Shown here piece by piece: positions 1 through 64,000 of a stretch of 64,000 bases of DNA; the stretch's first letter is position 1; each line of letters opens with the position of its first letter. This stretch comes from Octopus sinensis (taxonomy: Eukaryota). A program made the translations under genes and the position numbers. The DNA lies in assembly GCF_006345805.1 (NCBI RefSeq), contig NC_042997.1, positions 176,948,001 to 177,012,000 on the forward strand. Reading direction: 5' to 3'. The notes under the pieces were generated by a model that was given only the letters and a program-made list of their open reading frames with translations, had not been told where the DNA came from and ran no database searches.

Positions 1-32
1 ATAGTGGAAACAATACTACATTCATTCTTTCA

Positions 33-99
33 TACATACATGCATACATACACACACATACATACATACATACATACATACATACATACATACATACTT

Positions 100-140
<41 letters not shown>

Positions 141-366
141 GACACACACACACATATAGACACATGTATATATCTGTATATATATATATTTATATATATA
201 CATATACATACATAGACATATATGCATATACATAAATAGATATGCATATATATACATATAATTATATATATACACACATACACATACATACATACATACA
301 TACATACATACATACATACATGCATGCATAGATACATACATACACATATATACATACATACATACA

Positions 367-402
<36 letters not shown>

Positions 403-404
403 TA

Positions 405-458
<54 letters not shown>

Positions 459-500
459 TACATATATACATATATACACATATATACATATATACACTCA
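33..500. repeat. compound microsatellite (TACA)n/(CA)n/(TA)n
   Basis: Direct reading of tandem units; explains ORFs 30..497, 98..391, 262..519, 324..527. Confidence 0.97.
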
Positions 501-1719
501 CACACTGTAAAGAAAACAAATGTTTAATCAGCCTCCTTCAATTCTTTGAAATGACTGAGACTATCAGTTTGAAATAGAAATAATTGTTAAGCGGACGATG
601 CCAATCTTTTGAATGGGAAAATTCTTTATAAACTTGTTGCTTAAATTTCATTATCTTCGCGTGCATGCGTGTATTTGTGTGTGTGTGTATGTGCATCTTT
701 GTGTGTGTGTGTGGGCGTGAGTCATGATTAAACCATTCTACTTGCTTCCAAACTCTTTCACTAAAACTGTATAATTTAAAAATATTTTACCCGAAAGAAG
801 CGGCGGTTATATGCGGTAATATTGAAAACTAAAATAACGGGTTTATTGATAAATCGTTCTATGAATTTACTTTGTTCGTATTAGAAAGCATATAAGTACT
901 GTTTGATTAGAACAGTTGATCATTAGACTAAAATTCCTTGTGCTGTTATTTTACGTTCTGAGATAAAATTTCACGGTCGTGATGATGGTGGTAGTAAGTG
1001 CTGGTTCAGCTTTCAGCTTCCAGGCGTCGATAAGATGATATACCAGTTAAATACTGGTGTCATTTCAATCGATTATTCCAGCCGGCCAAATTTATAGCTT
1101 TGCGCAAATGTTAAAAAAAAATCGATATCAGAAAGCATATATGAGTATCAATATATTTAATATACAAAACAACGTTAAGAAGCTCAAGTGAAGTAAAATG
1201 CGTCGTGACAAACAAAAAGAAAAAATCTTTTTCATGATTCCATTGATGACTGTTAAAAGTAAAAAAGAAAATAAAGGCAAAAACCCCTAGCATAAATATG
1301 TCCCGAGTTGTCATCCGTACTTGTTGGATGTTGGAAAAATGAAAAATGAATGTCATCGACTACTGCTTTTTTTTTCCCATCGCATATGTTATTTTTGTGT
1401 AGCTTTTTAATGCAGAATGTATTATATATATGCTGACATTCACTCAGCAACTGTTTGTATTAGACGGATAATGCCTTAAAAATATTCAGCTCTAAATAAT
1501 AGGACGTGCTAGGTTTTTGCATTTTAAAACAGAGAATGCTGTTTTGCTGCATTGTCGGTCATCTTTAGCGTAACAGAAAGAGGAAAACCAGATCTGACAA
1601 TTGTTTTTGTGAGTAACAGTTACCAAACAGCTTTCGGATTTGTTTACAAGAGCCAGTCAATTCTGTATCGCATAACAACTTTTTATAAAATTCTCTCGCA
1701 GTTCTGCTTAATATATTCT

Positions 1720-2062
1720 TTCTAAATTTGGCACCAGGGAGGCAGATTGTCAATTACATCGATCCCAGTATTTAAATGGTACTTTATTTCATCGATGAAA
1801 GGCAAAGTTGGCCTCGGTGGGATTTGTGTTCAGAACGTAGAGTCAGTAGTAATGAAGTTAAGCATTTTGTCCAATACATTAACGATTCAGCTGGTTCACT
1901 ACCTTAGTTCCACTTATAATATTGATTTCAAATTTTGGCACAAGGTCAGCAATATTGTGGGTGGGTGTAAGTCGATTATATCAACCCCAGTCCTCAATTG
2001 GTACTTATTTGATAGAAGGATGAAAGGCAAAATCGACCTCGGTGGAATTTGAAATCAGAACA
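1720..2062 (-). mobile_element. two decayed fragments of SINE family A (tRNA-derived, octopus-type)
   Basis: Matches the family A body in reverse (gatgaaaggcaaagtcgacctcggtggaatttgaa.tcagaac) at ~1720-1870 and ~1928-2062. Confidence 0.7.
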
Positions 2063-2065
2063 TAT

Positions 2066-2672
2066 TTTTTTTCTACTTTAGGCACAAGGCCCGAAATTTT
2101 TGAGGAGGAGGCCAGTCTATTAGATCGATCCCCAGTACGCAACTGGTACTTAATTTATTGACCCCGAAACCATAAAGGCAAAGTCGACCTCGGCGAAATT
2201 TGAACTCAGAACGTTAAGACAGACGAAATACTGCTAAGCATATCGCCCGGCGTGCTAACGTTTCTTATTTCTTTATTGCCCACAAGGGGCTAAACATAGA
2301 GAAGACAAACAAGGACAGACAAAAGGGTTAAGTCGATTACATCGACCCCAGTGCATAATTGGTACTTATTTAATCGACCCCGAAAGGATGAAAGGCAAAG
2401 TCGACCTCGGCAGAATTTGAACTCAGAACGTAGCGGCAGACAAAATACCTATTTCTTTACTACTACAAGGGCCTAAACACACAGGGGACAAACAAAGACA
2501 GACAAACGGATTAAGTCGATTACATCGACCCCAGGACGTAACTGGTATCGACCCCGAAAGGATGAAAGGCAAAGTCGACCTCGGTGGAATTTGAACTCAG
2601 AACGTAACGGCAGACGAAATACGGCCACGCATTTCGCCCGGCGTGCTAACGTTTCTGCCAGCTCGCCGCCTT
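2066..2672 (-). mobile_element. SINE family A head-to-tail trimer
   Basis: One full head (aaggcggcgagctggcagaaacgttagcacgccgggcg at 2672 leftwards), three bodies, tails tail-1/tail-1/tail-2; junctions at 2448/2449 and 2263/2264. Confidence 0.9.
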
Positions 2673-3199
2673 AATACACTATATCATTACTTACATTATT
2701 GTATTGTTTTCACATTTTTTGTCATTAAGCAGTTGATTTTAAGTGTAAGCAGATATAATATGATGGAAAACATCTCTTGTCACTCTTGCGTCAACGAAAT
2801 CATTTAACTGGTTTGAAATATTGGCGAGCTATCACTCGAATGGCATCCCTCAATCTTAGAAAAGTTTGCTTGATTAGAGCTAAACTAGAGGCTTATCAAC
2901 ATTACTCTTTATAATACTCCTGAAGTTAGATTTTGCTGAACTCTAACTACATATAGTAGAAGCCAAAGCCAAGCTGGAAACTCTCTTATCTCAGCAAAAT
3001 GTTATAAAAGAATTAAGAAAGGAAATGGAAATTGTTATTACTTCTCAGTTGGTTGTCAGGAGTAATTAGCAATCGTTTCATTTAACTATTTTTTAAAAAG
3101 TGGAGGATTACACAATTACAGAATTTAAAAAGTGTAATTTTAATTATAATTATACTCTTATTATATTATTACTCATACAATTATTTACTTTACAACAAA

Positions 3200-3850
3200 A
3201 TGGGTTTAATTTCACTTTTGTTTTCCTTGTGTAAAACACACCTGTCGTGAGGTCGTTTCTGTTGTGGTTGTTCATTGATGCTTGTGGAGAATGAAAATGT
3301 CTTTCTAGGGCTGCGCGTAAAATGATAACACGAACAATTAGCAAAAGTTTTATTTACTGCACATGTTTTCTGTGATGGTCTCAGGAAGGACAATAAAAGC
3401 AACAATTTGTAGACACCGGGAGAGACATAAAACTGGGGTCTACGACAAAATAACTGGTACGTATCAATCTGTGACTAGCCCATCACAACTGGGAAATCAT
3501 CATGCTAAATTCATGACAAAAACGTCTGCACGGCTGGTGAATAGAAAATGAGAAAGGTGTCACAGAAACCGTCTCAACATTCTGAAGTTACCGCCAAAAT
3601 CCACCTTTTCTAAGACTTATTAGAAGGTTACAGAAAGTCGAATCACGGGATGGCTTGACGATGATTGTTCGTTTAATCAGCCGATCACATGAAACGATAG
3701 TGATTTCAATGTTGCATCCACATGGCTGTCCAGCGATTCGGTTTCGAAATTGCTGCGCACCTTTTACAATCTGCGTTTTCTGTTTCTGTTGTGGCCTCGG
3801 AAAGAATGGCTCTTCTAATTTATTAAAGGTTCGTGATTGACACAAGACTC
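3200..3850 (-). mobile_element. possible highly decayed Tc1-like transposase relic
   Basis: Fragmentary motifs across frames (NRWTAMWMQH, EKVDFGGNFRM, PQASMNN) resemble Tc1 W..V.FSDE / FGG.SVMVW / C-terminal helix; many stops. Confidence 0.3.
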
Positions 3851-5610
3851 CCAGAATTGAATGGAAATGCTATAATCTATTGAACCAACTCCAGTGTATT
3901 TCTAACACTTCTTTTACTGACTTAAACGCATACAATAAGTCATTCAGACAAGATCTCTACTGTTTCTTCAACTTCCTCGCCATTTTTCTTTCCTAAATAG
4001 CTAGGCATCTACTCTGCTTCAATGCCGCTTCCTAGGCTTTCTAGTTAAACTATTGACGGAAATCGAATCTTGCATATCTTGTTTGCTCAAGCAAATATAT
4101 TAACCATTATATTGCATGAGAATCGCACTATGGTTACTATATGTTCCTGCTTTTTTCCCCACACAATCAGGAGCGTTTACAGAAGAAATTTATTGTCTAA
4201 ATTAAATAGTGATTCTCTCTTTCTCTTTCTCTCACACACTCACTCACTCACTCACTCACTTACTCAAGGATTCAGAGAGTTTTCCTATCTTCGCGTTACT
4301 GAAATATTAAACGAACAAGAAGTAAACCACTTTCTGATTCATGAGAAGTAAATGTCTCTCAGGTGTCTTTTGTTAAAAAGAAGAATTGAATTTGGCATCC
4401 CAAGCTAATTAAATACTGGCCAATTATACAACAGCAAACCACACTACCTAACAATAACATTTTTAAAAAAGAAGTTAGTCACACGAAGAGGCGGGACAAT
4501 GCCCATGGATTCGTGCTGATTCTTCTATATTTGCGAACTTGATAGGGAGAATGTATATAGGAAAAATGTGGTCGGAGAGGTAAAGCAAAGTCTGGTCCAA
4601 TGGCTGGTGGATAGGCCATTAAGAGTTTAGCAAATCTGTTATGAAAACAATACAGTGCTGAGTAATAAAATACGAACTTCACGTCGTTCGGTTGAATGTC
4701 CGGTGCCATATCCTTTCGAATATCGGGCGAGCAAATAGTTAGACGGCCGATAAAAGACAAAAAAATAATCGAGTGTGATCTCATTTAGGAAATAGCAATT
4801 CTTATTTTGTAATATCTTCCAGTTAAATAATACACGTCCAACTATTTTGTCCTTGGTTAACAAAGATCTAAGGAAACACATATGAAACTTATCAATTATA
4901 GTTACCTCAAGGATAGTACATTTTTAAGAATTCATATCCTGGAAATTGTGTACGAATATATATGAACGCTATTGTTTATCTACTGGGAATTCTCTTCAGA
5001 AATTAATACTGATGTATGGAAAAATAAAGATTTGGCTTAGCTTGCGTTATGAGGGGAATTCAAACATCTGATGGAAATGGTAAGTCATTGATCAGAAGAA
5101 ACATTTTCATAAGGAATGAATGCATAAGTAGTATAGCCTAACACTAGTGAAGTTTTGTATCTGAGAAAGAAGTAATAGAATATAAAGAAATTATTTTTAA
5201 TGCGAGACAGTGTTCTCCAGAAAGAAGGCTGTCACTCCGAACCAAATACGATTAAACTAAAAAATTCCGTTATTATCGTATTGGTCCCAATTTCAGAGTT
5301 AATTCATAAGAATTTTCTCCTCGTCAGCGATAAATACGGTAAAAATAAATGAAATACTTACTTATACCCATGGAAGACAACTTAATTTTAGAAATTTATG
5401 TCGGCTTACATCGAGACGCGTGCTTATAGTGATAAATTATATGGTTATTGACGATTTGTCTATTTTCGGCATATTTGGCATTAGAAATTTTTTTCTTTTG
5501 CCCTTGTTTATAAATTAAACCTTTAAAGGTATTTTTTAATATGCTGGCCATTGATAGAATTTTTTTCGAAAATTTTTTATCCTATATTAGATGTAAGTTT
5601 AACAGTGTTC

Positions 5611-5783
5611 ACTTCCGGATTCCCACTCTATGAGAGTTTTCTAGAATGTTCGAGACCTTTCTCGAAGCTCCCGGTTTACGTGGAAGTCGGGGACTTCCGG
5701 TTCATCTCTTATATAAAGGACAAAAATTCTAAATTCGCGCCACTCCGTGTCTGTCTGTGTCTGTCTAGGACGGCATTGAGTCA
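5611..5783 (+). promoter_or_regulatory. heat-shock-type core promoter: HSE + ETS sites + TATA + Inr + AP-1
   Basis: HSE GAG-tt-TTC-ta-GAA-tg-TTC-ga-GAC-ct-TTC-tc-GAA at 5634-5666; ACTTCCGG at 5611 and 5693, GGAAGT at 5682; TATATAAA 5710-5717; Inr-like CCACTCC with A at 5742 (32 nt from the TATA T); TGAGTCA 5777-5783; local CpG enrichment. Confidence 0.8.
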
Positions 5784-5798
5784 AAGCGCCGCACTTAC

Positions 5799-5843
5799 AC
5801 TCGTTCGCGCACACATTCGCCTTTCTTACTCGGAGACATGTGA
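5799..5843 (-). CDS. candidate 45-nt exon (VTCLRVRKANVCANE in phase 1)
   Basis: Acceptor gtgttctgtttgcag| and donor |gtaagt; symmetric phase 1 and open; overlaps the 5' region of the plus-strand promoter, so it may be chance. Confidence 0.25.
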
Positions 5844-6072
5844 CTGCAAACAGAACACTTCCTGTAATGTTATAAGCTTTCCTTCAATTATCTTTGTATG
5901 TTAACTCATTACCTCCAGTAATAAAAGTTATGACTTATTACAAACGTTTCGCGAATTTCTATTTTCTTATTGTTACGAACAAGATGGTGACCCCTCTTTC
6001 TCACATACTGGCTAAATTGTAGTGTGTCATTAAGTCTATGTATAACTATAAGACGGATAACCCCGACAGCAC

Positions 6073-6074
<2 letters not shown>

Positions 6075-6106
<32 letters not shown>

Positions 6107-6470
6107 TGTATGTATGTATGTATGTATGTACGTAGGTACGTACGTATGTATGTATGTATGTATGTATGTATGTATGTATGTATGTATGTATGTATGTATG
6201 TATGTATGCATGCATGTATGTAGGTATGTATGCATGCATACATTCATACAGAACAGGCAGGCAGACGGACGGACGACCGACAGACAAATAGATAGATAGA
6301 TAGAGAGAGAAAGAGAGAGATGGATGGATGGATGATGGAAAGATAGATAGATAGATAGATGTGTGTATGTATGCATGTAGATATGTATGTATGTATGCAT
6401 GCATGTATGTATGTATGCATGTATGTATGTATGTATGTATGTATGTATGTATGTATGTATGTATATATGC
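6075..6470. repeat. compound microsatellite (TATG)n/(GACG)n/(GATA)n
   Basis: Direct reading. Confidence 0.97.
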
Positions 6471-7369
6471 ATATATTGCTTATTCTGATTCTACTTGAAA
6501 ACATCAGAATTTCTAGCTCTCAAAACTGATGATATTCAGCATGGCCTTCATGGTAACAAGTTCAGCGATTCGAATACAATGCCTTAATTTTTATGGCCTC
6601 GAATCAACTTTTAGTAGGTGCCAATGTTATTTTACGTTTTAGCTTAACTGCGGAATTAAAGGCATAGAAAAAAACAAAAAAAAGCAAAAAAAAACTAAAA
6701 CGTTTGTCATAGATCGAAAATAGTTTATATCACACGGGTACCATAGATGCATATTTTATTAAAAACTGAAGCTTCTATCGCTGTCGTGTTTGCGTTGAAG
6801 CTTATGCAATTATTAATATTACATACTTGTTTCTTTGGTAGCAAAACTGCACAGACATTAAACATACCCATTTCTGAAACGGTTTGGAAGAGCACATTAG
6901 AAAATATACTCCTAAATACACTGGCTGAATAGAATCAGAAATAGTGAACAAATATCTCTGCAATTACTCACTGTCTGTAATAGAATGAACTACGTTTTGG
7001 ATTACGAAATTAACTGAAATTAAGATTATATACGTATGCTTGTATCAGTGTTGGGGTTAAAATTTAAAAGGAAGTGGTTCTTTCTTTCACTTCCTAAGTT
7101 GTTGTCTATGAAATCAGGAATCACCCCTACGTCTTATTTTACATACCTTATTTTTGTGGATGAAATAGCAAGATATAAAATACAAACAATGAAAAACATG
7201 CAAACATACAAGTAACGATGGTTTTTATATAAGATACTTTTATTAATCACGCTTCAAATATTTCCATATTGAAATTTGATTTTCTTTGTATTTTTTGTTG
7301 GTTGTATGTTTTACTATATTTCGTCACAGTGTGATTCCACCCACCCCAATCACTTTTACGTTTCTATCT

Positions 7370-9400
7370 GAATCCATACTATCCTTTGTAACGGGAGGCT
7401 GATCAAATTGTTCACCATTAGATTTACCATATTTTTTTTTTTACTTCAAGGGGATTCCTTTTATCAGAATATATAAGATTCATAATCGAAAATCCTCCTT
7501 CTGTGTCTGTAGGACATACACCTATGTTATTAACGATATATATATATTCTTTAACTGTTATTTTCAGCATATTACTGGAAATAATTGATTGACACAGTTC
7601 TTATGCTGTATTTGCTTATAGAATTCATGTAAATTTTCTTCCGCTTTTTTCCAGAAGACAGTATCAATATTCTAAGAATCTGGGCTCATATTAACCAATT
7701 CATGAACTCTGTTAGCTTCTTGGGCATAATTTCGTGAGTTTATAATATCACCATCCGTCAATCTTTAAAGAAATGGCTTCATCTGTATTTCCTTTCATAG
7801 ATATTTATTTTCTCTTTATGCATTTTAACAAAACTGATTGAACTCTTCATCAATTTTTCAGCATGTGGTTGTTTGAAATTTCTTTTGTGAAGAGCATATG
7901 GCAGTGAAAAAAAATTTTCATGGGCATCTGTCATGATGCTTAATTCTTCCAGAAAATACTTGAGGTGAATACGGTTGGGCGTTCTTGTATATTTAAAAAA
8001 AAATTCAAACAATGCTGGATAAACACGCTATATGCAACTGTTGATCTAAGGCTGCAAGGAGCTTACCCAGGGTCGAAATTCTACCAATCTTTAAGAGTTC
8101 TAATCCAAGTTATTCTGAACTTTTAATAAGTCCCATCCTATATATTTCATTAATAAATATCTTAAAGTGTTTTATATCTTTGATGGAGTGATCCAAAATC
8201 ACTTTTATGTTTTAGCACTCTCTCCTGAATTCTTGCCAAGCTGGCTACATTGGAACAAAATCCCACTAGGTGATTATTTAGATATTCATAATCATGTCCT
8301 CCAAAATGAAGTCTTTGTAATTCAAAAATGTAATTTCTGCATCTCGTACTTTCAGATCAACAATATTAAGAAAAAAAAAAAGTGGCGGAAAATCACTATC
8401 TTCAACGTTCACACAAAGGATCATAGCTAGTTGACTTAAAATAGTTGAAGCCTCATTGGTGTCAGCGTACTTTTGAGTGTTGTTGAATTATTTTCGTAAA
8501 TACTTCGTTTTTAATTTCCTTCTCAAGGTGATCAATATTTTAACAGCTGTCTTGCGAGAATGAAGTCCTGCTCCCATATCTAATCCATGTTTTTTGCTTG
8601 TAGTTCAGTATCAGCTTCAGTATCCAGAATGACCTGTTTCATTTTGCTATATTGCAGACAGCATTAAGTGTTTTACTCAAAGTGCTTGTATATATTTTTT
8701 ATTTAATTTGCTGATGTATCTCAGGCAATATCGTTATGACATAATATAAATAAATATAAAAAAAAGATAGCAGGATAACGCCGTTAGTAGGAGAGGTTAG
8801 GAAGGTAAAGGAGGAGGATGAAATATTGTAACTGATTAAATCAAGAGAAGTTAAGTAGAGAGAAGTTAAAAGTTATTTAGGAACAAGGCAAGAGAAGGTG
8901 AAAAAGTAAAAAAAGTGAATAAATTGGAATAATAAAATTGAAAAAGTATGAAAAACTGAAGCATTTTATTTTTCATTTATACCATCATACTTTTTTGTGA
9001 CTGCAACTTTTTCGCGTTCTTTCAATTACATTACACATATACAATGTACTTTTAATGAAAAATAGACGTTCATTATTTTTCTAAGAGATGCAAACTGGCC
9101 GACTTTATTTGTTTACGATACTTCATAATTTCAGATTTTCTATAAAGCGTCGATTCTTTTAATGCTCATGCACTCAAGTTTGGCGCCGTGATCACAGCCA
9201 ACTTTCTTGTTGATAATTTTTTATAGTCTTAGGAGTTTCATGACATATTAACTTTGGATTTTTATGTTCAATCAATTCTTACTTCAAACGGTTATAATTT
9301 TCAGAAGTTGCTAACGATTTTTTTCATCCTGTTCTTGTTTCGAACAAATTTTTGGAATTTTTCTCAGAAAGTTCATATTTTTCTGTTACTTTATCGAAAG
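7370..9400 (-). mobile_element. decayed hAT transposase, KIAA1586/ZNF862-like
   Basis: Ordered motifs over frameshifts: KKVGCDHGAK; ASLRKIMN; IAK*NRSF; DMGAGLHSRKTAVKI; TNEASTILSQLAMIL (DEST motif); NNHLVGFCSNVAS (LVGFxSDGA); WVSS..YPALF; CPTDTEGGFSIMN (dimerisation domain). Confidence 0.85.
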
Positions 9401-9937
9401 AGTCCAATCTGTAAGTAAACGTGAAAATATTCAATGCCACATATACAGTCACGATAAATTATAATTATCAATTATTGAACGAATCTTCTTTTCATGCTGA
9501 ATTGACAGAAGAAAATATATAGTTACATAGCTTCATGCAAAAGCCATTGTTGCTTTTTTGATGTTTGTTGGTTAAGTTAGAATACAACACACGAATTACA
9601 AGCCACAAAATGAATAGAATGGTTATTATGGTGATTGTTTGCTAAATTTATTAATGGTAAAATACAAGTAAAATAAGCAGTTTAAAAATTTACTCGTGAC
9701 CAAATATAAATATAAATATCAATAATCATCTAAAAATACGAACAAAATCTATCAAATATTTAGTTAGAGAAAATATTGTAAGAGATCTGATAAAGAAGTT
9801 TTTTTAAAATTCCCCTTGAAGAATCAGATATGTTGAAAAATATTTCAGCGGGTTCTCATTAAAAAACTAAAATGAGATTAGAAAAAGAAACACAAGTTCT
9901 TATAAGGAATTAAAAGTAAAACAAAGGGAAAAGAATC

Positions 9938-10302
9938 TGCGTGGAGTAGTGGTTAAGGTATTGCTCTCTCGATCGCCAGATCGTGGGTTCGATTCCTGGA
10001 CTGGATGGTGTGTTGTGTTCTTGAGCAAAACACGTCCTTTCACGTTGCTCTAGTGCAGTGTGGGAACCGGTATGTCAAAGAATAGTCCCAGCATTTCCCG
10101 TGCGTGTCGTAAAATCGACTAAAAGAGGTTGAATTAGGATTTGTACTCTTACCTCGTGAAATTCTCACCAGCAACGACTACCCAAGCAACCAATGGGTTG
10201 GAGGGTTGTCGCCTGAGTGATGCAAAGGCGTCATCCACATGGAGCAGGGAATCACCATCAAATGGTGGATGCAGCGTCATGCTGTTATAGCGTATTTCTC
10301 CA

Positions 10303-10332
<30 letters not shown>
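9938..10332 (+). mobile_element. tRNA-derived SINE with CORE-like segment, distinct central domain and (TAC)n tail
   Basis: A-box-like tggagtagtgg, B-box gttcgattcc, ttcttgagcaaaacac CORE-like segment, cccgtgcgtgtcgtaaaatcgactaaaag, ends in (tac)n. Confidence 0.75.
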
Positions 10333-10334
<2 letters not shown>

Positions 10335-10727
10335 ATCTTCAATGGAGATTCGTCTAATGAAAAATTTATTTGTATTTTAATGGTTGGTTTTACAGTTGAA
10401 TGTTAGAAAAAGCACTGGTAGACAAAGAAATTCTGAGTATTGTTTTGGAAATTTCAAAGTAAAATTTGTACATGGCAAAAATATTAATAATAAATGTATA
10501 ACAAGTAGATAACAATAAGTATATATAAAAATAAAACGTGATAAAAATGAATATATTAAATACGACCAAAAAGAGTTGAAGTAGGATTCGCACTCCGAAC
10601 CCGTAAAACTCTCACCATTATAAAACAAGAAGAAAGATATAGTTTTTCAGCACCTAAATACTGAACAGTTTATATAAAGGATAAAATCCTTTTAAGAGCA
10701 GAAAAATTTGCTCTTAAAAGGATTTTA

Positions 10728-10930
10728 GGATCTTTTCCTTTTAAACGGCAAGTCGAGAAATGAATTTTTTGTGACTAAACACTTTCAAACTTCGGACACT
10801 GGTAGAATGTGTCATATAAAACATATTTTACTCTTAGCGTTTTTGAGAAAAGTTTATATTTACGAAGTTATTTTGTGTTAAAGTTGTCGTATTTCGGTAA
10901 TTTCAACCAATCAATGACGTGTATTCTGTA
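10728..10930 (+). repeat. unclassified interspersed repeat (GGATCTTTTC-terminal family), copy 1
   Basis: Shares ggatcttttc...aaacttcg.a.actggtagaatgtgtca...aaccaatc with 23681-23930 and 25575-25830. Confidence 0.7.
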
Positions 10931-11308
10931 TATACATACATAGAAACAAGAGACGGGATTACCATTACGTAATTCCACCTTATTTTGTAACCATTCCATT
11001 TAATTTCAACAGGTGATATTCAGTCATGTTTATTATTATCATATATATATCATAATACAGGATAAAACCATTAAAGATTCTATCAGTGGCAAGCATATAA
11101 TACAGACCTATTAAGGTGAATTCTATATAGAGATTTATAATAGTATAAAATACAATTATAATTAAAAGCATATAAGAGACTATGCCTATGCTGAAAATAG
11201 ACGCCAACTATTCAAACCACTTAAAAATTATCACTTTTACAGTACACTTTGAGTACACGTTGTGCACTCTTCTATGCCCTTAATTATAATTGTATTTTAT
11301 ACTATTAT

Positions 11309-11351
<43 letters not shown>

Positions 11352-11519
11352 CAGTTCCCGTCTACCAAATTTACTCATAAGGGATTGGCTTGCCTGAACT
11401 ACTGTACAAGATACTTACTCAAATGTACTCTTCAGTGTGACATGTTGCAGTATGAGCTTTTTAACCACATAACCATTCTGTAAGGAATTTTTAAAGATTT
11501 GGTCAATAGTAATTTTGTA

Positions 11520-11539
11520 TACATACATACATACATACA

Positions 11540-11585
<46 letters not shown>

Positions 11586-11590
11586 CACGC
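11520..11590. repeat. (ATAC)n microsatellite
   Basis: Direct reading. Confidence 0.95.
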
Positions 11591-12194
11591 AAGGATACAT
11601 AATTATATATGTATAAATAATATATTATTTACGAAGATCTGAGTTTGTATGTGTCGTTACTCGGAGTTTCCTATTCTTAGTCTTCATTTCTGCAATCTAG
11701 AACGAGCTACTCCGAGGTGCAACTCACAGAACCTTAGCCTTCAATAAATCGCATTATTCCAATCAACGTTACAGTGTTCAATATTTTTTTCAATTATTAG
11801 ACAGTGGTTTCGTAAATTGGATTTAATGTAATTCTAGCCATTTGAAAGCAAATAAATCTATATAAGAGTTTCTGTGAATTCCGTTTCATTATGTGAGAAT
11901 GACTCGCAGCAAGATGGTCCTATTCATGTTGGTGAAACAGCTTTGAGATGAAGTCTTTGATGAAACGAAAACAGACGGACAACAAAGAAAAGCAGAAGAA
12001 ACAAAGTCGTACGTTTGTATGTGTACTTGAACGTGTGTTTGTGTGTGAAGAAGAGAGAGGGTGAGAGAGAGAGAGAGAGAGAAAGAGAAAGGAGAGAAGG
12101 TAAAGATGGGAGAGAAAGGACAAAGAGGACAGAGTGAGAGAACTGGTAAACAAAAGATGATGTAGTTTTGTATTTAATATTGAAGACATAGTAT

Positions 12195-12665
<471 letters not shown>

Positions 12666-13071
12666 ATGTGAGAGAGAATGAGAAAGAAAATAAAAGCGAG
12701 CGCAGACAAGGAAGAAATGCCGAAACAATCATGTGTTTGAATATACTTGCTTATGAAAGAGATATAGATAGAGAATGAGTAAGAAACATATTGGGAGAAA
12801 GAGAATTATAGATTGTATAATTGATGAATTTTATGAGTGTATGTTGCACGTGTGTCTATGTTTGGTTATATATATATTTGTGTTTGTGTACATATGTATC
12901 TTGTAGTATATGAGAGCATCAGCTTAGAAAGATAGGAGCAGAACATAAATGCACAAAGAGAAAGATAACGAAAGCAGGATCTTTAGATATTTTATGGTTC
13001 ACATTCTTTGTTTCGGTGTTAGTCTTTGGAGATGTAGCGAAAAGTTTGGTGAGGCCACAAGGTGAACTCAC

Positions 13072-13101
13072 CTTTCTTGACACTCTTCAATGTTGCCTGT
13101 T
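13072..13101 (-). CDS. candidate 30-nt micro-exon (EQATLKSVKK)
   Basis: ctctctctcgcttttag|AACAGGCAACATTGAAGAGTGTCAAGAAAG|gtgagt: strong acceptor and donor, symmetric phase 1, open; protein not recognised. Confidence 0.5.
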
Positions 13102-13645
13102 CTAAAAGCGAGAGAGAGAGAAGAGAGAGAGAGAGAGGGAGGATCTGGTATTTTACTAGTACTTTATCTATCGATATCACGGAAAGGATGAAAAGTAAAT
13201 CGATCTCACTGGAATTTGAACGCAGATAAACCTAAAGTAAACACACGCAGACAAATATATTAACATAACAATTTAAAAAAAAAAAATATACAATCAAAGA
13301 GACGAAAGAAACAGTAAGATGACACCTGTCGAATTGATTAGGTATTTCTGTTTATATAGAAATCTACCACGAACAGGTCATGTTACAGACAGTAAACTAT
13401 AAATTTCACTGGGTACAACCTTAAAGTTGACACCGCTCCGCTAAATGCAGAAAATTTCTCTCTCGTTTTTGGCTAAAGTTACAGTTTTCCCGATTTTCAA
13501 ATCTCTAATTTTTCCTCCAATTTCTTTCTCCTCAACATTACACCTACATAGCCACGAGACTGGAAGACTACATTATTATAGCCTATTTTCAGATTTTTTA
13601 CTTCCTTTTAAAAAATTATTTTTGCGAATGAAAATACTAGATCTG

Positions 13646-14182
13646 AAATGAAAATTTACCTCGTGGGGTAAAAGTTACTTTCGAAAAATTAATTAAATTC
13701 GAGGACAGGAAAATTACGTTCAATTGTACACTTAAGACACAGTAATAAATTTAATAAATTAAAAGTTTCAGAGACATGTCATATATTGTTTAGATATATC
13801 TTTGGATTATTATATTAAGACTATAGCTTAAGGTAATTTGGTTGTAAATAAATACCCAGCTTGTTTTTAGTAGCAACTAAATCTTGTGCTTTGCAGAGAG
13901 AAAAAGAAAGAGAGAGAGAGAGAGAGAGAAAGAAAGAGGAAGAGAGAGATAGAGAGGGAGAGATAGATAGAAGAGATAGCGGTGAATGAATTAGAGAGGG
14001 GGAAATGAGAATTTACCTCGTGGGGTAAAAGTTACATTTGAGAAATTAATTAAATTCGAGGACAGCAAAATTAAGTTCAGTTCTACATTTAAGACATAGC
14101 AATAAATTAAATAAATTAAAAGTTGCAGAGAAACGTCATATATCTTTTAGATATATTTTAGATTATTATATTAAGATCATAG
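13646..14182 (+). repeat. diverged ~180-bp direct repeat (13646-13826 and 14003-14182)
   Basis: Both copies read aaatga.aatttacctcgtggggtaaaagttac...gattattatattaaga; separated by a GA-rich spacer. Confidence 0.9.
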
Positions 14183-14199
14183 TTTACGATATTTTGACT

Positions 14200-14926
14200 G
14201 AGAAGAAATGAACGCAGATAAAAAGAAGCAGCAAGGAAGGAGGAAAATGTACGGTCAGTTTGCAACAAATGTGAACGCCAAGACAGATACAGAAGACCGA
14301 TGGCTATGGATAAGGAAGAGTGAATTGAAGCTAGAGACAGAAACACACATATGCGCAGCTCAAGAGCAAGCGTTAAGGATCAACTATGTGAACTGCAGAA
14401 TAGACAACGCTACTGACAGCGACAAATGCAGAGGGTGTGGTGAGAGGATTGAAACGGTATGGTACATCGTTAGCGAATGCCCGAAATTGGCACACTGCTA
14501 ATACAAAAGACAACATAACAATGTAGGTAGAATGATCCATTGGGAGCTCTGTGGAAATCACAGCCTATAAAGAGCAAAGACATAGTATGAACAAACCTCA
14601 GGAAGAGTCACCGAGAATGAGATTTGAAAAATCTGGAGATGCAATGATCCAGTGCGATCACCTGACCAAACCGGACATTGTTGTATTAAGTAAAAAAGAA
14701 AGGACATGCTTGATAATCGACATAGCATGCCCCGATGACAATAAGATAAAAGTGACAGAAGAAGAAATGAACAACTATGACAATTTGAAGTGGGAAATAC
14801 GAAGGTTGTGGTCAATGAGGAGAGTAGACGTGATACCAATAGTAATTGGCGCACTTGGAAGTATCAGCACTCAACTACCAGCATAGCTGAAAAAGATCGG
14901 TGCAAGTGTGAAGGTAGAACACCTAC
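14200..14926 (+). mobile_element. R4/Dong-clade non-LTR retrotransposon 3' fragment (zinc knuckle + restriction-like endonuclease)
   Basis: MYGQF; LETETHICAAQEQAL; CRGCGERIETVWYIVSECPKLA (CCHC-derived); KPDIVV..IIDIACP..(PD-D/ExK); VIPIVIGALGS; stops and frameshifts. Confidence 0.85.
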
Positions 14927-14980
14927 AAATACCGCTAAGCATTTCGCCCGACGTGCTAACGTTTCTGCCAGCTCGCCGCC

Positions 14981-14982
<2 letters not shown>
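14927..14982 (-). mobile_element. SINE family A head fragment
   Basis: aaataccgctaagcatttcgcccgacgtgctaacgtttctgccagctcgccgcctt. Confidence 0.9.
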
Positions 14983-14983
<1 letters not shown>

Positions 14984-15046
<63 letters not shown>

Positions 15047-15290
15047 TTGATGGTGATGATGACGAGAAGCAAGAGTAGCAGTTGAAGGAGGATGAGGAGA
15101 AGACGTCGACGATGACGAAGAAGAAGAACAAGAAGAAGAAGAAGAAGAAGAAAAGAAGAAGAAGAAGAAGAAGAGGTAGAAGAAGGAGGAGAAGAAGAGG
15201 TAGAAGAAGAAGAAGAAGAAGAAGAAGAAGAAGAAGAAGAAGAAGAAGAAGAAGAAGAGACGAAGAAGAAGAAAAAGAAGAAGAAGATAG
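14984..15290. repeat. (TAA)n followed by (GAA)n microsatellites
   Basis: Direct reading; explains the poly-L/S/R ORFs. Confidence 0.97.
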
Positions 15291-16689
15291 TGAGTAATTT
15301 TGAATTAAACTTTTCAATTTTACTATCAAAAGAAATTTCAGAATACCCAACAGCAAATATTGATAACTCCATTGATTTATTAATTAAACAGACAAACTTT
15401 CAAACATCTGGAATGTTCGGGAATATAAAAGTGCGACTGAAATTGAACGATTCTTTTTGTAAAAATGTACGAAGCTCTTAAACATTTATAGTTCATGTTG
15501 TATAAATGGAAAGTTAATAACCACCTATATAGACGATACAAGGTAATGGATCTACTTATTCTATTCAAATACCAGTACCGTACCTTCACTGCCGCTGATT
15601 GAATCTTTGCTGGTGATTATAACACGTTGATTATATGAAAACCAGTTCTCACAAACTTTTCCTAATTGTCCAGTAAAAATACAACCTCTCAAACACACAA
15701 CCTTCGGGGTTTGTGTAGAAGACACTTGCTCAAGGTGCCGCGCAGTGGAAGGGAACCACATGGCTGTAAAGCCAGCTTATTAACCTAACAGTAGTAATGC
15801 CTACGTCTTTTTTAATTTTGTTCTTGAAAACGTGGTTTTCTCTAACACTACATACAAAGTGCGCTAGTAATCCTTTTTACTTAATCTCCAGTGCGCCACA
15901 AAATCAAACAGGCAGAGTATCACTATGATAATCCCTCCTTGATATGCAGTCGAGATTGTGAGTAATTTTACACGAATGTTTTGTTAGCTTGCCAGCCTTC
16001 TCTATGTCCGGGAATTATATGTTTCGTGAATATGTATCAGGTTTAATGCGATATTGCTGTGTCCTTGCTTTTCTGTGGGACATTAACGGTACGAATTAAA
16101 CGAATTGATTTCAACATGAATAGAAATGTGCTCATGCTCTTCATTCATTAACAATATTTATTTCCATTTTCTAGGGAACTCCCATGGTTTCCATGATATA
16201 TTGATCTCTTTTGCATTTAGTACGAAAGCCTTGAATTTTTGTTATAACATTTGGAAAAATGAGCATTTCTCGCATTCATGTCATTCTCAGAAGCATTAGG
16301 GTATAAATAGAGCACTTTAACTGCGTATCGCAAAAGGCTCGTAAACGTGACTTGCTGGAAGCTTTTTATTTTAAGTTCTCTATACAACGTACCTAGCCAT
16401 AGTTTTCCACCAGAGCATATTCATCCTACAGATGTGGTTAAAAGTTACAATATCCTATTTCATTTGAATCTGTTTCTTTAAATTAGATTGGAATACAGAA
16501 GTTCTGTGGCATTTCAAGACGGGAATGAAATAGATACTTTTTAATTTATATATTTAATCAAGATAATATTTTCCCTCATTATTGATAACATAATCCCATC
16601 TATTTCCTCTATTTGGCAAATTGTTGATCCCACGGACATACAATTCTTCAGATTTCGAAACAAAGACACACTTAATATTAGTTTTAACC

Positions 16690-17545
16690 TCTTCACAATT
16701 TAAAAATCTGTTTCCCCTCGTCATAATGCTGCAATGATCTGAAAAGATAAGTCAAATGGAACAAAGCCAGGAGAATAAAGAAGATGGGGTAAAACTTCCA
16801 TATTTAGTACCATATTCTTTTCCTGAGTGATCTGGACACAATGTGGTCTTGCATTATCGTGTAAGAGCAACACCCCATTGCAACTGACGCGCGCTTTTTC
16901 TGTAAATTTTTATGTAATTCTTCCGTCTGACCGCAATCTTTTCCGCATTAACTGTTTCGTTTTGGATTTTCATGATAGACGACCCCCTTCATATCTCACC
17001 AAACACAGAGCATGACATTTTTCGGGTGTAATCCTGCTTTTGGGATGGATTCCTTTTCATTCGGTACTAGCAATATTTGTTTTCAATGGATATGATTATA
17101 GGGAATCCATTTCTTATTACTTATGATAATTCTATCTAAGAACTGTTCGATAACACGTTTACTCTTCAATTACGAGCAGAGGGAAAATAGTTGGTTAAGC
17201 TGAAAAGAAGTCAGATGATGAGGAAAGGATTGACCAAATTTAGATATTTTTTTTAGTTCATGAAGGTGATTAATTATTGAGATTTTGTGATCGAAGTAAA
17301 CTGAACTATTTTGTCAATTCGTATGCAGTTTGCTTTATACTTTCCTTTACCATTTTCAGAAGCCTAGTATAGGCAGAACTTAGTCGTCCAAAACGAGAGG
17401 AGTCTGAGGGAAAAATGATTCGCAAGTGAATTTGGCCAAATCATCGCTGGCATGTCTGAACACTTCTATAAACAGAACGAATATTTCTCGCCGCTTCCAA
17501 TACAGAACCCCTTTTGAATCCATACAGCATGAAGTGTTTTATATG
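16690..17545 (-). mobile_element. decayed mariner transposase
   Basis: HFMLYGFKRGSVLEAARNIRSVY (HTH), KAGLHPKNVMLCVW*DMKG, VLLLHDNARPH, EVLPHLLYSPG (YSPDL); multiple stops. Confidence 0.9.
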
Positions 17546-17759
17546 GGTCTAATCTAAACTCATTTTAAAAGTGTAAAATCCTTAAGAATTTAACCACTAT
17601 GGTATAAAGTAATCCACAAAGAAAGAAAGAAAAAACATTACAATAAAGAATTAATACTTATTTTATTGTCAATATTGAAAAAGGATCCCCAAAGAGATCA
17701 TGTAAAAAATGCAACAGGACTTTCCAGCCTAATACAATAAAGCATACAATTGCACGATG

Positions 17760-18230
17760 TGGGAATAACTATCAAACAACTGTGCTAGCCGCCTTCCACG
17801 TCATGGTGCCCTTACCGAAATCCTAAAGCATGGCTTATATACCGCAGGCTTCCCTTTCCAGCTCGAGCCAGCGGGGCTAGACCAAGGGGGCAGTAACAGG
17901 TCTGACAGTATGACAGTTTTCCCGTTGCATCTGGAATTCCTAACATAACACATTTTCCAGAAGCAACTTGGCATGTTCAGCTACCAGCCAAGACTCCGCT
18001 TTTCGTCAGTCTGAGAAAAGCAAACTGTCAAAGGTTTATCGGCACCCAGATCATAACTTTGCTCACTGCTAACGGGGCGATGATGGCTATTCGCAAGTGC
18101 AAGCCCCTTCAGTCAGAGTGGCTGTCCAAACGAGCGTATCTTCATCTCCATCCACCGCGGCAACGGCTTTTCCATTTTGTCTGCTGGGACCACTAGGCGC
18201 CCTGAATTACAGGAAATCGAGAGAATGTAA
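17760..18230 (+). mobile_element. CRE-clade non-LTR retrotransposon 3' fragment (RLE domain)
   Basis: RLPRHGALTEILK..LEPAGLDQGGSNRSDSMTVFP (RH...EPxGL...RPDG) and terminal ISIHRGNGFSILSAG (QRGNA motif). Confidence 0.8.
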
Positions 18231-18959
18231 AATGTTCGTTGCTTATTACCCGTAGTTGGTCAGTATACCATCCCATTTCTCTTCGACCAATTTATCACTT
18301 TATTTTCTCTAAATGATTTATTTATACTAACCATCTATCCCACAATCATTTTTGTGCTCTTTAGTCTTTGCTCTACTCAGTGAATCAGACAATATCCCCA
18401 CCACCTAACAAAACACTCGAGCTAAGGTGGGAGCGTGTTACTTTGTTGTTTTCTTGAAGCTCCGAGTTTAATTTCAAATGAGGTCAGTTCGAAAAGAACT
18501 ATGAACAAAATTATTCCATTTGTGAGTCTCCAGCCATTCATTCTTTGGACTAATTTTAACCATTGATCATTTTAATTATTGTACTCTGTCCTACTAAATG
18601 GAATGCATTTTTATGGGAGGAAGGTAGGCATTCTAGAAAGTTGTTTATGAAAATACGAGTTACCACATTATAGCTTTCTTCTCCCACAATTATAATCTAA
18701 TTATATTATATTTTTTTCTTATTTCGCTGTTGAAATTAGCAACAGTGTTTCGTTATTTGAACCAATTATAGCATAAATTTTTCTGACACTGCGCCTTCAT
18801 TCTTTGGACTAATTTTCATCGATTCATGCTCCTCACTCCTTTGTTACCGTTCAGCTATTTTCGGCTGCTCTTTGTTTAAAAATACTTGGATTAATAGATT
18901 TAAACAAAAAAACACAGCTTCCAGGAGTGATGTATGTGCTTGTCTGTGTGTGTATAAAT

Positions 18960-19556
18960 AATTGAGGCATATATATAAATGCGTATATTATACACATACA
19001 TATGATAGATATATATAATATATATATATTATAATATATATATATTATATATATATTAATATATATATTATATATATATAATATATATATATAATATATA
19101 TATATATGTATGTATATTGCACATATATATACATACATATATACACAGACACAGACACACCATGTACAAATACATATATACATATGTGAGTGTATCTGCG
19201 TGCGTTTGTGTGTATGGAAAGTGTAAGTATCCATGTACGTATGAGAGAATAAAGTAGTAATTAGTGATTCTACACGCTGGTCTTTTCTTAAACATCTTCA
19301 GAGATAAAAATAACATTCAAAAGACATTTATTGAATCGGTCTGGGTATCTTTCACTTTTCCTTTGAAGATATATGTATGTAAGTAAGTATGTATGTATGT
19401 ATATATATTTATGTATATGTATAAATATATATATATAATATATATATATATGAAAATATGTATATATATATATATATATGAAAATATGTATATATATATA
19501 TATAAGTATATGCGTGCGTGCGCGCGCGTGCATTTGTATGTATGCATGTATGTATG

Positions 19557-19588
<32 letters not shown>

Positions 19589-19590
19589 AA
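18960..19590. repeat. two TA-rich microsatellite blocks (~18960-19200, ~19370-19590)
   Basis: Direct reading. Confidence 0.93.
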
Positions 19591-20078
19591 GAGAAAGTAA
19601 GTGGTGAATTGGTGTTCGCCTCCATTTGGTGTTTTAATCCGTGTGATAGGCTTGAAAAATTGATAAGTTTATTAAGATATTCTCTTGTTATGAAACCAAT
19701 GGTAGCCTTAATGCACAAATAAAATCTCTCTCTCTCTCTATATATATATAGAGAGAGAGAGAGAGTTGAACAAATCTTCTAGCAACTTTATTAAAGATAG
19801 CGTAGAACAGCTAACCATGCGTAAACCCTATATCATCTTGAAGGATCACAAAGAATACTTTAAAAAAACTCCAACTCTAGATTGATAAACCTCACACAAT
19901 AATATGATCTCAGTGTAGCTAGTAAACACATCCTTGCACGATTCAGTAAATAGAAATTTTAATCACGCAACATAGGTATCTCAGTGAAACAGCAAGCGGG
20001 TCGTAAATGTCACAATTCGAAATTAAAATTAAGAGGATGAAATTGAATGCTAATCCATTTTCTTGCAGTGAGTGATAC

Positions 20079-20136
20079 CTGTTCTATTGTGATTTCTGTC
20101 ATGCTGGCCCACAGGATGGCGACAAAATCTAGCTAG
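20079..20136 (-). CDS. candidate 58-nt exon (LARFCRHPVGQHDRNHNRT); alternative acceptors 4 and 8 nt inside
   Basis: aatattttttctcatcag| ... cag|gtatca; phase 0 to 1, compatible with neighbouring candidates. Confidence 0.3.
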
Positions 20137-20225
20137 CTGATGAGAAAAAATATTTTCTTGCAATGGATCGAAATCTTGTGAGTTGAGCGTAGTTGAATGA
20201 GTTGATTGCTACTTATTTTATCTAT

Positions 20226-20458
20226 AAGGCGGCGAGCTGGCAGAAACGTTAGCACGCCGGGCGAAATGCGTAACCGTATTTCGTCTGCCGTTACGTTCTG
20301 AGTTCAAATTCCGCCGAGGTCAACTTTGCCTTTCATCCTTTCGGGGTCGATAAATTAAGTAGCAGTTACGCACTGGGATCGATGTAATCGACTTAATCCG
20401 TTTGTCTGTCCTTGTTTGTCCTCTCTGTGTTTAGCCCCTTGTGGGTAGTAAAGAAATA
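20226..20458 (+). mobile_element. full-length SINE family A monomer (tail-1) with 22-bp TSD
   Basis: TSD gattgctacttattttatctat at 20204-20225 and 20459-20480; B-box-like gagttcaaattcc. Confidence 0.95.
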
Positions 20459-20539
20459 GATTGCTACTTATTTTATCTATGATGACGACGACGACGACGA
20501 CGACGATGATGATGATGATGATGATAAGGCTACTGAAAA

Positions 20540-21545
20540 ATAATAACTAACATCATGCATGTCTTGAAAACGGCATACAATTCTGCAAATACAAAAGGAG
20601 AGAAATGTGCAAACAAATCTTATTCGTATTACAAGAGAAATATTCCAAGGCGAATTTTCCTTCCGATCTTTTTCAACACAACTTTAAAAACTGGAAACAC
20701 CATTTCATACAATACAAGGATTTACTTGAAGAACTAATATATAATTCCTGTCAGAAAGACGTACGGAGGCAGCCTAGAAGAGAGAAAAAAAATTATTATA
20801 ACACCTATCGAGTTAGATGGAGAAGAATAGATTAGAGAATTAGATGAAGCATAGACTTACAAATATACAGAAATTATTGAATTAGACAGAGTATGACACA
20901 CTCAAATGAAAGAAAAGATTATGAAGGAATATTATAGAAGCATTAGATTAATACTTAAAGCATAACTGACTGTAAAAAAATACGCCTGTATGCATTAATA
21001 TTCTAGCAGTCTCAGTCATAAGTTTTTATAATATTCTCAACTGGACATGAATTGAATTTGCGTGGTTAGTCAGGAAAAAAGAAAACTAACTGCTTATAGA
21101 AGACGCCATACAAAACCTGACACCAAAATATATGTATTTATCAGGAATACAGGAAAGTAGAAAGCCATTAGAAATATCTACTATAGTGCCACTAGAAATC
21201 TATTACGAAATATCTATAATACTTCAAAATTATCTGGTAAAGAATATCTAGTAATGAAATTTAATAGAGATAGTTTTAAACGGGAAAGAAACAAAAAGCA
21301 AATAGAAATAAACAAAAGCAAACTATTTTCTGTATTCAAGAAAGTTTATGAATATACAACAGAGAATAAAGTGAGAGATATTGTTAAAATAAAAACAAAT
21401 AACGAAGCTAAAGATAGGACTGCATATTGTCAAATTAAAAGCTGGCAAGAAACGCATTAGCATGGTTAATATTTGAGAAAACTGATTAAGGAGGTAAAAG
21501 CTAAAAATATTTTTAGCCCGGTTGAGAAGCGTATGACTCAATAGG
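20540..21545 (+). mobile_element. decayed R4/Dong-like reverse transcriptase fragment
   Basis: LIRITREIFQGE (RGIFQGD), IRELDEA*TYKY, HTQMKEKIMKEYYRSIRLILK, ILNWT; many stops. Confidence 0.7.
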
Positions 21546-21721
21546 ATTTTTAAGACAAAAGATCAAAACTTGTTCAGTAATTATCAAATGAATCAGAATG
21601 AGTACAATACAGATAACCGTCAATCGTGTGAGAATATGGCTCGATAACATGTATCATGCAACTAGCATTCTTACTGCCACTGCTAGACCATTTTTGTCGG
21701 CTATATTTATGTTTTTGATTT

Positions 21722-22136
21722 TTTTTCTACTCTAGGGACAAGGCCCGAAATTTTGGAGGAGTGTGTGCGTGTGTGGGGGGTGCAGCCGATTATATTCGAC
21801 CTCAGTAAGCAACTGGTGCTTAATTTATCGACACCGAAAGGATGAAAGACAAAGTCGACTTCGACCGAATTTGAACTCTGAACGTAAAGACAGATGAAAT
21901 ACCTATTTCTTTACTACCCACAAGGGGCTAAACACAGAGAGGACAAACAAGGACAGACAAAGAGATTAAGTTGATTACATCGCCCCCAGTGCGTAACTGG
22001 TAATTATTTAATCGACCCCGAAAGGATGAAAGGCAAAGTCGACCACGGCGGAATTTGAACTCAGAACGTAACGGCAGACGAAATACCGCTAAGCATTTCG
22101 CCCGGCGTGCTAACATCTCTGCCAGCTCGCCGCCTT
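21722..22136 (-). mobile_element. SINE family A dimer (tail-1 + tail-2)
   Basis: Head ends at 22136; junction aaagaaatag|gtatttc at 21902/21903; tail-2 gggccttgtccctagagtagaaaa at the left end. Confidence 0.9.
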
Positions 22137-22162
22137 AAGCTTATATAAATACTGCACTACTA

Positions 22163-22358
22163 CAGGCGGCGAACTGGCGGAATCGTTACCACGCCGGACA
22201 AGATGCTTAGCGACATTTCATCCGTCTTTTTGTTCTGAGTTCAAATTCCTCTGAAGTTGACTTTGCGTTCATCCTTTCGAACGTAAAGACTCAGAAGGTA
22301 AAGACAGACGAAATACCGCAAAGCATTTCGCCCGACATGCTAACGTTTCTGTCAGCAC
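22163..22358. mobile_element. two SINE family A 5' halves fused in opposite orientation
   Basis: + head caggcggcgaactggcggaatcg...catcctttcg joined to - head gacgaaataccgcaaagcatttcgcccgacatgctaacg. Confidence 0.75.
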
Positions 22359-22731
22359 ATCCATAAATGACATAATTTCCGGACGAATAGCGTAGTAAAT
22401 TCGCTTTTAAGTGGTGTATTTATATCAATTATAATATGCCGATGGGTGTTTAAATCTAATACTGTTTCTGTTGCATATATTGGATATCTATTCAACTGTG
22501 AGTCTAAGTGCAACACCAGTGATTGCTCAATCATTATTTTCCAATCTCTGCAGCGACCGATTTTGTTCTAGCATACGATTGGCAGAAAGTACATGCTGGT
22601 GTATAGACGATTTTCGCCTGCTACTGATATATTTTGTTTTTAAACACAGAACGTCCGTAAAAGATATTCTCTCCAGACGAATACAGCAGTAAATTTGCTT
22701 TTTCGTGATGTCTTTCTTTCTCTTTCTCTCG

Positions 22732-23137
<406 letters not shown>

Positions 23138-23140
23138 TTA

Positions 23141-23393
23141 GGGCAAACTACATGGTAGTGTTACATGCTAGATGTTAAATGACTCTAAAACTATCTTATT
23201 TATCACATAAACTGATAACGGGAAAGGAAGTTATATTCCTGAACTAGAAATCAATTGAGCTATGGATAAAACTTTTTAAAAATATTTTTTTTCTTCATTT
23301 CCCTCGCTTTCAGCCCGTATCTATGTGATAAATAAGGTAGTTTTAGAATAATTTGACATCTTCTAGCATGTGGCACTTCCATGTAGTTTACCT
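23141..23393. mobile_element. MITE with ~70-bp TIRs, probably PIF/Harbinger (Tourist-like)
   Basis: Left gggcaaactacatggtagtgttacatgctag..tatcttatttatcacata; right reverse complement aggtaaactacatggaagtgccacatgctag..taccttatttatcacata; flanked by TTA on both sides. Confidence 0.75.
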
Positions 23394-23579
23394 TTATTTT
23401 TATTTTTTTATTTTATTTATTTCATCTAGTTTCAGCTCACGAGCTGTGACCATGCTGGAGCAACGCCATTTGGTGTTGCTTTATTATAATTTTTATAAAA
23501 AATTACATATTCTGTATTAATTTATACCTAAAAGATTTTACATGCTACCTACCTGATAAAATTCTATAGATTTTATCCT

Positions 23580-23597
23580 TGATAATAATAATAATAA

Positions 23598-23660
<63 letters not shown>

Positions 23661-23680
23661 TATTATTATTATTATTATTA
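23580..23680. repeat. (AAT)n followed by (TAT)n
   Basis: Direct reading. Confidence 0.95.
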
Positions 23681-23930
23681 TGGATCTTTTCTTTTTGAAA
23701 GCCAGATTTTTCAGATTTTTCTAGTTAACTAAATAATTTGAAACTTCGTATACTGGTAGAATGTGTCAAAAGAAACCAATAATTTCAACGAGTTTTTTTG
23801 ACAAAAATGTATTTTATAAGTTTAAACGTAGTTTAAATCTGCGAAGTTTAACCAATCGTATTGTCTGTTTTCATTTGAAATTATTAGCTGCATAGTGTTA
23901 ATGTGACGTAGATAGCTATTTTGTGAGTGG
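23681..23930 (+). repeat. GGATCTTTTC-terminal repeat family, copy 2
   Basis: ggatcttttctttttgaaagc...ctagttaactaaataatttgaaacttcgtatactggtagaatg. Confidence 0.75.
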
Positions 23931-24340
23931 GTAAGCAGTAAGCAAACAGCTGTGGTAGATGTGGCTATCATGGCAGTGGTGGTAGTGGTGACAGTGGATG
24001 TGTATAATGGCAGCAATTATAGTGTTGGTGTTTTTGTAGAGGTGGTGGTGGTGGTGGCGGCAGTGGATGAGATGATAATGATGATGATAGTAGTAGTAGC
24101 ATTGATTATGTTAGGATGTCTCATGGATGGTGTGTGTGTGTGTGTATGTATTGATCAAAACAGTTTGATTCAAATTCTGTGGTACTTATATTTCATACAT
24201 ACATATACATGTAGATGTATATAACATATATATATATTGTATGTAAACCTTTTATATATATATAATGTATGCATCTATAATACACACCATCTATAATATA
24301 TACACATATTATGCATATACATTAGAATATGTGTGTATAG

Positions 24341-24398
<58 letters not shown>

Positions 24399-24424
24399 TA
24401 TATATATATAATGTATATAATATA

Positions 24425-25451
24425 TGTTACTGACCACCTGCCGTCGCTCGGTCGATCGGCGAAAGTTCGCCCGGAAACCCGGGAAGAGAGAGAGAGAGAC
24501 AACAACAACAGCAGCCGCAAGAAGAACACAGAGCCAATCGAGAGAGACACAAAGAAGGCAATGGGCTCCACATTTAAGTACTAGTTTATATGACTATTAA
24601 TTGTTACAACATCAAATACATATCAGATAACATTTAAAGAGCAACCACGTCGAATTAAACAACAACTCAATACATCATACAGGTATACCACAAATCAAAG
24701 CATTTAAACATGCATATACAATATAACAGTCCGGAGACAACAGTTCTGTTTCAAATCACATTAAAGTTACAGTTCAAAGGACATTAAAGGCGTATACAGT
24801 TCAATGTTCATTACACAGTTCTCTTTTGCCTTAACACAACTCTGTACACAATGTCTTTACACAGTTCACATTGTTCTTTTTTTACTGTCTCATTTCTTTT
24901 ACATTTCAATACATCGATTCTTTTTCCTTCTTTCTCTTCACATATCAATGCAACAATAACACATACCGTTCAGTTCCTGCTATAATAGCCAATGTCTCAT
25001 ATTGTACCTCATCTCTCTTAGCACTGCTAAATCCAACTGCTAAACTGCTTGCCCTGAACACCAAATCCTCACCGCTAAATCCAACCGCTCGCCTTGATTT
25101 CCAAATACCGACTGCCAAAACCTCTTGCTCTGTCACTATCCCCAATATCTCTTTGCTGTAATACTCTCTCGCCGCTTAGTCCTATGTGCCTGTCTTCCTC
25201 AGCCCTTCATCCTCTCACTCTACTGTATCTCTCATGACAAGCCCCAGATTCCTTAATCTGTCTTCCTCGGCACTCAACATTTCTCTCACTGTCTCACACA
25301 CTGAACTCTAATTCACCTGACAGGGCCAAAGGTCCCCTAAAAGCCATCACTCTTCCGTGAACAAAGGACTATAACTTTGCATTCTAGACTTTCAGACTCC
25401 ACCCCAAGCAAAGTAGGTCAAGAAGTACTGTGAACCAGCCGAACCACAACA
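24425..25451 (-). mobile_element. probable solo LTR (Gypsy-like)
   Basis: TGTT...AACA termini, 5-bp flanking ATATA on both sides (weak evidence in TA-rich context), ~1 kb non-coding with internal short repeats (gctaaatccaac x2), no PBS or PPT adjacent. Confidence 0.5.
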
Positions 25452-25574
25452 ATATATATGCATATGTTTGTATACATTTGTGTGTAGCTATTTAGGATCT
25501 ACACAAATTTTATATATACTCACGAAGTTTACGATAAGCGGAGATGTTTACATTTTAGCTATTACATGTTTACG

Positions 25575-25830
25575 TTAACTACGTCACAAAATAGCTGTTT
25601 ACGTCACAGTAACAATATTTTGAGAAGCAGTAAATAATATGAGGCCGAAAGAAATAATATTCATTGGTTAAAATTCGAATTTTTAAACAACGTTAAACTT
25701 AGAAATTACAATTCCGTTTTCATTTTGGTTTACAATTATGTTTTCTTTAGACTAGACCATTCTAACCAGTATACGAAGTTTCAAATTGTTTAGTTAACTA
25801 GGAAAATCTAGCTTTCAAAAAGAAAAGATC
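25575..25830 (-). repeat. GGATCTTTTC-terminal repeat family, copy 3
   Basis: Reverse complement reads ggatcttttctttttgaaagctagattttcctagttaactaaacaatttgaaacttcgtatactgg. Confidence 0.75.
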
Positions 25831-25832
25831 CT

Positions 25833-25886
<54 letters not shown>

Positions 25887-26238
25887 TAATACACATACAT
25901 ATATACATATATATATGTATGTAAAATATGTATATAAGTAAATATACAGAGACACACATATGTTCGATCAAATGAATTAACTGCTCATGGCATCAGTCCG
26001 TAAATTGTTGAGCATTTTAGTAAACACATATACCTCAAGTACAATCAGCGCGGTAGACTGTGGAAGAAGATTCTAGCTTTGAATTGGAGGTAGAATCTAT
26101 AGGATTCTAAACATGTGGTAAACATAATTTCTCGCCCACTTTAACATAAACACTTGGTTTCAGGGTTCTCTTAGTGGACACCACTCTGTTGCAAGCATTC
26201 ACATCAAGTTTTCCTCATAATTCGCCGTTTATTCTTAC

Positions 26239-26255
26239 CTTTCTCTTCCAATCCT
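26239..26255 (-). CDS. candidate 17-nt micro-exon (xDWKRK)
   Basis: tttttctattatggtttaatcag|AGGATTGGAAGAGAAAG|gtaaga; phase 1 to 0. Confidence 0.35.
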
Positions 26256-26657
26256 CTGATTAAACCATAATAGAAAAATCAATGATTAGACTTATTAAAC
26301 GAGAAATATATTTCCAAATGCAGTAGAAACAGAAAGGAAATAAAGGGAAAAGGACAACATTAATAATTGACAAATATTTTTGTGTTGGTAAATACGAGCG
26401 ACAATTTCGTGTATGCGTCGCCTTTCTATGAAGGTTCTTCCGTGAAGCGTAGTGTCATCGTAACTTGTAACTTAGCAAAATGAACAAATCTCTAAGTAGA
26501 CTAAATCGTACTTTTCTTTGAACTGGAATAGGAGACATGATGTCATCTGCATAATAATTACATAGTTATGTCGGTGAAAGCATATATTTGAATAATCATA
26601 CATTGCACACAGCAAGGAATAAATTATGAGTAATAATGAAGGTGAATATTGTGTCTG

Positions 26658-26669
<12 letters not shown>

Positions 26670-26749
<80 letters not shown>

Positions 26750-27462
26750 TGAAATGGAAAGCCTGGAGATAATGGTAGAATTATTGAGTGTGAGTAAGAG
26801 TGTTAGAGGCAGAGAGCGAGAAAGGATCAATGTGAGAAAGAGAGGAAGAGAAAGAGTGTGTGAGTGAGAAAGGTACAATGGAAGAGAAATCAGAAAGAGG
26901 ATGTAAAAGAAAGAGTGTGAGAGAAAGAGGTAAATTATGAATGAGGAGTAGTGAAAAAGGAAATGTAAGTAAAGAGAGCGAACTAAAGAAAGTGGTAGAA
27001 AGAGAAAGGCTGAGAGGAGTTGATAAATAGATGAAGTTATAAAGAGAGAAACAGAGAGAGAGAGAAAAAGACAAAGTGGAAGAGAGAGAGATAGAGAGAG
27101 AGTTAATGAAAAAAAGTGTAAAAGGTAAGAAAAGAAGATGAACATAAGCTAATAAAGAGGAAAAGGCTGAGTGGAGTAAGAGAAAGAGATATAGTTATAA
27201 AAAGACGAATAGAGAGAGAAACGCAGTGTGGATGAAAGAAAGAAAGAAAGAGAGAGAGAGAGTAAGAGAGAAACAAAAAGATGGAAATAGAAAGAAAAAA
27301 GAACGCGAAAGTGTGAAAATCAAGAGCTAGAGAATAAAAGAGAGAAAGCGCAAAGAATAAAAAAAGAACGAATGATAGAGTGGCAACAAGAAAGAGAGTT
27401 CATAAGAGAAAGAGTGAGTGAAAGAAAGATAAAAAGAAAGCAAGATATATATATATATATAT

Positions 27463-27505
<43 letters not shown>

Positions 27506-27560
27506 AGAGAGAGAGAGAGAGAGAGAGAGACGGTGAGATAAAAAGTGGGAAGAGAGAGAG
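26670..27560. repeat. (GA)n and purine-rich low-complexity tract
   Basis: Direct reading. Confidence 0.93.
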
Positions 27561-28400
27561 GAGGAAATAGCAAGAGAATCAGAAATTACTTTTGATTAGA
27601 AATAAACTTAATTTGCCGAAAAGGAAGATATACGAAAACCGTTTGAGAAATAGAGCAAAATCAATATGTATGTATGTATGTATGTATATGGATATATATA
27701 TGTTATATGTATGTGTATGCATACGTATATACATACGCTTGCATGTATGTATATACATACACATTCACACACACATACATATATATCATGTGCAGCTCAT
27801 AGATTACAAGGCCAAGACGTAAATGAACTCAAAATGAGGTAGAATAGAATCAATAAAACATATTTATATGTAATAGCACATCCATAAACTATAAACCCCT
27901 AAACAAGAATAACCCTTTCCAGAATTAGAATACCCATGATTAGCGATCACGTAATATTAATATTAATATCAAAATCAATACACACATACACACACATAAA
28001 GCTAAGAGGCTTCCCATGAGTAAAATTAGTTTACTAAGCAAAAGGAAGAAGATGCCCTTAAAATTTTATTATGAATAAAAGCAAGGAAATATTTTTCATT
28101 TTTATTAAAATATGATACCGGTTTCAGTCATTTGAAAAGCTATTTTGTCATGCTGAAATGAAAGGAAAGATACATTGAAATATATTAAATGAATCTTTGA
28201 TGCTATCAGCCCTAGAAATTCACATATAATTTCTGAGAAAAATCACATAGTTTTGGTGTTCCGTTTGTATCTGTTACTCGGTCCTGGCAGTATCAGCCAG
28301 AACGGCGGCTGTCTGTAGTAGCAGCAGCAATAATTTTAGTGCTGTAGTTGTCGTTTTGTCAACCTAACTCGTATGTTATAGCAGTAAAGGCTGCGGTAGG

Positions 28401-28440
<40 letters not shown>

Positions 28441-28459
28441 TATATATCTATCTATATAT

Positions 28460-28652
28460 ATTCTTTTTTTCAGTTATTTGACTGCAGCCATGTTGGAGCA
28501 CCGCCTTCAAAGTTTTTTTAGTCGAACAACTCGACCTCTGGAGGTTTTTAAAGCCTAGTACTTATTCTATCGTTTTTTGCTGAACTGCTATGTTAAACGA
28601 ATGCAACCACCACCAAACCGGTTGTCAAGCGGTGATGGGGGACAAGCAAAAA
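28460..28652 (-). mobile_element. SINE family B (CORE-like, OR2-type by recollection) 3' part
   Basis: ttcagttatttgactgcagccatgttggagcaccgcc...agcctagtacttattctatc...gttgtcaagcggtgatggggg. Confidence 0.8.
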
Positions 28653-28681
28653 CACACACACACACGCAGAGGCATATATAT

Positions 28682-28718
<37 letters not shown>

Positions 28719-28734
28719 TATATATATTATATAT

Positions 28735-28794
<60 letters not shown>

Positions 28795-28866
28795 GTGAAA
28801 TAAAATAAGATAACAAGACCAATGCAATTTGATATATCCCTACGACATTTATGAATAGAAAGGGTG

Positions 28867-28914
28867 GTCTTACAGCTGTTTCAGAGAAATAAATGATATC
28901 CCATCATCAGAGAC
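28867..28914 (-). ncRNA. Penelope-type minimal hammerhead ribozyme motif
   Basis: GTCT-CTGATGA-TGGGA..TCTCT-GAAAC-AGCT-GTA-AGAC: stem I GTCT/AGAC, palindromic stem III ACAGCTGT, GUA triplet; imperfect stem II; lies 3' of the minus-strand PLE relic. Confidence 0.65.
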
Positions 28915-28929
28915 GAGTTAACAGAGCTT

Positions 28930-29720
28930 CAATAGAAGTAATTGGTAAAGTTCATTTTCTTTTAGAAGTTATTCTGGAGAAGGAGAAATATACAAGAAAT
29001 TAGATATAATGCAAAGAGTATAAAAGGAAAATATGAAAATAAAAATACAAGCTGGATGTTAAAGTTGCCTTTCCGTTATCGAAGAAATGTGTTGTGTAGA
29101 ATGGGTAAAGAGTTTTCTTGTCCATGATATGTAAAGTCCGATAAGAATTCATATGCTGTTATTTAGATTGTAGGTATTATTTCCATGTGTTGTTCATTCA
29201 AAAGGATCTTGTAGTATAAATGAATTTCGAGAATTATACTGATAAGGGGAATTAGATAAAGAAAGAAATGAATAGATAAGAATATTAGAAGGAAGAAAGA
29301 AGAGTGGTATTCTTAACGGCTAGAGTAGGAGTAGGGAAGGAAAAGGAGAAAGAAAAGGAGAAAAAGAAAAGAGGAGTGCTAGATGCTGGTCAAGATATTT
29401 TAAGGTGGTGAGGAGAGGAGAGATATCAATGGATAAAAGGAATAGGGGAGGGATAGAATGAAGAGATAAGAAGGTAAGAAAGAAGTATGTGTGAGAAGTT
29501 GACAGTGGAGGATAGGTTTGAAAAGGCACTGAGGTGGAGGGATAGATAAAGAATGTTGTACAGAAGGGAGGGGAATACTAAATGTGAGTAGTAAACCTCG
29601 AGAAGGAGAGAAGGGATGAAATAATAAGGAAGAGTGCTAGGAATTAAAGAGTGGGTGTGGAGAAATAATGGTCAAGTTTCTAAAAATAGACATAGGCATT
29701 TATAAAGAAGTCAGCTAAAA
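28930..29720 (-). mobile_element. decayed Penelope-like element 3' portion
   Basis: Degenerate similarity to PLE C-terminal/GIY-YIG region and position next to a PLE-type hammerhead. Confidence 0.45.
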
Positions 29721-29874
29721 TGAAGGAGGAAAGTTATTGTGGGGACTGATAAAACAGTAAGAGAAAGAAAAAATATGTATACAGATATACACATATATAT
29801 GTATATCAAGGATAAATTAAAAGTTAACCTATGGTCCTGTACAGGGGAAGTCATAACATGGTTTCATATTTTGA

Positions 29875-30750
29875 ACAACAAAAACTCGTTTTCAATTTGA
29901 TATAAATTTACTACTCATCTATTTCTCCAAAACTACTAAATAAAGCCCTCATTCTAGCTAGGAATCTAACTAACCTAACTCCACTGGAAATTAACAAATT
30001 TTAACGCCCAAAAAGCGCTCATTTCTTTCGAGGACAAGTTCTGGTGCTAGGTCAACCCCTATAACACCAACATCAACTATAACAACTTCTTCGTCATTAC
30101 TATGGGATCATCCGACTCTTCCCAGGTCATGGACCTCGTTGGACTATACTTACTTCATCAGCTCCGAGTACATTTTCCTAATATCAAGGGAGATCTGTAC
30201 AGAAATGACGTTTTGTTAGTCACCAAGGGCGGAAATAAATCTTCTTTAGAACGAATAAGGAAAGATCTACACAAGTTCTCTAACTTAAAGCTATCACTTT
30301 GAAAACTCTCTTAAAACTGCTAAATTTTAACCTCCCAATGCTCTGCATATCATAAACCCAACAAGTACCTTACGTATTTAAGCACTAACTCCAATCACCA
30401 CAAATCAACGTTCAATAATATAGTTAAGGGCATTTCCATTCGTATATCTGACCTCTCAGCCACTGAAGAAATATTCAATAACCACGCTCCATGTTACAAC
30501 CAAGCGCTCACTGCCAGCGGCTTCTCTCAACAAATAAAATACATCTCTAATACTAGACTCAAACAACATATATTCCAAGTCATATCACTTCAACGCGCTG
30601 GCCATCATAATTATAACCAACTATATGTGCATTATACTACAACCTCGGGGGAACACAGATTAAGACGGCTTAGAACCCCACACATATAACACTAGGTCAA
30701 AATCAAAAACAGCTTACAACAACATCACATTATCTTGACCACGAACTAAC
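29875..30750 (+). mobile_element. Penelope-like element reverse transcriptase relic
   Basis: FQFDI..YSSISPKLLNKAL; TMGSSDSSQVMDLVGLYLLHQL (TMGS.DGAE..ELVG); LYRND (YRDD); HKPN..YL...SNHH; GISIRISDLS..EEIF; relic may extend to ~31130. Confidence 0.85.
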
Positions 30751-31264
30751 ACTCTTTTTATCATTTCTTTCACCCTTCACATTTTTTCATTTTTTCACTC
30801 TCTTCACTTTTTCTTTCTCTCTCTCTTTTTTTCATTTTTTTCTTTTTTCTTTCTTTTTCTTCTTCATTTTCTCTTCCTGTTTTCAATTTGACCTATCTTC
30901 TCAGTCTAATCATGCACATCTCTCCTCTCCCGATCTATCGACAAATACTACTAATACATTCTCAAATTTTCATTCACACCACAAAACTCTTTCGAAAGGG
31001 CAACACTGAATCCACGGCTCCATACTTTGAAATGACTAAACGTGAACTGCTATGGAAACTTACATACAATGTACAGGAAAATTTTTTACCACTTCTATAC
31101 ACCATTTTCTTCGAATAATGGAACTGCAACTACGATATCTTTATATATCTCGTTTCTACTTTCATTCTCTTATTTCCCTCTATATTCCCTATCTCCTCCT
31201 TTTCCATAATAATTAGATCTCAAATATTTCCTCTATTTAATCTTCTCACAACCGTTCATTCTGT

Positions 31265-31275
31265 CTTATATATAT

Positions 31276-31319
<44 letters not shown>

Positions 31320-31590
31320 ATATATAATATAATATTAGGGAGTAAATCTAAACTTACATGGAAAAATTAGATTTGCCTAATTAGTGGTTTTTATCTCTAA
31401 TTTAATTTATATATATATATATATTATATATATTATATATATATATATCTATAATATTATATATATATATATATATATATAGATATACACACACACATAT
31501 ATATATGTGTATACTATATATACATATATATATACATACACACACGCACACATACATATGTATATGTATACCAACCCTATACATACACAC
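31265..31590. repeat. (TA)n/(CA)n blocks
   Basis: Direct reading. Confidence 0.93.
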
Positions 31591-31619
31591 GTCCAGACCT
31601 CTCATACGCACTAATAGCT

Positions 31620-31915
31620 GGTCATTCAACCCTATTATCTCCCCTTATTTCGCTCTCGCGTCTCATGTTTGATATTTGACCTCTGGCCGAAATCAGATCG
31701 CCATGTTGATTCGTTAGTTACTGCACGCATCTTTTTTCTCTCCTTCTTTCTGTGTTTTTTTTCTCTCTGTGTATCTTTCTGTTGAAGAGCGTAGGCTCGA
31801 AACGTTAAAGACTTGTTTTATTTATATTTCCTGAGCGCCATACTAATACAATTGTTTGTTTGTTTCCCACCTGCCTTCGTCTTTTGTCTATTTTCATAAA
31901 GCTTCCCGTTATATA
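31620..31915 (+). mobile_element. pLTR-like non-autonomous repeat with hammerhead-like motif at 31774-31811
   Basis: tcttt-CTGTTGA-a-GAGC-gtag-GCTC-GAAAC-GTT-aaaga; core A6 changed to T. Confidence 0.55.
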
Positions 31916-31957
31916 TAGTTATATATGTATGCGCACACATACACACATATATATATA

Positions 31958-32118
31958 TACGACGGGCTTCTTTCAGTTTCCGTCTACCAAATACACTCAC
32001 AAGGCTTGTGTCGACCCGAGGCTATAGTAGAAGACACTTCCCGAAGGGGCAACGCAGTGGGACTGAAGCCGGAACCATGTGGTTGGGAAGCAAGCTTCTT
32101 AACACACATCATGCCTGT
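31958..32118 (-). mobile_element. SINE family B 5' part
   Basis: acgacgggcttctttcagtttccgtctaccaaat...gaaccatgtggttgggaagcaagcttctta. Confidence 0.9.
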
Positions 32119-32739
32119 ATATATGAGTAATAATTTGAAATTCGGGCGTGCACCTCGTAGTATGCCGTTTAAAACCCGTACACTACATATGAGAGAAAGA
32201 GAAAAAACCCGGTATTCAAGGGATTCTTTATCAATAACGACAATCGCTTCGATCCATGCTGTATCGATCCCTCGCAAAGAGAAGTGTTCTTCATTTTATC
32301 TCAAGTTTTCTCACGTATGCGAATAACCACAGACAACTACCAGAATGTATTCAAATCGAAATAACCGAAACAGAGATTAAAGAACGAGGTCCCTTTTGGC
32401 ATGTTTCCTGACGAGGCACATCTGCGCCGAATAATACACCACAACTATTTGTACAGAATCTCACCTGCAAAGGACAGATGCACAACGGGTCGAAACGATC
32501 GTAATGATTAATAAAGAATCACACGAATTCCATTTTCTTTCACTTTCTCTGATATATATATTCAGACATGACAGAAGTAAATAGACACCCTTATAATCGT
32601 AAAAATTTGTTTAAATCTGAAATTATACATTCAAATTATATATTAATTTTTGTTGTAATTTGAATATTCAATATTTAGTAGATATTCTCTTTAGACTTTT
32701 TAATGCAAGAAAACACTATTAGGCATGTTAATGATCAGA

Positions 32740-33315
32740 TGATGAGTATTCTCTTGCGGAATTTCTTGTCAAGATCTAGCTTTGAAGATGCTTTCTTGTT
32801 CTTTTTATGAAGCGTGCTGTCCATTATGTCTCAGAGGTGTTCAATAGGGTTCATGTCTGGTGACTTGGAAGCTTGGCCATGGAAGCTTTTTAATGCCATT
32901 CTCATCCAACAAATCATGGGTCATTTTAGCCGTGTGACAAGGATTCCCATCTTCCATAAATAGTCTTCTTTAATCATTTTACCACTGGAGAAGATTGGAA
33001 GATTATCAGAATTTATGTTTCCTTCACTCTCCATCATCTCTTATCACTCATTGCTACAAATTGCTCCCCAGACCATCACAGAATAGCTGCCGTGTTTCAT
33101 TGTTGGCTGCAATATTTTCACATCAAATTCTTGATCGCAGTCTCCAGACCCACACTCGACAGCTGTCAGGAAATAAGCAAATCTGGACTCATCAGAGAAT
33201 ATGACAAGGTCCCAAAATGCCTTTCCACCATCTCACTGGCCCAGGCTTTCCTCCGCTTGATGTTGGCTGGTCGAAGAAGGGGCTTCCTTCTTGCTGCTCT
33301 GCCATAGCAAGCAAG
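32740..33315 (-). mobile_element. Tc1 (DD34E-type) transposase relic
   Basis: YGRAARRKPLLRPANIKRRK; QPTMKHGSYSVMVWGAI; FMEDGNPCHTAK; NGIKKLPWP; MNPIEHL. Confidence 0.9.
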
Positions 33316-33862
33316 TTTGTAGAGATACCTGACAGCTATTCTGGGATTTACATCAACTTGTTCTGTTACCGATATTTTTTGACAGTTGTGTCAACACGGA
33401 GGTCTACATGGACATTTTGGATCAATTTTGTGCTCGAACTCACTGAAGATGAAAAACAGGTGTACTCTTTCTGGCAGGACAGAGCGACTTGCTACACTTC
33501 TCTGGTGTACATGCAGCAAGTCCGTGGGATCTTCTGTGAGGAACGCACAGTTAGCAAAAATTTGTGGCTACCTCGTTCTCCTGACCTTTCAACGTGTGAT
33601 TATTATTTCTGGGGACACTTGAAAAGCACGTTGTACGAAATAGATTTGCGCATAATACAGGAACTGAAGCATTATATCACGCATGTGCTCGCCGTCATCG
33701 ATGTTGCTATTTTACCTGAACGTGGTTAGATGTGCACAACTGTGTGTATTGATGCTACAAAATCTTCTATGGTGGTGCGTCCTTTAAAACACGTGTAAAT
33801 TTATTTTTGTATTTAGACTATGTTACTGAACCTGGGCCATTTTTCCTTGTGCCACTCTGTAT
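33316..33862 (+). mobile_element. Tc1/mariner-superfamily (DD37D/DD41D-like) transposase 3' relic
   Basis: FWQDRATCYTS (FQQDGATxHT) and LWLPRSPDLSTCDYYFWGHLKSTLY (WPPRSPDL.P.DF.LWG.LK..VY); probable terminus cactctgta. Confidence 0.85.
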
Positions 33863-36476
33863 TTAAAGTTATTTACCCATAGTATCTATATCAATGTCAT
33901 TGTAATTAGGCATAAGGTTAGAAATTTCCCGCTTTATTTCTAACTTTATTTTCGTGCTGCTCTCGTTGTGACAATTTTTTCTTGCTATATGATGAAGAGA
34001 GAGCTGCTTCGTTCTTAGAGCAGAGAATTTCTGCTATTCTAAGAATTTAAATTAATGTGCTTTTTAACAAAATTTCAGTAATAAAAGTTATTTCCCATGC
34101 GTTCTCATTCTCCTATTGTTAATCATATTTTTACAGTCGTGTGTGTGAAAAATGCTTAAACATATGTATTTTCGCAGGATCAGCACTTTCTAAGATATGC
34201 AGCCTTTATAAAACTCCCAGTTGCATACATGTCAATATAAGACAAAATATGACTGTATTTTACCGAAAAATTGCCGTATAATTGTGAAAAGAGAGTTAAT
34301 AAATATTTTCACATGCGCAGAACAGCTACCCTAAAATTTCATTTTCAGTAGTCCGTATATCATTCTTGACAAAAGCGAGTTTATAACACTATCATTTTCC
34401 TGTTCACGACATTGCGAAAAAAATATGATGTCGCGAGATTTACATTATTTTCCAGTCTATGTTGAAGTTTGGCGTTTATCAAAGAACGACAGGTACGATA
34501 TAAAAAAACGTTACACTCAGAATGTGGTAATGAAAGATTTGAAGTGTTACTTGTTCACTTGGTAAGTCACACCGGGGATATTACATTGGAATTTGTACAA
34601 CAATAAAAATATTCTTCTGTTTCCAAGTCGATGAAGGACTTCCAAGGAGTTCCGAAAAAACCTTATTAGTGATTTTAAGGTTGAATTTTATGCTGATGCT
34701 AAGTTCCTTTTCAATAAAGATTGGCAGCACAGAAGAGAATGAGTTAAAAGCGTATCTAAAATGTTGGGCATGTTTAATTTCACTGAAAATTGTAAGAGCA
34801 GTTATCAGTGCCTACACATCTACTGTGCATCCCATCATCACTTATCTATATTTAACTATCTAATGAATGGAATGTTTGGAAAGTTATTTCTTGTTAAAAA
34901 CTTGTTAAAAACTTTGTTTTGGATGCGAAGGCTCAACGAAAAATTACAGGAAAGTTATGTTACATTTGTAGTTTGTGTGTTTATATTGGTAGTGTGTAAA
35001 GAGTATACGTGTGAAAGTGGCGATTCTGCTAGTGTTTGCGTTGACAGTTGTACGACTATTAGGCGTATTTTTGTTGCAAATAATTTGACTGGTGTTCCTG
35101 ATGTATGAATGTTATTCTTTAAAACAAAATTACTTTAATACGCGCATCTTACTTTGTTTTCCTCTTTACAGACACAGAGGACGTTGACTTACTTTCTATC
35201 ATGATTTATTTCTACCATATATTTATTTAAACTGTATGGCTTCAAAATCATATTCATACAACATTACAGTATTAAATTCATTTATGATGAATGATACTTT
35301 AATAAAATTCAAGGTTAGAGGTGAAAACATTTACACATTTCTAACTAAAATTCTCACAAAATTTTCTATTGTTCCCAAATAAATCATAACCAAATGTAGG
35401 TTCGTGTCAGGAATGATTAAAATGATATTTTATTGTAGTGTAAATTAATATATTTCAGTTATTTGAACACAAATACCACAATGTTTCTAAAATTTAGGTG
35501 CTCCAAATTTAGAGGGAAACTTCGCGATTCATCTCTTGTACAAATGTTCTTGAACTGAAGAAGAATGCGTGTTAAATTGAAATTCTTTCAAATTTCTGAA
35601 GTCACACGGTTGGCAAATAAAACAAAACAGTCTGAAGGATTGTATTAGTGTTATTATCAGCACTATAAGATACAATCATGATAAGATATTATTGTTTTAT
35701 TGACAGTTACTCCAAAGATTCGAAAATACACATTATTCTTTTAGTACACATTTTTAAAAGAAAAATTTGATGATTCGAAATTCAAGTTATTGTTTTTGAG
35801 TAAGTTTTACTGGCTATTAAAACATTGTATTACATTCGATTTTATTCATCAGTCGATTTAACAAAATCCCTTGGCTTTGGGAACCTTTAGTGGAGACCGC
35901 TCTTTTGCTAACATTCAGACCTGGCCTTGAAACTGAGAATAGTCCATAACTTGTCTGAGGCCCTGAAAAGGTTACAGGCGTCGCCTTTCCTCCACTGACT
36001 AAGTCATAAATAATATTCGTCATTGTTTAATTGTTGTTGTTTTTGGACACTAGTCAGTATTACGACCGAATGCATTCCAGCTGTGACCGTCGCGCCGTTT
36101 GTTCAAACACAGTGTCCCAAATACTAAATTATCCAATATATATTAAAATTTCAAGACGGTAGACTGTGATTTAAGAAATTTTTGGCAGCAGTTTTATTGC
36201 AGATCGAGAGCGCACGAAACTCTCTTTCGATAATAATGTTTGGTAGAAGCGTTAGCGCGTCGGCCACAATGCCTTGCCATACTTATTATGGCTCTTTACG
36301 TTGAGTTCAAACTCCCACATATCAACTGTGGTTTTCATACTTTCGGTTTCGATAAAATTAAGTACCAATTACAGTTATCTTCTTCAAATTTCAGACGCTA
36401 TGCCTCTGTTAGAGAATATATATATGTATCAAAGTCTTTCGTCACACATTTATGACCTGATCATTACCTTATTCCT

Positions 36477-36705
36477 TGGCGGCGAGCTAGCGACATCGTT
36501 ACTGCATCCGATTTAAATGCTTAGCGACATTTTTTCCAGTTCTATACATTCTGAGTTTAAATTCCACCAAAGACGACTTTGCCTTTCATCAATTCAGGAT
36601 CGATACACTTGTAATACGTACCAGTGAAACACTGGGTTCGATATAATCGGTTACATCCTCTCATTAAGATTACTATCCTTGTGCCATAATTTGGAACCAT
36701 TATTG
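36477..36705 (+). mobile_element. old SINE family A copy (tail-3)
   Basis: ggcggcgagctagc...tttgcctttcatc...taccagtgaaacactggg...ccttgtgccataatttggaaccattatt. Confidence 0.7.
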
Positions 36706-37157
36706 ACTTAGATATACATTTCAACCCGTAGAAGCACCTTTGTTCGCCTCATTAGAAAGACCAAATGTTTCATAAACGCAGTTAGCCAAAGCATTTCAGT
36801 AAATATCAAAAGGAAAAAAAAATGGAAAAAAATAATCGGTTGAATATTCCTATGAGAATACCAATTTGATATTGTCATAGACAACTAAATTGATATTGTT
36901 CTTAGAAACAGGATACGTGAGTTTAGCTGCCATTCTGTGTATCTAACGATTAGGAATATATCACCTAAAGAAGCGTGGTGAAGGAAAGAAAAAATAGTTA
37001 CAGTAAGCTCATTGGTAACTCATTATCTCATTTATAGTTTTCTATTCAAAGTGATAGGAATAATATTTGTCATGTACTGCTTTCTTTATATAACTAATTA
37101 CTGGTATTGCTGTTAGTGTACTATCAACAATATGTATTTGCATGTGGTTATGAGTGT

Positions 37158-37196
<39 letters not shown>

Positions 37197-38362
37197 ATCC
37201 AGACATGAACAAAGAGAAAACACAACGACGCGAGGACGTGGAACAAGTATAGTATACATACACATCTACGTATATATATACACATATGTGAATTAGTGTG
37301 TGAGTGTGTGTTATTATGTGCGTGTACGTGCATATGTGTGTGCATATATATGTGTATACGAATATGCATGTATGTATGTATACATGCACGTACACATACC
37401 CACAGATTATATATGACTGTCAACAATAATTTCGTACAAGAGCATTGCGGTGTGTCATAAAGGTTTGAGAAATGATGCGTGTGTATAGAGCAAGACAGAT
37501 AGACAGACAGATATATATATATAGATAGATAGATAGATACATATTTTGACTGTCAACAATAATTTGTGGCAAAAGCATATATCAACAAGCATATAAAGCT
37601 ACATAATTGCAATTAATAGAGAAGAAAGAATACAGCATAAAAGGCAAATAATTGTATGCGGGGAACAATAGAGTTAGATATTCAAAATGACAATTATTAA
37701 CCTCGTGTCACAAGATTTCTTTCTCGGTAGAACAGTGTTTTACTTCAAGTGGATTAGCTTCGTTAAAGGCTGCAAAATAATTATATAAATATATGTATCT
37801 GTGTGTCTGTGTGTGGGTTGATGTATTGTGTGGGTGTCTTTACGATATAGACAGATTATATATATATATATATATATATATAGATATATATATTATATAT
37901 ATATATATATATCATAGTTACAAATATGGACTGAGAAAGACAGGGAGAAGGAGAGGGAGTGACAAAGAAGCAAACGGATAGACAGATATTTAATTTGACT
38001 GTCAACTGCAATTTGGTACAAAAGCATATCCGCAAGTATATACGGTTCTCTATAGGTAACTCACACAGAGTATACACAACGGCATGAAAAGCAAATCATT
38101 GTATGCAGAAAATTGAGGCATTTAAAGTTGCATAATCAAAATGGCAACGTTCTTAAGCCTAATCTCAGAAGATTCTCGACAGTAAAACGGCGTTCCTCTT
38201 GGAGTAAATAATATCCCTCTCGAAGTGTGTTGATAGTATTAAAGCTTGCGAAATGACATTAAAAGGTCTGAAATTATGTATGTGAGTGTCTGTGCCTATG
38301 TGTTAATGTGTGTATATATGTATATTTATGTATAATATGAATGTTATATATGTATAGTGATG

Positions 38363-38427
<65 letters not shown>

Positions 38428-38539
38428 AATGGCGGTGCCCCAGCATGGCCACGGATCATGAGCTGAAACTAGAATCAATCATATATATACATATATGCAC
38501 ACACACATACATTCATACACACACACATATATATATAAG

Positions 38540-38689
38540 TGTAGGCGTGGCTGTGTCGTAAGAAGCTTCCTTTCTAATCAGAGGAGTCCGGGCTCAGTCC
38601 CACTGCGTGGTATCTTGGGCGAGTATCTACTACTATAGCCTCGGGCCGACCAACCGTTAGATTTAGTAGACAGACGAAAGAAGCTCGTC

Positions 38690-38771
<82 letters not shown>

Positions 38772-38959
38772 TATAAATGTATGTTAATATCTATGCGTAG
38801 GAGTCTCTGTGTCAATGTTTGTCCCCCACACCACTGCTTGACAAGGCTTTGGTCGGCCCGTGGCTTTAGTAAGGGCACTTGACAAGGTGCCACGCATTGG
38901 GAATGAACCCAGAACCATGTGGTTGGGAAGCAAGTTCCTACGACACAGCCATGTTTGTG

Positions 38960-38962
<3 letters not shown>
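38540..38962. mobile_element. two SINE family B copies in opposite orientation (+ 38540-~38845, - 38843-38962)
   Basis: + head gtaggcgtggctgtgtcgtaagaagc; - head gaaccatgtggttgggaagcaag..gacacagccatg. Confidence 0.8.
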
Positions 38963-38994
<32 letters not shown>

Positions 38995-39177
38995 GTGATC
39001 AGAGTTAGTGGTTGGAATAACCGTCTAAGGGGATAAGAATATCCGTTCTTACTACCAGTATCATTTACCTATGCTATCTCTGGTCATGGGTATGCAAGCA
39101 CACTATGCTCATAGGGCACAGGTAATAACAGAATAAGCAAAAGTTTATCAGGAATCAAATTTAAATAAGTAGCAAAT

Positions 39178-40388
39178 AGAGAAAACTTTTGATCAACAAA
39201 CAAATTGATCAACATCGGTTAATTATCTTTTAATACACAACATTTCTTACGGCTGTTTCGGCTGCCAATGTCAGTCGGTGCTTACAAATAAAATTCCGAA
39301 AATAATATTCACCACCTTTATAGCATATTCGACCTAGTACATGGAGCTTCATGTTAGTAATTAGCAAGTGTTTTAACTTGTAATCGTTTAATTGTTTGGG
39401 GTTTTTTGTACTTTTTCCCTCTCGTATGTCTAAGAGGCAGAATGCACTCAGGACCGTGTAGATATTTACTTGTTCATTTAGTATTACCACCACTTGGAAG
39501 CATGCTGGTTATTTAAGATGTCAGATTTGGCATTATATTTCGGAGGTAATTTCCACTAGTATTCACCTCCCCTATCAGTAGTCTCCCCCTAACTGTAAAA
39601 AAGTTTATAGCCATGTTGCTTGCTAATATTTATCTTATTTTATATTTTTATTTTTATTTTTATCTTATGTTATATTGAGAGGTTGTAGAAGGGCATAAGT
39701 GGCCTCATGCCACTTATGATATATTCTTCTCCCCACACCTTTTATTTACTGGTTCATTTTCCTCTTTATTTACGTCTATCCCTGTAACGATCCTAACTTT
39801 CCCTTAATTTAAATATAACTGACCAATTGTAGAGATGGCTGAACTTTGGTCAATTCCATTACGGGCAACAGGTGGTCGGTCTCTTGAATATTTCAGTAAG
39901 TATACCATTATAAAAACTCTACGGGTTTGGTTTTTGATAAATATCAATTAGCCCTATTTACGAAATCATAAATACTGTTCTTTTTCTAGACATATTGGCG
40001 ATTCACCCTGGTATCCCTATATAAAGAGATAACCCATAAATTATTTCTCTAGTTTATTTGCAAGTTCACTCTTTTGCCTTGCGACATCAAGCTTCACACT
40101 GCAAAGTGGCATGATTCTAATAAATTAAGCCTTCTGGCCTCGTCTTGAGGCCCTGTTCTTTCCTCTTCCTTCTGCCTTTCTGTTATTTTATGTATTTCTA
40201 TTCACTCTAATGAAGCTCCATGTACTAGATCGAATGTGCTATAAAGATGACGAATATTATTTTCGGAATTTTCTTTGTCAGCACCGACTGATATTGGCAG
40301 CCGAAACGGCTGTAAGAAATATGTTTTGTATTAAAACATAATCAACCAATGTTGATCAATTTGTTTGTTGATCAAAAGTTTTTCTCTC
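39178..40388. mobile_element. 1.2-kb unit bounded by ~175-bp inverted repeats (Penelope pLTR-like)
   Basis: 39178-39351 is the inverted copy of 40210-40388 with scattered substitutions; repeats contain gccgaaac.gc.gtaag (PLE hammerhead stem III-like). Confidence 0.75.
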
Positions 40389-40418
40389 ATTTTCTCTGCT
40401 TATATATATATATATTAT

Positions 40419-40481
<63 letters not shown>

Positions 40482-40597
40482 GCATTGGTTTCAAGTAGAA
40501 AAATATCCTAGTGTCTTAATTTACAAATAAAGAAATTTTATCTACCAATGCACTCATTTTCATCGTTCGACATTTACGTGTATATATATTTATCACT

Positions 40598-40928
40598 GAG
40601 ACCCCCTTCGGTTATGACATAGACCATGGGATTGCACCTAGAAAGTTACCCTCCCAGGCACAAGTCCGGGCAAGGTTGTTTATGGAAGACCAGTATTCGC
40701 CCATGCATACTGACCTCCCCTCTCCATGCCACCAGTGTTATCCAAGGGAAAGGCAAAGACCGATATAGTTTGGCACCTGTGAAGTCGCAACTCATTTCTA
40801 CAGCTGAGTGAACTGGAGCATCGTGAAATAAAGTGTCTTGCTCAAGAACACAACACGCAGCTCGGTCCGGGATTCGAGCTTACAACCTCACGATCGTAAG
40901 CTCGTTGCTCTAACCACTGAGCCATGCG
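40598..40928 (-). mobile_element. full-length tRNA/CORE-like SINE with RTE-type 3' tail
   Basis: Head gcatggctcagtggttagag..ctcgaatccc; ttcttgagcaagacactttatttcacgatgctccag; tail cctcccctctccatgccaccagtgttatccaagggaaaggcaaag. Confidence 0.85.
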
Positions 40929-40943
40929 CTTTCACACACACAC

Positions 40944-41000
<57 letters not shown>

Positions 41001-41475
41001 CACATACATAAATAGAGTCGAGAAGACCGCTGGCACGCATGTTGGATAGAGAAGACATGTTTATCTGCACTGAATGATCGTACAAAGAACTCGTCCATTT
41101 CAATGCATAAAGAGATAACGAGCAGACTCTGATCACCAGGAGCAGATAAATCTTACACTTACTGGGTGCACATGCTCGCAATACATTAGGTAACTAAATT
41201 TGTCCGGTGCCGCATATTGTATTTAGCAGTGTGTGTACATGATTATTCGTGTGAATATTTAACTTTGATGTACACAGGTAGTTTTTGGCTAATTAATGTG
41301 TTTGTGTATATGGTCACTCCTAGTGTTTGACGTGTGTGCATGAATATGTAAATGCCTTCGTGTGTAGTTAGTGTAACACTATCGAATTAGTTTGCTCGTG
41401 GGTGGTTTCCATGTATGTATGTATTCATATATGTATTTATAAATGTAAAACTTTTTCTTTAAAAAATATATATGA

Positions 41476-41516
<41 letters not shown>

Positions 41517-42321
41517 CATATACATATATATGAGTAATAAAGTCAGGTGCAATGGACACTTTATGCGTATGAAGCTATATATGCGCAGATATGAGATAAT
41601 TCAATAGAGCGCATACTTCCAGCGGGGGTGGAAATGAGAGGAAAGCAACATAGATTGCTAACTGTCTGAACATGATATTTACACTGTAATGTAGAAAATC
41701 AGGTACCATTTTGAAAGACAAATGAACAGAATTGACTGATTCTTATCATGTAAATTCAATCAACCAATGGAACTGTGGTGCTCTACAAAACTTGGTCAAC
41801 CATTTGAATTCCTTTACAGGATAAATAAAGGTGTGGAGTGTGTATGTATGCACACACAAACATACACACACACAACACACACATTCACACACACACACAC
41901 ATCTGTACACAGGAATATGTATACATAATACCATCTCATTTCCTACAAAAGAGTTTGGCTTAACAATACTAAACGAAGTATAGATAAAAAAATATATTGT
42001 AAATTATACTGTCTAAAGATGAGGCTAATAGTCTGAAAATTATATTATCAACAGTAACAATTCTCCGATATTTAAATATTTCACGTTACGCAATAAGTCT
42101 GGTTTACTATCAGCTGAAAATCAGGTAACAGAAGAGAACTATCTCCAAACTGGACACTTACGACACATCTACGCCTGCGCTTATATATAATTATGTAGGG
42201 TGTGTATATATGAGTGTGTATTTGAAGTATTATACATACGTAGGTTGACATTTTTATACAGGGAATAGCCAAAAAAATTTGACCTAAATTTCATGTTTAT
42301 CAAATTTGCTTGTTTCTTAAT

Positions 42322-42955
42322 TTTCACTTGTTTCAGTATATTAGATTGCGGCCATGCTGGGGCACCGCCTTCAAGAATTTTAGCCGAACGAATCGATCTT
42401 AGTACTTATTGAATCTTTTTTTAAAAGCCTGATACTTATTTTATCGCTTTCTTTTGCCGAACCACTAGGCCATTGGGACGAAAATACAGCAACGCAGGTT
42501 ATTAAGTGATGGTTATCAAGCAGTGTGTGTTAGTTTCCATGTACCAAATCCACTGACAGTGGTGGCGCGTGGTTTAGTGGTTAGGGTGTTGGACTCATGA
42601 TCGTAAGACTGTGGTTTCGATTCCTGTACCGGGCAACGCGTTGTGTTTTTTTAGCAAAACACGTCATTTCATGTTGCTGCAGTCCAGCCAGCTGGCAAAA
42701 ATGAGTAATCCTGCAATTGACCAGGTGTCACGTCCAGGTGGGGAATTTATACACCATAGAAACCAGGAAACCGTTTCTATGAAACCATTTCTATGGTTTC
42801 TGTGGTTTCACTTTCACTTTTAAATCCACTCACAAAGGTTTGTCCAGCCCGACGCTATAGAAGTAGACACCCGCCTAAGGTGCCACGTACTAGGACTAAA
42901 CCTGGAAACATGTGGCAGAGGGTCAGACTTCTGTTACCACACAAGCATGCCTGCA
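42322..42955. mobile_element. nested SINEs: family B (-) split by a tRNA/CORE-like SINE (+, 42560-42790)
   Basis: gcggccatgctggggcaccgcc tail at left; + head ggcgcgtggtttagtggttaggg..gtttcgattcc; aatccactcacaaagg..aaggtgccacg at right. Confidence 0.75.
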
Positions 42956-43148
42956 GGATAGAATGTGGTTTCGATTCTTGTCTGAAGTCATTTATTTTAT
43001 TATGGCAATGCTGCTTAGGAAAATAATTTTTTGATAGATAAAGTAATGAGACAGGAATTTAGAAAAATGAATGCAGAAAAGCGTTTTATACGAAATATTA
43101 GATAACTGGATTTTAACCTCTATCAGAACGGCTGATTAAAAATTATTC

Positions 43149-43149
<1 letters not shown>

Positions 43150-43224
<75 letters not shown>

Positions 43225-43610
43225 GAGAGAGAGAGAGAAAGAGAGACAAAGGGAGAGACAGAGACAGAAAGAGAGAGAGGGAGACGGAGAGGGAGACGAG
43301 AAAGAGAGAAAGAGAGAGAGAAGTGGTAAGAGGAAACGCGGGAGAGAAAGGGAAAGAAAGAAAGTGAGAGAGAGAGAGAGAGAGGGAGGCGAGAGAGAGA
43401 GAAAGAGGGAGAGAAAGAGGGAAAGAAAGAAAGAGAAATGGAGAGAAAGAGAGAGAAAAGAAAGAAAGGGAGAGAGAGAGAAATGGTGGCAGAGAACGGG
43501 TGAGAGGTAAAGTGAGTGGAGAAAGTATAAGACAGAGAGGGAGAGAGAGAGAGGGAGAGAGAAGGAGAGAGAGAGAGAGGAAGAGAGAGACACACAGAGA
43601 TGAAGCAATA
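43150..43610. repeat. (GA)n and GA-rich tract
   Basis: Direct reading. Confidence 0.96.
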
Positions 43611-43923
43611 TAGAGATAATGGTGGTGAGGAGGTGGAAGTGAAACCGACGCAGATTGCTTACTCCTAATGATTAATCTGATAGAATTTTAACTAAGATTA
43701 GTGTTAGAATTAAGATTTCTCTTATCTTTTAATTCTTCCAGTCTTCTTTTCTACTTCTTTGTCTCTGTCGCTATCTCTATCACTATATCTATAATGTCCT
43801 TTTACTGCACTCACACACAAAACTCACACACATACACGCATACATACATACATGTATTTGACTGTGGGAAATTATGCTTTAAAATAAAATAGTCCTGTAT
43901 AACCCTCCTTACCCTTATATCAG

Positions 43924-44013
43924 ACAGGCGAGTTTGATGATGACGAAAGTCTTCGTGAAAGAGAGCAAGAGTGGGAGCAGAGAAAGAGACATAATAGTCT
44001 GGACAATGTAGTG
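43924..44013 (+). CDS. candidate 90-nt exon (TGEFDDDESLREREQEWEQRKRHNSLDNVV)
   Basis: Pyrimidine-rich ccctccttacccttatatcag| acceptor, open phase-0 frame, weak donor gtg|gttagt; protein not recognised. Confidence 0.25.
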
Positions 44014-44060
44014 GTTAGTGCTAGAGCGCAGTAATTAGGGTTGAACAAAATACTGTAAGG

Positions 44061-44292
44061 AAAGGCGGCGAGCTGGCAGAAACGTTAACACGCCGGGCGA
44101 AATGCTTAGCGGTATTTCGTCTGCATTATGTTCTGAGTTCAAATTCCGCCGAGGTCGACTTTGCCTTTCATCCTTTCGGGGTCGATAAATTAAGTATCAG
44201 TTACGCACTGGGGTAGCTGTAATCGACTTAGTCCGTTTGTCTGTCCTTGTTTGTCCCCTCTATGTTTAGCCCCTTGTGGACAGTAAAGAAAT
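44061..44292 (+). mobile_element. full-length SINE family A monomer (tail-1) with 13-bp TSD
   Basis: TSD aacaaaatactgt at 44044-44056 and 44293-44305. Confidence 0.95.
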
Positions 44293-44544
44293 AACAAAAT
44301 ACTGTCAGGTCTAGCATTTGGGTTGGAATGATCGAAGATTGGAATGATCGAAAATTGGAATGATCGAGGGAGTTTTCGCACGTTGTAGACTATGTGCATC
44401 ATTTGGTTGGATCACTAAGAGATGTTGATAATAATCAGATATTTGGATGAGTTTTGAGTGGATTCAGTGTCAAGTTATTAACTCCAAGTCAAGTCTAATC
44501 AAAGGCATTCCAGTCATAAACATACCTCGTATTTTATTCTTTTA

Positions 44545-44852
44545 TTTATTTCAGTCATTTGACTGCGACCATGCTGGAGCACCGCCTTGAAGGGTTTTAG
44601 TCGTACAAGTTGACCCTAGGATTTATTCTTTGTAAGCCTAGTACTTATTCTATCGGTCTGTCAAGCGATGGCGGTGGGAGGGACACAGACACACAGATAT
44701 AAACAGACACACACACTCACATACATACGACGGGCTTCTTTCAGTTTCCGTCTGTCAAATCCACTAACAAGGTTTTTGTCGGCCCGAGGCTATAGTAGAA
44801 GACACTTGCCCAAGGTGACACACAGTGGGACTGAATCCAGAACCATGTGCGC
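44545..44852 (-). mobile_element. SINE family B copy
   Basis: cagtcatttgactgcgaccatgctggagcaccgcc...cgacgggcttctttcagtttccgtc...gaagacacttgcccaaggtg. Confidence 0.9.
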
Positions 44853-46127
44853 ATGCCTAGAATATATTTAAGAAGCTGGATGTGCGATATTTGATGGAAA
44901 TTTGGCTGCTATTTCTAGAAATACCACGTGGAAACTCCCCACTTTGGTTCAAATGATGTCTAATTGGAATCGAAGCAATCAGCAATTGTAAAGGGTTATT
45001 CAGCGAGTGTGCTACTGTCTTGAGACATCTTGATTGTAAAGTGGTGAGTAGGACAAATCAGTAAAGTCCAGAAGGTTAGAAAATCATGCTGTAATTTACT
45101 GCAGAACAAGAGTAAACATTTAGAGAATCTAGTTCAAGAAATGGCTTTGAATTCTTGGCTGTAGCCATTCCACATCACTTCATTTACATCGGTAATGACA
45201 TAGAATAGTTCTGAATTTACATAATCCCATTTATTTTCTCTTACACTTATATAAAAACAACAACAACAACAACGATTTCATCATCAACAATAGCAACAAG
45301 AACAAATCAATCAATAACAGAGTGAGTTCTTAAAATTCTGTAAATGTAATCATTCTATAGACACCACCGAAATAATTTTCTGATTTAATGGAAGAAAAGC
45401 ACGCAGTGAAGTTTCTATCGTAGGTAAAGGTTTATGTATACAGAACAGGATAGATAATCTTTTAAATCGACTCCATGTGGTCACTCTATTGATTACAGAT
45501 CAAAGTTGTACATATAATACCAATTACTCTAAGAATTCAAGAGCAAAGCACGAAGTGGACATGAAGTTTATGTGACTTAAGTAAAGCGATGTTGTTTAAT
45601 GAATATGAGACATTCATTCACAAAACATTTATTCAATAAAGAAGATAGGGTGAAAAGGATTTTCAGATATATAAAGAATTAGATTGGTAGATAGATAGAA
45701 AGATAAAGAGAGAGTGATAGTGAGAAAGAGAAGAGAAAGAGAGAAAAGAAGGAGAGAAAGAAAAAGAGAGGGAAGGGGCGATGGAGGAAGGATAGGAGAA
45801 AAAAGAGATTAAAAAATCACTAAAGAAAATAGTAGCAAACCTCATAGGAAATAATTTATTTCACGATTAGTTGAGTCCGAAGACTTGGTTTCGGTTTCTG
45901 AAGCATTCAGATCATGTTCACTTTGTGGGTGGTGTTGCTGTTTAGCAACTCTATACAAGTCGCACCTGTTCGGGCAGGCTTATGATCAAAGACATTCTAT
46001 GCATAGCCACCACTAAGGTTTTTCCGGAATACTGTGTTCCGGACTACATCATATATGTGACCGCGTGTGTATCGTTGGCGATTTTTTTTCCTCCGTCTTC
46101 CCTTCCTTAGATCTTTCCTTTTCCTAT

Positions 46128-46162
46128 GTTTCTGACGAAGAGCTTCGCTCGAAACGTTAAAT
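46128..46162 (+). ncRNA. minimal hammerhead ribozyme motif within a pLTR-like repeat (~46040-46255)
   Basis: gttt-CTGACGA-a-GAGC-ttc-GCTC-GAAAC-GTT-aaat; intact core, extra A after A9, palindromic AACGTT stem III; a fragment of the same repeat is at 37195-37260 (-). Confidence 0.6.
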
Positions 46163-47610
46163 CCTGAGCATCCAATAACACTATACTTGTTCCACGTCCC
46201 TGCGTTGTTGTGTTTTCTCTTTGTATTTTCATGTTTGGATTAATTTTACATCATATAACATGTATTGTTAGATGAGTATGAGACATCTTGATACAACTGT
46301 TTTGGCGCTGCCTCTTAGGCGTCGCTGATTCGATGCTGACTTATTTGACATTGGATCTTTTAATGTTTCTTTCATTCTCACTGTGTTTAGTGTGTGAGCA
46401 CACATAAACATATTTCTCTTCGTGTGCAAGAGGAAACGGAAGGAAAGTGTTTACGTAAATCGTGTTCAATAAATAAATTGTAATGTTTCTTTCACTCTCT
46501 CTCTCTATGTGCATGTATATATTTCTGTGTGTCGTGCATGAGTGTAAGTGCGTATTTGTGTGTGAGCATGTGCATGTGTGTATTTCCAGGGCAAAGACAT
46601 ACAGTCACCAAAACAAGTCGAAAGTCCAGTCAGCTGTGCCAAATCGTTACCAACCAAAACAGCCACACTCAAGCATATTCCGTCGTTAGTGTATACTTAG
46701 TGGACCCGCACAAGTGACGTTGATGAGATGGACTAGACATGACTATATTCTGAGTATATTCACCATGAACAAAGCTAGCACTATAATCTTACATAATATC
46801 CATTAATTACGCAGTTCTCATGATCCTTACAATATAAACTCTAATGCAATTACCGTATCTACTCAGTGGGCGTAGGTATGGTTGCGTGGTTTATGAATTT
46901 GCTTTACAACTACGTGGCAACTTGTTCGATCCCACTACACGGCACCTTGGGTAAGTTTTATTCTACTATAGCCCGAGAGTGACACAAGCCTTACGAGTTC
47001 ATATCCTTGGATAATAGACTTCACCTGTTGACTTATTTTATCAATCCCACCTAGTCTTTAGGTGTCTTAGAGGAATCCATTCTGTTGCAGGTATTTGCGT
47101 TAGATTTCCGGTCTGAGGATAATTTCGTATTTTATTCCTATTTAATTTCGGACGCCCAGAAAAGGAGTATGGGGCCTGAGATTCCTTCTGTGATAAAGCT
47201 ATTAAAAACATCATATACAAACTGTCGAATCAAGCTAATGAAAGTTGTCTTAGCCAAGGATACAACACCTTGCCGAGATGGTGAAACAGATAATTGACTC
47301 AATGCTCGATATATAAAAACCACATTGACTTAGTCACTTGCTTCTCTATAATTTAATATCAGCTTATAACTAGTTCACTTCAGTTATAGTACTAACACCT
47401 GTGGTTGAGCTATGTGTCTTGCATTTCACCATCTTTTATTCCTATGAAATCTGACTTTTGTATTCAAGTAAAAATGTAAGCATAAATTAGACTTGAAGTC
47501 AATATAGAGTTTTCTGGCAAACTGCTTCCTTAATAAACTTTTTGCTTATATTTGAAACTATTTCAGTTTATTTACTTGAGCAGTGCCAAAGTAAAATTTA
47601 TAACTTTACG

Positions 47611-47643
<33 letters not shown>

Positions 47644-48050
47644 GTCTTGTATAAATCTGAAGTTATACACTTTCATACGAGGGTAATATCGATTCCATTT
47701 TAGGCACAAAGACAATTAATTTTTTTTTCTACCTCGGGAAAATGAAAATATAAGTTGACCTCGTTGGGAACTTAACCCAGGACGTAGTGAAATGAAACAT
47801 AAATAATATGAGTTTTAGTCTGGTTCTTAATATAAAAATAATTGTTGAAACACCTCCAAACTAATAGTTGTCAAGACTTGGGAAAATGAAAGGAGATTCG
47901 TCAATGGTGATATTTGAACTCAGAGCACTGATCATCATACATGGCATGCGTCATTTAAAAATAAGTGCTAAGCCAGTTTTATATGTTCAGAGCAAAAAAG
48001 CGACAACTTGGACAAGAGTATGCTACAGCATGTAATTGAAAAGTACGTAC

Positions 48051-48101
48051 CTATTGTAATCTCTCACGTTGTCCAACTGTCCATCTCTTCTGTCCCTCGT
48101 T
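48051..48101 (-). CDS. candidate 51-nt exon (RTRDRRDGQLDNVRDYNR, phase 2)
   Basis: Donor ag|gtacgt; acceptor actaacacaaatag| lacks a pyrimidine tract; only phase 2 is open. Confidence 0.2.
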   Translation of the reverse strand, partial: NEGQKRWTVGQRERLQ

Positions 48102-49164
48102 CTATTTGTGTTAGTTTTACTTATCAGTATTTTGCCGTAGTTGGTTAAGCCAAGCTCTTGAGTAAAAGCGAGTAGGTGAAACAGTATAGAAATCCTTTGG
48201 GTCGACTGTACTTGTTGTTGAGCCAACCGATTTAATCCATAGTCTAATTTAAACCACTATTTGACAGAGTCACTTCTCTTACAAACATTCAGACCAGCTC
48301 TCTTGTTATTCTAATGTACTAACTCCTACTGGTTTCTTTATCCCAATTCTTAACCAGTCCTCAAAACCCAGCGAAAAGTCAAGGTTATCCCTCCTCCTCA
48401 TCAGACCTCGTCTACTAAGCCATAAAACTTTTTGATATGTACAAATATACCTGTGTCTTATCTAGGAGTCATGCATAAGTATTTCGGCTGTAACTAGAAT
48501 ATATTTTGTATCTCTATGAACCAAAAATCACAGACGACAGTCCAGATACTTACACTAGTTACCGGATTTTCCAAAATATAAATTAAGAAAAGTAAACTGT
48601 CTGGCAATAAAAATATGTTTCTTAGATAATTCAGCGCATAGAATATTTGCCAGATACCTGAAAACATCAAATAATTAAAATAAACTCAACTACCACCATA
48701 GGAAATGTATATCTCAAAGGTAGAATACAAAACGTTACCGTTGTATGGCAGAAACGTTCCAATCAACAAAACATCGCATTAAAAGTCTTGGAGATTGAAA
48801 GTGTCCCAAACACAAGCTATGCCAACAGCAGGAGTTAGTATTTCAGCACAACGTTGTTGGTCTCCCATTTAAACAAAACGGACATAAGATTGGTTTTATA
48901 ACCTGTTGTAAGTCATAGGTAGTATATTCAATCCGTCATTCGGTTTAACAATATCACCTGAACCCTGGATGCTTTTAGGAAAGTTTAGTCTATTCCGAGC
49001 AGTCGGATCAAGTATCCAGTACGAAGATGACCCATGTGAAATCGTCTCCTCCCGTTGCTTTTATCAGTCTTGGACATAAAATGTCATAGATAGTGTTATA
49101 GCTATGTATGTATGTATGTATGTATGTATGTATGTATGTATGTATGTATGTATGTATGTATGTA

Positions 49165-49713
49165 TTTGTCAGGTCACTTTCAAGTGCTACTGGTAACATG
49201 TAACCCAGTACAACCTGTTGCATGGTCGGGTCGTCGGCGACTAAACCGGCAACCTCACCAAGCTTGCTTGGTGAGGATGGTGTTTATTGGACACCCTGCA
49301 GGATGAAAAACAAAACCCGACAAAGAGCGGAGGAACTCTTGAGAGTCAACGGCCATCCAAAAAATGTCTTAAGGCTGTATCATGCGCGGGGACATAGAAA
49401 TAATCGGACTGAATACCCGATCGCGCAGTTAAACCATTGGGAGTAAAGGACTTTGTCAGGGCATCCTTCTAGGAGAAGGTAACTCTGGTAACTGGGATAA
49501 CTCCGACATAAAATCTGCGGCTCAATGGTTACCGATGATGTTGACTTGTTCTTCTTTTCGGATTATGGTTGCTGTTGCTTAGTGAGTGGGATTGACTCAG
49601 TGCACAACCTTTCCTCACTTTACAAAAATTATTTTTGAACAGGCATTGCACGATAACAACATTGATTAAGCTTCGTGCAATGGCCATACTCGATAACGAG
49701 GGGACAGCCACCA
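49165..49713 (+). mobile_element. probable 5' UTR fragment of an RTE-type LINE embedded in (TATG)n
   Basis: GC-richer non-coding block between two (TATG)n arrays; resembles RTE 5' ends by recollection; perfect hairpin cctcaccaagc-tt-gcttggtgagg at 49253-49276. Confidence 0.4.
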
Positions 49714-50035
49714 TGTATGTATGTATGTATGTATGTATGTATGTATGTATGTATGTATGTATGTATGTATGTATGTATGTATGTATTTATGTATGTATGT
49801 ATGTGTGTATGTATGTATGTGTGTGTATGTATGTATGTATGTATGTATGTATTTATGTATGTATGTATGTATGTATGTATGTGTGTATGTATGTATGTAT
49901 GTATGTATGTATGTATGTATGTATGTATGTATGTATGTATGTATGTATGTATGTATGTGTATGTATGTATGTATGTATGCATGTATGTATGTATGTATGT
50001 ACGTATGCATGCATGTATGTATGTATGTATGATGC

Positions 50036-50083
<48 letters not shown>

Positions 50084-50210
50084 GTACATGTATACATATA
50101 TGTGTATATCTGTCTGTGTTCATACATAGATATATGCATACGTACATACATACATGCATAAACACATACATACATACATACATACATACATACATGCATA
50201 AACACACTTA
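49714..50210. repeat. (TATG)n/(TA)n/(TACA)n compound microsatellite
   Basis: Direct reading. Confidence 0.97.
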
Positions 50211-50468
50211 CGAAGGCTTCCACACTTCCAGTCTACTATAGGCCAACCCAAAATGATAGTAGAAGAAAAAATTACCCAATGTACGATGCAGAGATCGAAT
50301 CCAGAACCACGTGATTATAATGCAAACTTCTCAACCGCGCAGTCATGTCTGAATTTTTTTGTATTTTGCATTCTTGTTTTTCCCTTTGTTTTCATAATTT
50401 AGTTGAACAGGTGTTACTGCACATCTGCACATCAAAATTGAGACACGGAATCTGCATTGATCCTTACT

Positions 50469-50504
<36 letters not shown>

Positions 50505-50509
<5 letters not shown>

Positions 50510-50595
50510 TAAAAATATATATTTGAGTCATTATGTCTGAAGAATGTTATAACATTCTTCAGACATAATGACTCAAATATATATTTTTTAACCTT
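50505..50595. repeat. spacer-less palindrome, 45/46-bp arms
   Basis: aaggttaaaaatatatatttgagtcattatgtctgaagaatgtta|taacattcttcagacataatgactcaaatatatattttttaacctt; single homopolymer indel. Confidence 0.97.
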
Positions 50596-50634
50596 TAAAA
50601 CAAGCCTTCTGTAGTTTTTTCACTTTTTACTATT

Positions 50635-50728
<94 letters not shown>

Positions 50729-50729
50729 T

Positions 50730-50751
<22 letters not shown>

Positions 50752-50760
<9 letters not shown>

Positions 50761-51349
50761 ATGGTGAATTGAAGAAATGGAGCTGAACGCAGATTGAACA
50801 GAAATCGTTTATTTCATTCTACACGTGTTTCGAAAGGCACAAATTACCAAAATCCGATTGAATAATGGGACCATATTGTGTCTTTCTCTTCAGGAAGAAA
50901 AAGGAAATCCGTTGGAAAAACAAAAACAGAGGCGGAGCAAAAACAAATCGAACTGTGCTCCTAAGAGCCCATGGCGAAACTGTTTATCAGTGTATGTTGA
51001 GAACCGGTGGCTGGTCACAAAGAACATCTATACACCCTCACCCACATGATTGACCGATGCCTGACCCGTTGAATTCTTCAGCCACCGGTTCTCAACATAC
51101 ACTGATAAACAGTTTCGCCATGGGCTCTTAGGAGCACAGTTCGATTTGTTTTTTGCTCCGCCTCTGTTCTGTTTTTGTTTTTCCAACGGATTTCCTTTTT
51201 TCTTCCTGAAGAGAAAGACACAATATGGTCCCATTATTCAATCGGATTTTGGTAATTTGTGCCTTTCGAAACACGTGTAGAATGAAATAAAACGATTTCT
51301 GTTCAATCTGCGTTCAGCTCCATTTCTTCAATTCACCAATAATGTTTTA
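50752..51349. repeat. long inverted repeat: arms 50752-51013 (262 bp) and 51079-51349 (271 bp), 65-bp spacer
   Basis: Arms differ only by four 1-nt homopolymer indels and one 5-nt unit (aacag); no substitutions seen. Confidence 0.97.
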
Positions 51350-51494
51350 ATTTCAATTATCCGCACCAACGCACGGTTGCAACGCCAGATGGTTGTACCT
51401 CCAACCGTGCTGTTTACTGCTGTGATTTTGCTACTAAGGTATCGGTTAAACTTTTGATTAATCTACTACAAGATTATTCATCTTTCTATTTCAC

Positions 51495-51496
<2 letters not shown>

Positions 51497-51573
<77 letters not shown>

Positions 51574-51680
51574 ATATATATGTGTATATATATATACATC
51601 TATATGTATATATATGTATATATATACATATATATGTATCTATATACACACTGGCATTTATGTGTGTGTGTGTGTGCACA
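51497..51680. repeat. (TA)n/(TG)n microsatellite
   Basis: Direct reading. Confidence 0.95.
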
Positions 51681-52459
51681 TGCATGTATGCAATATCATT
51701 TCAATGCTATTAATTTTTGAATGTTCGCTATGCTTTTTGAATGTTGCAAGAACTGTAAAGTATCTACCACAGTATACTGGGGTCGATATAATTAACTAAA
51801 ATTTTCTTACATGCTGGTACACCAGCATGGCCATAATCCAGTGATCCAAAATAATGGAATAAAGATGAATAAAATGTGAAGCTTCTGAATGCTGCTTAAC
51901 TCAAAGTGCAATAAGAAATAATAAAGTCACTCGACCTTGACAATAATGAAATATAGTTCTGAGTTGAGGAAAAAGTAAAAAAACAAACAAAACAAAATGA
52001 ATAACAAAGGCTTAAGTGATGTCGAAATGCTGAAGAAAAACATATCCGAAATTGGAATTATTCTGTTAACACTTTGTAAGGAAGGTGAAAGATATCGTAG
52101 AAAATGATGATTATGGTTCATTTCAGCAACACAAATCTAGAACTGTTGAATGGAATAATTTAAGAAGTATTTCCTCGTTTCCTCTTTGAAATATGAGAAA
52201 GTAATGAAACGAGACAGGAACATTAAAGAACTTGTGTGCTGGGATTATGTAAGATGTAGATAACATAGTGAAGGTTAATGTGATATATTATTTTGTGGTA
52301 ATGAAAATAGTTTACGCCAGAGAAGCGAGGTATAAAGGAAGAAGAATACAGGTACATGAAAAAAAAATGGGAGCTACAAACCTATTTTTCGGCAAAATGT
52401 TCAAAGATGAAAAAGAAATGATAGCTCACTAGTGCTCATATCTCAGCGCTGTGAGAGAT

Positions 52460-52552
52460 TATATATATGTATATATTTATACATACATACATACATACAT
52501 ACATACATACATACATACATACACACACACACATATATATGATATGTATATA

Positions 52553-52635
<83 letters not shown>
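52460..52635. repeat. (TACA)n/(TA)n microsatellite
   Basis: Direct reading. Confidence 0.95.
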
Positions 52636-52636
<1 letters not shown>

Positions 52637-53310
52637 GGTATTGAAAAGAAGGGAAAAACTGTTTTGGGTTTTGAATATCGTTGGCACAAATTATTGCTGC
52701 GCGGAGGCCATATTTAATTTCAGAAAATAATATAGCAAATAATGAAATAAAACTCATATGAATTATTGATATCATTTGCACCAGTAGTCATGCAAGCTGC
52801 TTTGATTTATCATACGAAATGGTAGGAAACAATAAAATGCATCTCTCTCTGACTTCTATCTAATTTATCTGGGTGTTATATCACATCATCTCCAATAACC
52901 TCTTTATTTTTCTAATGTTTCCTGTTAAACTGTCTGTTCAAAACTGAACTCTGTCTGATCGAAATCTTTTTATATTTCGTTTTGTTTCCAATATCCAATA
53001 AATTAAAGCATTTTGAGGCACTTTAATATCGGATTATGGCTGTCAGCTGCAACTGCACTAAGGTAAATGAGACGTGTATAAACAACCGTCCTCAGAGCGA
53101 TTCATATATCTTCATTTTCTTAGTGATCACCAGTATTGTTTCTACCAGGAGATGTCATATCCTTCTCGAGATCTTGATTGCAATGCTATGCTGTATTAGT
53201 TTTTACTTTAAAAAATTTCAGAGTAATTTATAGAATTTTGATTTTGATAACTTCTTGAAAATGCTGCTTGACCACACACTCCACCTACCCTCAGCAATCT
53301 AAATCAAACG

Positions 53311-53382
<72 letters not shown>

Positions 53383-53469
53383 ATATATAATATATATATT
53401 ATATATATATAATATATAATATATAATATATATATATATATATATAATATATAATATATAATATATATA

Positions 53470-53790
53470 GGCGCAGGAGTGGCTGTGTGGTAAGTAGCTT
53501 GCTTGCCAACCACATGGTTCTGGGGTCAGTCCCACTGCGTGGCACCTTGGACAAGTGTCTTCTACCATAGCCTCGGGCCGACCAAAGCCTTGTGAGTGGA
53601 TTTGGTAGACGGAAACTGAAAGAAGCCCGTCGTATATATGTATATATATATATATTTGCGTGTGTGTGTTTGTGTGTCTGTGTTTGTCCCCCTAGCATTG
53701 ATTGACAACCGATACTGGTGTGTTTCTGTCCCCTAACTTAGCGGTTCGGCAAAAGAGACCTATAGAACAAGTACTGGGCTTACGAAAGAT
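53470..53790 (+). mobile_element. SINE family B, near-complete copy
   Basis: ggcgcaggagtggctgtgtggtaag..gtcagtcccactgcgtggcaccttggacaagtgtcttct..gaaagaagcccgtcg..cttagcggttcggcaaaagagacc. Confidence 0.92.
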
Positions 53791-53791
53791 A

Positions 53792-53871
<80 letters not shown>

Positions 53872-55328
53872 GATCTATCTATCTATCTATCTATATATAT
53901 ATATATACAGTATATATCACTGTCGGTTACGACAACGAGTGCTCCAGTCGATCCGATCGACGGAACAGCCTGCTCGTAAAATTAATGTGCAAGTGGCTGA
54001 GCACTTCACGAGCGAACAAACCTGCAAGCTCGCCACATTAAAAGATGTATGTTATTATACATAAGCTTGAAAGATTGTGAGCGGGAATACTCGTTAGTAC
54101 GTCGGATAAAATGCTCAGCGGTCCACTTTATCTTTCATCCTTTTGGGGTCGATAAAATAAGTACCAATTGAACACTGGTACTTATCCCGTCCCCCAAAAT
54201 TGCAAATTTTGAAACCATTATTATGTGTGCTGAACGAGAAACTTTGAGAGCGTCGAAATAGATACGTTACAGGCAGTGAATGGGCAGAATATCCAGAGTG
54301 TAGGAAAAATACTTTGCAGTATTTTATCCAGCTTTCTGGTTCACCTGTTCAAAACTTGCCGTGGCCAACTTTATCTTATTTACTTTTGGGGTTGACCAAC
54401 AGGCAATGGATTGGCAGAATTGTTAACGAATGAAATGAGATGGCTTGACGTATTGGTTTTCGCGCATTGAATTCTGAGTTTTCAGGGGGAGACATAATCC
54501 AACATCCGGTTTAACGCCCCGCCATTTGGCGTCTGGGAAACTTTAGCAGAGTTCGTTCTCCAGATTTAGAATGAATTTTTCACTACCTTCCACCAGTTTT
54601 AGAGGCTCTGAAAAAAAAAAGTAGAGCTATAGCTGCTGTTCTTTTCTCTCTGATTAAACTAAACTAAATAAATAATTAAACAAACCATAAACAATACACC
54701 CCAACACACAAACACGCCTCTTGACAATTTGACTTCGATCAGAGATGCACATACAATATACATACGTACAATATACTGGGATCATTTTAAGTGAGAGAAA
54801 AAGCTAAAAATAGACGCCATATATTCTTCATAGGATGCCTTAATACCTTAAAGAAAGATCGAAAGACACCTTGAATGTTGTGGTGTTAGATATACAATGT
54901 GTGAATACAAGACAGAATGATTGTGATTAAAAGTCCTTTATCATAAGTCCTCACGAATTGGATAGACATAGTTGGGGTAAGGCTAGACATCAGAAGCCAG
55001 TGGGATCGTTTCGATCGTTCTTCTAGTTAGAGATAATCTCTAATTATCTCTTAAACTATACTTTTTCAATCAAAACTAAAAAGTTTCCTCTTTGTAGCCT
55101 TAGATACGCTGTCTTTGTATAAATAACTTTGATCATAATTATCTACTCCAACAGGAACTTACCTGGGGTTAAACAACAAGTGCAACTTCAGCAGTAACAG
55201 TAACAACATCAACAGTAACAGCAGAAGCAATAACAGCAGCAGCAGCAGCTACGACAACAAGGATTTCTTTGCTGCAGCCGACAACATCTACTGACGTGCA
55301 CAAAACAACTGGAACAAAAGCAGACGAC

Positions 55329-55395
<67 letters not shown>

Positions 55396-55726
55396 AGAGA
55401 AAGTAACAGGCATAAAACATTAAAAAAATGCATTGAAAAACTCAGTAGTATATAATATTTATGTAATTATAAAGTGAGGAACATTCCATTTAAAGGTCTG
55501 CTATAATATTACGTAATAGATAGTAATAATATCATGAATGGTGCTGACAGGAAACATTGTATTAAAATATCTATGTCTAGGATATTGATTTCTGATTTTA
55601 GTGTTGCTTTTGGTGTTGTCTATCTGTCTATACCTGTCTATCTGTCAATCTGTCTGTCTGTCTACCCATCTTCTTGCCTACCTGTCTCTTTCCCTCCCTA
55701 TATCCTACCTCATTAAACCTGCTTAC

Positions 55727-55815
<89 letters not shown>

Positions 55816-56321
55816 GTCTATCGTCAATATTGTCACGCCTCCTTCCTTCAAACGGGAAGGAAGAGCTATTTTCATCATCCTTGTGGCTATGGCGAAAGAA
55901 TGTATCTGGTGGACGCGTCTGAAAGGATTGGAGACAAACACTTCCTCTCTGGTCAATCTCTCATCAACTTCTTCAAGTACCACTTGAAAAGGAAAGTGAG
56001 AGTAGAGAGGCAAGTTTTGTCTAGCGAATGTTTTAAAAAAAGATGGGTGAATGTTGCAAGAATGGCACGTATGAATGACGAAGCCACCTTGAGCATAGTC
56101 CTATGAACCCAGAAATCGAAAACAGAGAGTTACTTATTTGCAAAAAAAAAAAAAAAAAAAAAAAAAAGAATATAAAATGTGACTTCATTGACCGAGGTTA
56201 CCGTGGTCTTTTCCGTAGGCTTTTCTTTCCACGGGTAAACCTCACCTGTCCTCCCCTTTACACTTCATATTGACATTTCTGTGATAACGATCCCTATTGA
56301 TCATTTTTTTTTTTTTTCTCT

Positions 56322-56360
<39 letters not shown>

Positions 56361-56519
56361 CCTTTTTTTTTGTCCTCTTTCTCTCCTTTTACGATCCCTT
56401 TTGATCGAACCTCCCCCTTCCTATTTTTTTTTTTTTTTTTTTAATACCTTCAAAAGAAAAGCTCTACCTTGTAATTTGTTCTATCTGTGTGCAGCCCTGT
56501 GTGGCTAATAAAGAAACAT

Positions 56520-56520
<1 letters not shown>
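55816..56520 (+). mobile_element. 5'-truncated L1/Tx1-type LINE (ORF2 C-terminus + 3' UTR) between (TCTA)n arrays
   Basis: IFIILVAMAKECIWWTRLKGL / FLSGQSLINFFKYHLKRKVRVER..RWVNVARMARM* across one frameshift; internal poly(A), poly(T) tracts and aataaa before the right (TCTA)n. Confidence 0.7.
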
Positions 56521-56805
<285 letters not shown>

Positions 56806-57013
56806 TCATCAGCTCAGACTCTTACCCATATAAAATCTCCTTTTTCCAACCTTATTTTTTCTTTCCTTCCGTCACCTTCACTCTTTCGCTTTGTGGAACC
56901 TTCTGTCTGTCTATTGTTATAATTTCATCTCTGAAATATTGATTAACAAATTGAGATAAAGAAAGAGAGCAGGAAGAGACAGCGTGTTGTGAGAGGGTAC
57001 GGAGAATGTGGAT

Positions 57014-57135
<122 letters not shown>

Positions 57136-57747
57136 GATCTGGAGAGAGGTAGAAAGATAGAAAGAATTAGGCAGGAAATATATCGATCCATATCTAGTAA
57201 GGAATTCAGAAAATGATATTTCAGTGAGGTAAGTTCTGGAAATCCAAGGAAAACAGATGGTAGTTTGCGTCGGTTTTCACAGCTCACAGCAATTCATGTT
57301 ATAATTTAGTTTGATATAGTTTTTATTCTATACATTTCAGCTCAGGGTAGAAGGCGTAGTTAGTGTGTGAATAAAGTGAATGCTGTTGTTTAACCTCAGG
57401 TTAATCCAAATCTAGGAGTGTTAAGATAAAAGGTATTCCTGTCGTGACCATTCTGTCTTTTATTAATACTTAGTCATACTGAGCCACTTTTTGCCATATG
57501 TCATTCTTTCTCTAGGGCAGCAGAATGTGGTTTTCGGGAACATCAACTGCTAGTTCTAGCAGGTGAAACTGGTATGGCCTCTGAATATTTTCCGTTTACT
57601 AGGCACAAATAATCTTATTCATTAAGGACGAGCTGTGACGTTTAGGAGGCTGCGAATTTCATTTCTTTTGCGATTAGTCTTGTGAAGTGTACTGACAAGA
57701 TGTTGAGTATATATACCAGTCACGCACACTAGTGTAACATCAAGTTT

Positions 57748-58156
57748 GGAAGCACTCCGTCGGTTCCGACGACGAGGGTTCCGGTTGATCCGAATCAACG
57801 GAACAGCCTGCTCGTGAAATTAACGTGTAAGTGGCTGAGCACTCCACAGACACGTGTACCCTTAACGTAGTTCTCGGAGATATTCAGCGTGACACAGAGA
57901 GTGACAAGGCCGGCCCTTTGAAATACAGGTACAACAGAAAGAGGAAGTAAGAGTGAGAGAAAGTTGTGGTGAAAGAGTGAGAGAAAGTTGTGGTGAAAGA
58001 GTACAGCAGGGATCACCACCATCCCTGCCGGAGCCTCGTGGAGCTTTAGGTGTTTTCGCTCAATAAACACTCACAACGCCCGGTCTGGGAATCGAAACCG
58101 CGATCCTACGACCGCGAGTCCGCTGTCCTAACCACTGGGCCATTGCGCCTCCACAG
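57748..58156 (-). mobile_element. full-length SINE family C with 10-bp TSD
   Basis: Head gtggaggcgcaatggcccagtggttagg (A box) ..gtttcgattccc (B box); TSD catcaagttt at 57738-57747 and 58157-58166; internal ~24-bp tandem duplication gagtgagagaaagttgtggtgaaa. Confidence 0.93.
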
Positions 58157-58315
58157 CATCAAGTTTTAAAACTATGCCGACTACACAAACCAAAAAGCCA
58201 TATTTCAACACAACCACAAAATCACTCAAAACAAACACTAATCCAAAACCAATGTGGAAGTTTGTGTGTGGTTATTCAATTTACGTTAATCTGCACCTCA
58301 ATGTTCTTAAACCTA

Positions 58316-58748
58316 AAGGCGGCGAGTAGCAGAAACGTTAGCATGCCGGGCGAATTGCTTAAAGGTTTTTCGTCTGTCTTTTATGTTCTGAGCTCAAATT
58401 CCGTCGAGGTCGACTTTGCCTTTCATCCTTTCGGGGTCGATAAATTAAGTACCAGTTACGCACTGGGGTCGATGTAATCGACTTAATCCCTTTGTCTGTC
58501 CTTGATTGTCCCCTCTATGTTTAGCCCCTTGTGGGCAATAATGAAATAAGAAACGTTAGCACGCCGGGTGAAATGCTTCGCGGTATTTCGTTTGTCTTTA
58601 CGTTCTGAGTTCAAATTCTGCCGAGGTCGATTTTGCCTTTCATCCTTTCGGGGTTGATTAATTGAGTACCATTTGCGTACTGGGGTCGATCTAATCGACT
58701 GGCTACTTCCCCCTAAATTTCGAGCCTTTTGCCTAGAGTAGAAAAGAA
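58316..58748 (+). mobile_element. SINE family A dimer (tail-1 + tail-2)
   Basis: Junction gaaataag|aaacgttagc at 58550/58551; ends aaatttcgagccttttgcctagagtagaaaagaat. Confidence 0.92.
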
Positions 58749-59880
58749 TAAAATAGCTTACCTCTGCGTCATAGAAAATAATATGACACAGAAAAACGGA
58801 AGTCAGCCATTATCTTCTCCTAAAAGTCTCAAATCGAACAAAGTTGAACCTTTCTTTAATAATGCAACAACGGTAATAGAAAAATATAACCAAGCTGATC
58901 AAAACGACAAAATACACAACAATAACAAAATTTGCTAACGCGTCCTATATAACTAATTCAACAAAAGAACCCCACCAAAACTAAATACTGAACCAACCGT
59001 AAAACGATATAAGCCAAACTGTCTTTAATAAAACCTTCATAAATCTAAAAAAAAATTCATAACCATAGAAGATATAGATATTACAATGATGCAGGGAGTA
59101 AAGATACAACTCTAATAAAGGACACTTCAATGCCAACTAAACGTGTAAATAAGAGCAAATAAAACCACAACTGAGGTCTCAAACCATACATCAGTCCATA
59201 GGTCCAGTACTCAGATTCAACAAATGTAAGCAAACAAAACACGCTCTATAATAATATGAGATGTATGTCTTCAATATGAAAACTCATAAACGTATACGTG
59301 GCATCGACATTACCGACTAAATTAAGAACTCCAGCTGCAAGAGAATAACACCAGATTGGACATTTCAGCTACAGCACACGACTACTATAATTCACATTCC
59401 AGCTATAACATATGAGCACACACCAACAAGTCGTAATTGGTATAGACTTTAATTCGTTCAACATATCATGGTATACAGACAATGCAGATAACACATGAGA
59501 TACTAACAGCCCAACTAATTTTTTTTTGTTTTTGAAAGATCCGTCTCGACGTATCTCTATACTTCTCTAAGTTAACTATTTTAAAGACAATACTTTCTGC
59601 TTCATACATATGCATGTCACATACACACAACAAGTAGCTCATCAAAATCTCTTTCAATCAACCGCCTATCAACAATACAATCCCCTCTATAAAAAAATGA
59701 ACAAAACAGGAATATGTTGAAAACAACTTTTAAATGGCTCTATTGGAAATATATCATCCAAAATAGATAATTAATTCGTAGAATTCAGCAACACTATAAT
59801 TTCCATACCCTCTGTTATACATAGTTTTATACTTAAAATCTAAAATTGAAATATGAACAGTGTACATTATAAACCCAAAT

Positions 59881-60097
59881 AAAAGGCGGCGAGCTGTCAG
59901 AATCGTTAGCACGCTGGACAAAATGCTTAGCGGTGTTTCGCACCGTCGCTACGTTCTGAGTTCAAATTCCGCCGCGGTCGACTTTGCCTTTTATCCTTTC
60001 GGGGTCGATAAATTAAGTACGAGTGAAACACTGGGGTCGATGTAATCGCCTCATCCTCTTCCCAAAAATTGCTGTCCTTGTGGCAAAATTTGAAACT
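59881..60097 (+). mobile_element. SINE family A monomer (tail-3) with 15-bp TSD
   Basis: TSD attataaacccaaat at 59866-59880 and 60098-60112. Confidence 0.93.
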
Positions 60098-61475
60098 ATT
60101 ATAAACCCAAATGTAGAACTGAAAAAGAAACGGCCCTCCGAAGTATTCGAAGCTCCTTTCCACCGAGTTCAATCCGAAGTACTAGCCTGTACGCTGTTAC
60201 GAAAAGTAAAAGCCAAATCTACTTCAAATAACACACTTGTACCATCTTAAACAAAGACACATTGTGTAATGTAGTCCAAGATACCATTTTAAAAATATAA
60301 TGTTCCTGACGAGTAAGGTTTGTTTAATCAAGTTGATATAGGGTTTAACATTAACTCTGAATCAGAGCATAACACACCTCTATCTCAACAGAAGTACTGC
60401 GATTGTATTCCTAAAACCCCACAAACTCTTGTAACGATTTTATCACTCACAGCATGAGAAACAACTAAAGCATCAAGGTGAACGTATATAATTCATAAAA
60501 TATCACCAATCTATACTTTGTAAATTGCACCAAATTTACCGTAATGTAATATAAGCAGTCTAAAAATATTTTTAATGGGGTTAAAATATTTCACATTGCA
60601 CACAGCATTTGCTTTGTAATAAGATGAGGTATCATGCTCCGACATGAATGAATGAGACCCTCCCAAACTTCTAAAAACCTCGTGAAACTATTTCTTCCAA
60701 CGTGAAATAAGATTTATAGTTTGTAAAATTTGTAAAAGTCACTGGACAAAATATATATTTGATAAAATTATTGTAGAAGGTGAAGTAAAATATATCCCTA
60801 AAATACCATAAAAAGTACAACCTAAATTATGCAACTGAAATAGCCAATCTGAAGAAAAAAAAAGCTAGGGATAATATCCTACATAGACGGTAATACCAGA
60901 TACAACAAAAACAAAACTCAGCTGTCAGAAATTAACATAATAATAACAAAGGAAATAAATCAAAGGAGAGCAGTAAACTGGCAAACATTTGTAACCAACA
61001 TAAATTATAAAACAAGCAGTAAAATATATAGAAAATAATTAGTAGCATCAAAAGCTATAAAAATGGCCATATTACATTATATGCTGCAACAAAACGTCGA
61101 TTAACATATTCAGACTCCAACCACAAACAAATTCCTTTGACCATATACGTTTTTAAAATCGTTAGTCAAAACTACACAAGCACAATCTGTATGGTAAGAT
61201 CGTCCTCCTACATAGACCGTGACTTCGACTCCTTTCAGTCGTCGGATAACAGAAAAACAAACGAGATGTCATGATGGCGCAAAATTCAAAACAATCGGAG
61301 ACCGACAAAATAGAAAAAAAAATCATACACACTGCACATTGGGACTAGATGGAATTTTTTCCCCCGAACCAACAAATTTTACATTGTTAAACCTCAAAAT
61401 TGGGTAATTGGGATGGAATTAAAACATTTCCACAACCAAAGCTGCCAACATAGACTCACCACCTTAAAAAGTGTA

Positions 61476-62001
61476 TATTGTAAATCCTCGAGTATAATCC
61501 GCATTTTTTTCCCAAAATTTAAAGGTCAAAATCTCTAGTGCGTACTATATACGAGGTTAAAAATGAAAAATATTTTCTAAGCAATGTCCGAGTCTCTATT
61601 TGCTGTCCGGCAATGTTTATTCAGATGCATTTTGTGATGCTGGGTGCGAAAATACCTTAAGCTAAGCCTGAAAGCAATGAAGTCATAAAAGAATCATCCA
61701 TAACTTGCAGTAAGCAACATTAATTAAAATAAAAGTATTCAGAACACAGAATAACATGTAACAAAAACAATTTGCAAACATATTTACATTCCCATATAAC
61801 AGTTAAGAACATCACCATTATTGTATTACGCATGCGCGGAAGTGTTTGTTCGACTAGGTACTGCTGGCTTAATAACGCAAGTCTCAAGTTAGAGAAGGGG
61901 TGCGTATTATACAAAAGGTTTAGGGTTTTCAGAGGTACAGCCCTCTAAAAATCCCCTGCGTATTATACTCAAGGGTGGATTATACTCGAAGATTTACGGT
62001 A
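61476..62001. mobile_element. Tc1/mariner-pogo-type MITE
   Basis: TIRs ta(tt)gtaaatcctcgagtataatcc and ggattatactcgaagatttacggta, TA ends; subterminal repeats gcgtattatac. Confidence 0.85.
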
Positions 62002-62146
62002 CTCAAAAGCATTTACAGACATATTCGTCTTTGACATCACAAAGCTCCATGTTCCTCTTCCCAGTTTAATTCATTGAACTGCAACACTACTCAAAAACCT
62101 GTTGAATAGAATACATACAGTTACCTCAACAGCAGCAACAACGAAG

Positions 62147-62340
62147 TGGAGGCGCAATGGCCCAGTGGTTAGGGCAGCGGACTCGCGGTCGTAAGCACGC
62201 GGTTTCGATTCCCAAACCGGGCATTGTGAGTGCTTATTGAGTAAAAACACCTGAGCTCCACGAGGCTCCGGCGGGATGGTGGTGGTGAACCCCGCTATAC
62301 TCTTTCACCACAACTTTCTTTCACTTTTTCTTCCTACTTC
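62147..62340 (+). mobile_element. SINE family C 5' half
   Basis: gtggaggcgcaatggcccagtggttagggcagcggactcgcggtcg..gtttcgattccc..ctttcaccacaactttct. Confidence 0.9.
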
Positions 62341-62634
62341 AGCCACAAAGCAGAGGAACCATGGTGTAACCCACTATACTGTGGTAAACTTTCAGACCCT
62401 AGTCTAGAGAGGTTATGAACTAGAGAAATGACTGCAAGGTCACCAAGACTGACCATGATTCGATGATGCTGTTCTAGATAACTACATAACAATCTCTATT
62501 AACAAAAGGTTATGCGACCAGGCTACTAACAGAATACAGTTGAGTGTAAGCATTTAATTCTCGGATTGAGAATATCTTGATGTTTCTTGATGCTTCCTAT
62601 GACAGTAACCAAAAAGTCCATATTTTCTCTTTAC

Positions 62635-62684
62635 TTGTTTCAGAAGCGCTGCGAAAAGCCATGTACACTGTCCTCGTCTTCTGG
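62635..62684 (-). CDS. candidate 50-nt exon (QKTRTVYMAFRSASET or RRRGQCTWLFAALLKQ)
   Basis: Strong acceptor tttgtttgtttctgtttcag|, moderate donor caa|gtaaag; a strong plus-strand acceptor overlaps it, so ambiguous. Confidence 0.22.
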
Positions 62685-62769
62685 CTGAAACAGAAACAAA
62701 CAAACAATTATAGGAAAGCTTTCACGATAAATGTCAATACAAGCACATTATTATCTATGCACTTCTCTA

Positions 62770-63142
62770 AGGCGGCGAGCTGGCAGAAACGTCAGCACGC
62801 CGGGCGAAATGCGCAGCCGTATTTCGTCTGCCGTTACGTTCTGAGTTCAAATTCCGCCGAGGTCGACTTTACCTTTCTTCCTTTCGGGGTCGATTAAATA
62901 AGTCCCAGTTACGCATTGGGGTCGATATAATCGACTTAATCCGTTTGTCAGTCCTTGCTTGTCCTCTCTGTGTTTAGCCCCTTGTGGGTAGTAAAGAAAT
63001 AGGTATTTCGTCTGCTGCTACCTTTTGAGTTCAAATTCCGCCGGGGTCGATTAAATAAGTACCAGTTCCGCACTGGAATCGGTGTAATCGATTTAATTCC
63101 TTCTCTAAATTTGAGGCCTTGTGCTTCCGCTACAAAGGATTT
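62770..63142 (+). mobile_element. SINE family A dimer with one 16-bp TSD around the whole unit
   Basis: TSD tctatgcacttctcta at 62754-62769 and 63143-63158; junction aaagaaatag|gtatttcg at 63002/63003. Confidence 0.93.
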
Positions 63143-63504
63143 TCTATGCACTTCTCTACGATGGAAGGAATAATACTCTAATATATGTAATAACTATTTC
63201 AAGGAGTTAAAATATCAGAAATGAATTTTTCAAGTGTTTCAAAAAGTTATATGTATGCAATTAAATTTATTTAGCGTATCACATTTTCCTATATCCGCAT
63301 ATGTAAAGAAAATATTTCTGCATCTTCGTGCTTTATTTAAGAGCTACAGAAGCACTAAAATATAAATGATAACAAGAAAAAAAATTAAATACGGAATAAT
63401 TTTCATATCACCTAAGTTTAAACGTTCATGTACTAATGTAACCTTAGCAGATGAAGAAAAATGAATGTAGCTGTTTCTATGTAACTATCTGTCAGTCTGT
63501 TTAG

Positions 63505-63537
<33 letters not shown>

Positions 63538-64000
63538 TTCTAGAATATGTATGTACTTACCACTTTTTATTCTTTTCTCTTATGCTGTTTCTCTGTCTAC
63601 CCAGCAACGTAATGATATAATTATCAGTTAGACTCTGCTGATGAAGCACAAAGATACAGTAACAGTCTGTTTCTATATACTGATATATAAGAAATACGAA
63701 ATATTAAATAGATTTAAATTTTATTCGCATATATATATATCTGACGTTTGATTCAGTCGAAAAAAGATATTTTTCACTTCGTTTGCACTTCTCTGTTAAA
63801 GAAAAAAAAAAAGAAGAAATAAAAACAAAATGGCTCCCCAATCAACGCGCGGTTTTATGAGAAATAAAAAAAAATATAAAAGCGGCCATAACGAAGGAAA
63901 TTCAAACGCTTAACGACGTTCCCGATATATGTGGGATATGGAGGCTAGCTCGCCTTTAGAAGATACAAAAAAGATGAAAACTGGCTGATAGTAAAAAGAC

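What the first reader, a model, noticed from the sequence alone, without database searches (positions are those of the whole stretch)
5611..5783. Textbook heat-shock promoter with no heat-shock gene behind it
Seen: seven alternating nGAAn units (five perfect) at 5634-5666, three ETS-type GGAA motifs, TATATAAA at 5710, an Inr-like CCACTCC at canonical spacing, and an AP-1 site. Established: long HSE arrays just upstream of a TATA box mark strongly HSF1-induced genes such as hsp70/hsp90/sHSP. No Hsp ORF is recognisable anywhere downstream in the window. Inference: it drives a stress-induced non-coding RNA, a non-coding first exon of a distant gene, or a TE-borne HSE module (as Helitrons supply in Caenorhabditis). 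It is antisense to the candidate minus-strand exon chain.
Basis: partly seen in the sequence, partly recalled or inferred. Interest (0 to 1): 0.8.

Follow-up and report, generated by a model that had tools for sequence, protein, structure and literature searches.

The report
Heat-shock promoter inside a retrotransposon LTR
The "orphan" heat-shock promoter is the built-in promoter of an old, 5'-truncated solo LTR from a gypsy-like retrotransposon family scattered through this octopod-like genome, so no heat-shock gene is expected behind it; elsewhere in the genome a LINE repeatedly sits exactly at this promoter's predicted start site.

Summary
The motifs are real and non-random. They are not a unique promoter.

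- **What it is.** Window 5639-6076 is one copy, 75-89% identical to the others, of a dispersed ~510-bp repeat of the window's own genome. The repeat is an LTR.
- **Evidence for an LTR.** It has TGTAG...CACTATA ends and a fixed 4-bp target duplication. One pair of copies shares a single duplication, AGGT. A tRNA-Trp-type primer site, a gag-like ORF and a protease motif lie downstream. A purine tract and an integrase remnant lie upstream.
- **Layout.** The order reads as U3/R/U5: heat-shock element (HSE) array, ETS/ACGTG motifs, TATA, Inr, then AATAAA.
- **Family feature.** Of 37 copies with a whole array, 31 keep at least 5 perfect units and 4 keep 7 of 7.
- **The window copy.** It lacks the first 73 bp, has no internal region beside it, and can make at most a ~200-nt RNA.
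- **Elsewhere in the genome.** An L1/Tx1-type LINE occupies the predicted +1 of this LTR, with 10-15-bp duplications.

Heat induction and HSF binding are untested. The finding is an ordinary TE-borne promoter; the LINE-at-start-site arrangement is the more interesting by-product.

The parts
5257..5641 (.). Unrelated flanking repeat that abuts the truncated LTR.
   Evidence: blocks 5257-5377, 5386-5595 and 5560-5641 match C24:10451900-10453000 at 85-92%. In that copy the sequence continues differently after ...GAGAGTTTTC.
5639..6076 (+). 5'-truncated solo LTR. It corresponds to positions 74-510 of the ~510-bp family LTR, read as U3 (part), R and U5.
   Evidence: 75-89% identity to more than 40 dispersed copies, all starting their match at 5639 and ending at about 6076; no internal retroelement sequence elsewhere in the window.
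5639..5671 (+). HSE array of the LTR U3: TTC-GAA-TTC-GAc-TTC-GAA-TcC. The family form has TTC as its seventh unit.
   Evidence: the array is present in phase in 37 copies. Units 1, 2, 5 and 6 are intact in 89-95% of copies. Four copies have 7 of 7 perfect units.
5678..5700 (+). ACGTG core plus two inverted ETS-type sites (GGAAGT / ACTTCCGG) between the HSE array and the TATA box.
   Evidence: for coordinates; family columns 111-140 are conserved, with a majority fraction of 0.86-0.91.
5710..5717 (+). TATA box (TATATAAA).
   Evidence: these are among the most conserved columns of the LTR, with a majority fraction of 0.98.
5740..5746 (+). Inr-like CCACTCC. The predicted +1 is the A at 5742, which would mark the start of R.
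   Evidence: the six printed LINE 3' junctions of the family abut the LTR at or within a base of this A.
5742..5756 (+). Target site of the family-specific LINE (+1 to +15). It is empty in the window copy.
   Evidence: duplications of at least 10 and up to 15 bp of this stretch flank the LINE in the composites on C12, C16 and C1.
5777..5783 (+). AP-1-like TGAGTCA within R. It reads TGGGTCA in other LTR subfamilies.
5920..5925 (+). AATAAA polyadenylation signal of the LTR, near the end of R.
   Evidence: family columns 351-370 have a majority fraction of 0.92-0.96.
6070..6076 (+). 3' terminus of the LTR (CACTATA).
   Evidence: family similarity ends sharply here, and in other copies the 4-bp target duplication follows.
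6077..6250 (.). (TATG)n microsatellite directly after the LTR. It is not part of the element.
   Evidence: The sub-threshold Rfam miRNA hits here are simple-repeat artefacts.

Best explanation
Window 5639-6076 is an old, 5'-truncated solo LTR of a Ty3/gypsy-like LTR retrotransposon family. The heat-shock promoter is the retroelement's own U3 promoter.

Its order is: seven-unit HSE array, ACGTG and two ETS sites, TATA box, Inr (+1 at 5742, the start of R), AATAAA at 5920 (the end of R), U5, and the terminus CACTATA at 6076.

Shown:
- repeat membership of the window copy;
- the LTR nature of the family;
- presence of the HSE array across the family;
- absence of any gene, internal region or LINE behind the window copy.

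Inferred:
- HSF trimers bind the array under stress and switch on pol II transcription from the Inr;
- in intact elements this would give genomic RNA of the retrotransposon, as in ONSEN-type stress activation;
- in this solo copy it would give at most a ~180-200-nt polyadenylated R-region RNA.

A further family-level result is structural, with its function inferred. An L1/Tx1-type LINE inserts specifically at +1 to +13/15 of this LTR. There it would be transcribed from the HSE/TATA promoter. Its RNA would carry short LTR-derived ends that could guide it to new LTR copies.
For: Repeat membership:
- One search listed 41 matches from 845 first-look candidates. Searches agree.

LTR nature:
- The termini are TGTAG...CACTATA. 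Among 17 full-length copies, 10 have a perfect 4-bp target duplication and 5 more match 3 of 4. This fits the TGTNR plus 4-bp pattern of gypsy-type integrases (PMC2836005).
- At C4:103667504-103671232, two sister copies in direct orientation share one outer duplication, AGGT.
- In four loci the LTR end is followed by AAA+TGGTGACCCC(C)GACGT, which is complementary to the tRNA-Trp 3' end as I remember it. The downstream flanks of those loci are homologous over stretches of about 0.25-0.95 kb.
- Those flanks encode a gag-like ORF (DUF7041, E 7e-14), a CWYH..C motif and a VDTGS protease motif.
- A purine tract abuts two 3' LTRs, and an Integrase_H2C2 remnant lies upstream of one of them (E 5e-7).

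HSE array as a family trait:
- Of 37 copies, 31 have at least 5 perfect units. Triplet columns score 0.93, spacers 0.79 and TATA 0.98.
- The genome's own intronless hsp70 genes carry the same kind of array: 5 units about 370 bp upstream of the coding region.

LINE:
- It encodes APE (PF03372) and RT (PF00078). Its relatives carry zf-RVT and hit human L1 ORF2p best.
- All 7 LINE 3' ends examined are followed by the LTR's 3' part (from about position 184), and the six printed junctions abut at or within a base of the Inr A.
- In three composites the LINE is flanked by 10-15-bp duplications of the LTR sequence. In two of them the duplications match that copy's own LTR subfamily.
Against: - No expression, HSF-binding or heat-induction data exist here. 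The function of the HSE array is inferred from motif quality alone.
- Extra conservation of the GAA/TTC triplets over other non-CpG columns is only marginal (0.927 against 0.882, permutation p = 0.054).
- The 3' terminus is TA rather than CA in most copies.
The superfamily therefore rests on the integrase zinc-finger remnant, the termini and the duplication length.
- The tRNA-Trp match rests on memory of the vertebrate tRNA, not on this genome's gene.
- The window copy's own target duplication cannot be checked because its 5' end is missing.
- The copies are 11-27% diverged, so the family is probably extinct.
Confidence: 0.8

Rival explanations
1. This is a locus-specific host promoter. It would drive a stress-induced non-coding RNA, or the non-coding first exon of a distant gene, possibly by exaptation of this particular LTR copy.
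For: The promoter motifs of the window copy are largely intact: 5 perfect HSE units, TATA and Inr. Solo LTRs are often co-opted as promoters, which is general knowledge. No data here exclude read-through past the AATAAA.
Against: The whole stretch is a dispersed repeat with sharp family boundaries. It has its own conserved AATAAA 178 nt after the predicted start. The first ATG after the start is followed at once by a stop (ATGTGA at 5838). A microsatellite and no ORF follow. The copy is no better preserved than its relatives.
Confidence: 0.07
2. The ~510-bp unit is not an LTR. It would be a non-autonomous DNA transposon of the Ginger or Tx1D type, or the fused 5' and 3' ends of the LINE itself, that is, an internal-deletion derivative.
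For: Most copies are isolated units of uniform length with an 8-bp imperfect terminal inverted repeat and a 4-bp duplication. Ginger2 elements share TGTNR ends and 4-bp duplications. The LINE always occurs inside the unit, as Tx1L does in Tx1D.
Against: - A pair of copies shares one duplication around an internal region.
- A primer-binding-site-like sequence, gag, a protease motif, a purine tract and an integrase remnant lie next to several copies.
- Ginger terminal inverted repeats are 40-270 bp long.
- A fixed 4-bp duplication and TG termini are not LINE features.
- The duplications flanking the LINE copy the local LTR subfamily sequence, as expected for insertion into a pre-existing unit.
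Confidence: 0.05
3. The LINE is not target-specific. One ancestral chance insertion into an LTR would have been copied along with the retroelement, or by segmental duplication. The 'start-site homing' picture would then be an artefact of common descent.
For: Only about 7 LINE copies were found, and all are old. Retrotransposition of an LTR element carrying a nested LINE could in principle spread the composite.
Against: The flanking duplications differ between composites (A[C/T]TCCATGTCTGTCT against ATTCAGTGCCTGT). In each composite both copies carry the state of the surrounding LTR subfamily, which independent decay from a single insertion would not produce. The LINE copies have different 5' ends: one is full-length, one is 5'-truncated and one has an internal deletion. 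No LINE copy was found outside the LTR (0 of 7).
Confidence: 0.15
4. The GAA/TTC array is not a functional HSF site. It would be a palindromic U3 repeat that binds another factor or none, kept only by descent.
For: The excess triplet conservation is marginal (p = 0.054). Most copies are neutral relics. No binding data exist.
Against: Six or seven in-phase inverted units are far more than the three needed for an HSF trimer, by the established HSE definition. Two subfamilies differ in spacer bases and in unit 4 yet keep phase and triplets. The same motif type precedes the genome's own hsp70 genes. The array sits 39 bp upstream of a 98%-conserved TATA box.
Confidence: 0.2

Closest known systems
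ONSEN/ATCOPIA78 of Arabidopsis, a heat-activated LTR retrotransposon with HSEs in its LTR (PMC8376061, PMC7329337)
   Same: The HSF-binding elements sit in the U3 of the LTR, so the element's own transcription is wired to the host heat-shock response. Solo and full copies spread the module around the genome.
   Different: ONSEN is a plant Copia element. This one is an animal (octopod-like) element with gypsy-type integrase features and a tRNA-Trp-type primer site. The array is longer (7 units) and is coupled to ETS/ACGTG motifs. Heat induction is untested, and the family looks extinct.
HSE-carrying Helitrons of Caenorhabditis (PMC6927752)
   Same: A transposable element family distributes ready-made HSEs through a genome.
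   Different: The carrier here is an LTR with a 4-bp duplication and TG termini, not a rolling-circle Helitron. The HSEs come with the element's own TATA box, Inr and poly(A) signal, so they form a complete transcription unit rather than a loose enhancer.
Tx1L LINE inside the Tx1D transposon of Xenopus, and other target-specific Tx1- and R1-clade LINEs (PMC4494074, PMC4640811)
   Same: An APE-encoding LINE of L1/Tx1-type architecture occurs only at one fixed site of another repeated sequence, flanked by a duplication of that site.
   Different: The target here is the predicted transcription start of an LTR promoter, not a piggyBac MITE, an snRNA or rRNA gene, or a microsatellite. Membership of the Tx1 clade proper was not tested by phylogeny.
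R2 in 28S rDNA, where a LINE is co-transcribed from the target's promoter (PMC4494074)
   Same: The LINE may need no promoter of its own, because the target supplies transcription. Target-derived RNA ends can reinforce specific integration.
   Different: R2 uses a restriction-like endonuclease and pol I read-through. Here it would be an APE-type LINE placed 13-15 nt downstream of a pol II TATA/Inr promoter of heat-shock type. Co-transcription is inferred, not shown.
The genome's own intronless hsp70 genes, in a cluster at C15:33.07-33.12 Mb
   Same: They carry contiguous inverted nGAAn arrays of the same quality (GAAacTTCtgGAAcgTTCcaGAAag, 5 units).
   Different: Those arrays are followed about 370 bp later by a 640-660-aa HSP70 ORF. 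There is no sequence similarity to the LTR beyond the HSE motif itself (best E 0.02), so there is no sign that the LTR captured an hsp70 promoter.

Membership tests
hsp70-type heat-shock gene promoter | At least three contiguous inverted nGAAn units (an HSF trimer site) close upstream of a core promoter | tested here: met
   There are 7 units, 5 of them perfect, ending 39 bp before TATATAAA. An Inr lies 32 nt after the TATA box.
hsp70-type heat-shock gene promoter | A chaperone (Hsp70, Hsp90 or sHSP) coding region downstream | tested here: not met
   No ORF follows. No listed PF00012 match falls in the window's range. The repeat ends at 6076 with its own AATAAA at 5920. sHSP and Hsp90 profiles were not run.
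hsp70-type heat-shock gene promoter | HSF1 binding and heat-inducible transcription | not testable with these tools
   This needs ChIP or EMSA, CAGE or RNA-seq with and without heat, or a reporter assay.
LTR of an LTR retrotransposon (Ty3/gypsy-like) | TG...CA (TGTNR) termini with a short inverted repeat | tested here: met
   The 5' end is TGTAG(T)GA in nearly all copies. The 3' end is TCACTATA, or TCACTACA in L017. The 3' dinucleotide is mostly TA, not CA. The TGTNR rule comes from PMC2836005.
LTR of an LTR retrotransposon (Ty3/gypsy-like) | Fixed-length target-site duplication of 4-6 bp | tested here: met
   Among 17 full-length copies, 10 have a perfect 4-bp duplication and 5 match 3 of 4.
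LTR of an LTR retrotransposon (Ty3/gypsy-like) | Two LTRs in direct orientation flanking an internal region and sharing one duplication | tested here: met
   At C4:103667504-103671232 the outer flanks are AGGT and AGGT, and the two LTRs share subfamily-specific variants. Only one such pair was found, and its internal region is decayed (2.76 kb).
LTR of an LTR retrotransposon (Ty3/gypsy-like) | Primer-binding site complementary to a tRNA 3' end just after the 5' LTR | tested here: inconclusive
   AAA+TGGTGACCCC(C)GACGT follows the LTR in four loci. It equals the complement of the tRNA-Trp 3' end as I remember it from vertebrates.
LTR of an LTR retrotransposon (Ty3/gypsy-like) | Polypurine tract abutting the 3' LTR | tested here: met
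   AAGAGGAGAG (C4 LTR2) and GAGGAGGGAG (L019) lie directly upstream of the LTR start, within homologous internal sequence.
LTR of an LTR retrotransposon (Ty3/gypsy-like) | Internal gag-pol with protease, RT/RNase H and integrase | tested here: inconclusive
   A gag-like DUF7041, a VDTGS protease motif and an Integrase_H2C2 remnant were seen in separate pieces.
Target-specific non-LTR retrotransposon (Tx1/R1 type) | ORF2 with an APE-type endonuclease and a reverse transcriptase | tested here: met
   PF03372 and PF00078 were found in composite copies. Relatives carry PF13966 zf-RVT. The best solved-structure matches are human L1 ORF2p.
Target-specific non-LTR retrotransposon (Tx1/R1 type) | All or nearly all copies at the same position of one target sequence, flanked by a duplication of it | tested here: met
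   All 7 LINE 3' ends examined are followed by the LTR's 3' part from about position 184, and the six printed junctions abut at or within a base of the Inr A. Three composites have 10-15-bp duplications. The sample is small.
Target-specific non-LTR retrotransposon (Tx1/R1 type) | Placement in the Tx1 (or R1) clade by RT phylogeny | not tested
   No labelled reference sequences were at hand. Only L1-group affinity is shown.
   The ends are TGTAG...CACTATA with a 4-bp duplication.

The most novel reading that the evidence does not exclude
An L1/Tx1-type LINE of this octopod lineage has specialised in inserting at +1 to +13/15 of the heat-shock-type LTR promoter. By doing so it would borrow an HSF-dependent pol II promoter that it does not carry itself. 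It would be transcribed with short LTR-derived 5' and 3' ends, and would use those ends to home to further LTR copies. This would be a stress-switchable 'parasite of a parasite' that uses a dispersed LTR family as a safe haven.
Probability: 0.3. Interest if true: 0.65.

Novelty: new member of a known kind. Interest (0 to 1): 0.4.

Why it matters
For genome annotation, this removes a false lead. A perfect-looking heat-shock promoter with no gene behind it is explained as a relic LTR, and dozens of such 'orphan' HSE/TATA modules should be expected in this genome and masked as one family.

For biology, it would add an animal (cephalopod) case to the short list of retroelements whose LTRs are wired to the heat-shock response. 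ONSEN in plants is the paradigm. It would also show that such LTRs scatter complete HSF-type transcription units that could be co-opted near host genes.

The LINE that sits at the LTR's predicted start site would extend the known targets of site-specific LINEs (rDNA, snRNA genes, microsatellites, a MITE) to a pol II promoter of another retroelement. It would give a testable model for how a promoter-less LINE obtains regulated transcription.

Tried and rejected
- **Tc1/mariner or other TIR transposon.** I suspected this from the terminal similarity and subterminal GTGACCCC motifs. I dropped it after finding the fixed 4-bp duplication, the primer site, gag and the integrase remnant.
- **Ginger- or Tx1D-like MITE.** Rejected; see the rival explanations.
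- **'LINE plus its own UTRs', with the 510-bp unit as an internal-deletion derivative.** Rejected because of the 4-bp duplication, the TG termini and the subfamily-matched duplications around the LINE.
- **Pattern search for LTR end + N0-4 + TGG.** It gave 68 hits against 31 in the control, mostly chance, and I first read it as 'no primer site'. The few genuine hits (CACTATAAAATGG) later proved to be real LTR/primer-site junctions.
- **Capture of an hsp70 promoter.** There is no similarity beyond the HSE itself.
- **Octopod relatives of the LINE** (Argonauta hians and GCA_024449705.1). No LTR or HSE lies next to them. They are only 53-55% identical, so this says little.
- **LTR-derived sequence at the LINE's 5' end.** A 12-nt near-copy of the target lies 14 nt inside the C16 LINE. 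A general local-alignment test against shuffles was not significant, so I treat it as a hint only.
- **Rfam on 4500-7000.** Only sub-threshold hits were found, all in the microsatellite. ARAGORN found no tRNA in the window.
- **Hand-joined gag query.** In one search the fifth query was a gag fragment that I had joined by hand from three copies. I do not use or reproduce it. The unmodified ORF (query 1) gives the same DUF7041 match.
- The genome search closed and the fetch from genomes. A genome-wide count of the HSE module and retrieval of the RT region were therefore not done.

Full report
**Observation.**
- Seven alternating 5-bp units lie at 5633-5667, five of them perfect.
- TATATAAA is at 5710-5717 and CCACTCC at 5740-5746, with its A at 5742, 32 nt after the first T of the TATA box.
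- TGAGTCA is at 5777-5783.
- ETS-type motifs are at 5611-5618, 5682-5687 and 5693-5700.

A 28-nt degenerate HSE pattern is expected 0.02 times per window and is found only here. In 200 block shuffles the best 7-unit frame never held more than 4 perfect units, against 5 observed. Nothing resembling a chaperone ORF follows. A genome-wide HSP70 profile search lists no match inside the window's range.

**The stretch is a dispersed repeat.**
A self-search of the window's genome (2.72 Gb, 13,516 contigs; the window is C1:176948001-177012000) with 5560-5860 listed 41 matches from 845 first-look candidates. Nearly all begin exactly at window 5639. A search with 5840-6080 gave 40 more, ending at about 6076. 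Alignments show a unit of about 510 bp with sharp ends. The window copy matches positions 74-510 at 75-89% identity. Other copies extend 73 bp further 5'.

In the window that part is replaced by an unrelated repeat, which also occurs on C24.

A conserved 38-mer of the unit occurs 23 times at up to 3 mismatches. The family is therefore modest, probably tens to low hundreds of copies. An exact count was not possible because the genome search closed.

**The unit is an LTR.**
- Full-length copies start TGTAG(T)GA and end TCACTATA. Among 17 copies, 10 are flanked by a perfect 4-bp direct repeat of variable sequence and 5 more match 3 of 4.
- TGTNR termini with 4-bp duplications are the signature of gypsy-type integrases, shared with Ginger DNA transposons (PMC2836005).
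- At C4:103667504-103671232, two sister copies lie in direct orientation 2.76 kb apart. The outer flanks of the pair are both AGGT.
- In that element and at three other loci, the LTR end is followed by AAA and TGGTGACCCC(C)GACGT. To my memory this is the complement of the 3' end of tRNA-Trp, the primer used by avian retroviruses.
- The downstream flanks of these four loci are homologous over stretches of about 0.25-0.95 kb. They contain a gag-like ORF with DUF7041 (E 7e-14), a CWYH...C motif and a VDTGS protease motif.
- Upstream of two other copies lies homologous sequence ending in a purine tract that abuts the LTR. Upstream of one of them there is an Integrase_H2C2 remnant (E 5e-7).

I analysed these pieces separately and built no joined element or consensus. 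The RT region could not be fetched because the fetch from genomes closed.

**Layout and HSE conservation.**
Read as an LTR, the motif order is a standard U3/R/U5:
- HSE array (family positions 74-108);
- ACGTG and two ETS sites;
- TATA box (145-152);
- Inr (175-181);
- a conserved AATAAA about 180 nt later;
- about 150 nt of U5.

Across 42 aligned copies the TATA columns are the best conserved (0.98). HSE triplet columns score 0.92 and the 2-nt spacers 0.76. Excluding CpG-affected columns, triplets score 0.927 against 0.882 for the rest. This is only marginal (permutation p = 0.054).

Of 37 copies with a complete array, 31 keep at least 5 perfect units, 23 keep at least 6, and 4 keep 7 of 7. 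One subfamily reads TTC-GAA-TTC-GAA-TTC-GAA-TTC throughout. The array is therefore an ancestral feature of the family that has kept its phase.

The genome's own intronless hsp70 genes (the C15 cluster) carry 5-unit arrays of the same type about 370 bp upstream of the coding region. They show no other similarity to the LTR.

**What the window copy can do.**
It has no internal region, no primer site and no LINE beside it. A (TATG)n microsatellite follows it. The first ATG after the predicted start is followed at once by a stop. Rfam finds nothing in it. If the promoter still fires, the product would be an R-region RNA of about 180-200 nt. Exaptation of this copy cannot be excluded, but nothing supports it.

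**A LINE at the start site (family level, outside the window).**
At C12:77.137-77.142 Mb and C16:42.792-42.797 Mb, LTR positions 1-198 and 184-510 are separated by about 5 kb.
- The insert encodes an ORF1 with one CCHC knuckle and an ORF2 with APE (PF03372) and RT (PF00078).
- A read-through of the C16 ORF2 finds relatives with RVT_1, Exo_endo_phos and zf-RVT. The closest are from Argonauta hians and another assembly, at 53-55% identity.
- One of these relatives hits human L1 ORF2p at 3e-50, against R2 at 1e-24. The LINE therefore has L1/Tx1-type architecture.
- A third composite at C1:50.52 Mb holds a 1.85-kb internally deleted copy with the same 3' end.
- All six genomic matches to the LINE 3' end, plus the C16 copy, are followed by the LTR from about position 184. 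The six printed junctions abut at or within a base of the A of the Inr.
- The LINE is flanked by duplications of the LTR's +1 to +13/15. They read A(C/T)TCCATGTCTGTCT on C12, ATTCAGTGCCTGT on C16, and at least AGTGTCTGTC on C1. On C12 and C16 both copies carry the variant of the surrounding LTR subfamily.

This pattern argues for independent, site-specific insertions rather than one inherited accident. The sample is small, and I give the inheritance rival 0.15.

The closest precedents are:
- Tx1L in the Tx1D transposon of Xenopus, and the other target-specific Tx1- and R1-clade LINEs (PMC4494074, PMC4640811);
- R2, which relies on its target's promoter.

It is inference that the LINE is transcribed from the HSE/TATA promoter and homes through LTR-derived RNA ends. 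A 12-nt near-copy of the target inside the C16 LINE's 5' end is a hint, not proof.

**Verdict.**
The window feature itself is an ordinary, decayed solo LTR.

HSE-bearing LTRs are a known kind (ONSEN, PMC8376061), as are Helitron-borne HSEs (PMC6927752). A literature search for heat-shock elements in octopus transposable elements returned nothing. A recent Octopus vulgaris repeat annotation lists L1-Tx1 and Ty3-like families but does not mention heat or promoters.

Interest is moderate. It rests mainly on the LINE-at-start-site arrangement and on the untested prospect of heat-switchable retroelements in a cephalopod.

Noticed in passing
window 14202-14886 (+): Two adjacent stop-to-stop ORFs look like the C-terminal part of a different non-LTR retrotransposon ORF2, with a CRGCGERIETVWYIVSECPKL zinc-knuckle-like motif. 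They are unrelated to the LTR-targeting LINE.
   Followed up: no
window 33205-33729 (+): A 174-aa ORF ends in ...LWLPRSPDLSTCDYYFWGHLKSTLY. From memory this resembles the C-terminus of mariner-type DDE transposases.
   Followed up: no
window 53467-53789, 31928-32108, 38543-38727, 38841-38964, 44532-44849, 28461-28700: A short interspersed repeat present many times in the window also sits as an insert inside the internal region of one LTR element (L021). Its translation recurs in the ORF list as ...QGLCRPEAIVEDTS.../...HGSGFSPTA....
   Followed up: partly
window 2060-2265, 58549-58750, 20219-20393, 44066-44228, 62773-62936 and others: A second abundant ~200-bp interspersed repeat. It was detected because it also lies in locus L050.
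   Followed up: no
window 55760-56007 (+): A weak protein-level match (33-52% over about 80 aa, E 5e-8) to the C-terminal end of the LINE ORF2. It is probably a remnant of a related but different LINE family.
   Followed up: no
G000 C12:77229750-77233213 (L017/L018): Two LTR copies in inverted orientation, with flanks 100% identical over more than 1 kb. This is either a perfect palindromic duplication or an assembly artefact.
   Followed up: no
G000 C4:103668009-103668200 (L053 about 598-790), also L021 and L009: The LTR 3' terminus plus primer-site unit (~45 bp...CACTATA AAA TGGTGACCC..GACGTTAAGAACAC) is tandemly repeated two to four times after some 5' LTRs. The cause is unknown; it could be aberrant strand transfer or slippage.
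   Followed up: partly
G000 C15:33066643-33115130: A cluster of at least five HSP70-family genes or fragments. Two are intact intronless genes (646-658 aa open frames), each with a 5-unit HSE array about 370 bp upstream. One has a second array 350 bp further up.
   Followed up: partly
window 6078-6480: Sub-threshold Rfam hits to mir-297, mir-466 and other families all fall in the (TATG)n/(GTAT)n microsatellite. They are simple-repeat artefacts.
   Followed up: yes
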